Source: an uncultured Gemmatimonadaceae bacterium
Lineage (GTDB): Bacteria; Gemmatimonadota; Gemmatimonadetes; Gemmatimonadales; Gemmatimonadaceae
Reading direction: 5' to 3'
Assembly: GCA_963761305.1 (NCBI GenBank)
Contig: CAVXGK010000001.1
Coordinates: forward strand, 1,120,001 to 1,184,000
DNA length: 64,000 bases
Shown: positions 1-64,000 of the stretch, piece by piece
How positions within the stretch are numbered: position 1 is the stretch's first letter
Layout of the letters: each line of letters starts with the position of its first letter
The notes under the pieces: generated by a model
What the model was told of the DNA's origin: nothing
Seen by the model: the letters and a program-made list of their open reading frames with translations, nothing else
The model's database searches: none
Made by a program: the position numbers and the translations under genes

Positions 1-56
1 ACGTGGGGCGATGAAATGATTGCAGGCCCGCGGGCGGCAGATCCCATCGTCCGCAG

Positions 57-443
57 GTGGCGAGCAAACGACTTCCCTCCGGGCACGAGCTGACGCACTC
101 GATCATCGGCGGCTTTTACGAGGTCTATAACCACCTTGGCTACGGGCTGCTCGAGTCGGTCTACCTCGCGGCAATCCGTCGAGAGCTCGAATCGCGCGGT
201 CTCTTCGTCGAGCGTGAGGTCTGGATCAACGTGTTCTAGGGAGAAACGATCGCGAAGCAGCGGATGGATGTGATCGTCGACCATAGCGTCGTCGTCGAGA
301 TCAAAGCCACAGAAAGGGTTCCACAGTTCGCGCGTCGCCAACTGCTGAACTACTTGCGCGCGACTCGCCTCGAGCTGGGCCTGCTCCTGCATTTTGGTCC
401 CGAGCCCAGAGTCTACCGACTCATCGATACCAAGAAAACTTGA
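57..443 (+). pseudogene. GxxExxY (PD-(D/E)XK superfamily) protein interrupted by an in-frame TAG at 237-239
   Basis: LGYGLLESVY motif. The frame continues after the TAG as GETIAKQRMDVIVDHSVVVEIKA...QLLNYLRATRLELGLLLHFG to TGA at 441-443. Confidence 0.85.
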
Positions 444-534
444 ACGCAGATGCCGCAGATTTGAACAGCAATGTCGCAGATCTTTCGCTGTCTATCTGCG
501 GCATCGCATTTCAGATCCGCGGCATCTGTGTTGA
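441..534. repeat. REP-like imperfect palindrome (CGCAGAT units), copy 1
   Basis: AACGCAGATGCCGCAGATTTGAA ... TTCAGATCCGCGGCATCTGTGTT; arms of about 40 bp and a 12-nt loop; homologous to 31138-31259. Confidence 0.85.
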
Positions 535-617
535 CATCTCTTGCCGAGCGGAGTGGCCCGAGGTGGACGCCGAAGCCTGATGCGCGCAGCTTCCAGTACC
601 TCACCAGAACTGGGATC

Positions 618-2330
618 ATGCGCACGGTCACACGAATCATTTCCATCCTCGCCATCGCCAGCCCGGCCGCCGCCCAGACGAAGGGGGCGGCGCCGAAATC
701 CGCGGCGTCGTTCACCGTCGTCGAAGCCACGATCGCCGACATGCGGACGGCGCTCGAGCAGCATCGCACGACGTCGCACGACATCGTCGTGCAGTATCTC
801 GCGCGCATCGCGACGTACGAGGACAAGCTGCACGCGGTGATCACGGTGAATCCGCGCGCCATCGCGATCGCCGATTCGCTCGACCGCTTGCGGGCACAGG
901 GACGCATTCTCGGGCCGATGCACGGCATCCCCGTCGCGCTCAAGGACAACGTTCACACGACCGACATGCCGACGACCGGCGGCGCCTTGGCATTCGCCGA
1001 CCTCGTCCCTCCGTATGAGGCGACTCTCACCAAGAACCTCGAAGCCGCCGGCGCGATCATCCTCGCCAAGACGCAGCTCACCGAGCTCGCGAATTGGGTC
1101 GCCGCGGCGATGCCGGGCAACTACAACGGGCTCAATGGCCAAGGCATGAACCCGTGGGATCCGCGCCGCGACCCGCGCGATGCGTTCTTCGACGGACGTC
1201 CAGTGTTGACGACCGGGGGGTCGAGCAGCGGCGCCGGCACGAACGTGAGCTTCTGGATGGCGAACGTCGGCACGGAGACGTCGGGGTCGATCCTCAGTCC
1301 ATCCAATCAGAACATGCTCGTCGGCATCAAGCCGACCGTCGGGCGCGTGAGCCGATACGGCGTCATCCCCATCACCGCCGATCAGGACACGCCCGGGCCC
1401 ATGGCGCGCACCGTCTCGGACGCCGCGATCTTCCTCGGCGCGCTGGAGGGCGCGGCGCCCGACCCCAACGATCCGGCGACGCGCAAGTGTCCGCCGCCGG
1501 CGGGACGGGACTATACGAAATTTCTAAATCCAAACGGGCTCAAAGGGGCGCGCATCGGGATCCCGCGCGCGTTCTTCTACGATCGCACGTCCGCCGGCGC
1601 CACCGCGCCACGCGGCGGCCTGAGCGACCCACAGCGCAAAGCCATGGACGACGCCATCGCGGCGCTCAAGGCGCAGGGCGCGACAATCGTCGACCCGGCC
1701 GACATTCCGAGCATCACCGACACGGTCGCGGCCAACAATTTCACCAACTGGAATCCGTGCAGCGGTGACCAGTCCAAGGGTCGCGATGCCGACTGCTCGA
1801 TCGCGTTCAAGTACGGCATGAAGCGGGATTTCAACGCCTGGCTTCAATCACTCGGCGCCAAGGCTCCGGTGAAATCGCTCACCGAACTGCGTGAATGGAA
1901 CATCACGCACCAACGCGCCGGGTCGATCAAGTACGGGCAGGCGCAGCTTGACATCTCCGACGAGATGGACGTCAACGCGGACCGCGCGCGCTACGAAGCC
2001 GACCGTCGCAAGGACATTCTTCTCTCGGCGACGAACGGCTTGGACGCGGCGCTCAAGGCGCACCAACTCGATGCGCTGCTCTTCCCCGGCGTGAGCAGCG
2101 CGAACATCGGCGCGCGGCCGGGCTACCCGACGGTGACGGTTCCGTTCGCGTTCATCGCCGTGCCGCAGGGTCAGGGCGCGACCGCGTTTCCGCCCGGATT
2201 CGAGCCGAAGCCGGCGCCGTTCAACGTGAGCTTCACCGGAACGGCGTGCAGTGAACCAAAGTTGATCGAGATCGCCTACGCGTTCGAGCAGGCGACGAAG
2301 AAGCGAATTCCGCCCCCGCTCTTTCCGTAG
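618..2330 (+). CDS. Secreted amidase-signature family protein
   Basis: Signal peptide; GIPVALKDN, GGSSSGAG and GTETSGSILSPS motifs. Confidence 0.9.
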   Translation: MRTVTRIISILAIASPAAAQTKGAAPKSAASFTVVEATIADMRTALEQHRTTSHDIVVQYLARIATYEDKLHAVITVNPRAIAIADSLDRLRAQGRILGPMHGIPVALKDNVHTTDMPTTGGALAFADLVPPYEATLTKNLEAAGAIILAKTQLTELANWVAAAMPGNYNGLNGQGMNPWDPRRDPRDAFFDGRPVLTTGGSSSGAGTNVSFWMANVGTETSGSILSPSNQNMLVGIKPTVGRVSRYGVIPITADQDTPGPMARTVSDAAIFLGALEGAAPDPNDPATRKCPPPAGRDYTKFLNPNGLKGARIGIPRAFFYDRTSAGATAPRGGLSDPQRKAMDDAIAALKAQGATIVDPADIPSITDTVAANNFTNWNPCSGDQSKGRDADCSIAFKYGMKRDFNAWLQSLGAKAPVKSLTELREWNITHQRAGSIKYGQAQLDISDEMDVNADRARYEADRRKDILLSATNGLDAALKAHQLDALLFPGVSSANIGARPGYPTVTVPFAFIAVPQGQGATAFPPGFEPKPAPFNVSFTGTACSEPKLIEIAYAFEQATKKRIPPPLFP

Positions 2331-2345
2331 TGCGGCCGCACGTCG

Positions 2346-2843
2346 CTAGAACTTTGCGCTGAACGTTCCGCTCTGTACCGACAAGGTGTTCGATCCGTCG
2401 CCCGGGGAGGTCAGAACCATCACGAAGTTGAACGTTCCTGAGACGCCGTCGGCGCTGTAGTTCGTAATCGTGACCGATCCGCTGACTCCGTTGTCCAGAC
2501 AGTCGGCCCCCCAGGCATTGGGCACCCTCACCACGGACCCGTGGACCGGCGTGGGACAGGTGAAAGACAAGGTGAACGTGCCGGTCGACGTCGCGTTGAC
2601 CATGAATCCGACGTTGTACGTCGAGTTGTCCGTTCCCGAAATGCCGAAACTCTTGCCATCCTGGCTCCGCACCAGGCTGACCACGGTCGCGTGCCACGAC
2701 GATCCGGCGATCGTCGCCGCCATCGCCGCCGCCCCGGTCACGCTCGCATCTACGCCGGGAGCCGTGCTGCCGCCGCACGCCGACCCGAGCCAGATGCACA
2801 GACTCGCGGCCGCGACGCCCCTCGTGATGCGCTCGATCACCAT
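2346..2843 (-). CDS. Hypothetical lipoprotein (beta-rich)
   Basis: GGAGG RBS; MVIERITRGVAAASLCIWLGSAC lipobox-like start; Ser/Thr/Gly-rich beta strands. Confidence 0.65.
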   Translation of the reverse strand: MVIERITRGVAAASLCIWLGSACGGSTAPGVDASVTGAAAMAATIAGSSWHATVVSLVRSQDGKSFGISGTDNSTYNVGFMVNATSTGTFTLSFTCPTPVHGSVVRVPNAWGADCLDNGVSGSVTITNYSADGVSGTFNFVMVLTSPGDGSNTLSVQSGTFSAKF

Positions 2844-2866
2844 GTGATGCCTCCACCTGTCCATGG

Positions 2867-3529
2867 TTAGAAGAGAATCCCAAAGCTCACCGGGATCGCC
2901 GTGATGGTCTTTCGATCGATCACGCCCTGATCCGTGTAGATGTTCTGGACGCGCCCCTCGGCGAACGCCTCGAGGCGTCCGAACTTGATGCGCACGCCGG
3001 CGCCGCCATCGATGCCGAACTTGAACGGCGGCGTCGACGGCGCCGGGGTCGACCCGCTCGCCGAGCCGGTAGTCGACCCGGTGGTCGCCGCGTTCTGGAG
3101 ATCGTCGGACACGTGGAACGCGCCCACGCCGGCGGTCACGTACGGACGGATCGGTCCGAATGGAATCACGGTGATCGAAAGCCCGCCGCCCCCGCTCAGG
3201 ATGCTCGTTTGACCGGCAGGCTGGCCGCCGAGCAGTTGCTTGTAGTCGAACCGTTGATATCCCAGGTTGAGTCGGATCGGAGGGAGGAGGCCAAGATCGA
3301 TGAGCACGTAGCCTTCGCCATTCACGCCGTTCTTGAGGGCGTCCGCGGCATGGTTGGTCGGCACACTCATTCCGCCGCCGAAGCCGATCCGGAGGAAATG
3401 GTGGTCCGACCCGCCGCCGCCCTGGCCACTGGGCATCTGGCTTGGCAGCTGGGCGCCGGACGACGCGACCATCGAGCCGACAAGCGCGAGCGCCATTGCG
3501 GCGATCGTTCGAGTGCGATTGCTCTTCAT
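2867..3529 (-). CDS. Outer-membrane beta-barrel protein
   Basis: Signal peptide, IRPYVTAGVG strand, alternating hydrophobic strands, C-terminal Phe; GGAGG RBS. Confidence 0.8.
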   Translation of the reverse strand: MKSNRTRTIAAMALALVGSMVASSGAQLPSQMPSGQGGGGSDHHFLRIGFGGGMSVPTNHAADALKNGVNGEGYVLIDLGLLPPIRLNLGYQRFDYKQLLGGQPAGQTSILSGGGGLSITVIPFGPIRPYVTAGVGAFHVSDDLQNAATTGSTTGSASGSTPAPSTPPFKFGIDGGAGVRIKFGRLEAFAEGRVQNIYTDQGVIDRKTITAIPVSFGILF

Positions 3530-3566
3530 TGATTCCTCCCTCCCCCGTTGACGCAGTTGTGACCAC

Positions 3567-3589
3567 GCAAGCGTCGCCTGAACGCTTGC
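3567..3589. promoter_or_regulatory. Inverted repeat in divergent intergenic region (possible operator)
   Basis: GCAAGCGT-N7-ACGCTTGC with perfect 8-bp arms. Confidence 0.35.
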
Positions 3590-3687
3590 TGGCACTCTGA
3601 TCGACCACTAGAATCGGCGGACAAGGTCGACGCGGACCATCATCCGGTCATCACGCGCCACTCATTCGGGCGTCATCGAGGTCCAAG

Positions 3688-6558
3688 TTGCTGCGGCTGA
3701 GGACGTTCGGCGGCCTGTGGATCGAGAATTCGGAGGCACCCCTCGAACCGGGGAGCGGGCCGCGCCCGCGATCGCTCGCGCTGCTGGCCATCTGCGCGGC
3801 GGCGGGCGCCAAGGGAGTGAGCCGCGAGCGCGTGCTCGGCATTCTCTGGCCCGATTCGCACCCCGAGCGCGCGCGGCACGCACTCTCGCAGACGCTCTAC
3901 AATCTTCGGAAGGAAATCGGAAGCGACGTCGTCGTCTCGTCATCCGACCTCCGGCTGGACCCGCAACGGATATCGAGCGACGTCGACGAGTTTCGCGCGG
4001 CGATCGCGGCGAAGAGCTGGGCGGACGCGGCGGCTCTCTACACCGGTCCGTTTCTCGACGCTTTCTACATTGGCGATGCCGCCGAGTTCGAGCGCTGGGT
4101 CGATTCAGAACGAGAGTCGCTTGCCGCCGATGCCGGCCGCGCGATCGAGACTGCCGCGAAGGCGTTCACCGAGTCCGGCAAGCACGACGAAGCGGCCGAC
4201 GCGCTGCGCCGACTCACCCGACTCGATCCGACGAACTCGCGGTTTGCCGCCAAGTATATGGAAGCGCTGGCTCGGCGCGGTGATCGAGCGGCCGCGATCG
4301 CGCACGGACGCGCGCACGCGGAGCTGTTGCAACGAGAGTTCGAGGTCGACCCGGATGCCGAGCTCGAACAACTCATCGGGCGGCTTCGCGAAGCTGCTCC
4401 ACCGGCGATCACGCCGGCGCCGGCTCGCGTCAAGACGCGGACGTCGGGATCGATACCAATCGCGTCGCCGGAGCGCGTCGACGTTCGAGCCTCCGGCGCC
4501 GTTCCCCTCGCCGCATCGCGCCGGCGCGGCGCTCGACCCGGCGCGCTCGCCGCCGCGGCGCTGGTCGTCGCCGTCATCGCGGCGGCCGCGATCGTTCGGC
4601 ATCCTACGGCCGCGGACGACACGCGTCGGCCCATCCTGGCCGTCGGGCACATTCGAGATCTCGATGTGTCCGACTCGGCCGCGCGGAACGGCGTGTCGAG
4701 CGAAATGCTCGCGACGAGCCTCGCTCGCTTGAGCCAGGTGCAGGTCGTTGCGAGCTCGCGAATGCTCGAGCTCACGCCGCGCAACGCTGACACGTCGCGG
4801 GCGACGTGGACCGGCGCGGCCCGACGCGCTGGAGCGACCGAGGTGCTCGAAGGCGAGTTCGTTCCCCTTCCCAACCAGACTTTGCAGCTCGACGTGCGGC
4901 GCGTCGACGTCGCGAACGGATTGGTGCGCGCCGCGTATCGAGCGTCGGGTCGCGACCGCGTCGCGTTGCTCGACAGCGTGACGTCGCTCATCGCGGCGGA
5001 CCTTGGCGTCCGGGCGCCGGTCGGTTCGTTCACCCAGGTGTCCACGCGCTCGGCGGTCGCGTTTCGTCTCTACGAAGAAGGGCTGCGGTCCTTCTATCAA
5101 TTCGACCCGCTCGCCGCGGGAAGACTCTTTCGCGCGTCGCTCCGTGAGGATTCGACGTTCGCGTTGGCGGCCTATTACGCGTGGCGATCCGCGGCCGCCG
5201 TCGGCGATTCTGAGCAGAGCTCGTTCGCCGACCGCGCGATGAAGCTCGCGCCGGCTGCGTCGGCGAGAGATCGATTGCTGATCGTCACCCACGTTGGGTT
5301 GGACCGCGACGATCCGCGGGCGTTGGCGTCGGCCGAGACGTTGGCGGTGATGTATCCGCGCGATCCGGAGGCGCTCATTCGCGCCGGCGAGGTCGTGCCA
5401 GACTTGTCGCAGTCGGTACAGCTGCTCAACCGATCCATCGCACTCGACTCGGCGGCCGGCGTCGGCGAAACTGCGATCTGCCGGCTCTGCGACGCGTTAA
5501 GCCTTCTCACCAAGCGCTACGAGTGGGCGGACTCCGACGCCGCCGTGCAGCGCACGCTCGCGCGGTGGCATTCGCTGCGGCCAAGCGATGCCGCACCATG
5601 GGGATTTCAGGCGGACTGGGAGACGGGGTTTGGTCGTCGCTCCGAAGCTGATTCGGCGATGCGTCGCTTCGTCGCGCTCGGCGGCGCGCACGGCGATGCC
5701 GGGCTCGATGGACTCATCCGCGGCCTTCGGCTCGACGACTTCAAGGCGGTTGACGCCGCGTGCGACGAGGGACTCGCGACGGAGGATTCGGCGCAGTTCG
5801 CCCAGTACCGTTGGTACTGCACGATCGGTCTTCGCATGGAAGGACGCTATCGGGATGCACTCTCGCTGGTTCACGACGGCCGCCTGCCCGCGGGACTGGC
5901 GCGGCGACGCGTCGGCCCCGAGCCGTATCTCGGCGCGATCGTCGACTTCGAGATGGGCCGGCCCCGAACTGCGGCGGACCAGTTCCTCGCGCTGAGCGGG
6001 CGGGCGAGCGACACGACTGGAATCAGCGCACGGCAGAAGTATTCACGCACCGAGGCGTGGTTCCTCACGCTCGCGGCGACGGCGTGGGTCGCCGGCAACG
6101 ACACGTTGTCGGCGCGGCGCATGGTGGACACCATCGAGATGGTGGGAAGCCGAAGTCTCTTCGCGCGAAATCCGCTGCTGCATCACTTCGTGCGCGGTCT
6201 GCTGTACTCGTCGGCGCGTCAGGACGACGCCGCCGTTCGCGAATTTCGAGCGGCGATGAATTCGCCGACGTTCGGATACACGCGCATCAACTACGAGCTG
6301 GGAAAAACGCTGCTGGCCGAACACAGACCGCGCGACGGCATTCCCGTCGTGCAGGCCGCGCTGCACGGTGGCATCGAAGGGTCGGGGCTTTATCTCACAC
6401 GGACCGAGCTGCACGAGCTGCTCGCTCGGTTGTTCGACGCCGCCGGGCAACGCGACAGCGCGAGAGCGCACTATCGTATCGTCGCCAGGGCGTGGGGATC
6501 CGCCGATTCGTTTCTCTGGGCGAGACGCGACAGCGCGCAGGCGATGGTGACGCGGTGA
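3688..6558 (+). CDS. SARP/BTAD-domain transmembrane transcriptional regulator with TPR-like C-terminal region
   Basis: LRLRTFGGL...SRERVLGILWPD...ALSQTLYNLRK, LYTGPFL, FERWVDSER; one TM helix near aa 285-303; helical repeats. Confidence 0.85.
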   Translation: MLRLRTFGGLWIENSEAPLEPGSGPRPRSLALLAICAAAGAKGVSRERVLGILWPDSHPERARHALSQTLYNLRKEIGSDVVVSSSDLRLDPQRISSDVDEFRAAIAAKSWADAAALYTGPFLDAFYIGDAAEFERWVDSERESLAADAGRAIETAAKAFTESGKHDEAADALRRLTRLDPTNSRFAAKYMEALARRGDRAAAIAHGRAHAELLQREFEVDPDAELEQLIGRLREAAPPAITPAPARVKTRTSGSIPIASPERVDVRASGAVPLAASRRRGARPGALAAAALVVAVIAAAAIVRHPTAADDTRRPILAVGHIRDLDVSDSAARNGVSSEMLATSLARLSQVQVVASSRMLELTPRNADTSRATWTGAARRAGATEVLEGEFVPLPNQTLQLDVRRVDVANGLVRAAYRASGRDRVALLDSVTSLIAADLGVRAPVGSFTQVSTRSAVAFRLYEEGLRSFYQFDPLAAGRLFRASLREDSTFALAAYYAWRSAAAVGDSEQSSFADRAMKLAPAASARDRLLIVTHVGLDRDDPRALASAETLAVMYPRDPEALIRAGEVVPDLSQSVQLLNRSIALDSAAGVGETAICRLCDALSLLTKRYEWADSDAAVQRTLARWHSLRPSDAAPWGFQADWETGFGRRSEADSAMRRFVALGGAHGDAGLDGLIRGLRLDDFKAVDAACDEGLATEDSAQFAQYRWYCTIGLRMEGRYRDALSLVHDGRLPAGLARRRVGPEPYLGAIVDFEMGRPRTAADQFLALSGRASDTTGISARQKYSRTEAWFLTLAATAWVAGNDTLSARRMVDTIEMVGSRSLFARNPLLHHFVRGLLYSSARQDDAAVREFRAAMNSPTFGYTRINYELGKTLLAEHRPRDGIPVVQAALHGGIEGSGLYLTRTELHELLARLFDAAGQRDSARAHYRIVARAWGSADSFLWARRDSAQAMVTR

Positions 6559-8468
6559 TTCGTCGAGCGAGCGTCATCGTCATCGCTGCCGCGTTGGCGT
6601 GCAACCGCGGTGGGACGCCGCGCAATGACGGCATCGAGCTGATTCTGTCCGACGTCGTCAACGCGACGGGCGACACGGTCTTCGATCGGTCGGTTCAGAC
6701 GGCGGCGTTGATTGCGCTGCGGCAATCGACATACGTGCACATCTATCCCCAATCGCGACTGCTCGCGATGTACGCGCTGATGCGCATCGGCAGACCCGAT
6801 ACGGCGCTGACGTTCGATCTGGCGCAGGAAGTGGCCGAGCGCGCCGGCGTGCGCTGGGTTCTCGGGTTGAATCTCTCGCGGCGCGACGATCTGTACGTCG
6901 TGGAAGCCCGCTTGACCGACGTCGGCACCAAGGGACGCGCGGTCGTGCGGATCGCCAACACGCCGGTCCCGCGCACGGCTGTCCTCGCGGTCGTAGATGA
7001 AACGTTGCGTGAGGTCCGACGCACGATCGGCGAATCTCGGCGCGAGCTCTCGGCGCGAAGCGGGCGGCTCCCGTTCGTCACGACGGAGTCGCTCGAGGCC
7101 CTGCATTCGTACGCAGACGGCTCCGCTGCGTGGGCGCAAGGCGACTATGAGCGCGCGCGCGAGCTCTGGGAGCGCGCCGTCGATCTCGACACGGGCTTCG
7201 CGATGGCCCTCGGCGCGCTCGGTTCCTGGCACTACTACACGCACAACCGCGATCTCGGCGAGCATTACTTTCAGGCTGCATTCGCGCACGAGAATCGGCT
7301 GACCGAGCGCGAGCTGCTCGATCTCCGAATCCGGAGAGCGGGACATCGCGGAAACCTCGATTCGGCGATCGCGCTCCAGCGGCGGATGGCGGATGAGTTT
7401 CCCGCCACCGACAGCTGGTACGACCTCGGCACGGATCTCATGCGCGCCGGACGCGAGAACGAAGCCATCGCGGCGTTCGAGCGAACGCTGGCCATCGACT
7501 CACTCTACACGCGCGCGTGGATCAACCTGGCCACCGCCAACAACATCGTTGGACGCCAGAACCAAGCGATCGAGAGTTATCGCCGAGCCGAGCGCGTCGA
7601 CGCGACGGCCCTGTACCACGGAAACATCAACCACGAGTTTGGCATCGCGCTGGTTTTGGCCGGGCGACTCGCCGACGCGGACTCGGCGTACCGGCGTATG
7701 GCGGCCGCGCCGACGATCGAAGATCGAGCGTTGGGATTCCGATCGTTGGGTTATCTCGCGCTGTGGCGCGGCAACCTCGTGGCGGCAGCGGACTACTTTC
7801 GGCTGGCAGGCGACGCGACGGTGCAAATGCATTCGGCGTTGAGCGAGGCGCGCAATCGTCTGCTGCTGGCCAATGTGTATCGCGCGGAAAACCGGACCGC
7901 CGAGGCGAACCACGAAGTCGATCGCGTGTTGGCGCTGGCCACTGCGCCCACGATCGAGCCGGCGTTTCTCGGTGTCCTCGCCTATCAGTGCGCGCAGCTC
8001 GATCGGCGCCGCGACGCGGATTCGGCGGCACATCTCGCCCGGCGAAAGGCGCGGGCCGACAATCCCGTCGACCAAGCGTCGGTCGCGTTCGCGGACGCGG
8101 CCACGTTCCTCGCGCGTCACCGTCCCGACAGCGCATTGGATGCGGCGCGCCGCTCGGCGAGGCTCCCGTGGCCGATTCTTCGTTCGATGGTGACGGCCGA
8201 GGCGTTCCGCGGAACGAATCAGCTCGATTCAGCTCGCGCCGCGTTGCGAGAGATGCTTTCGACGAGCGGATTTGGCAGCGAGGGCGAGACGGATTGGCTC
8301 CATGCCCCACTCGTCCTCGGCGACCTGCTCGTCGCCGCCGGCGACACGGCCGGCGCGATTCAGCGGTACCGTGGGCTGATCGACCAGTGGCGTGACGCGC
8401 CCGCCGAATCGCCGGATCTGGTGGCGGCGCGGGCGCGGCTCAAAGCGTTGGCGGCGGCCGGGCGCTAG
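6555..8468 (+). CDS. TPR-repeat lipoprotein
   Basis: GTGA overlap with the upstream stop; ALAC lipobox; TTESLEALHSY motif and multiple TPRs. Confidence 0.75.
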   Translation: MIRRASVIVIAAALACNRGGTPRNDGIELILSDVVNATGDTVFDRSVQTAALIALRQSTYVHIYPQSRLLAMYALMRIGRPDTALTFDLAQEVAERAGVRWVLGLNLSRRDDLYVVEARLTDVGTKGRAVVRIANTPVPRTAVLAVVDETLREVRRTIGESRRELSARSGRLPFVTTESLEALHSYADGSAAWAQGDYERARELWERAVDLDTGFAMALGALGSWHYYTHNRDLGEHYFQAAFAHENRLTERELLDLRIRRAGHRGNLDSAIALQRRMADEFPATDSWYDLGTDLMRAGRENEAIAAFERTLAIDSLYTRAWINLATANNIVGRQNQAIESYRRAERVDATALYHGNINHEFGIALVLAGRLADADSAYRRMAAAPTIEDRALGFRSLGYLALWRGNLVAAADYFRLAGDATVQMHSALSEARNRLLLANVYRAENRTAEANHEVDRVLALATAPTIEPAFLGVLAYQCAQLDRRRDADSAAHLARRKARADNPVDQASVAFADAATFLARHRPDSALDAARRSARLPWPILRSMVTAEAFRGTNQLDSARAALREMLSTSGFGSEGETDWLHAPLVLGDLLVAAGDTAGAIQRYRGLIDQWRDAPAESPDLVAARARLKALAAAGR

Positions 8469-8483
8469 TCCGCCGCTTTGAGG

Positions 8484-8726
8484 TCAGGGCTTCACTTTGA
8501 GCTCGGACTTGTGAGCGGCGATGAATTCGCGAAGCTCGTCCGACATGTCGAGCAGCTTGAGCCACTGCTCCTGGTAGAGCGTGATGGGAAATCGCCCGAG
8601 GCCGTAGACGGACACGCCGCCCTTCTCACTCACTTTGAGGGAGACACCTTTGGCGGCCCCCTTCTTGAGCGACTCGTTTTCCCGACGCAGCCGCTCGAGT
8701 TCCGCCTTGAGATCTTCGTCCGCCAT
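8484..8726 (-). CDS. Small conserved hypothetical protein (coiled coil followed by KVSEKGGVSVYGLGRFPITLY)
   Basis: Host-like codon usage; motif recognised from other soil bacteria. Confidence 0.8.
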   Translation of the reverse strand: MADEDLKAELERLRRENESLKKGAAKGVSLKVSEKGGVSVYGLGRFPITLYQEQWLKLLDMSDELREFIAAHKSELKVKP

Positions 8727-8810
8727 ATCGACCCGGATTGGGAATCGGGGAACGGAGACGTCACCGATTCGGTAGACCAGAAGTATATCATGGGCCGATG
8801 TCCCGACGAC

Positions 8811-10133
8811 CTACTCGACCCGAACCGGCCTCGAGCCCGGAGAGTCCAAAGCGGAGAGGGCGCGGCTGACGGCGGCGGCGACGACGAGGAGTTGTTCGGT
8901 TCTGTCGCGACGTCCCACGAGTTGCAGGCCAACGGGAAGGCCTGGCGTCGGAATCGGCAGCGAGATCGCCGGGTGCCCGGTGACGTTGAACAGTTGTGTG
9001 AGCCGCAACATCGCTGCACGCACCGGCAGTGTCTGACCATTGTCCATCGTCGCGTCGGTCGCGCCAAGCTTCGGGGCGACGATCGGGAGCGTGGGGAGCA
9101 CGAGCACATCGCACCGATCGAGCGCCGCGTCGACGGCGCGATGCAGCGTGTCACGCGTGTCGCGCGCGGCGAGGTAGTCGACAGCCGAGATCGTGCGGCC
9201 CTTTAGAAGACGCTCACGCACTGCCGGTTGATAGTCGTCGGCGCGCGAATCGAGCGTCGGCGCGTGCCAGTGTGCAGCTTCGGGCAACGAGATGTTGATG
9301 TACGTGTCGGTGATACGATCGGTCCCCTGCACCGTCCGCGATTCGGTCGCGATACCTGACGCCCGAAGTCGGTCGAGCGCCGATTCGAACGCGGCGCGCA
9401 CGTCGTGATCGAGCAGCGCCGTGAAATAGCCGCCGAGCACACCGAGCGTGATCTTGGGCGGCGCCGGTGCGTCGAGCCGCGGGAACGGGCGCGACGCGAG
9501 CACGGACCAGATGGCGGCCGCGTCTTCGACCGAGCGCGTGATCGGCCCGACGTGGTCGAACGTCGGGCACAACGGCACGACGCCGTCCGTCGGCACCTCG
9601 CCGAGCGACGGCTTGAGGCCGACGACACCGCACGCCGCCGCCGGAATCCGAATCGAGCCGCCGGTGTCGGTGCCGATCGACGCCTGCCCCATGCCGCTCG
9701 CGACAGCCGCCGCCGAGCCGCCGCTCGATCCGCCCGCCGATCGTGTCGGGTCGTGCGGGTTTCGTACGGGACCGAAGGCCGACTCTTCGCTGGTCGTCCC
9801 CAGCGCGAACTCGTGGAGGTTGGTCTTGCCGATGATGACGGCGCCGGCTTCGCGCAGGCGCTGCACGACGGTCGCGTCGCGCGCGGCCAGATGTGTTTTG
9901 CGAACGTTCGACGCGGCGGTGGTCAATTGGCCGGCAATGTCGATCAGGTCTTTGACCGAGATCGGCATCCCGTGCAACGGTCCGCGACTGACGCCGTGAC
10001 TACTCTCCGCGTCGGCGGCTCGCGCCGCCGCCCGCGCCGCTTGTGCGTCGGCGTAGATGAAGGCGTTGGTGAGGGACCGGTGCTCAGCGAGGGCGGCGAG
10101 GCTCGCCTCCAGACGTTCGGCAGCGGACGTCAT
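8811..10133 (-). CDS. Amidase (GatA-related amidase signature family)
   Basis: GMPISVKD, GGSSGGSAAAVA, GTDTGGSIRIPAA. Confidence 0.92.
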   Translation of the reverse strand: MTSAAERLEASLAALAEHRSLTNAFIYADAQAARAAARAADAESSHGVSRGPLHGMPISVKDLIDIAGQLTTAASNVRKTHLAARDATVVQRLREAGAVIIGKTNLHEFALGTTSEESAFGPVRNPHDPTRSAGGSSGGSAAAVASGMGQASIGTDTGGSIRIPAAACGVVGLKPSLGEVPTDGVVPLCPTFDHVGPITRSVEDAAAIWSVLASRPFPRLDAPAPPKITLGVLGGYFTALLDHDVRAAFESALDRLRASGIATESRTVQGTDRITDTYINISLPEAAHWHAPTLDSRADDYQPAVRERLLKGRTISAVDYLAARDTRDTLHRAVDAALDRCDVLVLPTLPIVAPKLGATDATMDNGQTLPVRAAMLRLTQLFNVTGHPAISLPIPTPGLPVGLQLVGRRDRTEQLLVVAAAVSRALSALDSPGSRPVRVE

Positions 10134-10232
10134 CGGATGGCCTTGGGCATGTCGGGAAGATCAGGAGCGTGTCAAGCGCGGACCGCGACCGCCAGGGAAG
10201 CCGCGCCTCCGCCCCGTCAGCCGGGCGCGGTC

Positions 10233-11027
10233 TCAGAGATCCCGGCGTCGATATGCCAGAAACGCGGCCAGCAGAAAGGCCACGACGTACGCCGACCCGG
10301 CAAACGTCAGGGTCGCCACGTCGATCGGCGCCCCGCCGGGGAATACGCGAGCGGCAGAGTAACTCTGCGGCTGCCATAGCGCCTTGAACACCGCCACCGG
10401 CAAGTAGCGCGACACCATCGCCGCAGTCGGGCCGATATGTGCAATGAGCTGCCCGACAATCTGCTCCACCAGGAAGTACAGAAAGAAGACGCCGATCGCG
10501 GGGCCCGAGCTCCGCATGGTGATGGCGAGGAAAAAGGCGAACGCGCCCCATCCGAAAAGTCCAATCAGCGCGCCGCCCATGTATTTCAGGTCCGCGCCTC
10601 GCACGAGCGCTTCGGCCGCGTCGTGGGTACCGCTCAGCGCGATTCCGCCGCCGATGAGCAGTAGTGCGGCGAAGAACGCGATGCCGATGACCGGAAGGAG
10701 GAGAAGTTTGGCGGCGAAGAACTCTTCCTTCGACAATCCGTCGATCACATTCTGGCGAGCCGTTCGCCAGGTGAACTCACTGGCGACGAGAAGCACGACG
10801 GCCATCGACGCGAAGAACGCCGACATCGTGCCCGGTCCGCCGAGGATCTCGCTCCACGCGCCCGGCAGCGCGAAAGGACGGGGGTGGTCGGGCCGCAGGA
10901 GGCCTTGGTAGTGCAGCGTACCAAAGCCGATCACCATGAGCGCCGAGAAGCTGCCGAACGCGACCCAAAACGCCACTCGGCGACGCGCCTTGATGAATTC
11001 GTTGCGCGCGAGGACGAGAGTTCTCAT
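10233..11027 (-). CDS. ABC-2 type transporter permease
   Basis: Six TM segments, SEFTWRT motif, C-terminal RRRDL; ATGA overlap with the ATPase gene. Confidence 0.85.
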   Translation of the reverse strand: MRTLVLARNEFIKARRRVAFWVAFGSFSALMVIGFGTLHYQGLLRPDHPRPFALPGAWSEILGGPGTMSAFFASMAVVLLVASEFTWRTARQNVIDGLSKEEFFAAKLLLLPVIGIAFFAALLLIGGGIALSGTHDAAEALVRGADLKYMGGALIGLFGWGAFAFFLAITMRSSGPAIGVFFLYFLVEQIVGQLIAHIGPTAAMVSRYLPVAVFKALWQPQSYSAARVFPGGAPIDVATLTFAGSAYVVAFLLAAFLAYRRRDL

Positions 11028-11947
11028 GCGACACCGGTCCGTTGGTTCGCCGGCGCGTCGCTGGTCAATCCGATGAATGCCTCTTCGAGCGAGAGTCCGC
11101 GCCGCGCAAGGTGGCTCACGTAGATCTGGTGGTCGGACAGATAGCGGTTGAACGCCGCGGCATCGTCGTCCGCCAGATGCACGACCAGCGCGTCGTCCGC
11201 CACCTCGGCGCTCGTCGTCTTTGGATAGGCGAGTGCGGCGACGCGAAGTCGTTCTCGATCGTCGGCGCGAACCTCCAGCGACGTCGCTCCGGCGAGCAAG
11301 TCGTGGACGCTCGATTGCCGAACGAGGCGGCCTTTGCTCAGGATCGCGACGTGCGTGCAACAGCGCTCGACCTCGTGCAGCAGATGGCTCGACACGAAGA
11401 CCGTCTTGCCGCTCGCCCCGAGCTCGACGATCAGGTCGCGAATCTCGCGGATGCCCTCGGGATCGAGACCGTTGGCCGGTTCGTCGAGGATCACGAGCTC
11501 GGGATCGCCGAGCAGCGTGGCGGCAATCGCGAGGCGCTGTTTCATGCCCAGCGAGTAGCCCTGGAACTTGTGCTTGCCGCGCGGGAGAAGGCCGACGAGA
11601 TCGAGCGTGCTGTCGATGCGAATACGATCGACGCCCTTCAGGTTCGCGACGATGCGGAGGTTGTCACGCCCACTCAAATGCGGATAGAAGTTCGGCGTCT
11701 CGAGCGTGGCGCCGATGCGCTGGCGGGCCTGATGAAGACCGATTCGACCGCTGAGTCCGAGGAGCCGCACGTCTCCCGCGGTCGGCGTGATGATGCCGAG
11801 CAGCATGCCGATGGTCGTCGTCTTGCCGCTGCCGTTGGGGCCAAGGAAGCCGAAGACTTGGCCTCGCTCGACGGAGAACGACATGGCGTCTACGGCGAGC
11901 ACGTCGCGATAGCGCTTGGTGAGGGCGGACGTCTCGATGACGGGCAT
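11024..11947 (-). CDS. ABC transporter ATP-binding protein
   Basis: GPNGSGKTT, YSLGMKQRL, LVILDEP. Confidence 0.95.
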   Translation of the reverse strand: MPVIETSALTKRYRDVLAVDAMSFSVERGQVFGFLGPNGSGKTTTIGMLLGIITPTAGDVRLLGLSGRIGLHQARQRIGATLETPNFYPHLSGRDNLRIVANLKGVDRIRIDSTLDLVGLLPRGKHKFQGYSLGMKQRLAIAATLLGDPELVILDEPANGLDPEGIREIRDLIVELGASGKTVFVSSHLLHEVERCCTHVAILSKGRLVRQSSVHDLLAGATSLEVRADDRERLRVAALAYPKTTSAEVADDALVVHLADDDAAAFNRYLSDHQIYVSHLARRGLSLEEAFIGLTSDAPANQRTGVA

Positions 11948-12140
11948 GTCAGGATGAACGGTGGAGCGGACGCGGGAGTTTCACGTCGGCGACACCGAGC
12001 GCAACGGAGGGTGAAAGGATATCGCGCACCACCCGGCGGCGATTGGTCGAAAGGGCAACGGCGTGTGTAGTCCTTGGACTCTACGATTGCTTGGGCCAAC
12101 GCGGACCAAGATCCCATCGTCCAGGACAAGGAGTACACAG

Positions 12141-13727
12141 ATGGCAGCGAAGCAGCCGAATATACTGATTCTCTGGGGTGACGACATCGGCATCTGGAAC
12201 ATCAGCCACTTCAGCCGTGGCATGATGGGCTATCGCACGCCGAACATCGATCGCATTGCCGAAGAAGGCGTGACTTTCACCGACTACTACGGGCAGCAGA
12301 GCTGTACGGCCGGCCGCGCCTGTTTCATCACCGGACAGAACCCGATTCGTACCGGCCTCACCAAGGTCGGAATGCCCGGCGCGACGGTCGGTCTCCAAGC
12401 CGAAGACGCGACGATCGCCGAGATGCTCAAGCCGCTCGGCTACGCCGCCGGCCAGTTCGGCAAGAACCATCTCGGCGATCGCGACGAATTCCTGCCGACG
12501 GTGCACGGGTTCGACGAGTTCTTCGGCAATCTGTATCACTTGAATGCTGAGGAAGAGCCGGAGCTGCCCGACTATCCGAAGGATCCTGCGTTCAAGAAGG
12601 AGTTCGGCCCTCGCGGCGTTCTCCACTGCTGGGCTGACGGTAAGGGCGGACAGAAGATCGAGGATACGGGTCCGCTGACCAAGAAGCGCATGGAAACGAT
12701 CGACGAGGAGATCACGGCGGGCGCCATCGGCTGGATGGAGAAACAGGTCGCGGCCGACAAGCCGTTCTTCCTCTGGTACAACTCGACGGCCATGCACTTC
12801 CGCACGCACCTCGCCGAGAAAAACCTCGGCAAGAGCGGACAGGATCCATACAGCGACCGCATGGTCGTCCACGATGAGCAGATCGGGGAGATCCTGGCCA
12901 AGCTCGACGAGCTGGGCATTGCCGACAACACCGTCGTCATGTACTCCACCGACAACGGTCCCGAGAACGACACGTGGCCGGATGGAGCCAACACGCCGTT
13001 CCGCGGTCAGAAGGACAGCAACTGGGAAGGCGCGTGGCGTGTGCCCTGCTTCATTCGCTGGCCGAGCAAGATCAAGGCGGGGTCGGTGCTGAACGGCATC
13101 GTCTCTCACATCGACATGTTCCCGACGCTCTTGGCCATCGCCGGCGATGCGGACGTCACCACGAAGCTCCTCAACGGCACCACCGTCGGTGAGAAGACGT
13201 TCAAGGTGCATCTCGACGGCTACAACATGGTGCCGTACCTCACCGGCGAGGTGAAGGAGAGCCCGCGGCAGGCGATCTTCTATTTCAGCGACGATGGCGA
13301 CGTCATGGCGCTGCGCGTGGGGGACTACAAGTTCCACCTCGCCGAGCAGCGCGCGAACACGATGCGGCAATGGCAGGAGCCGTTCGTGAAGCTGCGCTTG
13401 CCGACCATCATGAATCTGCGGCGCGATCCGTTCGAGCGAGCCGACTTCAACTCGAACACGTACTACGACTGGATGGTCGATCACGTGCCGCAGATGTATC
13501 TCATGCAGAAGGTCGTGGCGGATCAGCTCAAGGAGTTCGAGGAGTTCCCGCCGCGACAGAAGCCCGCGTCGTTCAACCTCGACGCGGTGTTGGCCCAGGT
13601 CAGCGCGGTGCCGCGTCCGTCCCAGCCCGACGCACACGGCGCCGGGGACGGTGGTAGCCCGAAGCTCCCACCATCGACCAATCGCCCGGCGAGAGATCGC
13701 ACGCGGAACAAGACGGGCCAGCCGTGA
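12141..13727 (+). CDS. Arylsulfatase
   Basis: PNILILWGDDIG, SCTAGRA (CxxxR FGly motif), GKNHLG, TDNG; AGGAG RBS. Confidence 0.93.
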   Translation: MAAKQPNILILWGDDIGIWNISHFSRGMMGYRTPNIDRIAEEGVTFTDYYGQQSCTAGRACFITGQNPIRTGLTKVGMPGATVGLQAEDATIAEMLKPLGYAAGQFGKNHLGDRDEFLPTVHGFDEFFGNLYHLNAEEEPELPDYPKDPAFKKEFGPRGVLHCWADGKGGQKIEDTGPLTKKRMETIDEEITAGAIGWMEKQVAADKPFFLWYNSTAMHFRTHLAEKNLGKSGQDPYSDRMVVHDEQIGEILAKLDELGIADNTVVMYSTDNGPENDTWPDGANTPFRGQKDSNWEGAWRVPCFIRWPSKIKAGSVLNGIVSHIDMFPTLLAIAGDADVTTKLLNGTTVGEKTFKVHLDGYNMVPYLTGEVKESPRQAIFYFSDDGDVMALRVGDYKFHLAEQRANTMRQWQEPFVKLRLPTIMNLRRDPFERADFNSNTYYDWMVDHVPQMYLMQKVVADQLKEFEEFPPRQKPASFNLDAVLAQVSAVPRPSQPDAHGAGDGGSPKLPPSTNRPARDRTRNKTGQP

Positions 13728-13754
13728 CAACGTAGTCGAGCGCGAATCATCACG

Positions 13755-14993
13755 ATGCTCGCCGACGCGGCGGCGAACGTTCAGGACTTCTACGAGCGGT
13801 ATCCGTATCCGCCGCCAGTGGAGAGCCTCGACCGATACCGATCGCTCTGGGAGGATGGGCGGCTGCGGCGCCAGGACCACCATCTGTTCTGGCCCGCACG
13901 CCCATACCGGGACGACCACTCCATTCTCGTCGCCGGTTGCGGGACGTCGCAAGCCGCGAAGTACGCGATGCGCTGGCCCGCCGCGCGCGTCACCGGCATC
14001 GACTTCAGCGCGACGAGCGTCCGCTGCACGGAAGAGCTCAAGCGGAGGTACAACCTCGAGAATCTCCAGGTCCGCGTGCTGCCGATCGAGCGCACGGCCG
14101 AGTTGGCGACGCGCTTCGACCAGATCGTCTGCACCGGGGTGCTGCACCATCTCGCGGACCCTGCGGCGGGACTCCGTGCGCTCCGCGACGCTCTCGAGCC
14201 GGACGGCGCCCTGCTTCTCATGGTGTACGCGCCGTACGGACGTGCCGGCGTGTACATGCTGCAGGAATTCTGTCGGCGAGTCGGCATCCGTGCCGACGAA
14301 GACGGCATTCGAGACCTGGTCGCCACACTCGGCGCGCTGCCGCCGGAACACCCGCTCCGGCGTCTGCGAGAGGCGCCGGACTTCCACCACGCCGCGGGGA
14401 TCGCCGATGCATTGCTGCACCCGCACGACCACGCCTACTCGGTCCCGCAATTGTTCGAGTTCCTTGAATCGGGCGGATTGGCATTTGACCGGTGGGTACG
14501 CCAGGCGCCGTACTCACCGCGCTGTGGTCTCATGGCTCGCGTCGCCGCGAGCGGTCGGCTCCCGCAACTTGCCCCGGCGGAGCAATACGCGGCTGTCGAG
14601 CTGCTGCGGGGAACGATGGTCCGCCACAGCCTGATCGCTTGCCGAGACGACAGCCCGGATCGCGAAGCATCGCTCACCTTCGACGGTGACGCGTACCTGG
14701 ACTACGTGCCCATCCGCGCGTCGGACACCATCAGCGTGCAGGAGCGGCTGCCGGCCGGCACGGCGGCCGTGCTGATCAACCGCAAGCACGCCTGCACCGA
14801 CATCAGTTTGGCGCTCGACGAGCAGGAGAAGCGATGGTTCGACGCCATCGACGCGCGGCGCACCATCGGTGAGATCGCGCCCGTCGACGGGCATCACACG
14901 ACGAGGCGCGCGTTCGTCGAGCGGCTTTGGTGGTACGATCAGGTCGTGTTCGACGCGTCCCGCAACGCGTCCCTCACCGACTCGCCGGCGTAA
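13755..14993 (+). CDS. Class I SAM-dependent methyltransferase
   Basis: FYERYPYP, ILVAGCGT, GIDFS, GVLHHLADP. Confidence 0.85.
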   Translation: MLADAAANVQDFYERYPYPPPVESLDRYRSLWEDGRLRRQDHHLFWPARPYRDDHSILVAGCGTSQAAKYAMRWPAARVTGIDFSATSVRCTEELKRRYNLENLQVRVLPIERTAELATRFDQIVCTGVLHHLADPAAGLRALRDALEPDGALLLMVYAPYGRAGVYMLQEFCRRVGIRADEDGIRDLVATLGALPPEHPLRRLREAPDFHHAAGIADALLHPHDHAYSVPQLFEFLESGGLAFDRWVRQAPYSPRCGLMARVAASGRLPQLAPAEQYAAVELLRGTMVRHSLIACRDDSPDREASLTFDGDAYLDYVPIRASDTISVQERLPAGTAAVLINRKHACTDISLALDEQEKRWFDAIDARRTIGEIAPVDGHHTTRRAFVERLWWYDQVVFDASRNASLTDSPA

Positions 14994-15150
14994 CGATTCC
15001 GTTCGCCCTGAGATACTCTACCATCTGTCCGTAGTGGTCTGACGAGTGCGCGAACGAATCGACGATCATGCCGAGCCGCGTGCGTTCCCACGTCCCCGTG
15101 AGCCCCGAGAACGGCGCCATCAGGTTCCCATCGTCGACGGTCGCGATGGG
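14974..15150 (-). pseudogene. C-terminal remnant of a DinB-family protein
   Basis: Minus-strand translation IATVDDGNLMAPF...TRLGMIVDSFAHSSDHYGQMVEYLRANGIVTPASR*; no N-terminal half. Confidence 0.7.
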
Positions 15151-15165
15151 ATAGCCTCGCGGAGA

Positions 15166-15385
15166 TCACGGCGTTCCGCGGACGAGGCTCCCGTTCCGCA
15201 TCACCGCCTCGATCCGTCGCGTGTTCCGAATGTCGGCGACCGGGTCCGCCGACAGCAGCACGAGATCGGAGCGTTGCTGGGAGCGATCGTGCCGAGCGAG
15301 TCGAGCAGCCCGAGCGCCTCGGCGCCGGTGTGCGTCGCCAGCTTGAGAACTTGGAGAGGCGGAATTCCCGCGGTCACGAGCAGCG
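15166..15385 (-). pseudogene. Frameshifted C-terminal remnant of an amidohydrolase
   Basis: LVTAGIPPLQVLKLATHTGAEALG...GTIAPS, then a frameshift near 15273, then RSDLVLLSADPVADIRNTRRIEAVMRNG. Confidence 0.75.
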
Positions 15386-15432
15386 AACCTCGGGTGGTGG
15401 TACCAGAGGCTGTCGCGGCATGCGGGCGAATC

Positions 15433-15987
15433 TTACGCCGAAGCGTCGTCCAGCTCGAAGCGATCCAGCCGGCGCAGCTCGCGTCGTGCGGTGCGCCATG
15501 TGTACGCAGCCCAAACACTCCACAGTACGGAACAGACTACGGCGAGCGGCGCGAGTCCGCCGTTCAGCGCGAACGCCACGAACCATTGCGCCACGAGCAG
15601 GCCCAACGCGAGCCAAACCGTCGCAATGCGTTGACGCGCGCGGAGCCGCGCCACGGCGATGTAGTCCGTTGTGGTAGCGCTCGCCGGACGTTCGCGGGCA
15701 CGACGACCGAGCCAGACAAACGCCCAGGTGATGGCGAGAATGACGACGATGTCGCCGGAAATCACACGGTCCGGCCAGTCCGGCCTTAGCTCGACGGCAA
15801 ACCATGCTACGTAGATCGCGGTGACGGCCAGCTCCAGCAGTCGCCACGTGCGAGCGCGTTTCGTCTGCGCATCGACGCGAGCGCGAAGGGCTGCCGCGTC
15901 GAGCGGGGCGGACGGTGCGATGCCGCGCCACGCCATCGCCAATGCGTCCCAGTCGAACCCGCTGTCGCCGTGAGAAAGTCGAGTCAT
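15433..15987 (-). CDS. Membrane protein, putative anti-sigma factor
   Basis: Four TM segments; ATGA overlap with the ECF sigma gene. Confidence 0.65.
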   Translation of the reverse strand: MTRLSHGDSGFDWDALAMAWRGIAPSAPLDAAALRARVDAQTKRARTWRLLELAVTAIYVAWFAVELRPDWPDRVISGDIVVILAITWAFVWLGRRARERPASATTTDYIAVARLRARQRIATVWLALGLLVAQWFVAFALNGGLAPLAVVCSVLWSVWAAYTWRTARRELRRLDRFELDDASA

Positions 15988-16493
15988 AAATAGATGCGTA
16001 AGTGAACGGCCAGTGCCTCACGCGCGCGATTCAGTCGCACGGCTACCGTGCCGGCCGTGGTTCCCAGGACGTCGGCGATTTCCCCGTGCGACAGCCCTTC
16101 CAGACTCAACATCATCGTCTGGCGCAGAGCCGGCGAGAGCTGCTGCAACGCGGTAAGTACTTGCGCCTGCAGCGCAGCGACGGCCGACTGCTGATCCGGA
16201 TCGGGTCGAGGATCGGTGCTGTCCGCCTCCAGGTCGATCGTGACAGCCCTCCGCCGTGTCGCGGCCCGCCGCCCGTGGGTGATAGCGGTGTTGTGCGCGA
16301 TGCGGAACACGAACGTGCGTTCGCTGCAGGCCTCGCGAAAGGACGGCAGCGCGCGCCAGATCCCGAAGGCGATCTCCTGCAACAGGTCGTCGCGTTCGTC
16401 GGGATCGAGCTCATATGCCGCCACGAGCCGCCGCACGGCGCGGCCGTGCTCCGTGATCAGCCGCCCGAATCGCGCCTCGGTTGATTCTGGCAT
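15984..16493 (-). CDS. ECF RNA polymerase sigma factor
   Basis: DDLLQEI, RTFVFRIAHN, EGLSHGEIADVLG...VAVRLNRAR. Confidence 0.92.
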   Translation of the reverse strand: MPESTEARFGRLITEHGRAVRRLVAAYELDPDERDDLLQEIAFGIWRALPSFREACSERTFVFRIAHNTAITHGRRAATRRRAVTIDLEADSTDPRPDPDQQSAVAALQAQVLTALQQLSPALRQTMMLSLEGLSHGEIADVLGTTAGTVAVRLNRAREALAVHLRIYL

Positions 16494-16630
16494 TCATTCC
16501 GGTTGGAGTGCGACGGAGGCTCGGCGAAGGCCACTTCCGAGGTAGTCGCGTCACCACGCCGGATCTTACGGGGCGGGTGAAGACACCGCCCGTCGTTCCA
16601 CCATCGCCGCTCCGGGGCTAGAATCTCCGG

Positions 16631-17554
16631 ATGCCGCGGGCCCCGGTCCAGGAGCTGTTCAGCAAGGCGCTCGACAAGCTGGTCGCACAGATCCAACAGG
16701 ACCGCACCGTTCTCGCCGCGATCCTGTGCGGCAGCCTGTCGCACGACACCGTGTGGGACAAATCCGACATCGACCTCGCGCTCGTCACCGTCGACGACCG
16801 CAAGACCGATGGGCGCGGCATCAGTCTGTACGCCGACGGGCTCAATACGCACGCGTTCGTCATGTCGCGGACCGAGTTTCGAAAGACCGTCGAGGGCTCG
16901 GTCGCCAATTCGTTCATGCACTCACTGCTGGCCAAGGGGCGCCTGCTCTACACGCACGACGAGAGCATTTCGCCGTTGTGGGAGCGGCTGCAGCTGATGG
17001 GCAAAAGGGATCGGCAGATCCAACTGCTACGAGCTGGCGCCGGGGTGCTGCCGCTCTTGTACAAAGCACGCAAGTGGTTCGTCACCCGACAGGATCTCGA
17101 CTACTCCGCTCTCTGGATCCTCCATTCGGCCACCGCGCTGGCGAGGGTCGAGGTGATCGGAGCCGGCCTGCTCGCCGACCGCGAGGTGCTTCCACAAGCG
17201 ATGAAGCTCAATCCGTCGTTCTTCACGACGGTCTATCACGACCTCCTCAATCAGCGAAAGACCCCGCAGTCCGTCTCGGCGGCGCTCGACGCGATTGATG
17301 GATATCTCGCGGAGCGCACGGAAGCTCTCTTTGGGCTCGTCCTCGAACACCTGCGCCAGGTCGGCGAAGCACGGTCGGCGACGGAGATCGACGATCACTT
17401 CGCGCGCAACTTCGGCCTGGGCGACGTGACCGGCGTCTGTGAGTACCTGGCGGATCGCGGGCTGCTCACGAAGGCGTCGGTGCCCGTCAAGCTCACGCAG
17501 CGCAGCAACGTCGAGGTGCAGGAGATGGCGTTTTTTCACGCGGTGAACGGCTAG
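16631..17554 (+). CDS. Pol-beta-type nucleotidyltransferase-fold protein with helical domain and C-terminal wHTH (YgxA-like architecture)
   Basis: ILCGSLSH...SDIDL motif; GRLLY; C-terminal SATEIDDHF...[10 protein letters not shown]. Confidence 0.65.
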
Positions 17555-20469
17555 TGCCGCGAAAGACGGCGAAACGCCTGGCCGAGCCCAAGCCTGCCGC
17601 GCGGACGACGATCGCCGTGCAGGGCGCGCGCGTCCACAACCTCAAGGACATCTCGCTCGAGATTCCGCGCGACAAGCTCGTCGTCGTCACCGGACTCTCG
17701 GGATCCGGAAAGTCGAGCCTCGCCTTCGACACGATCTACGGCGAAGGGCAGCGCCGCTACATGGAGTCGCTGTCGAGCTACGCCAAGCGGTTCGTGGCAC
17801 AGGTGCCGAAGCCGGACGTCGATTTCGTCTTCGGGCTGTCGCCGGTGATCTCGATCGAGCAGAAGACGATCGCGAGCAACCCGCGCAGCACCGTCGGTAC
17901 GATGACGGACATCGCGAGCTATTTGAATTTGCTCTACGCGACGATCGCGGAAGCGCACTGCCCGCGCTGCGGCGAAGTCGCGCCGACCAAGACCTCGACG
18001 CAGATCGTCGAGGCGATTCTCGGCCTGCCCGACGGCGCCGAGGTCGAGCTCCGCGCGCCCGTGTTCAAGGTCTACGGCGAGGAGCTCGACTTCGTGTTCA
18101 CCGAGCTGCGCAAACAGGGCGTGCGCCGCCTCGTCGTCGACGGCAGACACGTGGACCTGTCGGAGAACCTCGAGCTGGACAGTTCGAAAGTGAAGGAGCT
18201 GGACGCGATCGTCGACCGATTCGTCGTGCGACGGCGCAACGAGAAGGTGATCAAAGCCGGCGTGCTCTCCACGCTCATCGTCGGCGACGGGTTGATGCGC
18301 ATCGAGATCGTGAAGGGCGCGTCGAAAGCGGAGGCGGAGCGATTTCACAAGGCGACGACGAGCGCGAAGCATCACGTGCTGTTCGGCGACGTCGGTCCGG
18401 CGTACTTCGTCTTCAACCTTCCCGAGAGCGCGTGCCGCACGTGCGGCGGACTCGGCGTGCACAAGCTCACGCATCCCGAGCTGCTCATCCCCGATCCGAC
18501 GCGGAGCATCGTCGGCGGCTGTTTCGTGCGCGACGCGTTCCGCTACAACGCGGACAATTGGGACGGTCGGCTCATCTACAGTTTGTCGCGCGCGATGGGC
18601 TTCTCGATCGAGACGCCGTGGGAGGAGCTGCCCGAAGCGGCGCGCGACGCGATGCTCAATGGTCGGGAGGAGAAGTTCCCTCTCCTGTTCCCTCCCGGTG
18701 CGAAGGACAAGCGTCCCGAGTGGGTGGGCAAGGACGTCGGCTTCCAGGGCATCGCCCGACGCATCGAGCGGCACTATCGCCGGTATCGCCAGCGCGGCGA
18801 GGCCAGCTCCGGAATGGAAGCGTGGCTCGACCGCGTGATGGTAGAGCACGTGTGCCCGGACTGTCACGGTTCTCGGCTCCGCACGTCGCGGATGTCGTTC
18901 ACCGTCGGCGGCAAGACGTTGTTCGAGGTGGGCCAGCTTCACTTTGATGAGTTGCGAGATTTCCTGCGATCTCTGAAGCCCACCGGCCGCGGCGCCGACG
19001 CCGGGCGCCAGGTGATCCGCGAGATCGTCAACCGGCTCGAGCTGTTGCTCGGCATCGGCCTCGACTATCTCAACTTCAATCGACGGTCGTCGACGCTCTC
19101 CGGCGGGGAATCGCAACGCATCCGACTTTCCACCCAGATCGGCTCCGGCCTGATGGGCATGCTCTACGTGCTCGACGAGCCGAGCATCGGACTGCACCCC
19201 AAGGACAACGTGAAGATGATCGCGACGCTCGAGCGGCTGCGCGACATCGGCAACACGGTGATCGTCGTCGAGCACGACGAGGACACGATTCGCGCGGCGG
19301 ATCATCTCGTCGAGATGGGTCCTGGACCCGGCGTGCACGGCGGCGAAGTCGTCGTGCAAGGCTCGCTCGACGACCTCTTGAAATGCAAGGCGTCGCCGAC
19401 GGGCCAGTTTCTCTCCGGCAAACGCGCGATCGCCACTCCGGAGAAGCGACGCCGCGGAAATGGCATACAACTGGTCGTCCGCGGCGCGAGAGAGAACAAC
19501 CTCAAGTCGATCGACGTCGAGATTCCGCTCGGCGTGCTCGTCGCGATCACCGGCGCCTCGGGGTCGGGCAAGAGCACGCTGATCAATGAAGTACTGTACA
19601 AGGCGCTCTGGAAAAAACTCGTCGACTCGCGCACGCTCCCCGGCGCGCACGACGCGATCGAGGGAACGGAGCGCGTTCACAAGGTCGTGAACATCGACCA
19701 GACACCCATCGGACGAAACAGCCGCTCGAACCCGGCGACGTACGTCGGCTTCTACGACGCGATCCGCGACCTCTTCACGCGCGCGCCGCTGTCGGTCGAG
19801 CGCGGGTACAAGGCCGGGCGATTCAGCTTCAACGTCAAGGGCGGACGGTGCGAAGAGTGCCAGGGCGAAGGCACGATCACGACGCAGATGTATTTCATGC
19901 CCGACGTCGAGGTGACGTGCGGCGCGTGCAAAGGCGCGCGCTTCAATGCGGAGACATTGGAAGTGACGCTGCGCGGCAGGACGATCGACGACATCCTGAA
20001 CATGTCCGTGGAGGAAGGCGTCGAGTTCTTCGCGACCGAGCCGGCGATCGGAAAGAAGATCGAGGTTCTACGCGATCTTGGGCTCGGCTACCTCACGCTC
20101 GGCCAGTCGGCGACGACGCTTTCAGGCGGCGAAGCGCAGCGCATCAAGATCGCGACGGAACTGAGCCGACTGCAGCGAGCGAAGCACACCGTCTACATCC
20201 TCGACGAGCCGACGACCGGACTGCATCTGGCGGATGTGGTCAAGTTGTTGGAGTCGCTTGGCCGGTTGGTGAACGCGGGTCACACCGTGATCGTCATCGA
20301 GCATCATCTCGACGTGATCAAGACGGCGGACTACGTGGTCGACCTGGGTCCACTCGGCGGACACGCCGGCGGAGAGATCGTCGTGACGGGGACACCTGAG
20401 GACGTGGTTCGATGCCGCGAGTCGTGGACCGGACGGTTCTTGAGGAGGAGAATGGAGCAACCCCGCTGA
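17554..20469 (+). CDS. uvrA: Excinuclease ABC subunit A paralog
   Basis: Two ABC ATPase cassettes ([18 protein letters not shown]), LSGGE signatures, [13 protein letters not shown], Zn-finger CxxC pairs. Confidence 0.93.
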
Positions 20470-20532
20470 CGGCTGACTGCTCAGGCCGCGGCAAACGCAT
20501 CGGTCGGCTGACTGCTCGGCGATCTCGGTCGA

Positions 20533-20549
20533 CTGGCATGTTCGCTGCT
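20533..20549 (+). promoter_or_regulatory. Putative sigma-54 (-24/-12) promoter
   Basis: CTGGCATGTTCGCTGCT matches GG-N10-GC, about 30 bp before the ATG at 20578. Confidence 0.55.
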
Positions 20550-20577
20550 GCGACTTGGAACCCAACCGGGAGGGATC

Positions 20578-20781
20578 ATGGCGGGGTCGGAGCGCAGGAA
20601 GGAGCAGGCGAAGCCAAGGCCGAAGGGCACCGAGACAGGTCCAGATCGCGACCGCGAGCAGCGAGAGCCAAGCGAGCAGCGAGAGCCAAGCGAGCCGCTC
20701 GATGAGTTTGTGACGGACGCCGAAATCGAGGCGCGAGAGTTTGAACAGCGGAAAAGGAAGGGCCGCTCCAAATCGGGGTGA
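20578..20781 (+). CDS. Small highly charged hypothetical protein (67 aa)
   Basis: GGAGGG RBS; sigma-54-like promoter; 18-bp tandem repeat at 20654-20689 encoding EQREPS twice. Confidence 0.55.
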   Translation: MAGSERRKEQAKPRPKGTETGPDRDREQREPSEQREPSEPLDEFVTDAEIEAREFEQRKRKGRSKSG

Positions 20782-20845
20782 CAGTCTTGCCCCCGACCCT
20801 TCCTTCCTCGATCATTCGGGCATCCTCCCGGGAGAGCCTGCTCGA

Positions 20846-22645
20846 GTGTCCGCTACCGCCCCTCCTTCGAACCCTTCTCGTCCCCCCACGGACGTCAGCA
20901 ATCCTCAGTACTACCATAAGGTTGTCGATTGCCAATACGCCTGTCCGGCGCACACCAACGTGCCGGAATACATCAGGCTGATCGCCCAAGGCAAATACAC
21001 CGAGTCGTACCTCCTCAACCGCGAATCCAACGTCTTCCCCGGCATCCTTGGCCGGACCTGCGACCGCCCCTGCGAGCCGGCGTGCAGGCGTGGCCGGGTC
21101 GACGGAAAGCCGGTTGCCATTTGTCGGTTGAAACGGGTCGCCGCGGATCATCGCGACGACGTCACCGAATTCCTGCCTAAAGCGCCGGCTCAGAAGAACG
21201 GCAAGCGCGTCGCGCTCATCGGCGCCGGGCCGGCATCGCTCACCGTCGCCAACGACCTCATGCCGCTCGGCTATGACGTCGTGATCCTGGAGAAGATCGC
21301 CGAGCCGGGTGGACTGATGCGGATCAACATCCCGTCATTCCGCTTGCCGGCGAGCGTGCTCGACGAAGAGGTCGGCTACATCCTCGACATGGGCGTCGAC
21401 ATCCGGTACAACTCGCCCGTCACGAGCATGCGCGATTTGTTGGCAGAGGGATTCGACGCGGTATTCGTCGGGAGCGGTGCGCCACACGGAAAGAATCTCG
21501 ACCTTCCCGGGAGAACCGAGGCCGCGGGGAACATTCATATAGGTATCGAGTGGCTCGCGTCGGCCCACTTCGGCCATATCGAGAAGATCGGCAGGCGGGT
21601 GCTCATCATCGGCGTCGGCAACACGGCGATGGACTGCTGCCGGACGTCGCGGCGGCTCGGCGGCACCGACGTCAAAGTCATCGCCCGGCGCGGACGCAAA
21701 TACTTCAAGGCGTCGCCGTGGGAGCTCGAGGACGCCGAGGAAGAGGGCGTGCACATCGTCGAGAACCATGCGCCCAAGCGCTTCATCCTCGAGAACGGCA
21801 AGCTCGTCGGGATGGAGATGGAAGTTCTGCGCTGGACCGAGGAGAACGGAAAGCAGAAGAGCGAAGTGATCGAGACGGTGGTGCTGCCGTGCGACGACGT
21901 CATCCTCGCCATCGGCCAGGAGAACGCGTTCGAGTGGATCGAGCGCGACATCGGGCTCGACTTTGACAAGCACGGGATGCCCGTGGTGGATCGCACGACG
22001 ATGATGTCGACCAAGCCCGGCGTCTTTTTCGGCGGCGACGCGGCGTGGGGGCCGGAGAACATCATCTGGGCCGTCGAGCACGGACATCAGGCCGCGATCT
22101 CGATCAACAATCATTGCCAAGGCGCGTCGCTCAGCGAGCGGCCGGCCTACGGCATGAACCTCGTCAGCTCGAAGGTCGGCATGCACTCGTGGAGCTACAG
22201 CAACGACTACAGCTCCGCGCAGCGTATGAAGATGAAGCACGAGGATCTGACCAAGCGCTTCAAGAGTCTGGGAGTGGAGGTCGAGCTCGGATTCAACGCC
22301 GAGCAGACCGCCGCCGAAGTGCAGCGCTGTCTCAACTGCGACGTGCAGACGGACTTCACGGCGAATCTGTGCATCGAGTGCGACGCCTGCATCGACGTCT
22401 GCCCGGAGAACTGCCTCACGATCATACCCGAGGCCGAGGCGGGCGCCGACATTCGGCAGCACCTCTCGGCGCCGGCGACGAACATGTCGCAGGAGATTTA
22501 CTCCTCGGCTCCGCTCCCGCAGACGAAGCGGATCATGGTGAAGGACGAGGACGTCTGCCTCCACTGCGGCCTCTGCGCCGAACGCTGCCCCACGGCCGCG
22601 TGGGACATGAGCCAGTTCGAACTGTTGATTCCATATGCCCATTAA
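20846..22645 (+). CDS. GltD/SudA-like FAD/NAD(P)H oxidoreductase with C-terminal 4Fe-4S dicluster domain
   Basis: CQYACPAH, GRTCDRPCEPAC, GAGPA, GVGNTAMDC, CIECDACIDVCP, CLHCGLCAERCP. Confidence 0.92.
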   Translation: MSATAPPSNPSRPPTDVSNPQYYHKVVDCQYACPAHTNVPEYIRLIAQGKYTESYLLNRESNVFPGILGRTCDRPCEPACRRGRVDGKPVAICRLKRVAADHRDDVTEFLPKAPAQKNGKRVALIGAGPASLTVANDLMPLGYDVVILEKIAEPGGLMRINIPSFRLPASVLDEEVGYILDMGVDIRYNSPVTSMRDLLAEGFDAVFVGSGAPHGKNLDLPGRTEAAGNIHIGIEWLASAHFGHIEKIGRRVLIIGVGNTAMDCCRTSRRLGGTDVKVIARRGRKYFKASPWELEDAEEEGVHIVENHAPKRFILENGKLVGMEMEVLRWTEENGKQKSEVIETVVLPCDDVILAIGQENAFEWIERDIGLDFDKHGMPVVDRTTMMSTKPGVFFGGDAAWGPENIIWAVEHGHQAAISINNHCQGASLSERPAYGMNLVSSKVGMHSWSYSNDYSSAQRMKMKHEDLTKRFKSLGVEVELGFNAEQTAAEVQRCLNCDVQTDFTANLCIECDACIDVCPENCLTIIPEAEAGADIRQHLSAPATNMSQEIYSSAPLPQTKRIMVKDEDVCLHCGLCAERCPTAAWDMSQFELLIPYAH

Positions 22646-24497
22646 CGATTTCGCGTTCAAGATCGGAACGGTCAACGGGACGGGGTCGGCCAGCGCGAAC
22701 GGCCTGCTCATGCAGGCGATCTTTCGCATGGGCATTCCGGTCACCGGCAAGAACGTGTTCCCCTCGAACATCCAGGGTCTGCCGACGTGGTACGAGATCC
22801 GGGTCAGCAAGGACGGCTACACGGCGCGTCCCGAGCACGTCGACCTCGTCGTCGCGCTCAACCCGGAGACCTACGCCAGGGATGTCGCCGCGGTGCGCGA
22901 GGGCGGCTACCTGCTGTACGACTCGTCATGGCCGCTCGACGACAAGTTGATTCGCGAAGGCATCACGATCCTCGGCATTCCGTTCGGCAAATTGTGCGTC
23001 GAGAACTTCGAGGGCGACCGCAATCGCACGCTGCTGCGCAACATCGTGTACGTCGGCGCGTTGGCGGCGCTGCTCGAGTTCGACATGGACGTGGTGAACG
23101 AGATGCTGCGCGAGAAGTTCGCCAAGAAGCGCGCGCTCCTCGACGCCAACTTCCGTGCGATCCGGCTCGGCTTCGACTACGCCAAGGCCAACTACGACTG
23201 TCCGCTGCCATTTCACCTCGAGCGAATGGGCGGCGACAAGACGAAAGACAGCATCCTGATCGACGGCAACGCCGCCGGCGCACTCGGCGCGGTGTTCGCC
23301 GGCGCCACGGTCGGCGCGTGGTACCCGATCACGCCCTCGACGTCGCTGATGGAAGCGTTCAAGGAATACTGCGAACGTTTCCGCGTCGACCCGACGACGG
23401 GCGAGCGCAAGTACGCGCTGATTCAAGCTGAAGACGAACTCGCGGCCGCCGGCATGGTGATCGGCGCGGGATGGGCCGGCGCACGCGCGTTCACATCGAC
23501 GGCCGGCCCGGGCATCTCGCTGATGAGCGAGTTCATCGGACTTGCGTACTACACCGAAATCCCCGGCGTCTTCTTCGACATTCAGCGCACCGGCCCGTCG
23601 ACCGGCATGCCGACGCGCACGCAGCAAGGCGACCTGCTCTCGATCGCGTATCTGTCGCATGGCGACACGAAGCACATCGCGCTCTTTCCGGCGAATCCGG
23701 GCGAGTGCTTCACGCTCGCCGTCGAAGCATTCGATCTGGCCGAGCGTTTCCAGACGCCGGTGTTCGTGGTGTCGGATCTGGACATCGGCATGAACGACTG
23801 GATGTGCCCGCGTTTCACCTGGGACGACAACTACCGTCCCGACCGAGGCAAGGTGCTCGGTCCCGCCGAACTCGAACGCGTCGAGAAATTTTCGCGTTAC
23901 CTCGACGTGGACGGCGACGGCATCGCGGCGAGAACGATCCCCGGTGCCTCACCGCGCGGCGGCTATTTCACGCGCGGCTCGGGGCACACGAAGTTCGGTA
24001 CCTACACCGAAGACGCGGCCGAATATCTGGAAGTCGTCGATCGGTTGGTGAAGAAGATGGAAACCGCCGCGAAGGCGGTGCCCGGTCCGGAGATCCGCTC
24101 CGCCGGCAAGACCACCGAGGTGGGGATCATCTCACTCGGCGGATGCCATGCGGCGGTAATGGAAGCAGTCGACAGATTGAGTGGTGGACAGGTGGACGGG
24201 TGGACAGGTGGACCGCTGGCGGTCGACTACATGCGCATTCGCGCGTTTCCGTTTGGGCCTGGCGTGCGAGAGTTCATCGAAGCGCACCCGAGGTGCTACG
24301 TGGTCGAGCAGAATCGCGACGGGCAACTGCGTTCGCTGCTCGCGCTCGAGACCGGGATTGCGCGCGACCGAATGATCTCGGTGCTGGACTACGGCGGCCT
24401 TCCGCTCACCGCCGATCGCGTCGTCGCCGGCATCGTCGGCAAGAAGGCACAGCCAGTCGGACCCGAACCGACGCGCCGCGAAGCCGCGCGCGTCTGA
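22635..24497 (+). CDS. korA: 2-oxoacid:ferredoxin oxidoreductase alpha subunit
   Basis: WYPITPSTS, QAEDE, QRTGPSTGMPTRTQQGD, VVEQN. Confidence 0.92.
   Translation: MPINDFAFKIGTVNGTGSASANGLLMQAIFRMGIPVTGKNVFPSNIQGLPTWYEIRVSKDGYTARPEHVDLVVALNPETYARDVAAVREGGYLLYDSSWPLDDKLIREGITILGIPFGKLCVENFEGDRNRTLLRNIVYVGALAALLEFDMDVVNEMLREKFAKKRALLDANFRAIRLGFDYAKANYDCPLPFHLERMGGDKTKDSILIDGNAAGALGAVFAGATVGAWYPITPSTSLMEAFKEYCERFRVDPTTGERKYALIQAEDELAAAGMVIGAGWAGARAFTSTAGPGISLMSEFIGLAYYTEIPGVFFDIQRTGPSTGMPTRTQQGDLLSIAYLSHGDTKHIALFPANPGECFTLAVEAFDLAERFQTPVFVVSDLDIGMNDWMCPRFTWDDNYRPDRGKVLGPAELERVEKFSRYLDVDGDGIAARTIPGASPRGGYFTRGSGHTKFGTYTEDAAEYLEVVDRLVKKMETAAKAVPGPEIRSAGKTTEVGIISLGGCHAAVMEAVDRLSGGQVDGWTGGPLAVDYMRIRAFPFGPGVREFIEAHPRCYVVEQNRDGQLRSLLALETGIARDRMISVLDYGGLPLTADRVVAGIVGKKAQPVGPEPTRREAARV
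24183..24214 (+). repeat. Four tandem GGTGGACN octamers inside korA
   Basis: GGTGGACA GGTGGACG GGTGGACA GGTGGACC. Confidence 0.9.
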
Positions 24498-24509
24498 GAC
24501 CGCTTCTAC

Positions 24510-25568
24510 ATGACATCAATTCCGAAACCGGCAGTTCGCCACCCTTCTCTCCCGAAAAATTCGCTCGGGCTGACGAAGCGCGACTACGAAGGCGCGATGT
24601 CGACCCTCTGCGCCGGCTGCGGGCATGACTCGATCACCGCCGCGCTCGTCCAGGCGCTCTGGGAGCTGGAGCTTCCGCCGCACCGCGCCGCGAAGATGAG
24701 CGGCATCGGCTGCTCGTCGAAGACGACGGCCTACTTCCTCCGGCAGTCGCACGGCTTCAACGGCGTGCACGGTCGCATGCCGGCGCTCGCCACCGGCGCG
24801 AACGCGGCGAATCGCGACCTCGCCTACATCGGCATCTCGGGAGACGGCGACTCGTTGTCTATCGGACTGGGACAACTGTGCCATGCCATCAGGCGAAACG
24901 TGAACATGATGTACGTCCTCGAGAACAACGGCGTCTACGGACTCACCAAGGGTCAGTTCTCGGCGTCGTCGGACGTGGGTTCGAAGTCGAAGAAGGGCGA
25001 AGCCAACCTTCAACAACCCATCGACCCTGTTCTGCTCGCGCTCACGCTCGGCGCGACGTTCGTGGCGCGTAGCTTTTCCGGCGACAAGACACAGCTGACG
25101 CCGATCCTCAAAGCGGCGATGAAGCACAACGGCTTCGCGCTGATCGACGTCATCTCGCCGTGCGTGAGCTTCAACGACCACGACTCGTCGACGAAGAGCT
25201 ACCGCTACACGCGCGAGCACTACAACGAGCTTGCGCCGGTGGACTTCGTGCCGCTGCGCCGAGAGATCACCGCGGATTCGGGTGCGTCGAACGGCGCCGT
25301 GAGCGTGACGATGCACGACGGAAGCGTCGTGCGGTTCCGTCACGTCGCCTCCAATTACGATCCGCGCGACCGCGATGCGGCGTACGCGCACGTGCGAGAG
25401 CACATGTCGCGCGGAGAAGTCGTGACGGGCCTTCTCTACATCGACGAGAAGGGCTCGGACATGCACGCCCTCGCCAAGACGGCGAAGACGCCGCTCGTCG
25501 ACCTGCCGTTCGACGACCTCTGCCCGGGAAGCGCCAGGCTGGCCGAGCTGATGGAAGAGTACCACTAG
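24510..25568 (+). CDS. korB: 2-oxoacid:ferredoxin oxidoreductase beta subunit
   Basis: LCAGCGH, SGIGCSS, HGR, GDGD...NNGVYGLTKGQ (TPP motif), SPCVSFN. Confidence 0.93.
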   Translation: MTSIPKPAVRHPSLPKNSLGLTKRDYEGAMSTLCAGCGHDSITAALVQALWELELPPHRAAKMSGIGCSSKTTAYFLRQSHGFNGVHGRMPALATGANAANRDLAYIGISGDGDSLSIGLGQLCHAIRRNVNMMYVLENNGVYGLTKGQFSASSDVGSKSKKGEANLQQPIDPVLLALTLGATFVARSFSGDKTQLTPILKAAMKHNGFALIDVISPCVSFNDHDSSTKSYRYTREHYNELAPVDFVPLRREITADSGASNGAVSVTMHDGSVVRFRHVASNYDPRDRDAAYAHVREHMSRGEVVTGLLYIDEKGSDMHALAKTAKTPLVDLPFDDLCPGSARLAELMEEYH

Positions 25569-25598
25569 CGCCCTTGCGGACGCTGCATCGCCGAGCCT

Positions 25599-26176
25599 AT
25601 GCTCGGCGACATGCTCGAGTATGAACTCCCCGAGGTGACGGCCGTGCGGCACGTGAGAGAACACATGCTGTGGCTTCGCTTTTCCGACGGCATCGAGGGC
25701 GAGGTCGACCTGAGCGACGGGCTGCGCGGGCCGATCTTCGAGCCGCTGCGTGATCCCGCCAGGTTCGGCGAAGTCGCCGTCGAACACGGGACGATCGCCT
25801 GGTCGAACGGAGCCGATTGGGCGCCCGAAACGCTCTACGACCGACTGCGCGCGGCCATTGGGTTGGATACGCGTTCTTTCGGTGATGCTCGCCGCGACGA
25901 GTCGACGTACATCGCCGGAATGCCGGAAGTCAGCCGATTCTACGGCATCGTCATTCGCATGCTCGCCAACGAACACGCCTCGCCGCAGTTCCATGCGACG
26001 TACGGCGAGTACCACGTCAGCTTGACCATCGAGGACGGCGTCGTCACGGGTCGCTTTCCGACACGAGCACTCGACTCGTCGTCGAGTGGGGCAAACTTCA
26101 CCGAGACGAGTTGTTGGAGAACTGGTCGCGACTCCGGAACGGAGAGACGCCGAAGGCGATTGCGCCGTTGGCTTGA
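25599..26176 (+). pseudogene. DUF2442-DUF4160 fusion (antitoxin-toxin-like) with a frameshift near 26072
   Basis: LWLRFSDG...GPIFEPL...WSNGADWAPETLY, then in frame MPEVSRFYGIVIRM...; the shifted frame gives LVVEWGKLHRDELLENW...IAPLA* ending at 26176. Confidence 0.75.
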
Positions 26177-26182
26177 CCGCGG

Positions 26183-27124
26183 TCACACCGGCGTCGACGT
26201 CCTCACTCGTCCGACCACGATGGTGGTGTTGTCCGATCCGCCTCGCTCGAGTGCGAGCTCGAGCAGCGCCCGGCAGAGCTGTTCGGACGATTCGAGGCCG
26301 AGTACGTGCTGCTCGATCTCGCGATCGGTGACGTGTTTCGTGAGACCGTCGCTGCACAAGAGCACGACCGGCCGTTCGCCGCGGACGTCGATGCGCGTCA
26401 CCACCGGCACGGCGGCGGATCCGCCGATCGCGCTCGAGAGCACGTGCGTGTACGGCGACTTGGCCGCCCGTTCGGGCGTCAGCACGCCTTGATCGACCAG
26501 ATCCTGCGCAACGGTTTGATCGCGAGTGATCTGGCGCATCACCCCGTTGCAGCAGAAGTACGCCCGGCTGTCGCCGACTTGCAGGACATAAAGCCAGGGC
26601 CAGACGACGATCCCGAACGTCAACGTCGTCGCCATGCCCGCGTTGCCGCGCATCGCCGATTCGACCGACACGGTCTCATGAGCGTTCAGCGCCGCCGCGC
26701 GCAGTCCGTCGAGAAAGAGCTTGTCGTCCGTCGCGCCGGCTGCGTGATAACAGCGCAGACTCGAGGAGACGTATGCCGTGACCGCCTCGGCCGCCAACCG
26801 GCTGGCGTCGCCTCCACCGAACTGACCGCCGACGCCGTCGGCGACGAGGAAGACAGTTGCCAGGCGCTGGCCACGAAGCGGCAACTGCTCGGCGTGGGAC
26901 AGACTCGTACCGTGCACGTGGACTTCGGGGTGAACGGTGCCGACGAAGAAATGATCCTGATTCTCCGTGCGAACCTTCCCGACGTGCGTGATCCCAAAGA
27001 GGTCCAGCGCACTGTCCGTCGGTCTCACGCCATGTTCGTCCGTCGACGCGACGGTTTCGACCGTCTGCGCTGCGAGAGTGGATCGCGGCGTCCGTGCGGA
27101 CGAGAAGAGCTGGGAAAGCTTCAT
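26183..27124 (-). CDS. PP2C-family Ser/Thr protein phosphatase
   Basis: GKVRTENQD, VADGVGG, VGDSRAY, LCSDGL, GGSDNTT. Confidence 0.93.
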   Translation of the reverse strand: MKLSQLFSSARTPRSTLAAQTVETVASTDEHGVRPTDSALDLFGITHVGKVRTENQDHFFVGTVHPEVHVHGTSLSHAEQLPLRGQRLATVFLVADGVGGQFGGGDASRLAAEAVTAYVSSSLRCYHAAGATDDKLFLDGLRAAALNAHETVSVESAMRGNAGMATTLTFGIVVWPWLYVLQVGDSRAYFCCNGVMRQITRDQTVAQDLVDQGVLTPERAAKSPYTHVLSSAIGGSAAVPVVTRIDVRGERPVVLLCSDGLTKHVTDREIEQHVLGLESSEQLCRALLELALERGGSDNTTIVVGRVRTSTPV

Positions 27125-27268
27125 GACGACCCTCCTCACATCGTGGCTGGTCAGCCAACGCAAGCCTCGAGAAACGATGGCTCGACTTCCGGCAAAGGGC
27201 AAATCCCAGCAGCCTGGCGTCCGACCCGATCAAGCGACACCGTCATGCAGTCCCCGCCGAGAGCTAGC

Positions 27269-28594
27269 ATGCACCGACGACTCACAACCGCCCTTCTCGC
27301 GATTCTTGCCGCGGCTCAGGCCGCCGCCCAACAAGCCGACCCGGCGCTGCTGGCGGAGATTCGCGCGATCCGCGCCATCGACAATCACTCGCATCCACCG
27401 GCCCTCACCGCGCCGGGCCAGAAGGACGACGACTTCGACGCACTGCCGTGCGACCCGCTCGAACCGACCGATCCGGCGCTGAGCAGCCGTCCGGACAACC
27501 CGCGCTTTCTCGCAGCGTGGAAGGCGCTCTACGGCTATCGGTACAACGACGCCGACTCGGCGCACCTGCGTGAGTTGGTCGCCGCCAAGCAGCGGGTGAA
27601 GAGCGCTCAGGGCGACAAGTACGCGGTGTGGGTCCTCGACAAGCTCGGCATCGAGACGGAGCTGGCGAACCGCGTCGCGATCGGACGCGGCCTCGTGGCG
27701 CCGAGGTTTCGCTGGGTGCCGTTCGTCGACGCACTGCTCTTTCCGCTCGACAACAGCGGCGTCGCCAAATACACGCCGGACCGCAGTTTCTTTTTCGCGC
27801 GCGAGGACGCGATCCTGCGGCGCTACATGGCCGCCGTCAACGTGAGCCGCCGGCCGGCGACGCTCGACGCGTATCTCTCAGAGATCGTGACGCCGACGCT
27901 CGAGCGGCTCCAGCGCGAAGGCGCGGTGGCCATCAAATACGAAGCCGCTTATTTACGTCCGCTCAACTTCACCCGCGGCGACAGGGGGGCGGCCGATCGC
28001 GCGTTCGCCAGATACACGAACGCCGGCGTTCCATCGGACGCCGACTACGCGGCCGTGCAGGATTTCGTCTTTCACTTTGTCGCGGTCGAAGCCGGTCGAC
28101 TCGGGCTGCCGGTCCACATTCATACGGGCTACGGCTGCGGCGGCTATTTCGAGATCGCGGGGTCGAATCCACTGCTGCTCGAGCCGGTCCTCGACGACGC
28201 GTCGCTTCGCAAGACGAAGTTCGTGCTCCTGCACGGCGGCGCCGGTCCGTTTTCGAAGGAGGTCGCGGCGCTTCTCATGAAGCCGAACGTCTACACCGAT
28301 TTCTCCGAGCAGACGTGGCTCCTCCCTACGCGCGAGCTGGCGACGAGCATCCGCTACTGGCTCGAGTGGTATCCCGAGAAGGTGTTGTTCGGGACCGACC
28401 TCTCGCCGGGAACGCCTTCCATAGATTGGGAAGAGATCGGCTGGCAGACGACGACGTCGGGGCGAGAGGCGCTGGCGATCGCGCTGACCGGTATGATGAA
28501 CGACGGCGAGATCGCGAGACCGCGCGCGTCGGAGATCGCGCGGATGGTGATGCGCGGAAACGCGCTCCGGCTTTACGGCTGGCCCGACAAATAG
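27269..28594 (+). CDS. Secreted amidohydrolase family protein
   Basis: Signal peptide; IDNHSH, VHIHTG, LLHG, LFGTD. Confidence 0.88.
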
Positions 28595-28596
28595 AC

Positions 28597-29723
28597 TCAC
28601 TTCGTCAGCGGCTTCACACGAAGGAGCAGGCCTTTCGGATTGTCGGTGATCAGATAGATGTAGCCGTCGGGACCCTGGCGCACGTCGCGAATTCGTTCGT
28701 GCAGCTCGTGCAGATAGCGCTCCTCGGTCGCGACAACTCCATTTCGCAGCGTGAGGCGTACCAGCGCCTGCGACGCCAGCCCGCCGACGAAGATGCTTCC
28801 GCGCCACTCGGGAAACTTGTCGCCCGTGTAGAACAACATCCCCGACGGTGCGATCACCGGGTCCCAGTAATACACGGGCTGTTCCATGCCTTGCTTCACC
28901 GCGCCTTCGCCGATCGGTGTCAGGTCGTAGTTGCGCCCGTAGCTGATGACGGGCCATCCGTAGTTCTTGCCTGCCGGGATGATTCAGCTCGTCGCCGCCG
29001 CGCGCGCCATGCTCCACGGTCCAGAGTTGCCCCGTCGCCGGGTCGACCGCCGCCGCCTCCACGTTGCGATGCCCATAGGACCAGATCTCCGGGCGCGCGT
29101 TGGTGCGAGAGACAAACGGGTTGTCGCGCGGGATCGAGCCGTCGCGATTGATGCGCACGATCTTTCCCAGGTCGCTCGACAAGTCCTGGGCCTGTTCACG
29201 AAAGGCGAATCGCTCGCCTTACGTGATCCACATGGTGCTATCCCGACCGAAGGCGATGCGCGAGCCAAAATGGTTGTCACTTTTGACCTTCGGCTGCTGC
29301 CGATAGATCACGCGAACATCATCCAGCGCCGAGTCGGAGAGATGCGCTCGCGCGACCGCGGTGCCGGCGGTGCCGTCTGGACCAGGCTCGGCGAACGACA
29401 GATAGATGATGTGATTCGTCTCGAACGCCGGGTCGAGCGCGACGTCGAGCAGTCCACCTTGTCCCTGCGCGTAGACCGTCGGCACGCCGGCCAACGGCGC
29501 GGACACGTGGCCGTCGGAATCGACGAGGCGGAGGCGACCAGGTCGCTCGGTCACGATCATTCGACCGTCGGGAAGGAACTCGAGCCCCCACGGCGAAGTG
29601 AGCCGCTTGGCGACCGTGTCGACGCGGACCGCGCCGACGATCGGCTTGGCGTTCGGCGAGCGCGGCGCCGGCCCGTGTGGATCGCACGCGCATCGTCGTG
29701 AGAAGCAATGCCATGCCTTTCAT
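28597..29723 (-). pseudogene. PQQ-dependent sugar (glucose/sorbosone) dehydrogenase, disrupted
   Basis: [57 protein letters not shown] and IAPSG, split by two frameshifts (~29690, ~28975) and an in-frame TAA at 29219-29221. Confidence 0.88.
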
Positions 29724-29744
29724 CCCGGTGCGCCGCGCCATTTA

Positions 29745-31064
29745 CTAGCGCGCCTGAATCGGTGCTGACTGTCCGTGCAACAGGGCCGTGAGCCACGCGG
29801 TCGAGCGCGTCGTCCACGCCATCTGCTGCTCGGCGGTTGCCTGGTGATTGTGAGGAGCGTTGGTCAGCGGCACGGCCTCCTTCGGTCCTGTGATCTGGTT
29901 GAACACCGTCCAGATGCCGATCGACGGAGCGACTTTGTCGAGGAAGCCCATCGCCACCATCGTCGGCACACGAATGCGCGACGCGAAGTTCACAACGTCG
30001 AAGTACGGCGCGGTCTCCATGACGCGCGGGTTCTTCGAGTCCCAGAACGGGTAGCCGGCATCGCGTCCGTGTAGCGCGGCGGTCGCGTCCGCGCCTGCGG
30101 GCACGTGCACCACGACCGCCGAAACGCTCGAGTTGAGCGCCGCGGTGACGAGACTCTGCTGGCCGCCCATGCTGATGCCGGTGGCGACGAGCGTCCGTCC
30201 GTCCCACTCCGGGCGCGCCGTGAGGAACTCCACGGCCCGGTAGTCGCCGAGGTACATCTGAAGGAAGTAGTTGTGATCGCGGTCGGAGTCGTTGATGCGC
30301 TGATACTCCTTGAACATCTGCGGCAGCGCGTCGTAGAACGCCTGCGGCAGGTCGCTCGGCACGTCGTGCGGTTCGACGTTGACGGCGAACCAGCCCTCCG
30401 CGGCTCGGTCGGTGACCCACGACTTCGCGAGCGGATATGGTGGGCTCGCCCACTGAAAGATGATCAGCGCCGGGAATTTTCCGTCGCGCTTGGGAGCCGC
30501 CATCTGCCCGTAGACGTGCGCGCCGCCGACGTTGTCGAGCCGGAAGGTGGCATAGTCGACGCCCTCGACGCCGCTCTCCTTCGGCGTGACGACGGCGTTC
30601 ATCGGGACGCTGGCGAGGAGATCGAGCTTGGATTTCCAAAACGCATCGAAATCCGGTGGACGCGGTGCGTCCGGCTGGATTTTCGTCGGGTCGACCGCCG
30701 CCGCGAGCGCGACGAGCCCGGGGCCGCCAGTGTGCACGTCGCCGAAGTCAGTCGTTCCGGCCGGAGGCTTGATCTCGACGCGCACCATGCCGGGTTCGGC
30801 GAGCGAGGTCTCGATTCTTGCCGGGCCGCGGGAGAGATCGAGCGTCCCCGACTTGATCGTGCGCTGACCGTTCTCGGTGATCGTGTAGGTGTACGCGCCG
30901 CTCACAACGTGCTGGCCCGCGGCAACCGCGATCGTCCAGCCGACAGTCTCGTTCACGCGGTAGATGTCGGACTTCGCGAAGGGCGTCGCGACGATCTGCG
31001 CGCGAACAGGGACAATGGCGATCGACAGCGCGACGACGCAGAGCCGAGTCGAAGACAATGTCAT
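29745..31064 (-). CDS. Acetyl xylan esterase / cephalosporin-C deacetylase-like (CE7) hydrolase, secreted
   Basis: RPPDFDAFW, GISMGG nucleophile elbow, YFDVVNFA, GFLD...H. Confidence 0.85.
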   Translation of the reverse strand: MTLSSTRLCVVALSIAIVPVRAQIVATPFAKSDIYRVNETVGWTIAVAAGQHVVSGAYTYTITENGQRTIKSGTLDLSRGPARIETSLAEPGMVRVEIKPPAGTTDFGDVHTGGPGLVALAAAVDPTKIQPDAPRPPDFDAFWKSKLDLLASVPMNAVVTPKESGVEGVDYATFRLDNVGGAHVYGQMAAPKRDGKFPALIIFQWASPPYPLAKSWVTDRAAEGWFAVNVEPHDVPSDLPQAFYDALPQMFKEYQRINDSDRDHNYFLQMYLGDYRAVEFLTARPEWDGRTLVATGISMGGQQSLVTAALNSSVSAVVVHVPAGADATAALHGRDAGYPFWDSKNPRVMETAPYFDVVNFASRIRVPTMVAMGFLDKVAPSIGIWTVFNQITGPKEAVPLTNAPHNHQATAEQQMAWTTRSTAWLTALLHGQSAPIQAR

Positions 31065-31137
31065 TAGACGAGAGGGTGAGTTTGATTCGCGCGGGCGGGT
31101 CTCGCCCGTCGGCGTTCGTCTTGGCGAGAAGGAAAAC

Positions 31138-31259
31138 TCAACGCAGATGCCGCAGATGATAACGACAATCCCGCAGATGAAACGCGAAGGCGTCGTCGAA
31201 GTCAACCCACGCGTTCAATCTGCGGCATTGCTGTTCAGATCTGCGTCATCTGCGTTTCA
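31138..31259. repeat. REP-like imperfect palindrome, copy 2 (inverted relative to copy 1)
   Basis: The minus strand reads TGAAACGCAGATGACGCAGATCTGAACAGCAATGCCGCAGAT, near-identical to 441-481. Confidence 0.85.
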
Positions 31260-31287
31260 GTTTTGTCGGTCCCGATCGTAGCCCGGG

Positions 31288-33204
31288 TTAGGCAGCGCCC
31301 ACGGTTTCCCCGGCGCGCGCCGGGCGCGGCGCGGCGCGCGCGCCCTCCTCTTCGACCAGACTCACGATCCCCGTTTCGAGCCAGGAGTGCTCGCCACGCA
31401 TCACCTGCTGCGCGACTTTGTACATCTGCGCGTCGTACTCGCCGTAGAAGTTCGCGAACAGGTGCTTCACTCGCATCTGCGCCGCTCGGCAGAAGAGATC
31501 CGCCAGCGTGATCGCCTCGCGATTCCCCTGCTTGGCGAGCATCTGTGCCCGCACGCACGTCGCCGCCATCGCGAACAGCTCGGCACCGATGTCGACGGCT
31601 CTGAACAACACGAGCTGCCGCCGCTCGAGCTTCGGCCCGAGCCGGACCATGGCGTGGAAAATCGCCCGCCCGAGCTTCCGCGTGTGGCGTTCGGCGAAGC
31701 GCATGTGCTTGGCGAGCGATCCGAAGCTCCGGAACGATCCCGGGACCTGGCCGGCGCCGATCCACCGCGCCGGATACCACGCCGGATAGAACTTCATCAC
31801 GCGCCCGAACGCGGCCGCCTTCTCGGCGCCCGACGAGTTCTTGTCCACGAGGGCGAATGCGGTCTTGAAATGATGGTCCACCGCCTCGCGGGCGATGAAC
31901 AAGCGCATGATCTCCGACGAGCCCTCGAAGATCAGGTTGATCCGCGCGTCGCGCATCGCGCGCTCGAGCGGGATCGGACGCTCGCCGCGCGCGCGCAGCG
32001 AGTCAGCCGTCTCGTAGCCGCGGCCGCCGCGGATCTGCAACGCGTCGTCGACGATGCGCCAGCCGTGCTCCGTGTTGTACATCTTGGCGATGGCGGCTTC
32101 CAACCGGATGTCGTAGTTCCCGCGCTCGGCCAGGCCGACGGTGAGTCCGGCGATCGCTTCCATCGCGAACGTGTTCGCCGCCATCATGCCGAGCTTCTGC
32201 GCGATCGCTTCGTGTTTGCCGATCGGGACGCCCCACTGCACGCGTTCCGTCGCCCACGTCCGCGACGCCTCGAGCAGCGCCTTGCATCCGCCGGCCGTGC
32301 TCGCCGGCAGCGTGAGCCGACCCGTGTTCAGCGTGACGAGCGCGATCTTGAGCCCGCGTCCTTCTTCCCAGAGGACGTTCTCGCGCGGGACGCGGACTTT
32401 ATTGAAGCGAATGACGCCGTTTTCGATGGCCTTGAGGCCCATGAAGCGGCAACGATGCACGACTTCGACGCCGGGCCACGACGCTTCGACGATGAACGCC
32501 GTGATCTGCTTGCGCGTCTTGCCTTTCACGACCGCGTCGGGAGTGCGCGCCATCACGACGAACAGCTCGGCGCGCGTGCCGTTGGTGCACCAGAGCTTTT
32601 CGCCCTCGAGGATGTAGTACTTCCCATCCGGCGTCAGCTCGGCGTGCGTATGCATGTTCGCCGGATCGGAGCCCGCGTCGACCTCGGTGAGGGCGAACGC
32701 GCTGATCGAGCCCTTGGCCAAGCGCGGGAAATACTTGGCCTTCTGCTCGTCGTTGCCGAATAATTTGAGCGGCTGCGGCAGGCCTATCGACTGGTGTGCG
32801 GAGAGCAGCGCGGTGAGCGATCCGTCCTTCGACGTCACCAGCGCCATCGCTTTCACATAACTCGAATATGAGAGTCCGAGGCCGCCGTATTCCTTCGGGA
32901 TCTTGATCCCGAACGCGCCCATGTCCCGCAGCTCCTGGACGTATTCCTCGGGAATCTCACCCGTGCGGTCGATCATGTCCGCATCGACCCGCTCGAGGAA
33001 TTCGCGCAGCGTCGTCAGGAAAGGCCCCGCGCGCGCCTCTTCGTCCGGATCGTCGGGTGGGTGCGGGTGGATCAGGTCGAGGCGAAAGCGGCCGAGGAAC
33101 ATCTCGCGCACGAAACTCGGACCCGACCATTCGCTCTCGCGCGCCGCCTCCGCAACGTCTCGTGCCTCACCCTCCGAGGCATGCGTGCTCGATTGCTGTG
33201 ACAT
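31288..33204 (-). CDS. Acyl-CoA dehydrogenase (long, FadE10/ACAD9-like)
   Basis: AFALTEVDAGSD, GEKLWCTNG, GGRGYE, RINLIFEGSSEI. Confidence 0.93.
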   Translation of the reverse strand: MSQQSSTHASEGEARDVAEAARESEWSGPSFVREMFLGRFRLDLIHPHPPDDPDEEARAGPFLTTLREFLERVDADMIDRTGEIPEEYVQELRDMGAFGIKIPKEYGGLGLSYSSYVKAMALVTSKDGSLTALLSAHQSIGLPQPLKLFGNDEQKAKYFPRLAKGSISAFALTEVDAGSDPANMHTHAELTPDGKYYILEGEKLWCTNGTRAELFVVMARTPDAVVKGKTRKQITAFIVEASWPGVEVVHRCRFMGLKAIENGVIRFNKVRVPRENVLWEEGRGLKIALVTLNTGRLTLPASTAGGCKALLEASRTWATERVQWGVPIGKHEAIAQKLGMMAANTFAMEAIAGLTVGLAERGNYDIRLEAAIAKMYNTEHGWRIVDDALQIRGGRGYETADSLRARGERPIPLERAMRDARINLIFEGSSEIMRLFIAREAVDHHFKTAFALVDKNSSGAEKAAAFGRVMKFYPAWYPARWIGAGQVPGSFRSFGSLAKHMRFAERHTRKLGRAIFHAMVRLGPKLERRQLVLFRAVDIGAELFAMAATCVRAQMLAKQGNREAITLADLFCRAAQMRVKHLFANFYGEYDAQMYKVAQQVMRGEHSWLETGIVSLVEEEGARAAPRPARAGETVGAA

Positions 33205-33296
33205 GGATGACTCACATTCGGCGAAAGCATCGCCAAGGTTGGGCTTCACGGCGATGGTGCCGTCCATGGCTTCCCACGCGATCCCCCGCCGAAATA

Positions 33297-33313
33297 TGCA
33301 ACCCGTGCGCCCA
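33297..33313 (-). promoter_or_regulatory. Possible sigma-54 promoter upstream of the acyl-CoA dehydrogenase
   Basis: Minus strand GGGCGCACGGGTTGCA fits GG-N10-GC with TTGCA at -12; the -24 element is imperfect. Confidence 0.3.
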
Positions 33314-33354
33314 AAGCGGGTCGATCAGGAAATTCGATTCGGCGACCAGTTCGC

Positions 33355-34101
33355 TCAACGTCTCGCGTCCCCGGCGCCGCGCTCGGGCAGTGGAATCGGC
33401 TCGGTTCGCGGCTCGCGTCGCTGCTTGATCACGACCCCGACGCCGACGAGCGCGATCAACGCGAACGCGAACCACTGGATGGCGTAGTTCAGATGCGGCC
33501 CCTCGTCGAGCGGCGGCGGAGTGAGGCGCGCCAATCGGTCCGGGGCCACCACCGAATCGCCGAGCATGATCACGTAGACGGGGGCGACGGGATACGGAAG
33601 CGCTCTCCGAACCGCGGCATAGCCGAGCCGCGTGATCACGTTCGGACGCGTCGGCGACATGGTGCCGTCGACCGACGGAAGCTCTTCCACGAAGCCCGCG
33701 AATACGGAATCCCGCTCGCGCCACCTGGCGAGATCGACCGTCTCACCGTCCGGCGCGTAGACCCAGCCGCGATCGACGATCACCGCCGTGTCGCGACCCG
33801 GCACGCGGATCGGCGTCAGGATGTTCACGCCGGGCGATCCCTTGTACGACCGCGATGCGTAGACGAGCTCGTGATCATAGTCGGGCGTCCCGCTGACGTG
33901 CGCGCGCCGAAATCGAAGCGACGCCGAATCGCCGGTGAGCGTCGCGATGTTGGCGTCGGACTGCTCCAGCCGCGACATCACGAGCGCGTTGCGCGCCCGA
34001 CGTTCGGCCAACCGATGAAGCTGCCAGAAGCCCAGCCGAACGAAGATCGCCGCGGAGATGAGGGCGAACGCGACGAACGCCGGAAGACGAAGCGTGTTCA
34101 A
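33355..34101 (-). CDS. SURF1 family protein
   Basis: LGFWQLHR, VDRGWV, HLNYAIQWF; TTGA overlap with the upstream stop. Confidence 0.9.
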   Translation of the reverse strand: MNTLRLPAFVAFALISAAIFVRLGFWQLHRLAERRARNALVMSRLEQSDANIATLTGDSASLRFRRAHVSGTPDYDHELVYASRSYKGSPGVNILTPIRVPGRDTAVIVDRGWVYAPDGETVDLARWRERDSVFAGFVEELPSVDGTMSPTRPNVITRLGYAAVRRALPYPVAPVYVIMLGDSVVAPDRLARLTPPPLDEGPHLNYAIQWFAFALIALVGVGVVIKQRREPRTEPIPLPERGAGDARR

Positions 34102-35579
34102 CGCACGGTGACGTCGAACACGCCGGTGAGCACGTCGTGGGCGGGTTTTACCTGCACCCACATGCGGTAGCGACCGGATTTCGGGAATTCATATGGAAGC
34201 GTGAACTCGCCGCTCATGGACATGCCGGACATCGGCTCCCGGTTCAGAACGCCGGGCTTGATCCGGCCGTGCGCGGTCGTGTCGCCGGCGTCGCGCGCGC
34301 GAAACACCTGCTGCGCGGTCGTCGACACCGTGCCCATCGGATGCAGATGGATGAAGACCGACTGGTCGTCGCGCACGATCACGGCGTGCGCGGCCATGCC
34401 GAGGTACGGGTTCAACGTCGCGGGGCGCCCAAGCTGGTCGTGAATGCTGAACGCGAGATCGACCGGTGTCTTGGCGACGAGCGACGTCGACGAATTGGAC
34501 AGCGTCATCGTGTAGCCATCGCCGAGCGACGTCGTCGCACCCGCGGCGGTGAGCTCCACGCCCGGCGTGCTCGCCCACGAGTCGTCGCTGTCCGAGGGCG
34601 CGATGGTGCCGAGCATCGCGGGCAGCGTGAGCGTGTCGGTCGCGGTGAGCGCGAGGCCGTTGTCGAGCATGATGTCGGCGAACAAGCGGTAGTTCCCGGC
34701 CGGAAGCCACGGCGCCTGCCCCACGAACACGAGCGAATCCTTTTCGATCGGATGCAGATGCGCGAACACGTCCATGTTCTGCCCGCCGACCAGAAACAGG
34801 TGCATCATCTTGCCGTGATCCGGCGCGACGGGCACGAAGATCGAGCGAAACTCGGCCGTATCGCGCAGCACCACTCTCATCGTGCGGTGTGTCGAGTCGC
34901 TGGTAATGGTGACGTTGGCGATGGGGGGACGGAACATCGTCCGCTGATAGTCGGCGTCGACTGAATTCCACCAACGCGCGCCGCCGAAAAGCAGGACGGC
35001 GAGAACCGGCACCGAGATCGCGGTGATGGCGTTCGCGCGCCGCTTGCGTGCGGCGTCGATCTCCTCGCCGGGAGGTACGAGACTCTCACCCGACGCCGCG
35101 CGCACGATCGTGACGAGACCGGCGACCAACAATCCGGTGAGCGCGAGGAGAATCGTAGCGAGTCCGGGAGAGATTCCGAGGCGGCCGGTGGCGAACGAAT
35201 CCACCGGCACGATTGCCGTGCCGTTTCCACGGCGGCCGTCGACGCGCACGTAGACGCTGTACGACCCGCGCGCCATGAGCCACACCTGCCCACTGTACAG
35301 CCGCGATTGACCGGCGACGCGTGCGATCTTGTCCGGCGACGGCGATCCGGCGACACCAGTTCGCCAGAACACCGACTGAATGCTCACGCTGTCCACGTCG
35401 TCGCTCGCCGTCCGCACGATCACTTCAGCGAGACCGGGCACGACGGACGGGGGTCGCACGATGGCGCGAATCACGTACGGACCCGCCGCGCCGTCGAACG
35501 TGACGTCCGGGCTGCCGACGTGTGCCGACGCGACGACCCACGCCGCGACGGCGAATGCGATTCCCGCCCAACGCTTCAT
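34098..35579 (-). CDS. Periplasmic, membrane-anchored His-rich metal-binding protein with PmoB/AmoB-like topology
   Basis: Signal peptide ending ASA|HVGSP, beta domain, two TM helices, C-terminal domains with DHGKMMHLF, FAHLHP, MAAHAV, FIHLHP. Confidence 0.7.
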   Translation of the reverse strand: MKRWAGIAFAVAAWVVASAHVGSPDVTFDGAAGPYVIRAIVRPPSVVPGLAEVIVRTASDDVDSVSIQSVFWRTGVAGSPSPDKIARVAGQSRLYSGQVWLMARGSYSVYVRVDGRRGNGTAIVPVDSFATGRLGISPGLATILLALTGLLVAGLVTIVRAASGESLVPPGEEIDAARKRRANAITAISVPVLAVLLFGGARWWNSVDADYQRTMFRPPIANVTITSDSTHRTMRVVLRDTAEFRSIFVPVAPDHGKMMHLFLVGGQNMDVFAHLHPIEKDSLVFVGQAPWLPAGNYRLFADIMLDNGLALTATDTLTLPAMLGTIAPSDSDDSWASTPGVELTAAGATTSLGDGYTMTLSNSSTSLVAKTPVDLAFSIHDQLGRPATLNPYLGMAAHAVIVRDDQSVFIHLHPMGTVSTTAQQVFRARDAGDTTAHGRIKPGVLNREPMSGMSMSGEFTLPYEFPKSGRYRMWVQVKPAHDVLTGVFDVTVR

Positions 35580-36694
35580 CTGCGGACTCTGGTCATCCAG
35601 CGTCCGCGCGCCAGACCGATGGCGCTCGTGGCGGTGGCGATGCCGACGGCGATCAACATCTGCACCGGAAACGGCCACGATCCGGCCGGCGGCGGATCGA
35701 ACCGGCGAGTCATCGCCTCGTACGACGGCGCCATGAAGTAAACGAAGTTGTCGGCGTTGAAGAGCGGTCCGCGCGCGACGGGATTCGTCACCAGGAACGT
35801 CGCGAACGGCCACTGCACCGCGGTGAATGCCAGCACGAACACGACGCCGACGATCGGCGCCAGCTGGAGCGTGGAGAGCCGTTTGTCGAGACGATGCAGG
35901 ACGAGGTCGACGCAGAATGCCGGCACGATGAGCAGCAGCGGGAACGACAGCGCCACCATGTGCGTGACGTGCTGGTAGATCGGGCCCAGCTTGGGCGTCG
36001 CCGGGAATTGCTCGATCAGCCACATCAGCACGAGCATGATGGCCGTGTAGAACGCCGCGGCGGCGGTGGCCGGCCAACGCAGGTTGATCGCGCGCGCCAT
36101 CGCGCCGATGGCGAGAGGGAAGACGAGCGCCGTCACCTGATAGAAAGACGGGCTGTGCATCATGCGCCGTTCGCTGAACTCGGTGAGAAACAGCGCGGCG
36201 TTCATGATTACCAGGCCGCCCGTCGCGGCGAGCAGCCAGGCGAGACGTCCGCGCGCCTCCGGCGCGGCGCGATTCTGCTGGGCGAGCGTGAGCAGCACGG
36301 CGCCCAGGCAGATCGAGAAAATGCCGAGCGCGAGAACGGCGTGCGGTGGACTCACGATCTTGACGTCGAGGCCGTAGGCATTGTGCCACCAGTTGTCGAA
36401 CGGCGCCGACGTGAGCATCGCGCCGCAGCCCCAGATGCAGAGCCACGCGCCGAGCGGGCCGCGGAAACCCCAGAAGTGCACGGACGCCGCGCGCTCGGCG
36501 TCCGTCCCGGCGAACGTGGTGTGGAGCACGACCCAGCCGGAGCTCAGTCCGGCGAGCAACCCGCCGGCCTGGATCAGCAGGTGGGCGGGCGTCCAGAACG
36601 TGTCCCGCCCGATCGACATGTGCCACGAGATGTCCCAGTACACGCCGGCCATGACGCAGAAGGCGGCGAAGGCGACCGTATAAGCGTGCTTCAT
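35576..36694 (-). CDS. Polytopic membrane protein: PmoC/AmoC-like N-half and PmoA/AmoA-like C-half (putative)
   Basis: DISWHMSIGRDTFWTPAH and DNWWHNAYGLDVKIVSPPH; FPLA...LRWPAT, FPLLLIVPAFCVDLVL, AFTAVQWP. Confidence 0.7.
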   Translation of the reverse strand: MKHAYTVAFAAFCVMAGVYWDISWHMSIGRDTFWTPAHLLIQAGGLLAGLSSGWVVLHTTFAGTDAERAASVHFWGFRGPLGAWLCIWGCGAMLTSAPFDNWWHNAYGLDVKIVSPPHAVLALGIFSICLGAVLLTLAQQNRAAPEARGRLAWLLAATGGLVIMNAALFLTEFSERRMMHSPSFYQVTALVFPLAIGAMARAINLRWPATAAAAFYTAIMLVLMWLIEQFPATPKLGPIYQHVTHMVALSFPLLLIVPAFCVDLVLHRLDKRLSTLQLAPIVGVVFVLAFTAVQWPFATFLVTNPVARGPLFNADNFVYFMAPSYEAMTRRFDPPPAGSWPFPVQMLIAVGIATATSAIGLARGRWMTRVRR

Positions 36695-37504
36695 TTAGAA
36701 GAGACTCATCTGTTCGCCGAGCTGCTCGGGTTCCACCGCGGCCTGCCCGAACAGCCGCTGGAGATCCCGCGCTGACTCCGGCGAGTGCCCGGCGAAGTGG
36801 TTGTTGACGTATCCGTAAACCTCGCGACCCTGTTCCGCGTACGGCCAGAGCGCCTGCGTCCACGCCTCGAGCTCGCGCCGCCGGTCGACCTGGATGCGCG
36901 AGTAGTCGACGATGCCCTGGTCCGGCCCCATCCACCTGATGTAGAGAAAATCGGCCGTTGGACGGGTCGCCAACTGCAGCATCTGCTTGCGCGGAATCCA
37001 GCGCCCGTCGCTCAGCGCGAGCGCGACGTGATGCTCGGCGAGCAGCGCGAGCACGCCGTCGTGGATCCAACCCCGCTGGCGGAACTCGACGGCGAACCGG
37101 ATGTCGCGCGGCAGCTTGGGCAGAAACTGGGCGAGGGCCGGCAGCTCGTTTGGCGCGAAGTCCGGTCCGAGTTGAACGAGAACCGGCCCGAGCTTGCGGC
37201 CGAGCTCGCGTGCCCGGTCGACGAACTCATCCATGAGGTCGTCGGCGTTACGGAGCCGATGCTCGTGGGTGATCTCCTGCGGGACCTTGAGGGCGAAAAT
37301 GAAGTCGTCCGGGGTCCGCTCGGCCCAGCCGCGAACCGTTTTGGCGGCCGGCGTGGCATAGAACGTCGAATCGACCTCAACCGTGTCGAAGCCCCGCGCG
37401 TAGACGGTCAAATAGTCGGCGGGGCGAGTACCTTCAGGATAGAAGGGTCCGACCCAGGCGTCGTAGTTCCAGCCTTGTGTCCCTATGCGAATTCTGCCCG
37501 GCAT
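36695..37504 (-). CDS. DUF72 (YecE-like) protein
   Basis: IGTQGWNY...W...FYP, VEVDSTFY, FALKVP, AVEFR, YIRW, YVNNHFAGHSP. Confidence 0.92.
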   Translation of the reverse strand: MPGRIRIGTQGWNYDAWVGPFYPEGTRPADYLTVYARGFDTVEVDSTFYATPAAKTVRGWAERTPDDFIFALKVPQEITHEHRLRNADDLMDEFVDRARELGRKLGPVLVQLGPDFAPNELPALAQFLPKLPRDIRFAVEFRQRGWIHDGVLALLAEHHVALALSDGRWIPRKQMLQLATRPTADFLYIRWMGPDQGIVDYSRIQVDRRRELEAWTQALWPYAEQGREVYGYVNNHFAGHSPESARDLQRLFGQAAVEPEQLGEQMSLF

Positions 37505-37651
37505 ACGAGGAATCGGCACGCAAGGAATGCGTGCGTCAAGGCGCGAATTCGATTGCGCACGCGACCCGGTTCCGTGATATCGTGAAAGCAGGTAGACGGT
37601 GGAGGGGTGAACGCTTTGACGGCGGGCGCCGCGAGGAGAATCAGGAGCATC

Positions 37652-38215
37652 ATGCACGCGAACGATGAGAACGACAACAGCGGACCGGCAATCGATCGAA
37701 TTGAAGGCGTGTCGGGGGCGCTGGTTGGAGCAGGGATCGGCTCGGCCGCCGGGCCGGTCGGAGCGATCATCGGCAGCGTTGCGGGGGCGATCGGTGGATG
37801 GTGGGCAGGACACGCCATCATCGAGGCGGCGCGGTCGGTGAATCACGAGGACGAGGAGCATTTTCGCGAGCACTACGATTCGCTCGCGGAACGGCCGGCG
37901 GATCGAGCATACGACGACGTGCGCGGCGTGTACTACCTCGGCCAGATCGCCAGCCATCATCCCGATTTCGCGTCCGGCGAGTTCAGGGATCTGGAGGCCG
38001 AGCTCGAGAAGGGCTGGGCGACGCACGGCACCACACACGGCTCATGGGCCAGCATGCGGGATTGCGCGGCGGCCGGTTTCAACCGCGGTCGCGCGAAGCT
38101 CGACGAGATGGCGCGTCACGCGCGAGCCGAGTGGGAGAGCCGTCGCGGCGCTTCGAGCCGGCACGCACGAATGGCGAATGGCTGCCGCTCAGGACACGAA
38201 GATCTGACGCGCTAG
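37652..38215 (+). CDS. Hypothetical protein with glycine-zipper segment
   Basis: AGGAG RBS; GALVGAGIGSAAGPVGAIIGSVAGAIGGW. Confidence 0.7.
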   Translation: MHANDENDNSGPAIDRIEGVSGALVGAGIGSAAGPVGAIIGSVAGAIGGWWAGHAIIEAARSVNHEDEEHFREHYDSLAERPADRAYDDVRGVYYLGQIASHHPDFASGEFRDLEAELEKGWATHGTTHGSWASMRDCAAAGFNRGRAKLDEMARHARAEWESRRGASSRHARMANGCRSGHEDLTR

Positions 38216-38860
38216 CACCGGGCCGATCGATCGGTTCGAACGGCCTACGCGCAATGTGATCGGGCCGTCGAAGGGCGCCCGCGACACGACCTCGACGCGC
38301 GTGCCGGGGACGATCCCCAGCTCGGCCAAGTATCTGAGCTGTCCCGGATCGCGGTCGCCGACGCGCTCGACGCGAACGCGCCGGCCTTCGTCGACGTCGG
38401 CCAGGCTCGCCAGCGACTGTTCGCGAAGGATGCCCTCGCGGGTCGGAATCGGCGCGCCGTGCGGATCGGTCGTCGGCTCGCCGATCGCGGCGGCCATCCG
38501 ATCGATCAGCTCGTCCGACGCGGCATGCTCGAGACGCTCGGCCTCCTGGTGCACTCGGTCCCAGGGGTAGTCGAGCGCTTGCGTGAGATACGCTTCGATC
38601 ACGCGATGCCGGCGAATCGTGCGGAGCGCGGCGCGTCGGCCGTCGCGCGTGAGACGCACGCCGCGATAGCGCTCGTGCGTGATGAGGCGCTGGCCGGCCA
38701 GTCGTCGCACCATGCCGCTCACCGAGGCCGGGGCGACACCCAATTCAGCGGCGATCTCGTTGGTACCGGCCGGCTCGCCCGCGCTCTCGAGCTCGAAGAT
38801 CACCTTCAGGTAGTCTTCGGCCGGTGCGGTGAGCGGCTGGCTCGCGCGCACGGCGGTCAC
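38189..38860 (-). CDS. mntR: DtxR/MntR-family metal-dependent regulator with FeoA domain
   Basis: EDYLKVIF, SVSGMVRRL, RRHRVIE, EAERLEH, DPHGAPIP. Confidence 0.9.
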   Translation of the reverse strand: MTAVRASQPLTAPAEDYLKVIFELESAGEPAGTNEIAAELGVAPASVSGMVRRLAGQRLITHERYRGVRLTRDGRRAALRTIRRHRVIEAYLTQALDYPWDRVHQEAERLEHAASDELIDRMAAAIGEPTTDPHGAPIPTREGILREQSLASLADVDEGRRVRVERVGDRDPGQLRYLAELGIVPGTRVEVVSRAPFDGPITLRVGRSNRSIGPVLARQIFVS

Positions 38861-39327
38861 AGCGGCTTCTCTGGTGGAGCGATCGGGTTCTCGCGCGGCG
38901 TTCGGCGTTCGCCGCGCACGAGCAGCACGGGCACGCGTGAGCGGTGACGTACTTCGTTCGCCACGCTGCCGTAGATGATGTCCTTGATGAATCGATGGCC
39001 GTGCGTCGACATCGCGATCAGGTCGCACGACTCGCGCGCCGCGGCGGCCGAGATCTCGCTCGCCGGATCGCCCGCGGCGAGGACGCAGTCGGCGGGCAGC
39101 CCGCTCGCGTTCAGGGCGGCGCACTGAGCCTCGATGTACTCGCGGTCCAGCCGCATCTCTTCCGATTCGCGCAGATGGAGCTGCTTCACGTTGCGCGCGG
39201 CCCATCCGTCGGCGACGTGGATGAGCACGAGCGACGCACCGCAGAACCGCGCCAGCGCGGACACGTGCTCGAGAATCGCCGAGTCGTAGTCGGAGTGCTC
39301 GAGCGGAACGAGGATGCGCTTGTACAT
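38857..39327 (-). CDS. Universal stress protein
   Basis: [24 protein letters not shown]...VPVLLV. Confidence 0.92.
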   Translation of the reverse strand: MYKRILVPLEHSDYDSAILEHVSALARFCGASLVLIHVADGWAARNVKQLHLRESEEMRLDREYIEAQCAALNASGLPADCVLAAGDPASEISAAAARESCDLIAMSTHGHRFIKDIIYGSVANEVRHRSRVPVLLVRGERRTPRENPIAPPEKPL

Positions 39328-40718
39328 CAGCCGATCCCCATCCACCCGCGCACGGTTTGCGCGAGCAGCCACGCGTTCAGCGCCGCGATCGTGAGGGCGG
39401 TCGTCCACGCGACGACTTTGAGCCACGACGCGTTCACGAACGCGCCCATCTTGGCGCGATCGGACGTGAACGAGACGAGCGGAAAGACGGCGAACGAGAG
39501 CTGCAGGCTCAGAATCACCTGGCTGAGGATGAGCAACCGTGCGGTGCCGCTGGCGCCGTAGAAAATGGCGACGATGGCGGCCGGGACAATGGCGATCGCG
39601 CGCGTGATCAGCCGGCGCAGCCAGGGACGCAGCCGGATGTTGAGGAAGCCCTCCATCACGATCTGGCCGGCGAGCGTACCGGTGAGGGTCGAGTTCTGTC
39701 CCGACGCCAGGAGCGCCAGCGCGAACGCCGTGCTCGCGCCGGCGCCGAGGAGCGGCGTGAGCAGCTTGTACGCGTCCTGGATTTCGGCGACCTCGGCGTG
39801 GCCCGACGTATGGAACGTGGCCGCGGCCACGACGAGAATGGCCGCGTTGACGAAGAAGGCGAAGCTCAGCGCGATCGTCGAATCGAGAAACGCGAAGCGC
39901 ACCGCTTCGCGCCGCCCTTCGCTCGTCTCGGCGTAGCGCCGCGTCTGCACGATCGACGAATGCAGATAGAGGTTGTGCGGCATGACGGTCGCGCCGAGGA
40001 TGCCGATGGCGATGTAGAGCATCTCGGGGTCGCGGATGATGGCGGTGCTCGGCACGAACCCCTTCGCCAGTTGGCCGACGTTCGGATGCGCCAGAATGAT
40101 CTCGAACATGAAGCACAGGCCGACCGACGCAATGAGCGTGATCACCAGCGCCTCGAGCACGCGCACGCCACGATTCTGGAGCGCGAGCAGCAGCAGCACG
40201 TCGAAGCCGGTGACGAGCACGCCCACGACGATCGGCAGATGAAACAGCAGATTGAGCGCGATCGCCGAGCCGATGACTTCGGCGAGATCGCACGCGGCGA
40301 TGGCGATCTCGCAGAGGATCCAGAGCGCGGTGGCCGTGGGCTTCGAGTAGTGATCGCGGCAGGCCTGCGCGAGATCTCGGCCCGTCACGATGCCGAGCTT
40401 GGAGGCGAGCCCCTGGAGCAGCACGGCCATGATGTTCGACAGGAGCACGACACTCAGAAGCGTGTAGCCGAAGCGCGACCCGCCGGCGAGGTCGGTGGCC
40501 CAGTTGCCGGGATCCATGTACCCGACGGCGACGAGATACCCGGGTCCGGCGAACGCGAGGAGCTTGCCGAAGAACGAACGCGCGTCGATGGGGACGCTGC
40601 GGTAGACCTCCTGGAGGCTTGGCGCGACGCGCGAACGACGCCAGCCCTGCTCGGAATCGGAGTCCGGGGGCGGCTGATCGTCCTGTGGATCGGGGCGTAG
40701 GAGGCGAGGGAGAACCAA
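39327..40718 (-). CDS. mntH: Nramp Mn2+/Fe2+ transporter
   Basis: [42 protein letters not shown]. Confidence 0.95.
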
Positions 40719-40741
40719 AGTGTTAGTCTGGAGACAATCAG

Positions 40742-40761
40742 AAGTTAGTTCACACTAACTT
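40742..40761. promoter_or_regulatory. DtxR/MntR-type operator upstream of mntH
   Basis: AAGTTAGT-TCAC-ACTAACTT, perfect arms, AT-rich island 24 bp upstream of the start. Confidence 0.75.
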
Positions 40762-40799
40762 TCTGGCAAGGGAGATCCGGTGCGTGATGTCCCCGTCTG

Positions 40800-40982
40800 C
40801 TACCTCTCGGGCAGCTCTCGAATCCATCGGTCGATTCCGTCGGCCACGCGCGGGTCCGTCTCGCCTGGGTACCCGAACGCGTCCGGGACCGTAACCTCGG
40901 GCGGCACGACCTTGAACATGTGCGTCACGTCGGGCACAAAGAGGTAGGTAGTCTGCGCGCCGCTGCCGGGGCGCGCGCGCAA
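40800..40982 (-). pseudogene. Possible C-terminal remnant of an alpha/beta hydrolase
   Basis: LFVPDVTHMFK...DPRVADGIDRWI resembles the catalytic-His region and last helix. Confidence 0.4.
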
Positions 40983-41011
40983 TGCGTCGCGCGACGGCGA
41001 ACGCGGCTGGA

Positions 41012-41446
41012 CTATCCGGCGCGAACAACCCTCTCCAGAACCGGAAGAGCGTTCGATAGCGCGGAGCGCTCCGACTTCGACAGCGCGGCGAGCGAAGCGG
41101 CGAGCGTAGCGACGCGGCGTCGGCGGCCCGCGTGGAGCAGCTTGATCCCCTGTGGCGTGGCGGCGACGCGCGAGATGCGGCCGTCCGTCGGGTCCGACGC
41201 ACGCTCCACGAGGCCCGCCGCCTCGAGTTTGTCGACCAAACGCGTGATCGTCGGCGGCCGGACCTGCTCGGCGGTCGCCAAGGCGCCGAGCGTGAGCGGG
41301 CCGCCGAAGACGATCACCGAGAGCGCCGACAACTGCGGCGCGGGGAGGCCGGAGGCATCGTCTTCCCGGCGGAGACGGCGCAGGAGATGGATCGCCGAAG
41401 AGTGGAGCCGGTCGGCGAGGTCGTGGGTCGACGCGGTGCTTGTCAT
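41012..41446 (-). CDS. MarR family regulator
   Basis: QLSALS, LATAEQVRPPTITRLVDKLE, DPTDGR. Confidence 0.92.
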   Translation of the reverse strand: MTSTASTHDLADRLHSSAIHLLRRLRREDDASGLPAPQLSALSVIVFGGPLTLGALATAEQVRPPTITRLVDKLEAAGLVERASDPTDGRISRVAATPQGIKLLHAGRRRRVATLAASLAALSKSERSALSNALPVLERVVRAG

Positions 41447-41488
41447 TAGCTCGGCTAAGTATTATGATCGATCGTTAGCTGAACTAAC
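41446..41488. promoter_or_regulatory. Two MarR-type palindromes between divergent genes
   Basis: TTAGCTCGGCTAA (41446-41458) and GTTAGCTGAACTAAC (41474-41488). Confidence 0.7.
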
Positions 41489-41545
41489 TAATTACGCAGG
41501 CTGCCCGGCGGCAAGATCGGGCGGCGTTCACCGGAGGGTTCGACC

Positions 41546-41923
41546 GTGGCAAACCTCGCCAAATCCCGCATCGGCCAGATCGCCGTCGTCTGCAAGAACG
41601 TCGCGCGCGCCTCCACATTCTATCGCGACGTGCTCGGGCTCCCACACCTGTTCGACGCGGGGCCGAATCTGTCGTTCTTCAACTGCGGCGGAACACGACT
41701 CATGCTGACCACGGCGGAGCGGCCGCAAGACGACCACCTCAGCTCGATTCTCTATTACTTCGTCGAGAACATCGAGGGGGTCCAGAGTGAACTGGAGAGC
41801 AAGGGCGTGCATTTCACCAACGCGGCGCACCTGGTCGCGAAGATGCCGGACCACGAGCTGTGGCTCTCTGAGTTCAGCGACTCCGAAGGCAACGCGCTGG
41901 CGCTGATGGAAGAAAAGCGATAG
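41546..41923 (+). CDS. VOC/glyoxalase family protein
   Basis: IGQIAV, FYRDVLGL, DSEGNALALM. Confidence 0.9.
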   Translation: MANLAKSRIGQIAVVCKNVARASTFYRDVLGLPHLFDAGPNLSFFNCGGTRLMLTTAERPQDDHLSSILYYFVENIEGVQSELESKGVHFTNAAHLVAKMPDHELWLSEFSDSEGNALALMEEKR

Positions 41924-41932
41924 GCGCGTTGC

Positions 41933-42589
41933 TCACTTCCCGGCCAAACAGATCCCCACTTTGAACGGTGGCAGCCCCGCGTCCTCTCGCCGCATGTCCG
42001 CGTGCGCCGAGTCTTCCATCGGCGCCAGCTCGACCTTGCCGTGGGCGCCGACCTTGAATTGCGTGCCGTAGATCTGCTTGCGGCCCCAGACGAGCCGCAT
42101 GCGATCCTCGAACGTCGCGACATCGGCCGCCGGCGATTCGGACGGGCCCGCTTCCATCATGCGATGCAGCACATTGCGCGCGAGGCCCGTGTCGCTCTGT
42201 GAGAGCAGATACACCGCGTGCACGCCCGCCGCGCCGACGACGCTGCGCGTCGGCCACGTGCTCCCGCGCTGCGCGGCCAGCGCCTTGAGCTGCGCCGTCA
42301 TCTGCGCGGCCGTCGCACCGAGCGCCGGTTCCCTGCCCTCCACCTGCACGCCGAGTTGCACCGGCGCCGCGAGCGCGGATCCGAGACCGGCGGCCCGCAA
42401 CAGCGCCGTGCGGAGCGTGTCGTCGCTCCAATCGTGCTTGGAGTCGTCGAAGAACTCGGCTTGTCGCTGCACCCACGCGTCGCCGGGCTTCCAATTGCAC
42501 TCCTGCGCCGACGTCCTGGCCGATATGGACTGGGCGCTCGCGGCGAGCGGCGCGAGAGCGAGCGCGGCGAGTGGGAGCATGCGGTTCAT
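41933..42589 (-). CDS. Secreted DUF6624-like protein
   Basis: Signal peptide; WPTRSVVG, EDR...KQIYGTQ, RREDAGLPP. Confidence 0.7.
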   Translation of the reverse strand: MNRMLPLAALALAPLAASAQSISARTSAQECNWKPGDAWVQRQAEFFDDSKHDWSDDTLRTALLRAAGLGSALAAPVQLGVQVEGREPALGATAAQMTAQLKALAAQRGSTWPTRSVVGAAGVHAVYLLSQSDTGLARNVLHRMMEAGPSESPAADVATFEDRMRLVWGRKQIYGTQFKVGAHGKVELAPMEDSAHADMRREDAGLPPFKVGICLAGK

Positions 42590-43314
42590 TGGGCCATCGG
42601 CGTCACGGTGTAGTCGTCGAACTCGATCATGCTGTCCGTCTTGGACCACACGCCGATCTTGCCGGAGACCGGATGCGGCAGCGTGTAGTCGTGCATCGGC
42701 TTGTCGTCGAGCCACGATTTGAGCGACGTGCCGTGGACGCTGATCTTGAGCGTGTGCCACGTCCCGAGTTCCAGCGGCGTGAGCGTCGGCGCGCGATTCA
42801 CGAACTTCCGCACCCCGTTGTTGAACGTCCACAACACGACGTTGTCCTCGGTGCCATTGTAGCGAACCGTGAGATAGTCGCCGTTGGGCTTGACGTCGAA
42901 CAAGATGCCGGCGCACCGGTCGAGCGTGCCGCCGAGCATCTGGAAGCGAACCGAGATCTCGCCGTTCTCGAAGTTGTCGAGGCCTTTGTAGACGGCGATC
43001 GGATAGTACGCGAACGCCTTGATGCTCTCGATGAAATCCTCGTTGCGCGCGCCGTACAGCTCGCGCGCCTTGTCGGCGAGTCCGCCCGCCGGCTGTCCGC
43101 GCTTCCACACGCGACCGTCGATGAACAGCACCTTGTGGCCGGCGTCCTCCGACATCACCCAGCTGCCGACCATCGGCGCGAACGACTTGGGCTCCTTCCC
43201 CACCGCCTCGCTCGCGAAGCTCACGCGCTTCGTCGCCGACGCATCCGCCGGCGCTTGCGCCGCGGCCACGCCCGCGACCAACAGCAGACCGCCGGTCAGC
43301 ATTCCATTCCGCAT
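42586..43314 (-). CDS. Secreted concanavalin-like / DUF1080-type domain protein
   Basis: Signal peptide; AGILF, WHTLKISV, SGKIGVW...FDD. Confidence 0.7.
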   Translation of the reverse strand: MRNGMLTGGLLLVAGVAAAQAPADASATKRVSFASEAVGKEPKSFAPMVGSWVMSEDAGHKVLFIDGRVWKRGQPAGGLADKARELYGARNEDFIESIKAFAYYPIAVYKGLDNFENGEISVRFQMLGGTLDRCAGILFDVKPNGDYLTVRYNGTEDNVVLWTFNNGVRKFVNRAPTLTPLELGTWHTLKISVHGTSLKSWLDDKPMHDYTLPHPVSGKIGVWSKTDSMIEFDDYTVTPMAQ

Positions 43315-43373
43315 TCCGAAAACCTCGTCGAAAACGCCCGTCATCGGCCACCTACCACTCGAACAGACAATCC

Positions 43374-44735
43374 TCAACTGACGACCGCCGCCGCAGCATC
43401 TCGCCGCCGACGTCCCTTCGGCCGAGCGACGAGCCACCACGCAACGATCACCAACATCGGCCACGCCACGAAGAATATCCACGGCGCCGCCGCGACCCGC
43501 TTCGCCAACGGATATCCTCGATACGCCGGCTCGTCAACCGGCGTTGGCGCCGCGACGCCGGCGAGCCCGTACACCGTCTCGAGCACGATCTCCTCGGTGG
43601 TCGATCGATTCATCTCGCGGCGCCCGCCAAGCTCGTACCACACTTCGCCATAGTGGCCGCTCGAATTCTCGAACAACCCGCTGCGACTCTGCGCCGCGTA
43701 GTCGACGGTCACCGATCGCATCGTCCGGCGCAGTTTGGCGAGCACGCCGCGATCGAGATCGGTCAGGCGGGGATCCTCGGCGGCCAGATAGACCGTGACG
43801 GTGAGCGGCGCGTCGATGCGACGCAACACGGCGTCGTCGGCGCGCGAAAAGGAATTGCGGCGATCTTCGCTCACGTCGCGGTCGACGCGAACGTGCGCGA
43901 ACAACACGCAGGCGAGCGACGCCGCGATCAGCGTCGCCGCGACGCCGATCACCCGGCGCGTCACGCTGCGTCCTTCGCGCAGCCACGCGGCGGCCACGCC
44001 GAGCCCCGCGACGCCGATCGTCGCCAGCACCAGCACCGTGGAGACGCGCAAGTCGCCGTGCTCGAACGACGCCAGCGCGGACGTCGGCGTGTACTGCGCG
44101 ATCGCGGCGATCGTGCCGCCGCGCGCGGCGGCCACATAGTCGAGCGCCCATGTCCCGATCGTTACCGTGAGCGCGATGATCGCGGCGCTCGCGGCGCTCG
44201 CCGCGAGCGCACCGGCCGCCGCCCCGATGCCGATCGCCAGGGCGCCCCGCAGCAGGTAGCCGAGAATGACAGTGACTGTCTCCGGGGCGTATAGATGTCC
44301 ACCGATCGCCGCCCACGCCGCGAACGCGATCCCGCCGGCGATGAGCGCCACGCTCCACGCGAACAGCAACACGATGCCCTTCGCGACGATCGACGCGCCG
44401 AGTCGCGTCGGCGCCTGAAGCATGAGCGACAGCGCGCCGGTTTGCTTTTCGACCGCGACCAGCCGGATCACGACGAACGGAAACAGCAGCGTCGCGGCCA
44501 GATCGTACGCGCCGAGTGTCGGTACCACGATGCCTTCGAGCGGGCTCAGCCCCTGCGACAATGCCAACGGTCCGCCACCGATGCCGCTCGCTTCGGCGTA
44601 CAGCCCGGAAGCCGACAGAATCGCGTGGCCAACGAGCGCGCCGGTCACAATGAGCAACAGCCAGAACGCCCGTGACGCTCCCAGCTCGCGGAGTTCTTTC
44701 TCGAGGAGCCAGCGCCACTCTCTACGTGAGGGCAA
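43374..44735 (-). CDS. ABC permease fused to a GldG-like periplasmic domain
   Basis: KELREL, EKQTGAL, DVSEDRRNSFS...LRRIDAPLTVTVY. Confidence 0.8.
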   Translation of the reverse strand: MPSRREWRWLLEKELRELGASRAFWLLLIVTGALVGHAILSASGLYAEASGIGGGPLALSQGLSPLEGIVVPTLGAYDLAATLLFPFVVIRLVAVEKQTGALSLMLQAPTRLGASIVAKGIVLLFAWSVALIAGGIAFAAWAAIGGHLYAPETVTVILGYLLRGALAIGIGAAAGALAASAASAAIIALTVTIGTWALDYVAAARGGTIAAIAQYTPTSALASFEHGDLRVSTVLVLATIGVAGLGVAAAWLREGRSVTRRVIGVAATLIAASLACVLFAHVRVDRDVSEDRRNSFSRADDAVLRRIDAPLTVTVYLAAEDPRLTDLDRGVLAKLRRTMRSVTVDYAAQSRSGLFENSSGHYGEVWYELGGRREMNRSTTEEIVLETVYGLAGVAAPTPVDEPAYRGYPLAKRVAAAPWIFFVAWPMLVIVAWWLVARPKGRRRRDAAAAVVS

Positions 44736-45480
44736 GAAAAACCTCCTCGAGCCCTCCGGCCGCCAGACCGGCGCGCGCGCGCAGTTCGTCGAGCGTTCCC
44801 TCTCCGGCGACGCGTCCCGCGCTCAGCAGCACGAACCGGTCGCACACGCGCTCGGCGTCGCCCAGTTGGTGAATCGAGAGAAAGAGCGTGCGACGCGCGG
44901 TGTGTTGGCGCAGCACCGTCATCGCGTCGCGCGTCTGCCGAAGATCGAGCCCGTCGAACGGCTCGTCGAGCATCAGCAGGGGGTGCGGCGTGAGCAGGCC
45001 GATGGCGAGCATCACGCGCCGATGCTCGCCCTTGGACAGCTCGCGCAATCGCGCGTCGATGAGCGGGTCAAGTCCGAGCGCCGACGATACGGCGTCGACC
45101 TTCGCAGGCGGAGCGCCGTGCAGACCGGCGATGAAGCGCAGTGTCCACTCGACCGACTGGTCGCCCCATGGACGAACGCCGTCGGGAACGAAAAAGAGAA
45201 GCCGCTTCCGATCGTCCGGTGAAATCGGCTTCGCGTCCCGTTCGACGACGCCAAGGGTGGTGGGTGCGACTCCGGCGAGACACTGAAAGAGCGTCGTCTT
45301 GCCTGAGCCGTTCGGACCGATCAAACCGAGAATCTCGCCCGCGCGGATCGAGAAGCTCGCGCCGCGAAGCGCCCAGAACGGTCCGAAGCGCTTTGAGAGA
45401 TTGTCGGCGGTCACGACGTCGAAGGCGCGCGCCCCCGCGTGAAGTCCCTCGCGCGCGACCGGAGCGGACGCTTGTGCCAT
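44722..45480 (-). CDS. ABC transporter ATP-binding protein
   Basis: GPNGSGKTT, LSKGEHRR, LMLDEPFDGLD. Confidence 0.92.
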   Translation of the reverse strand: MAQASAPVAREGLHAGARAFDVVTADNLSKRFGPFWALRGASFSIRAGEILGLIGPNGSGKTTLFQCLAGVAPTTLGVVERDAKPISPDDRKRLLFFVPDGVRPWGDQSVEWTLRFIAGLHGAPPAKVDAVSSALGLDPLIDARLRELSKGEHRRVMLAIGLLTPHPLLMLDEPFDGLDLRQTRDAMTVLRQHTARRTLFLSIHQLGDAERVCDRFVLLSAGRVAGEGTLDELRARAGLAAGGLEEVFLALT

Positions 45481-45579
45481 TGCCGCGAATTGTCGCCGGA
45501 GGCGCGACGCGGTGCAATGGCGCGCGATCGGCGCCTCGGGTCTGGCAGCCGCGCGTCCCCGCGGCGTAGCTTGGCTGAC

Positions 45580-46317
45580 ATGCGGATTCTCCTGGCCGAG
45601 GACGACCGGCAGCTCCGACTCTCCATCGCGCGCGGCTTGCGCGAGGCCTCGTACGCGGTCGACCAGGCGGGCACGGGACCGCAGGCGCTGTTGCTCGCCT
45701 CGGCGAATCCGTACGACGCCGTGATCCTCGACGTGCTGCTGCCCGGAAAAAGCGGCGTCGTCGTGTGCTCCGACCTGCGCCGAAGCGGGAACGCGGTGCC
45801 GATTCTCGTCCTCACCGCGCTCGACGGCGTGGATCGGCGCATCGAGGGGCTCGACGCCGGCGCCGACGACTATCTCACGAAGCCGTTCGACTTCGGTGAG
45901 CTGCTGGCGCGCCTCCGGGCGCTGACGCGGCGGCGCGGCCCGGTCGCACCGGCGACGGTCGCGGTGGGCGATCTCGTGATCGACACGTTGCGCCGGACCG
46001 TGCATCGCAACCGGCGTGAGATCGCCCTCACGCGAAAGGAGTTCGCCTTCCTCCTGCATCTCGCCCGCAACGCCGGCCGCGTGATCGACCGCGCCGAGTT
46101 GATGGAGCACGTCTGGGATGATGCGCAGAACACGTACTCGAACATCATCGACGTGTACGCGAGCCGCCTGCGGCGGAAGATCGACGAAGGCGAAAAAGTG
46201 GCCCTGTTCAAGACGATTCGCGGAACGGGATTCATGCTGGACGCCCCGTCGACGCCGTCCCGGCGCGCCGCCCCCGCGCCGTTCACTCGCGCGAAGTCCA
46301 CACGCGAGCGAGGCTGA
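45580..46317 (+). CDS. OmpR-family response regulator (CusR/CopR-like)
   Basis: MRILLAEDD, ILDVLLP, GADDYLTKPF, SNIIDVY, TIRGTGF. Confidence 0.95.
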   Translation: MRILLAEDDRQLRLSIARGLREASYAVDQAGTGPQALLLASANPYDAVILDVLLPGKSGVVVCSDLRRSGNAVPILVLTALDGVDRRIEGLDAGADDYLTKPFDFGELLARLRALTRRRGPVAPATVAVGDLVIDTLRRTVHRNRREIALTRKEFAFLLHLARNAGRVIDRAELMEHVWDDAQNTYSNIIDVYASRLRRKIDEGEKVALFKTIRGTGFMLDAPSTPSRRAAPAPFTRAKSTRERG

Positions 46318-46327
46318 CGAGGTCATC

Positions 46328-47833
46328 GTGGCTCGCTGGCCGTCGACGCTGCGCGCGCGTCTCTCGCTCTGGTACACCGTGCTGCTCGGCGTCCCGCTGA
46401 TCGGGCTCGCGCTCGGCTTCTACCTCCTGTTTGCGCGAATTCTGCACGAGCGTACCGACCAGTTCCTCGACGACGCGCTCACGGCGTTCTCGCGCGAACT
46501 GGTCGCCGAGCGTCGCGCGGCGCTGTCGCCGACGGCGGCGATCCGCACCACCGTGAACGAGGTGCGGTTTCAGGAATTGCGCATCGCGGTGCTCGACAGC
46601 AGCGGTGCCGTCGTGGCGACCTCTCCGGCGAGCGAGCTTGACGCGGACGCGGACCGCGAGCACGACGCCGATAGCCGGCCGCCCGACGCGCTCAGCGAGC
46701 AAGTGGCAGCCGCATTGCGTGGACGCACACCGGCGCAGTGGCGGTCGCTAACGTTGGCCAGCGCCCACGGCGACTATCTCGTGTCGGGACGTCCGCTCAC
46801 CATCGACGGGCAGCGTTTCGTGCTCACCGGCGCGTATTCGCTGCGCGACACGGAGGCCGTGGTCGACCGCGTGCGCGAGATACTCCTCCTCGCGGTGCCA
46901 CTGATTCTTCTCGGCGCGATCACCGGCGGCTACTTCCTCGCCACGCGCAATCTGGTGCCGCTCTCGGCGATGGCGGCCCGCGCGGCGGAGATCAGTGCGG
47001 CGAACCTGCAGGATCGTCTGCCGGTGGCCGGCGGCGAGGAGCTCGCCGGCTTGGCTCGCGTCGTGAATGGGCTGCTCGATCGGCTCGAGGCGTCGTTCGG
47101 GCAGCAGCGCCGGTTCATGGCCGACGCGTCACACGAATTGCGCACGCCGACGGCGATCGTGCGGACCGAAGCCGACGTCACGCTGGCACAACCGAGTCGA
47201 CCCGAGGGCGATTATCGCGCGTCGCTCGCCGTCGTGCAGGGCGCCGCGCGCCGGATGACGCGCATCGTCGACGACCTCCTGCTGCTGGCGCGTGCCGACG
47301 CGGGCGTCACCGTGGAGCACCGCGAGCACGTCTACCTCGAGGAGGTCGTGCACGACGTCACCAGCGACGTGCGGCGGCTGGCCGAGAGTCGACGCGTGCG
47401 CGTGGAACTGGCGTCGGTGGTCGACGCGCCGATTTTCGCCGACGCCGATTTGGTCGGACGCCTCCTCCTCAATCTGCTCGACAACGCGATCAAGCACTCC
47501 CCCGAGGGGAGCGCGGTGCGGATCGAGATGGCGCGGCGCGGAAACACGTGCGAAGTGCGCGTCGCCGACGCAGGCAGCGGCATTCCAGCCGACGTGCAGC
47601 CCAAGGTCTTCGAGCGCTTCTTCCGGGCCGACGCGTCGCGGCTGGCAGGCGACCAACGGACCGCGGGTGAGCTCGAGCCTGCCGGGGCGAGCGGCGCGGG
47701 GCTCGGACTGGCCATCGCGCGGCGCATCGCCGAGGTGCACGGGGGCCGGCTCGATCTGGTCGAATCGCGGCCGGGGCGAACCGAATTTTGCCTCTCCCTG
47801 CCGCTCGATCCCGGGATCGCGCCCGCGGGCTGA
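46328..47833 (+). CDS. Sensor histidine kinase (HAMP, heavy-metal-sensor-like)
   Basis: Two TM helices, ADASHELRTP, NLLDNAIKH, GAGLGLAI. Confidence 0.93.
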   Translation: MARWPSTLRARLSLWYTVLLGVPLIGLALGFYLLFARILHERTDQFLDDALTAFSRELVAERRAALSPTAAIRTTVNEVRFQELRIAVLDSSGAVVATSPASELDADADREHDADSRPPDALSEQVAAALRGRTPAQWRSLTLASAHGDYLVSGRPLTIDGQRFVLTGAYSLRDTEAVVDRVREILLLAVPLILLGAITGGYFLATRNLVPLSAMAARAAEISAANLQDRLPVAGGEELAGLARVVNGLLDRLEASFGQQRRFMADASHELRTPTAIVRTEADVTLAQPSRPEGDYRASLAVVQGAARRMTRIVDDLLLLARADAGVTVEHREHVYLEEVVHDVTSDVRRLAESRRVRVELASVVDAPIFADADLVGRLLLNLLDNAIKHSPEGSAVRIEMARRGNTCEVRVADAGSGIPADVQPKVFERFFRADASRLAGDQRTAGELEPAGASGAGLGLAIARRIAEVHGGRLDLVESRPGRTEFCLSLPLDPGIAPAG

Positions 47834-47873
47834 ACCACCCTTGCCGGGCTTTTCCCACGCCGGTAGAATGGCG

Positions 47874-47891
47874 TTCATGAATTATTCATGA
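47874..47891 (+). promoter_or_regulatory. 11-bp-period direct repeat (OmpR-family box) upstream of the TonB receptor
   Basis: TTCATGA-ATTA-TTCATGA. Confidence 0.6.
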
Positions 47892-47933
47892 TCGCCCGTT
47901 TTCCCCCCTTCCTTCACAGAAAATCCGGACCGT

Positions 47934-50273
47934 ATGAAGCGACTCTTGTTTGCAGTGCTCCTGCTGGTCGTTCCCGTCGCGGCGCGCGCGCAGGTCACCG
48001 TGCGCGGCACGGTCGTCGACAAACAGACCGGCAATCCGGTGGCGAACGCCATCGTCACGGTGACCGGTACGACGACGGCCGCCGTGGCGAACGATTCCGG
48101 CCGGTTCGTCCTCACGTCGTCCAGCGCCGTCACGAGCCTCACCGTGACGCGCGTCGGCTACGCGGAAAAGGTCGTATCGATCACCACCGTCGAAGCGGCG
48201 CTGCGCGTCGAGATGACCGTCGCGACGGTCGAGCTACCCGGCGTCCACATCGTCGCGTCCAACCCCGCGCCGTCGACGGCGGTGCTGTCGCAGAGCGACT
48301 TGAATCGCGCCAGCGGTCTCAGTCTGTCAGACGCGATCAACACGATTCCCGGCGTGTTCATGCAGTCCCGCACGCCGTACGGCGGCGCGCACATCAACAT
48401 TCGCGGCTACTACCCGAGCGTGAGCGGCAACAGCCCGAACTCCAACGGCGAAGGCTATTCCGTTTTCCTCAACTACATCCCGATCACCGACGCCACCGGC
48501 ACGACGGTGATGGACGACATCGACTTCTCGACGCTCGGCAAGGTCGAGGTGATCAAGGGCCCCGCATCGAGCCTGTACGGTTCGTTCATCGGCGGCGCCG
48601 TGAACCTGTCGACGGCGCGCCCGACGCCGAATCAGACGAGCGCGATGCAGCAAGTGCTCACCGGCGGCGACGGGATCATGCGCACCAACTCGACGCTGAT
48701 GGGCGCCAGCGAGAACTCGGATTACGTCATCAACTACGGATTCCAGACCGACACGTCGTGGCGCCGGCACAGCCAGTCGCAAAAGACCTACGTGCGTGCG
48801 AGCGGCGACTTCGGCGTCGCCGCCAACCAGACGGTGTCGGCGTACTTCTCCTACAACCGGTCGCTCGAGGATCTCGCCGGTGAAATCGACAGCGTGGACT
48901 TCTACGCACGGCGGCCGGTGAGCGATTCGTTCTACGTCTCGAACAACTCGCACATCCAGATCACGAGCTGGTTCACCGGCGCGACGGACAACTTCCACAT
49001 CAACGACCACTTCAACAACCTGACGACGGTGTTCGTCGGCAGCCGGTTCTCCGATCAGCCGATCGCCCACGGCTTCACCGACGCGACGCAGCTCAACGGC
49101 GGCGGCCGCACGCAGTTCGGCTACATCGGCCAGCTCGGCGACGCGACGGTGAACGGCGTCCTTGGCGGCATGATGCAGCGGTCGAACGTCACCAGCGCCG
49201 GCGCCAACATCGGCCACACGGCGCCGTTCGCCGAAACGCCGAGCACCACCGAGAACTTCGCGCAGAACTTCTACCTGTTCTCCGAATGGACGTTCGGTCT
49301 GCCCTCGCAGATCACCGTGACCGGTGGCGGGTCGCTGATCTACGACACCTGGCAGGTGCACAACCTGCTGGTGGCCCAGAAGATCGCCGACACGATTCCG
49401 CCGACGCAGTGGCTCACCAAGGACTTCAAGCCGACCTTCGCGCCGCGCTTGTCGGTGACCAAGGGCCTCGGCTCCGCCGGATCGCTCTACGCCAGCTGGA
49501 GCACGGGTTTCGCGCCGCCGCTGCTCAACAGCATCACGGCCAGCAACGGCACCGTCAACACGAATCTCAAGCCGGAACGCGCCACCCAGTACGAGGTCGG
49601 CGCCCAGGGCACGCTGTTTTCGCGGCTCGGCGGCCAGATTTCGCTGTTCAACATCGACAATACGAACAAGCTGATCCAGCAATCGGTGGGCGGCGTGACG
49701 TCGACGACCAACGTCGGCGAGCAGCGCAACCGCGGCGCCGAACTGTCGGCGAGCTTCCTCGCGATCTCGGATTCCGCCGCCCCGCTGTCGACGCTTCGGC
49801 CGTGGGTGTCGTACACGTACACCGACGCGAAGTACCTCAGCTACTTCAGCGACAACAACAACACCGCGGCGACGGTGAACTTCTCCGGCAACGCGGTGGC
49901 GCGCGTCCCGAAGACGATGTACGCCCTCGGCATCGACGCGGCCTCGAACTCGGGCCTGTACTTCAATAGCACCTACAACTTCGTCGACCGCGTCCCGGTG
50001 ACGTTCGACAACTCGACGTGGGTGCATTCGTACAGCCTGCTCGGCGCGAAGATCGGCTATCGCAACACGATCAGCCACCGGTGGCTGCTCAACGCCTACG
50101 TCGGCGGCGACAACCTGACGAATCAGACGTACTACACGTTCCTGTTCGTCGGACCGAACTACGCGGGTCTCGCGCAGGCGCAGGACGGCGGGTCGGGTGA
50201 CGGCTACATCCTCCCCGGCAACCCGAACCACGTGTTCTACGCCGGTGTGAATCTTTCGTACATCATCAAATAG
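47934..50273 (+). CDS. TonB-dependent receptor with N-terminal carboxypeptidase-regulatory-like domain
   Basis: Signal peptide, VRGTVVD, INIRG, VEVIKGPASSLYG, LKPE, NLTN. Confidence 0.93.
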   Translation: MKRLLFAVLLLVVPVAARAQVTVRGTVVDKQTGNPVANAIVTVTGTTTAAVANDSGRFVLTSSSAVTSLTVTRVGYAEKVVSITTVEAALRVEMTVATVELPGVHIVASNPAPSTAVLSQSDLNRASGLSLSDAINTIPGVFMQSRTPYGGAHINIRGYYPSVSGNSPNSNGEGYSVFLNYIPITDATGTTVMDDIDFSTLGKVEVIKGPASSLYGSFIGGAVNLSTARPTPNQTSAMQQVLTGGDGIMRTNSTLMGASENSDYVINYGFQTDTSWRRHSQSQKTYVRASGDFGVAANQTVSAYFSYNRSLEDLAGEIDSVDFYARRPVSDSFYVSNNSHIQITSWFTGATDNFHINDHFNNLTTVFVGSRFSDQPIAHGFTDATQLNGGGRTQFGYIGQLGDATVNGVLGGMMQRSNVTSAGANIGHTAPFAETPSTTENFAQNFYLFSEWTFGLPSQITVTGGGSLIYDTWQVHNLLVAQKIADTIPPTQWLTKDFKPTFAPRLSVTKGLGSAGSLYASWSTGFAPPLLNSITASNGTVNTNLKPERATQYEVGAQGTLFSRLGGQISLFNIDNTNKLIQQSVGGVTSTTNVGEQRNRGAELSASFLAISDSAAPLSTLRPWVSYTYTDAKYLSYFSDNNNTAATVNFSGNAVARVPKTMYALGIDAASNSGLYFNSTYNFVDRVPVTFDNSTWVHSYSLLGAKIGYRNTISHRWLLNAYVGGDNLTNQTYYTFLFVGPNYAGLAQAQDGGSGDGYILPGNPNHVFYAGVNLSYIIK

Positions 50274-50286
50274 CCCGCAGGGAGTT

Positions 50287-50314
50287 GCAGGACGCAGGAC
50301 GCAGCACGCGGGGC
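50287..50314 (+). repeat. Degenerate heptamer tandem repeat after the stop codon
   Basis: GCAGGAC GCAGGAC GCAGCAC GCGGGGC. Confidence 0.55.
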
Positions 50315-50404
50315 GCGTCTGTTGGTGTTTGCGCAACGAGGGCCCACGTCGCACTTCCGCGGCGTGGGCGCTCGTATTTTCCGGTACCTGCTCGACGGCA
50401 CTCG

Positions 50405-51016
50405 CTACGGGCGCAGCAGCTCCAGGAACTGCGTCAGCGCGCGGTGCGTGAGTCCCCAGACGACGAAGTCGCCGTGGCGGAACGCGTCGACGTCGCGCGG
50501 CCCGACGTTGCGAATCGCCACGACTGCGCGCCCCCACGCGCTCGGGTCGACGAGGCGTTCGAGCGGAACCCAGAATGCCTCGGCCACCTCGGCGCTCGGC
50601 GCGGCGGTCGCGTCGCGGCCGGCCACCGCGACGAACGGGCGAATGACGATCGGCGGAAGCGCTGGAGTTCGCGGCGCCACGTCGTCGAGCGCGCCGAGGA
50701 TGCGCCCGTCGCGCGCGAGATCGACGCCCGTCTCTTCGAGCGTCTCACGCATCGCGGTGTGGGCGAGATCAGGGTCGCCGGGCTCCATGCGTCCGCCGGG
50801 ACACGCGACGTGTCCGCTCCACGGATCGCGCTCGACTTCGGCGCGACGGATCATCAGCAGCTCGGGCTCACCGTTCGCGGCGGGACGCAACACCAGCGCG
50901 ATCGCCGCGTAGCGCTCTTCGCCGGTCGCGGTCACGGCGAGCGGCGTTCGCTCGGCGATGCGCCGGGCGATTCGGGCGATGTCAGGTCGTGCGAGAAATT
51001 CGTCCAGCGACGTCAC
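50405..51016 (-). CDS. NUDIX hydrolase (CoA pyrophosphatase-like)
   Basis: WSGHVACPGG...AMRETLEETG, VWGLT. Confidence 0.92.
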   Translation of the reverse strand: MTSLDEFLARPDIARIARRIAERTPLAVTATGEERYAAIALVLRPAANGEPELLMIRRAEVERDPWSGHVACPGGRMEPGDPDLAHTAMRETLEETGVDLARDGRILGALDDVAPRTPALPPIVIRPFVAVAGRDATAAPSAEVAEAFWVPLERLVDPSAWGRAVVAIRNVGPRDVDAFRHGDFVVWGLTHRALTQFLELLRP

Positions 51017-51019
51017 CTG

Positions 51020-51373
51020 TCATTCCACCTCGCCGCCGGCGTCCGCCCAGCCGCGAATGCCGCCCGACATCGACGCGACCTTGTCGTAGCCCATCGTCCG
51101 CAGCGTGTCGGCCGAGAGGGTCGAGCGGCTCCCCGACGAGCAGTAGAGGACGACGTTGGCGTCGCGCGCCACCTGCGCTTCGATCCGGCTCTCGAGGTGG
51201 CTGCGCGGAACGTGGACGGACCCGGGAATCTTCGCCGCGTTCACTTCCTGAATCTCGCGGATGTCCACCAGCACGACCGGCTCGCCGCGCTGCTGCATGT
51301 CGAGCACCTGGCGCGGCGTCACTTCGCGGACGCGCGCCTTCGCCTCCGTCATCAACTGCGGATACGTCTTCAT
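51020..51373 (-). CDS. Rhodanese-like protein
   Basis: VDIRE, IPGS, YCSSGSRS, MSGGIRGW. Confidence 0.9.
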   Translation of the reverse strand: MKTYPQLMTEAKARVREVTPRQVLDMQQRGEPVVLVDIREIQEVNAAKIPGSVHVPRSHLESRIEAQVARDANVVLYCSSGSRSTLSADTLRTMGYDKVASMSGGIRGWADAGGEVE

Positions 51374-51386
51374 GCGTCGCGGTCGT

Positions 51387-52292
51387 TCATCGTTCGATGA
51401 TGATCGTTCGTTGATCGGCGTCGAGCACGGCAGTGGCGCCGAGCGGCAGCGTGAACTGATCGTCGACGTGGCCGAACGGCGCGTTGGCGATGCACGGCAC
51501 CCCGCAGCGGTCGGCGGCCTCCTGCAATATGCGCTCGAGCGGAAGCGACCGTTCGGCCTCGCTGGTGTCGGGCGGAATGTCGGTGAAGCGGCCGAAGACG
51601 ATGCCGGCGCACTTGGCCAACGCGCCGGACAGCGCGAGTTGCGTGAGCATGCGGTCGATGCGATACACGGCTTCATTCACGTCCTCGAGCACGAGGATCG
51701 CGCCATCGAGATCGACCGCGTACGGCGTTCCCACGAGCGACGCGACGAGCGCGAGATTCCCGCCGGCGAGGCGGCCGCGCGCGCAGCCGGCGCGCAGCGT
51801 GACGGTGTCGTCGTGACGCACGACGTACGGCGACGCGCCCGACGACACCGCCGTGACGAGCGATTCACGCGTCAGGTCGGTGAGCACCGCGCGCGCGGTC
51901 GGTCCGTGATACGTGACGAGATCCGCTCGCGCGCCGATCGCCGCGTGCAGCGCGGTGATGTCGGAATAGCCGATCAACGCTCTTGGTTTCCAACGCCACA
52001 CGTCGTAGTCGATGCCTTGGAGCAACCGCATCGCGCCGTAGCCGCCGCGAATGCACCAGATGCCGTCGATCGAGTCGTCGGCCGCCGCCGCGACGAGATC
52101 GGCCAGGCGATGCGCGTCGCGGCCGGCGAAGTATCCGTCGCGCTCGAGCACGTGCGCGCCGGGCACAGCGTCCCAACCGAGCTCGCGCGCGTTGTTCATC
52201 GCGCGCTCGAGATCGCCCGGGTCGCGCAGCGGACCGGAGGGCGCGACGAGCGCGACACGCGCGCCGGCCGAAAGAAGGGGTGGAAAGCGCAT
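51387..52292 (-). CDS. ldcA: LD-carboxypeptidase (peptidase S66)
   Basis: IRGGYG, GYSDIT, GGNL, LEDVNE, FGH; start could be 52304. Confidence 0.88.
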   Translation of the reverse strand: MRFPPLLSAGARVALVAPSGPLRDPGDLERAMNNARELGWDAVPGAHVLERDGYFAGRDAHRLADLVAAAADDSIDGIWCIRGGYGAMRLLQGIDYDVWRWKPRALIGYSDITALHAAIGARADLVTYHGPTARAVLTDLTRESLVTAVSSGASPYVVRHDDTVTLRAGCARGRLAGGNLALVASLVGTPYAVDLDGAILVLEDVNEAVYRIDRMLTQLALSGALAKCAGIVFGRFTDIPPDTSEAERSLPLERILQEAADRCGVPCIANAPFGHVDDQFTLPLGATAVLDADQRTIIIER

Positions 52293-52367
52293 CGACGTGG
52301 ACATACGCACGCGCGAACGAACTCGTCAACTCGGGACGACCTCGTCAATCGTTGTCTTTGGTCGCAT

Positions 52368-52384
52368 CTGGCACTGTTGGTGCG
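52368..52384 (+). promoter_or_regulatory. Putative sigma-54 promoter
   Basis: CTGGCACTGTTGGTGCG fits TGGCAC-N5-xTGC. Confidence 0.6.
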
Positions 52385-52455
52385 GAAATCGAAGTCCCGC
52401 CGGGCGCATCCGTGCCCGGCAATGGACTAATGGACTCATGATCGGAGGAAGGACC

Positions 52456-52785
52456 ATGGCGGACCGCGACAACGATCGCAGCAACGTCGGCGACAACGAT
52501 CCAATCAACAATCCGAGCAAGTCGGGCAGTCCGGGGTCGAGTGGTTCGAGCGGTTCTGGTGGCACGAGCGGGTCGAACAATCCGAAGAATCCGAATCCGT
52601 CGAGTGGAACGAAACCGGGCGGCGGCATGACTGGAACGCCGGGCGGTGGCAGCGGAAGCGGCAGCGGATTTGGTTCCGGCGGCTCGCAGCAAGGCAAGAC
52701 GCCGTCGCAGGGCACGGGCGGATCGACGCAGAAACCGGGCACCGGGAATCCGGGAACCGGATCGGGGAATCCCAGCAACAGGTAG
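52456..52785 (+). CDS. Small Gly/Ser/Pro/Asn-rich disordered protein (109 aa)
   Basis: GGAGGAAGG RBS, its own promoter and terminator, biased composition. Confidence 0.75.
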   Translation: MADRDNDRSNVGDNDPINNPSKSGSPGSSGSSGSGGTSGSNNPKNPNPSSGTKPGGGMTGTPGGGSGSGSGFGSGGSQQGKTPSQGTGGSTQKPGTGNPGTGSGNPSNR

Positions 52786-52823
52786 GTTCGCGGGTCTGAT
52801 TGGATCGTCGTCAGGTCCTTTGA

Positions 52824-52863
52824 GGGTCGCGAGCGGTCGCCACCGCTCGCGGCCCAGTTTTTT
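52824..52863 (+). terminator. Intrinsic terminator
   Basis: GGGTCGCGAGCGGT-CGCC-ACCGCTCGCGGCCC followed by AGTTTTTT. Confidence 0.8.
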
Positions 52864-52916
52864 GTCCGTTTTAGCGCGTGTTCGTCGTGCGACGCGCCGC
52901 GCGGTAAGTTCCGCGC

Positions 52917-54179
52917 GTGTCGTTGCCGACGCGTGTACTCGTGGCGCTTGGCGCCGGAATCGCGGCAGGGATCGCGCTTGGCCAGATCGACGCCGGCGCC
53001 TCGCGCACGATCGTCGCCGTCGTTGAACCGTTCGGAACCCTCTTCGTCAACGCGATTCGCATGACGGTCGTGCCGCTCGTCGTGTCGAGCCTCATCGTCG
53101 GCGTCGCGTCGACGGACGACCGCGCGATGCTGGCGCGCGTGGGTGGGCGCGGCGTGTTGGTGTTCGTCGTGTTGCTGTCGCTCTCGGGGCTTCTCGCGGC
53201 GATCGTGACGCCGCCGCTGGTCTCGCGCCTTCAGCTCGACCCGTCCGCCGTCGCTCAAGTTCGCGCGGCCTCGCCGTCGGCGAGCACCGTCGCGGCTGGC
53301 GCCGCCGCCATCAAGGGTCCCGCGGCGTGGCTCGTGTCGCTCGTTCCGGCCAACGCCATCGCGGCAGCCGTGGACGGCACGATGCTGCCGCTCATCGTCT
53401 TCGCGCTCGCCCTCGGACTGGCGCTCGGCCGCGTCGAAGCACACGCCCGCGACGAAGTCGTGACCGTGTTTCGCGCTATCGCCGAGTCGATGCTCACGTT
53501 GGTGCGATGGCTGTTGGTCGTCGCGCCGATCGGCGTGTTCGCGCTTGCCCTGCCGCTCGCGGCGCGTCTCGGGATCGCCGCGGTCGGAGCGCTCGCGTTG
53601 TACGTGGTCATCGTGTCCGTCGCCGCCGTCGGGCTCATCGTGTTCGTGCTCATGCCGGCGTCGGCGTTGAGCGGCGGCGTCCCGCTGCGACAGTTCGCGC
53701 GCGCGGCGCTCCCCGCGCAGGCCGTGGCGTTTTCGTCGCGGTCGTCGCTCGCTGCGCTGCCGGCGTTGATCGACTCGGCGCGCACCCGCCTCGGCATGCC
53801 CGACGAGATGACCGGATTCTTCCTGCCGTTCGCGTCGGCGATGTTTCGCGTCGCGGCGCCGTTCAGCATGACGGCCGGCGCCGTGTTTCTGTCGAAGCTC
53901 TATGGAATCAGCATGTCGCCGGCGCAGCTCGCGACCGTCGTGGTGACGGCCGTGCTGACGAGCTTCAGCGCGCCGGGAATTCCCGGCGGCTCGATCCTCG
54001 TCATGGTTCCGGTGCTGAGCAGCATTGGACTGCCGCTCGAGGGACTCGGCATTCTGCTCGGCGTGGACACGATCCCCGACATTTTCCGGACCACGGCGAA
54101 CGTGACGGGCCAACTCACGGCGGCCACGATCGTCGCGCGGAGAGCGGAGCCGGCGCGCGAAGCCGCGCTGGTGCCGTGA
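52917..54179 (+). CDS. Dicarboxylate/amino acid:cation symporter (DAACS)
   Basis: FVNAIRMTVVPLV, AFSSRSSLAALP, GIPGGS, DIFRTTANVTG. Confidence 0.92.
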   Translation: MSLPTRVLVALGAGIAAGIALGQIDAGASRTIVAVVEPFGTLFVNAIRMTVVPLVVSSLIVGVASTDDRAMLARVGGRGVLVFVVLLSLSGLLAAIVTPPLVSRLQLDPSAVAQVRAASPSASTVAAGAAAIKGPAAWLVSLVPANAIAAAVDGTMLPLIVFALALGLALGRVEAHARDEVVTVFRAIAESMLTLVRWLLVVAPIGVFALALPLAARLGIAAVGALALYVVIVSVAAVGLIVFVLMPASALSGGVPLRQFARAALPAQAVAFSSRSSLAALPALIDSARTRLGMPDEMTGFFLPFASAMFRVAAPFSMTAGAVFLSKLYGISMSPAQLATVVVTAVLTSFSAPGIPGGSILVMVPVLSSIGLPLEGLGILLGVDTIPDIFRTTANVTGQLTAATIVARRAEPAREAALVP

Positions 54180-55336
54180 CTCCCGTCGGAGCACCGCTCC
54201 TTTGGACGCTGCCGTGGATCGTGCCGCCTGTTGTGGCGATCGTCCGCGCGCTCGATTCGCGGTCGCTCGACGACTACGCGGCAACCGTCGAAGGCGAAGC
54301 GCCGCCGGTGTCGGTCGTCATCCCCGCCCGCAACGAAGCGCGCAACATCGAGAAATGCGTGCGATCGGTGCTCGCGACCAACTATCCGAACGTCGAGGTC
54401 ATCGTCGTCGACGACCACTCGACGGACGGCACCGGTGACATCGCGCGACGCATCGCGCCGAGCGACGATCGCCTTCGCGTGCTCGCCGCGCCGGACCTGC
54501 CCGCCGGGTGGTTTGGAAAGCAATGGGCGTGCGCCGCGGGCGCGCGCGCGTCGTCTGGATCGCTCCTCTGTTTCACCGACGCCGACACGGCGCACGCGCC
54601 GGACCTTCTCGCGCGCGCCGTCAATGCGCTGCGCGCCCGCGTCGCCGATCTGCTCACCGTCGCCGGCGCGCAGGAGATGCTCGGCTTCTGGGAGCGGATC
54701 GTCCAGCCGCAGTTGTTCGCGCTGCTCTCCATTCGCTATGGGGGCACGGAGCACGTGAGCCGCGCCAAGCGCCCCGCCGACGCGATCGCCAACGGCCAAT
54801 TCATTCTGGTGCGACGCGCCACGTACGACGCGATGGACGGGCACGAGCGCGTGCGAGATCTCGTCGCCGAGGACATGGCGATGGCGCAGGAGTGGGTGCG
54901 CGCCGGCCGGAGAATCGCGCTGCTCACTGGAGTCGAGCAACTCTCCACGCGCATGTACGCCGGCTACCGGGAGCTCGTGTCCGGCTGGCGCAAGAACATT
55001 TACGCCGGCGGGCGACACGCCGCGCTCGGCGGACGTTTAGGACGCGTGTTGTATCCGGTGATTCTCCCGGCGCTGCCGCTGTTCTCGCTCGCGCCGCCGA
55101 TCGTGCTGCTGCTCTGCGCGATCGGCGTGCTGTCGAGCGGCTGGCTCGTGTGGTCTGCAATGGTCTACGCCTTGAGCGCCGTGTTCTGGGCACTGCTCTA
55201 CGCCTGGCTCCGACAGCCGCCGTGGTACGCGCCGCTCTACCCGCTCGGGTCGGCGGTGTTGTTGATCATCGCCGGCGGCGCCGTGCGACGCGGGCGGCGA
55301 GTGGAGTGGAAGGCGCGAGAATACATCGCGCGCTGA
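54176..55336 (+). CDS. GT2 glycosyltransferase (CrtQ/HpnB-like)
   Basis: VSVVIPARNE, VDDHSTDGT, GWFGKQWAC, FTDAD, ANGQF, AED. Confidence 0.9.
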   Translation: MTPVGAPLLWTLPWIVPPVVAIVRALDSRSLDDYAATVEGEAPPVSVVIPARNEARNIEKCVRSVLATNYPNVEVIVVDDHSTDGTGDIARRIAPSDDRLRVLAAPDLPAGWFGKQWACAAGARASSGSLLCFTDADTAHAPDLLARAVNALRARVADLLTVAGAQEMLGFWERIVQPQLFALLSIRYGGTEHVSRAKRPADAIANGQFILVRRATYDAMDGHERVRDLVAEDMAMAQEWVRAGRRIALLTGVEQLSTRMYAGYRELVSGWRKNIYAGGRHAALGGRLGRVLYPVILPALPLFSLAPPIVLLLCAIGVLSSGWLVWSAMVYALSAVFWALLYAWLRQPPWYAPLYPLGSAVLLIIAGGAVRRGRRVEWKAREYIAR

Positions 55337-55420
55337 TCGCACACCGCTCTCGAAATGAAATGAGAGGATCCGCAATGGCGTGATCCCGGAGAATCGCGCG
55401 CGCACTGCTAGCGTCGGCGC

Positions 55421-58400
55421 GTGCCGATCGCATCGCTCCACGCCGCCGCCGAGCTGCTCACCGCGGCCGACTCTCCGACCGGACTCGCCGCCGTCGCGCG
55501 TTCGATTGGTTGTGACGGCGATCCCGCGCCACTCGACCTCGACACGCAACGCGGCCTCGGCCTGGACGACGCCATCGTCGACGCGAGCGTGGCCACCGGC
55601 GCGGGCGCCCTGCGCGCACTCCTGCTCACGGTGCGCGACGACGTCTCGATCCGCGAGGTTTTACCACGCCTCGCGGGCCGGCTCGCCACGCGCGCGGCGC
55701 ACGTGCTCTGGATCGTCGTCGCGTCCCAGCGGTCGCGGGGCGACGTCGCGATCGCCGCGTGGGCGGGAGATCGCCGCCCCCCGCGCGTCGCCGCGATCGT
55801 CGTCGATCGCCGGCATCCGGTGGACAGCGACGCCGAAACGTTGCGCGCCCTGTCGGTTGCGGCGGGCGAGCGCGACGTGCTCACGCACGCACGGTGGGTC
55901 GAGGTGCTCGGCCGTGATTCGCTCACGGCTCGCTTCTATCGCGCGCTGGAACGTGCCGTCTCGACCATCGCCACATCGTCGGCCGTGGGTAGAGACGCAC
56001 AACGGCGCGACGCGGCGCTGCTCGACACGTCGCGACTCGTCTTCCTCTCGTTCCTGGAGGCCAAGGGCTGGCTCGACGGCGACCGCGGCTTCCTCGTCCG
56101 CCACTTCGAGCGTTGCATGGCGCACGGCGGCCGGTTTCGCGACCGCGTGCTCCGTCCGCTGTTCTTCGGCACGCTCAACACGCCGTTCAGTCGGCGCGCA
56201 TCAACTGCCCGGGCGTTCGGTCGCATTCCTTTCCTCAACGGCGGTCTCTTCGCACGAACGCCGATCGAGCGGGCCCTTCGCGGCCTGGCGTTTTCGGACG
56301 ACGCGTTCGGCGCGTTGATCTTCGACGTCTTCGCGCAATACCGCTTCACTGCGCGCGAGGAGACGACAACGTGGACCGAAGCGGCCGTCGATCCCGAGAT
56401 GCTCGGCCGCGCCTTTGAATCGCTGATGGCGCCCGCCGAGCGGCGGCGCACCGGCGCATTCTTCACGCCGTTCTCGCTCGTGGAGCGCGTCTCGGCGTCG
56501 GCACTCGCGGCGGCGCTCGGCGACGACGGCGCGCGGGCGCTCGCCGGCGAGCCGTTGCGCCCGGCGAGAGCACGCGTGGTTCTCGAGTCACTCGACCGGC
56601 TCACGGTGCTCGACCCGGCGTGCGGTTCCGGCGCGTTTCTCGTCCACGCGCTCGAGCGGATCGCGTCACTGCGTTCCTCGCTCGGCGATGGCCGCGACGT
56701 CAGCTCGATTCGCCGCGACGTGCTCACGCGCTCGATCTTCGGCGTCGACGTCAATCCGACCGCGGTATGGCTGTGCGAGTTGCGTCTCTGGCTCTCGGTG
56801 GTGATCGAGAGCGAGGTGAACGATCCGGTCGCCGTCACGCCGCTGCCGAACCTCGACCGCAACGTGCGCACAGGCGACGCGTTGTCCGGCCGCGCGTTCG
56901 GATCGCCCGACGTGCCTCGCGGCGACGCCGCCCACCTTCGAACGCTTCGCGAGCGGTACGCGCGAGCGACGGGACGTCGCAAGGCATCGTGCCTGCGACA
57001 GCTCGAGCGCGCCGAGCGTGCGTACACGGTCGCGGCGATCGGAGGGGAGTTGCGCGCCGTGGCGGCAAAACGCCGCGACGTTCTCGTCGCGCGCCGGGGC
57101 CGCGATCTGTTCGGCGAGCGATATCAGCCCACGCGCGACGAGCTGAACGCCGCCGCGGCGCTCAGATCGGTTGCGAAGGCACTTCGTGCATCGCGACGGC
57201 GTATTCTCGACGGCGGCGCGCTGCCGTTCGCGTTCCCGACGCACTTCGCCGACGTCGAAGCGCGCGGCGGCTTCGGCATCATCGTCGGCAACCCCCCGTG
57301 GGTGCGCGCGCATCGCGTTCCCCAGTCGCAGCGCGCGATCTATCGCCGCGACTACGACGTCGCGCGGGCGGCGGCGTGGGAGCCGGGCGCCGCTGCCGCC
57401 GGCGCGGGCCGAGGATTCGCTGCTCAGGTAGACGTCGCGGCGCTGTTCGTCGAACGGTCGCTCCGGTTGCTCGCCCCCGGTGGCACGATGGCGCTCCTGC
57501 TTCCCGTGAAGCTCTGGCGGTCCCTCGCCGGCGGAGGCGTACGCCGATTTCTCGCCGATGGCGCGCGCATCGTGCGCGTCGAGGACCACGCGCGAGCGTC
57601 GGGCACATTCGACGCTGCCGTCTACCCGTCACTCCTCGTCGCGCAGCGACGCGTCGACGACTCGGCTCGCGCAAAGAACGCGATGCTCGTCGAAGCGTCG
57701 GTGCACGACAACGCGACGACCGGCATCGCGTGGCGACTTCCGGCGCACGACCTTCCGTTCGACGCCAGCCGCGGCGCACCGTGGCTTCTGCTTCCACCCG
57801 ACGCGCGACGCGGATTCGACCGACTCCGCGAGCTCGGCCGGCCGCTCGCCGAGTCGGAGCTCGGCCGGCCACGACTCGGCGTGAAGTGCGGATGCAACGA
57901 CGCATTCGTGGTCGAGATTCTCGGCTCCGACGAAGACCTCGTCGACGTGCTCACGATGGATCGCAAGCGCGTGACCATCGACCGCACGATGCTGCGGCCG
58001 TTGCTCAAGGGCGAGCGTCTCCGCCGTTGGACGGTGCCGCCGTCTGTCGACGCGATCATCTGGACGCACGACATGCACGGCAGCGCGCTGCGATCGTTGC
58101 CCACTCGAACCGAGCGTTGGCTCTCCGGCTGGCGTCGACAGCTCGCCGCTCGCTCCGACGCCCGCGATCACGCGCCGTGGTGGTCGCTCTTTCGCACCGA
58201 GGCAGCGGCCACCGAACGCGCTCGCGTCGTGTGGGGCGATGTCGGACGCGAGCCGCGCGCGTCGGTTCTGTTGTCGGGCGACACGCGCGTGCCGCTCAAC
58301 ACCTGCTATGTCGTGCGCTGCCCGGACGCGAGTGACGCCTTCGCGCTCGCCGCGCTGCTCAACGGGCCGCTCGCGCGTTCGTGGCTCGACGCGCTGGCGG

Positions 58401-58621
58401 AGCCGGCGCGCGGCGGGTATCGGCGCTACCTCGGTTGGACGATGTCTCTGCTTCCGATTCCATACGAGTGGCAACGTGCGCGCGATGTCCTCGCCCCGCT
58501 CGGCGAGTCCGGCGCGTGCGGCCGCCCGCCGAGCGACCAGGAATTGTTAGACGCGTCGCTGACGGCCTATGGTGCGGACCGGCGCGCAACGGCGGCGCTC
58601 GTCGCGTGGACCGGCCTGTGA
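55421..58621 (+). CDS. Large N6-adenine DNA methyltransferase (Eco57I/type IIG-like fold)
   Basis: IPFLNGGLF, DPEMLGRAFE, GAFFTP, LDPACGSGAFL, IFGVD, VGNPPW, GVKCGCNDAF. Confidence 0.88.
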   Translation: MPIASLHAAAELLTAADSPTGLAAVARSIGCDGDPAPLDLDTQRGLGLDDAIVDASVATGAGALRALLLTVRDDVSIREVLPRLAGRLATRAAHVLWIVVASQRSRGDVAIAAWAGDRRPPRVAAIVVDRRHPVDSDAETLRALSVAAGERDVLTHARWVEVLGRDSLTARFYRALERAVSTIATSSAVGRDAQRRDAALLDTSRLVFLSFLEAKGWLDGDRGFLVRHFERCMAHGGRFRDRVLRPLFFGTLNTPFSRRASTARAFGRIPFLNGGLFARTPIERALRGLAFSDDAFGALIFDVFAQYRFTAREETTTWTEAAVDPEMLGRAFESLMAPAERRRTGAFFTPFSLVERVSASALAAALGDDGARALAGEPLRPARARVVLESLDRLTVLDPACGSGAFLVHALERIASLRSSLGDGRDVSSIRRDVLTRSIFGVDVNPTAVWLCELRLWLSVVIESEVNDPVAVTPLPNLDRNVRTGDALSGRAFGSPDVPRGDAAHLRTLRERYARATGRRKASCLRQLERAERAYTVAAIGGELRAVAAKRRDVLVARRGRDLFGERYQPTRDELNAAAALRSVAKALRASRRRILDGGALPFAFPTHFADVEARGGFGIIVGNPPWVRAHRVPQSQRAIYRRDYDVARAAAWEPGAAAAGAGRGFAAQVDVAALFVERSLRLLAPGGTMALLLPVKLWRSLAGGGVRRFLADGARIVRVEDHARASGTFDAAVYPSLLVAQRRVDDSARAKNAMLVEASVHDNATTGIAWRLPAHDLPFDASRGAPWLLLPPDARRGFDRLRELGRPLAESELGRPRLGVKCGCNDAFVVEILGSDEDLVDVLTMDRKRVTIDRTMLRPLLKGERLRRWTVPPSVDAIIWTHDMHGSALRSLPTRTERWLSGWRRQLAARSDARDHAPWWSLFRTEAAATERARVVWGDVGREPRASVLLSGDTRVPLNTCYVVRCPDASDAFALAALLNGPLARSWLDALAEPARGGYRRYLGWTMSLLPIPYEWQRARDVLAPLGESGACGRPPSDQELLDASLTAYGADRRATAALVAWTGL

Positions 58622-60882
58622 CCGGATTTCATCGCCTGCCCGCCGATGACGTTCGCCGACTGATCGCCACGAGAATGCTCGGCGGGCGAGAGAGCGGTGC
58701 CTCGCGAACGCTCGGCCGGATCACGCTTCGGTCTCATCAGCTCGACGCCGCAGGCCGGCTCATCGCGATGATCGAGCGCGACGGAGGCGCGATGCTCGCC
58801 GAGCCGGTTGGACTCGGCAAGACGTACACCGCGCTCGCCGTCGCCGCGCGCCTCGGAGTCCGGCGAATCGTCGTCGCGATTCCGGCCGCGCTTCGCGAGA
58901 TGTGGCTCGCCGCGATGCGCGAGTGCGACGTGGACGCCTCGCTCGTCACGCACGAGGCGCTGAGTCGATCCGCGTCGTCGATAGTCGAGCCCGAGCTGGT
59001 GATCGTCGACGAGGCGCATCGACTGCGAAATCCGGGTACGAAGCGCTATTCGTCCGTCGCCGATCTCTGCGCGCGAGCGCGCGTTCTACTCGTGACCGCC
59101 ACGCCGGTGCAGAACGCGCGCGACGACCTCGCCGCGCAGCTCGCGTTGTTCCTCGGCCGTGAAGCGTGGGCGCTGAGCGACACGGAGATCGCGCGCTACG
59201 TCGTGCGCGGAGTCCGCGCCGACGCCGGCGAGATGCCACGCCTCGACGGTCCTCACGTCGTGCCGCTCGCGAGCGATGACGATTGCGTCGACGCGCTGCT
59301 CGCATTGCCGCCGCCGGCTCCAGCCAAGGATGAATCGACGGCGGCCGCCCTGCTCCTCTACGGCCTGGTGCACCAATGGACGTCGAGCCGCGCCGCGCTG
59401 GTCGCTGCGCTCGAGCGACGCTTGGCGCGCGGAGTCGCGCTGACGAGCGTTCTCGAGACAGGCCGCTATCCGACGCGCGCCGAGTTGGCCGCGTGGACGT
59501 GGTCCGGCGACGCGCTGCAGCTCGCGTTCCCGGAAATCATGACGCGTGCGACGACGACGGACAACGAGGACGTCGCCGGCTTGCTCGGTGCGGTGCACGC
59601 GCATCAGACCGCCATCGCGTCGCTCGTCGAGCGTCTTCGTCGCGAACCGGATCCTGACGACGCTCGGGCCGCGGCCATCCGGGAGATACGCCGCCGTCAC
59701 ACGCGCGAGCGAATCATCGCGTTTTGTCACTACGCCGAGACAGTGCGCGCGTTCTGGGCGCGGCTCGGTCGCGACGCGGGAGTCGCCGCGCTGACCTCGT
59801 CCGGCGCACGCGTGGCAAGCGGTCGCATCAGCCGAGCGTCGGTCCTCGAGCAATTCACGCCGCGAGCGGGCGGCGGAGACACGCCGCCCGCCGAGCGAAT
59901 CGACCTGCTCATCACCACCGACGTGTTGAGTGAAGGCTTGAACCTGCACGCGGCGTCGGTGGTCGTGCACCTCGACTATCCGTGGAACCCGGCGCGCTTG
60001 GATCAGCGTGTCGGCCGCGTGCGGCGCTTGGGTTCGCGACACGGCACGGTGACGGTGTACGCGCTCGCGCCGCCCGCATCCGGTGAGCGGCTGTTGCGGA
60101 TCGACGAACGGTTGCGCGACAAGCTGCGCGTCGCGGAGCGAACGATCGGCGTCGCCGGTCACATCCTTCCGTCTCTCGTCACGCCGGCGGTCGACCACCG
60201 CGGGAGCGCCGAAGCGGCGAGCGACGTGCGGGCCTCGCTTCGGTGTTGGCTCGACCACGGCTCGAGCATGCCGGCGCGCGCGACCGAAAGCGACGGTGAG
60301 CCCGCGGTCGCCGCCGTCGAGAGTGACGTTGCCGGCCTGCTCGCGCTGATCGTCAAAGGCAACGATTTCCAGCTGGTCGCCGACGTGGGACGCGGCCTAA
60401 ACGCCTCGCCGGCGACGATTCACGCGGCGCTTGGCGCCGCGCGCGGGCCGTCGGGCCGCGTCGACGACGCGGAGATCGGCGACGGCATTCAGCGACTGCA
60501 GCGCTGGCTCGGAGCGCGCTTCGGCGCATCGACCGTCGATCTGCCTTCGGCCACCGCCTCTCCCGCTCGGCGCGTCGCCCTCGCACGCGTGGCGCGCGCG
60601 TTGTCGCGCGCCCCCCGCCATCGACGCGCGCTCCTTGCGCCGCTGGTCCACGCGGCGCGATCGGTGGCCGTCGCGCCGCTCGCCGAAGGCGCGGAGCGCG
60701 TGCTCGACTCGCTCGTCGAATCCGACCTCCCCGACGAAGCATGGCTGCGGTCGATCGCGGCGTTTGGTGAATTGAACGTTCGGCCCGAGTCGGCGCGTCG
60801 CCACGGCACGGAGCGGGGTCGCGTCGTCGCCATGCTTCTTCTCGTCGTGCGGTCGTCTGACCGACCGGACTCGAGGGCGTGA
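58618..60882 (+). CDS. SNF2-like SF2 helicase
   Basis: AEPVGLGKT, IVDEAH, TATPVQN, TDVLSEGLNL, PWNPARLDQRVGR; GTGA overlap with the MTase. Confidence 0.9.
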   Translation: MTGFHRLPADDVRRLIATRMLGGRESGASRTLGRITLRSHQLDAAGRLIAMIERDGGAMLAEPVGLGKTYTALAVAARLGVRRIVVAIPAALREMWLAAMRECDVDASLVTHEALSRSASSIVEPELVIVDEAHRLRNPGTKRYSSVADLCARARVLLVTATPVQNARDDLAAQLALFLGREAWALSDTEIARYVVRGVRADAGEMPRLDGPHVVPLASDDDCVDALLALPPPAPAKDESTAAALLLYGLVHQWTSSRAALVAALERRLARGVALTSVLETGRYPTRAELAAWTWSGDALQLAFPEIMTRATTTDNEDVAGLLGAVHAHQTAIASLVERLRREPDPDDARAAAIREIRRRHTRERIIAFCHYAETVRAFWARLGRDAGVAALTSSGARVASGRISRASVLEQFTPRAGGGDTPPAERIDLLITTDVLSEGLNLHAASVVVHLDYPWNPARLDQRVGRVRRLGSRHGTVTVYALAPPASGERLLRIDERLRDKLRVAERTIGVAGHILPSLVTPAVDHRGSAEAASDVRASLRCWLDHGSSMPARATESDGEPAVAAVESDVAGLLALIVKGNDFQLVADVGRGLNASPATIHAALGAARGPSGRVDDAEIGDGIQRLQRWLGARFGASTVDLPSATASPARRVALARVARALSRAPRHRRALLAPLVHAARSVAVAPLAEGAERVLDSLVESDLPDEAWLRSIAAFGELNVRPESARRHGTERGRVVAMLLLVVRSSDRPDSRA

Positions 60883-60948
60883 AGGTTGCGTCTAGTCGAG
60901 CTACCTTTGCGGCCCGCGGTTTGGTCTCATCGATCTCGACTCCCCCGA

Positions 60949-61917
60949 ATGCAATACACGACGCTCGGCAACACCGGCCTCACGGTTTCGCGCCTGTGCC
61001 TCGGCTGCATGACCTACGGCGACCCACGGTGGCGCACCTGGGTGCTCGACGAGGGCGAAGCACAGCCGTTCATCCGTCGCGCGCTCGATCGGGGCATCAA
61101 CTTCTTCGACACGGCGGACATGTACTCGCTCGGCATGAGCGAGGAGGTCACGGGCCGCGCGTTGCGCTCGATGGCGAAGCTCGAGGAGATCGTCATCGCC
61201 ACCAAAGTGTTCTGGCCGATGAGCGACGCGCCGAACAGGAAGGGGTTGTCGCGAAAACACATCGTCCAGTCGTGCGAAGCCAGCTTGCGGCGGCTCGGCG
61301 TCGAGACGATCGATCTGTATCAGATCCATCGCTTTGACCGCTCGACGCCGATCGACGAAACCCTCGGCGCCCTCGAGCATCTCGTGCACCAGGGCAAGGT
61401 GCGTTACATCGGCGCGAGTTCGGGCTACGCGTGGGAGCTGATGCGCGCGCTCAGCGTCTCCGAACGAAACGGGTGGGCGCGATTCGTGTCGATGCAGCCG
61501 CAGTACAACCTGCTCTACCGCGAGGAGGAGCGTGAGATGATCCCGCTCTGCCACGCGGAAGGCCTTGGGCTCATTCCGTGGTCACCGCTGGCGCGCGGCG
61601 TGCTCACTCGTCCGCGCGAAAAGACCAAGGGCTCAACGGTTCGCTCCGACACCGATGTGCACGCCGACCGGCTCTACGCGGACGCCAACTGGGAGATCGT
61701 GGACGTCGTCGAGACGATCGCCGACAAGCGAGGTATCTCGATGGCGCAGGTCGCGCTGGCATGGGTGCTGTCGAAGCCCGACGTCACAGCGCCCATCATC
61801 GGCGCAACGCGCATCGAACATCTCGACGAGGCGTTCGCGGCACTCGAGGTCAACCTCAGCGAGGACGAGATCAAAGCTCTCGAGTCGCCGTACACGCCAA
61901 AGGCGGTCAACTTCTAG
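60949..61917 (+). CDS. Aldo/keto reductase
   Basis: LCLGCMTYG, FDTADMYS, IDLYQIHR, PWSPLARG. Confidence 0.95.
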   Translation: MQYTTLGNTGLTVSRLCLGCMTYGDPRWRTWVLDEGEAQPFIRRALDRGINFFDTADMYSLGMSEEVTGRALRSMAKLEEIVIATKVFWPMSDAPNRKGLSRKHIVQSCEASLRRLGVETIDLYQIHRFDRSTPIDETLGALEHLVHQGKVRYIGASSGYAWELMRALSVSERNGWARFVSMQPQYNLLYREEEREMIPLCHAEGLGLIPWSPLARGVLTRPREKTKGSTVRSDTDVHADRLYADANWEIVDVVETIADKRGISMAQVALAWVLSKPDVTAPIIGATRIEHLDEAFAALEVNLSEDEIKALESPYTPKAVNF

Positions 61918-61932
61918 CGTCGGCCGGCGGCT

Positions 61933-62427
61933 CTACTCCTCGAGGGCGGGTTCGTACTCTGAATGACCGCGCGGCTTTTCGTGCTGCTCGAGCATGCGCG
62001 CGCACGTGTTCCAGCGCAGGATCGCTTCGTCGTTGCCGGCGGGCCGGATTTTTTCCGCTTTCTCGTACCAGGTCATCGCTTCGCGAAACCACTCCGCGGC
62101 GACCTGCGACGAGCCTAGCGCTCCGCGATGTAATTGCGCACGCGCGCGACGCTCGCAGATGATGCCCGAGTAGTAGAGCCGTTCGTATTCGTCCTCGAGT
62201 CGCGGCAGCACCTCGCGCGCGCGACTCACGCCGCCCGCCATGTCCTCGGCGAACTGGTCGGTGATCGACAACAACAACGAGATCAGCGCTGCCTGATTCT
62301 TCGGATCGATCGCCAGCACGTCGAGGCAAATGCTTTCGGCGGCCGACGACTCGTTGAGCAGCCGATAGCGTTCCGCCTTTTCCAGGGCGGCTGGAATGCC
62401 TTCGCGAGTGATCGGTTTGAGTTGCAC
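61933..62427 (-). CDS. Conserved hypothetical helical (TPR-like) protein
   Basis: ALEKAERYRLLN...AESIC...YYSGIICERR...LRWNTCAR. Confidence 0.8.
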   Translation of the reverse strand: MQLKPITREGIPAALEKAERYRLLNESSAAESICLDVLAIDPKNQAALISLLLSITDQFAEDMAGGVSRAREVLPRLEDEYERLYYSGIICERRARAQLHRGALGSSQVAAEWFREAMTWYEKAEKIRPAGNDEAILRWNTCARMLEQHEKPRGHSEYEPALEE

Positions 62428-62470
62428 GAGTCTAGTGGCGCAACGCCGCGCGTGAAGCCATCTCTAAGGT

Positions 62471-62842
62471 ATGACGGAGGCTCGGCCCGAGCCATCGCTC
62501 GCGGATCTCTGGCGGCGTCTCGCCCGCCAAGCGACGGACACTCAGCTGGCCGTCTGCGCTGCGCTGCTGCCCGTCACGATCGGCGCGTGCATCGTCGTCG
62601 CACTCGCCCGTCCGCAGTGGACGCTGCGCTGGTGGCCTATCACTGCCCTGCCGTTGCTCGTCGCCGCATTTGGGATCTGGGGAATCGGCGATCGCGAGCT
62701 CACCACGTCTGGGGCCGGCGCGTCGCGGACACGATGGGGATGGCGGTCAATCGAGGCCGCCGCATTTGGGATCGCAGTTCTGTCCGCCGCCGTGATCGCC
62801 TTGTGGTTCCTGGTCCGCGTGGTCGGAACCTGGATCAGTTAG
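62471..62842 (+). CDS. Hypothetical membrane protein
   Basis: Three hydrophobic segments; fills the gap between genes. Confidence 0.6.
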   Translation: MTEARPEPSLADLWRRLARQATDTQLAVCAALLPVTIGACIVVALARPQWTLRWWPITALPLLVAAFGIWGIGDRELTTSGAGASRTRWGWRSIEAAAFGIAVLSAAVIALWFLVRVVGTWIS

Positions 62843-63225
62843 ATATTCCGCACCTGAATGCCCATCTTGCGCGCGGCGGCCCCGAGCTTGACGTCGTACG
62901 TCGCCAACTCGATGTGCTGTCCTTGCGATCGCAAGAAATCCATCGATGCAAGGTGCAGCGCGTCCAGCGTGCGCACCGGTGCTGAGAACGTCTCGAGCGC
63001 GCGCAGGAGAACCGGACGGGCCAACTCGAGAAAGGCGATGCGCGCCGTCAATTCGCCGATCTGCGCCGCATGTGATGCGCCGAGGCCACGCGCGTTCGCC
63101 CGCGTCCACAACTCGAACTCGAGAAGCCGACTGGAGACCAGCGGCTCCGACCATAGTGATGGCGCTGGCGTTCGGTCTTCGGCAAACAGCTGCGCCAGCG
63201 CCACCGAGGTGTCGAGATAGATCAT
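62839..63225 (-). CDS. vapC: PIN-domain toxin
   Basis: MIYLDTS, RTLDALHLAS, TYD; ATGA overlap with the antitoxin. Confidence 0.88.
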   Translation of the reverse strand: MIYLDTSVALAQLFAEDRTPAPSLWSEPLVSSRLLEFELWTRANARGLGASHAAQIGELTARIAFLELARPVLLRALETFSAPVRTLDALHLASMDFLRSQGQHIELATYDVKLGAAARKMGIQVRNI

Positions 63226-63512
63226 CGATCGCCCCGATCGTCGGCCAATTCCTGGAGCAACTGTGCGAGCGGGGCGATGGGCGAACGCGGCGGTGCACCG
63301 GCCGCGACCATGGTGGGCGGCGTGACCCACCCTTGCCGCACCGCCTCGGCCAGTTGGGCATCGGCCAGCCAGGCGCTGCGCCCTTCGCGCGGCGGAACCA
63401 GTTCGGCGACGACGCGATCGCGGTCGGTGATCAGCACGGTCTCCCCCCCCGCGACGAGCCGGACGTATTCGCTGAGCTTGTTCTTGAGGATCTTGAGGCC
63501 GACGGCTCGCAT
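63222..63512 (-). CDS. Phd/YefM family antitoxin
   Basis: VGLKILKNKLSEYVRLVAGGETVLITDR..VAEL. Confidence 0.9.
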   Translation of the reverse strand: MRAVGLKILKNKLSEYVRLVAGGETVLITDRDRVVAELVPPREGRSAWLADAQLAEAVRQGWVTPPTMVAAGAPPRSPIAPLAQLLQELADDRGDR

Positions 63513-63520
63513 GCCATAAA

Positions 63521-63538
63521 GTAGCTCCCAGAAGCTAC
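63521..63538. promoter_or_regulatory. TA operon autoregulatory palindrome
   Basis: GTAGCT-CCCAGA-AGCTAC, 9 bp upstream of the antitoxin start. Confidence 0.6.
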
Positions 63539-63694
63539 CTTCGTCAACCCTAGAAATAACTGGAGGAGCGCCGCGCGGGTGTGCCATGCGGCCCAATCTA
63601 GGGATTTGGCGACAGCCGTCCACCATTGATCGTTTGCGAGGCGGACCAGTCTTCCGCGAGCCCGGTCGGCTACCGACGCCGCGCGTGACGACCG

Positions 63695-64000
63695 CTACGT
63701 ATCTCCGCGCCGCCGCCTGCTGTAGATCTTCACCAGCTTACCGATCGGATCGAAGAACTCGTCGACCACGCGCTCCTTGAGCGGGATGATCGCGTTGTCG
63801 GTGATCGTGATGTGCTCCGGGCACACCTTGGTGCAACACTTGGTGATGTTGCAGTAGCCGATGCCGTGTTCCTTGCGCAACGCGGGAACGCGATCGGCGA
63901 CGTCGAGCGGATGCATCTCCAACGCCGCGGCGTACACCAGGAAGCGCGGTCCGATGAACTCGTCGTGCTTCTGGTGGTCGCGCAGGACGTGGCACACGTC
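63695..64000 (-). CDS. sdhB: Succinate dehydrogenase/fumarate reductase Fe-S subunit (3' part, truncated by the window edge)
   Basis: VCHVLR, FIGPRF, CNITKCCTKVCPEHI. Confidence 0.85.
   Translation of the reverse strand, partial: DVCHVLRDHQKHDEFIGPRFLVYAAALEMHPLDVADRVPALRKEHGIGYCNITKCCTKVCPEHITITDNAIIPLKERVVDEFFDPIGKLVKIYSRRRRGDT

Follow-up and report, generated by a model that had tools for sequence, protein, structure and literature searches.

Does a gene in the genome of an uncultured Gemmatimonadaceae bacterium encode a relative of PmoC, the subunit of pMMO with the copper sites CuC and CuD, and if so, what could its product do? The question was raised by a first-pass annotation of a 64,000-nucleotide stretch of DNA (hereafter the window), in which two short motifs were read as reproducing both PmoC copper sites. 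The gene in question (gene 1; 35576..36694, minus strand) encodes a ten-helix membrane protein of 372 amino acids, of which residues 1-142 form a PmoC-like metal core and residues 143-372 a PmoA-like domain. Gene 1 and the partner gene next to it are best explained as a distant two-gene branch of the copper membrane monooxygenases (CuMMOs), the superfamily of the enzymes that oxidise methane and ammonia. We are highly confident of the features behind this reading: a single chain in which four PmoC-like core helices are joined to a PmoA-like domain, D/H/(D)/H ligand sets that sit on duplicated hairpins and share one face, and a tightly coupled, co-inherited partner. As the metal-binding residues of CuMMOs are kept and a His-rich partner adjoins, the pair has the appearance of a CuMMO branch that has yet to be described; a search of the literature listed no publication on the family.

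Two conserved putative metal-binding motifs

Both motifs are present as originally read: the codon for D21 starts at 36634, that for H118 ends at 36341, and H25, R30, D31, H38, D100, H104, D110 and P116 are all found. The CuC-like motif (D21, H25, D31, H38; 36581..36634, minus strand) is located at the outer end of helical hairpin 1. The motif at the CuD position (D100, H104, D110, H118; 36341..36397, minus strand) is located at the outer end of hairpin 2 and repeats the first. Only one of the 20,933 host-genome reading frames of at least 120 amino acids, gene 1 itself, carries the double pattern, while motif 1 alone recovers 3 of these frames and a looser motif 2 recovers 55.

Conservation was assessed in a family alignment of 108 rows, picked by length and spread out of 272 proteins; the counts refer to the rows covering each position. 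The residues whose invariance had been proposed as a check (D21, H25, R30, H38, D100, H104 and H118) were nearly invariant, and so were the two additional aspartates: D21 94/94, H25 91/94, R30 88/94, D31 91/94 and H38 94/94 for motif 1, and D100 106/108, H104 101/108, D110 103/108 and H118 104/108 for motif 2. All eight ligand-position residues are present in 84 of the 94 rows that span both motifs; among the ten exceptions, three lack H25, H104, D110 and H118 jointly and three are apparently locally frameshifted. The CuD-position Asn is absent from all family rows, and the Asn-to-Asp replacement that had been noticed in gene 1 is thus family-wide. In the predicted model of the gene 1 protein (pLDDT 96.5) both ligand triads lie on the same membrane face, in agreement with the second proposed check. 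Neither the alignment nor the model showed a relay of conserved His, Met or Cys residues further down the four helices.

The claim that the spacing of PmoC is reproduced exactly holds inside the triads (+4/+17 and +4/+18, as for D136/H140/H153 and N207/H211/H225 of AmoC, 9leg_C) but fails between them: the triads are 79 residues apart in gene 1 and in 59 of the 86 family rows that match both patterns (range 71-83; 22 of the 108 rows unmatched), versus 71 in 34 of 47 PmoC/AmoC sequences (range 71-74).

Homology to PmoC, AmoC and HmoC

Pfam, NCBIfam and single-sequence PDB searches with the gene 1 protein gave no match. With the family profile, a PDB search recovered AmoC/PmoC only (9 matches, best E 9.8e-5), and with the domain profile all 14 matches were AmoC/PmoC, four of the alignments covering both motifs. 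PF04896 was weakly matched by 20 of the 108 family members at E<=0.1 (best E 3.6e-4). Comparison with PmoC alignments by hhalign gave probabilities of 85.6 (9 sequences) and 90.8 (47 sequences), with six ligands all in register, and in a decoy test the 47 PmoC/AmoC sequences took ranks 2-48, above 482 other membrane-like host frames. Structure comparison was less specific: Foldseek with the gene 1 model yielded no match at E<=0.001, the first rank being PmoC (E 0.099, TM 0.51; best TM 0.63, with 7s4l_C), and a geometry-only ranking of the N-terminal domain returned generic four-helix bundles, PmoC being absent among the top 50.

The residues that bind copper in AmoC are D136, H140, D146 and H153, and N207, H211, E218 and H225 (PMC13058606), a numbering that we verified on the 9leg_C sequence. 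D21, H25, D31 and H38 are in exact register with the first four, including the Asp at +10, and D100, H104 and H118 with N207, H211 and H225, with Asp for Asn. The fourth CuD ligand, E218 (+11), has no in-register counterpart, as D110 (+10) aligns with E217. The M. capsulatus residue D156, named in the first-pass annotation, is confirmed by the register (profile position 20 corresponds to residue 155 of 1yew_C). In HMO, activity was lost in D139V, H143V and D149A (PMC13058606).

The profile and hairpin comparisons with AmoC/PmoC bear out the proposal that the first motif and the CuC site are homologous, and it is this motif that carries the signal, for block shuffling leaves the family-versus-PmoC score unlowered. 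The corresponding claim for the second motif stands in part: hairpin 2 on its own is not significantly similar to the CuD half (hhalign probability ~1%), yet it aligns ungapped over 34-36 columns and in register, and we assign motif 2 to CuD because it is collinear with CuD in the whole-domain alignment.

Taken as a whole, the front part of gene 1 shares with PmoC/AmoC/HmoC (PF04896; 7S4H C, 9LEG C, 9PXF G) the CuC motif D-x3-H-x5-D-x6-H with its RDT and TP, a second triad of equal internal spacing at the CuD position, with its Pro, and a four-helix core. It differs from PmoC in having Asp for the CuD Asn (Asn in 47/47 PmoC/AmoC) without E(+11), in lacking the long N-terminal region ahead of the first motif (two helices are also missing from archaeal AmoC; 10.1101/2022.04.06.487334), in the fusion of an A-like domain, in an internal repeat that can still be detected, and in the lack of a PF04896 match for the gene 1 protein itself.

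This repeat had been suspected from the likeness of the two motifs. The two family hairpins indeed align with each other (hhalign probability ~88; score 31.2 versus 24.1 for the best of 40 shuffles), as do those of a distant actinobacterial branch (probability about 97.8-97.9), and therefore the idea of a duplication holds for the gene 1 family. Between the CuC half and the CuD half of PmoC no alignment could be detected. The duplication may also explain CuC and CuD of PmoC.

The PmoA-like domain and the relation to known CuMMOs

The rear part of gene 1 (residues 143-372; 35579..36268, minus strand) is a six-helix domain with the fold of subunit A, PmoA/AmoA, according to the predicted model and structural alignments, the subunit A chains having been assigned by length and by exclusion of the named C chains. 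Relative to PmoA/AmoA (PF02461; 6CXH B, 7S4H B, 9LEG A), identity in these alignments is 11-17%, the GDWxFWxDWKD signature is missing and the domain is located on the same chain as C. The sequence link to PmoA is faint (hhalign probability 20-42%) and not significant in the actinobacterial branch. The nearest known systems compared also included ECF transporter S-components (5EDL, 4Z7F, 5D0Y, 6ZG3). At 36155-36181 of the window, E172 and H180, near the first outer loop of the domain, align to the acidic GDWxFWxDWKD region of PmoA; E172 is kept in 74 of the 108 rows (Asp in 8) and H180 in 101. These two residues could possibly provide further metal or substrate contacts.

The build is that of the CuMMO core, but the Asn of CuD, scores above the family cut-offs, the ligands of CuB and the division into three genes are all missing. 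The gene 1 protein is below the curated cut-offs of PF04896, PF02461 and PF04744, with no Pfam or NCBIfam family assigned, and instead of separate xmoC, xmoA and xmoB genes only two are present, one of which encodes C and A in a single frame. None of the three Pfam families was matched in the host genome (93% complete); as a control, the PF04896 search was positive in 2 of 5 Binatia genomes, while the other two families were without a positive control.

The partner gene

The partner gene (34098..35579, minus strand; 493 amino acids) overlaps gene 1 by an ATGA. Its product starts with a signal peptide, followed by a mature N-terminal His20 and a soluble domain; behind two membrane helices come two more soluble domains, which are His-rich and repeat each other. 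The gene was found next to gene 1 in 79 of 80 related loci, the exception being a sequence that ends inside gene 1, and a 4-base overlap is seen in 57 of the 79 (with starts chosen near the upstream stop). Domain 1 (residues 20-132, ~110 residues; 35184..35522, minus strand) begins with the His after the AxA cleavage site and contains the invariant W100 and M102. The mature N-terminal His is present in 60 of 63 full-length partner rows and is Asp in the other 3, all from Gemmatimonadaceae (L004, L006 and L003; starts 3808, 1402 and 7110). The two rear domains repeat each other (probability 90), and with them their clusters: H255, H260, H274 and H276 (34749..34820, minus strand), and M395, H398, H411 and H413 (34338..34406, minus strand), each residue being present in 63/63 rows.

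The layout of the partner resembles that of PmoB/AmoB (PF04744): a signal peptide, an N-terminal His, a soluble domain, two membrane helices and further soluble domains, encoded by the last gene. The sequence showed no similarity to the PmoB profile (hhalign 0.4-3.4%), and the partner differs from PmoB in its two additional repeated His-rich domains and in domain 1, where a conserved second His was not found in the 63 rows, so that the HxH of the CuB His-brace is missing. This brace, formed by the N-terminal His and HxH of the first domain, is described as not universal among CuMMOs (PMC13058606).

The weak matches that were obtained are to copper proteins of the YtkA/CopC type. Domain 1 matches the 'Copper resistance protein' 9ll2 (E 0.012), probably H. 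pylori CrdA, and at a cut-off of E<=0.1 YtkA was matched by 3 of the 63 members and CopC by 1 (E 0.016-0.029). Like YcnJ/YcnI, CopC/CopD-YtkA and 9LL2, the system combines an exported N-terminal-His domain with a membrane component and has a copper-island context in Actinobacteria. It is unlike the YcnJ and CopC-CopD-YtkA importers in that its membrane component is CuMMO-like, with a fold that points to PmoA; CopD was absent from the best 25 of the 32 families matched by the 108 members. YtkA domains have been described as helping to build the CuA centre and as tied to the copper loading of oxidases (PMC13344008).

Gene neighbourhood and distribution

Between 31288 and 37546 of the window, a DUF72 gene (36695..37546, minus strand, start approximate), gene 1, the partner and a SURF1-family gene (33355..34101, minus strand) abut or overlap and are followed by an acyl-CoA dehydrogenase gene. 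The DUF72 gene abuts the start codon of gene 1 and the SURF1 gene overlaps the stop of the partner by a TTGA; the array is probably one transcript in the host lineage. Both flanking genes are lineage-specific neighbours: SURF1 directly follows the pair in 18 loci, all from Gemmatimonadaceae or Gemmatimonas, and lies outside the conserved core. Some 1.5 kb upstream of gene 1 (38189-40718) genes were found for an Nramp transporter, a probable universal stress protein and a DtxR/MntR regulator, which recur in 4-5 of 80 loci. The 80 closest loci gave 303 neighbour clusters, of which 114 were scanned; among these, only lineage-specific genes recurred beyond the pair, with no neighbour conserved across lineages, no copper-handling family and no recurring oxidation pathway. 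As no pathway gene is conserved, no substrate is indicated.

The nearest relatives of gene 1 are from Gemmatimonadaceae, and the family as a whole is large, with at least 7,976 clusters at 90% identity (among 8,000 scored candidates) and 1,954 clusters at 50%. The host genome contains a single copy of each gene. In a sample of 151 genomes of the host phylum (kin not independent), gene 1 occurs in 34, the partner in 31 and both in 30; the four genomes with gene 1 only comprise one marginal match and three copies from which either both motifs or H25 and D31 are missing. Gene 1 was also matched in 8 of 151 genomes from the phylum of an acidobacterial host (one of them, G183, counted only). Two acidobacterial loci (L185:5606-8471 and L186:2648-5573) have genes for a YtkA-like lipoprotein and a di-haem CCP/MauG-family protein directly upstream of the pair; the His clusters of their partners are partly decayed.

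The actinobacterial branch (probability 99.9 versus the main profile) retains the same eight residues in 96-97 of 97 rows, the proteins left of 120 after length and redundancy filters, and the inter-triad distance in its reference is 70. Its members (the P0273 family; L088:6001-7428, L090:5965-7410, L098:5947-7380, L179:6917-8407 and L180:6905-8374) are single genes, often in plasmid copper islands, in which a domain starting AxA-HDPGQG is fused behind the membrane part, after a hydrophobic helix, and is followed by a C-terminal anchor. Cleavage at the AxA-HDPGQG site could expose an N-terminal His. The fused domain weakly resembles partner domain 1 (probability 15, E 0.002, 108 columns), which suggests that the membrane part and the partner may work together. 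Explicit copper genes (CopC, cupredoxins, multicopper oxidases, heavy-metal P-type ATPases and a metal-sensitive regulator) occur at 4 of 7 actinobacterial plasmid loci, a BlaI/MecI/CopY-family regulator only at 2 and neither at 1.

Functional interpretation

For the mechanism, we propose that the ligand face would be periplasmic and that the two sets probably hold a neighbouring pair of metal ions, copper being the most likely metal. The partner would be exported and anchored by its two helices next to the C-A chain, taking the position of PmoB in pMMO, where it could take up copper via the N-terminal His and the His/Met clusters and load the metal site. With Asp in place of Asn both sites would be CuC-like and more anionic, and redox potential and substrate range should shift.

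Since the C-A core is retained in full and the order C-A-B is preserved, we tentatively favour, at somewhat less than even confidence, a copper-dependent redox enzyme in which O2 is activated at the two-metal site and a small or lipophilic substrate is oxidised with electrons from membrane quinol, and which would not be the first step in growing on methane or ammonia. Several results count against such an enzyme: the scanned neighbour clusters held no conserved pathway gene, the partner has neither sequence homology to PmoB nor the CuB HxH, motif 2 alone is not significant versus CuD, the Foldseek matches and the sequence link to PmoA are weak, and the copper islands of the actinobacterial branch suit homeostasis better. 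Asp/His/His sets, moreover, suit Zn, Fe or Mn as well.

The island context and the chaperone likeness of the partner make a role in copper homeostasis a real, if doubtful, possibility: the partner would scavenge periplasmic copper, and the PmoC-like site would buffer it, change its oxidation state or pass it on for import or for the loading of cuproenzymes (e.g. heme-copper oxidases), in the manner of YcnJ/YcnI or CopCD and without an organic substrate. The copper genes at the actinobacterial plasmid loci agree with such a role, which fits that branch better, as do the likeness of partner domain 1 to 9ll2, YtkA and CopC, the SURF1 gene behind the pair and the YtkA and CCP/MauG-family peroxidase genes ahead of it in the two acidobacterial loci. 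The copper-island loci are, however, all plasmid records and thus a biased sample, the clusters scanned from the closest loci held no copper-handling family, both ligand sets are at one surface without the deeper His/Met/Cys relay that a transporter needs, and the PmoA-like domain stays unexplained. The redox enzyme and the homeostasis module can overlap.

Asp/His/His sets with an extra Asp are a ligand type known from membrane hydrolases, and the two sets with their conserved D31 and D110, the Asp that replaces the CuD Asn, and the degenerate orphan copies in polysaccharide/sulfotransferase clusters would all be compatible with a non-redox binuclear metallohydrolase (Zn, Mn or Fe) that reuses the C-A scaffold of CuMMOs on a lipid or envelope substrate. 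We consider it improbable, since the N-terminal His and the His/Met clusters of the partner, together with the copper-island context, point to copper, and no hydrolase fold or family was matched.

Finally, convergence or merely partial homology of the front half is very improbable, with a CuC-like hairpin duplicated independently and motif 2 a second CuC copy rather than the CuD orthologue: hairpin 2 does score 12.2 versus the CuD half and 14.2 versus the CuC half (both non-significant), and the family hairpins are strongly alike (87.6; 97.9 in Actinobacteria) where the CuC and CuD halves show no detectable likeness, but motif 2 has the CuD spacing of +18, not +17, and aligns ungapped with CuD, the actinobacterial distance of 70 is close to the 71 of PmoC, and common descent with the CuMMO core is evident from the fused PmoA-like domain.

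Returning to the redox enzyme, its most far-reaching form, which we regard as unlikely in its entirety, would be a widespread copper oxygenase reduced to two components, with the pMMO/AMO site still in its ancestral state, in which CuC and CuD are copies of one DxxWH...D...PxH hairpin, the CuD Asn came later, PmoB is replaceable by an unrelated copper loader and an as yet unrecognised substrate is used in common soil heterotrophs. Whether CuC, CuD or both form the catalytic copper site of pMMO/AMO is described as an open question, and the enzymes as hard targets for expression and mutagenesis (PMC13058606). With its natural Asn-to-Asp variant, its visible twofold repeat and its easily cultured actinobacterial members (family versions occur in culturable Streptomyces and Mycolicibacterium), a C-A homologue in one chain would be a tractable model of the two-metal site, and the family would serve as an outgroup for the origin of the pMMO/AMO enzymes. 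Whichever function applies, it would account for a system that is common in soil and lacks an annotation. Weak AmoC matches of this kind should not be taken as evidence for methane or ammonia oxidation.

Variant and co-occurring copies

Degenerate copies that lack some or all metal ligands were encountered in three genomes (L181:4858-5997, L182:4077-5144 and L183:4347-5411) and among the proteins (P0219, P0245 and P0271). The three genomic copies are without a partner and are located inside similar polysaccharide/sulfotransferase/acyl-carrier-like clusters, which suggests that the scaffold may have a non-metal function. In a second copy in genome G037 (L184:3374-11153), gene 1 and the partner are separated by four genes, one of which encodes a GMC oxidoreductase, and a gene for a small cupredoxin lies downstream. 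On a plasmid of the cultured Bacteroidota species Chondrinema litorale (L089:5007-7832), a full-length relative (40% identity) is followed after 3 bases by a hypothetical gene of 538 amino acids, probably the partner. A Rubrobacter plasmid copy (L091:6001-7022) is apparently split, the motif region being outside the annotated rear-half gene.

Two Binatia genomes, G004 (L081) and G001 (L082), contain both a true CuMMO C-A operon and the gene 1/partner pair, and the pair is therefore no simple replacement of a CuMMO; in L081 a SCO-like gene lies upstream of xmoC. The Mycolicibacterium chubuense NBB4 plasmid NC_018022.1 (L086, L180) carries hmoCAB and a fused actinobacterial member ~165 kb apart.
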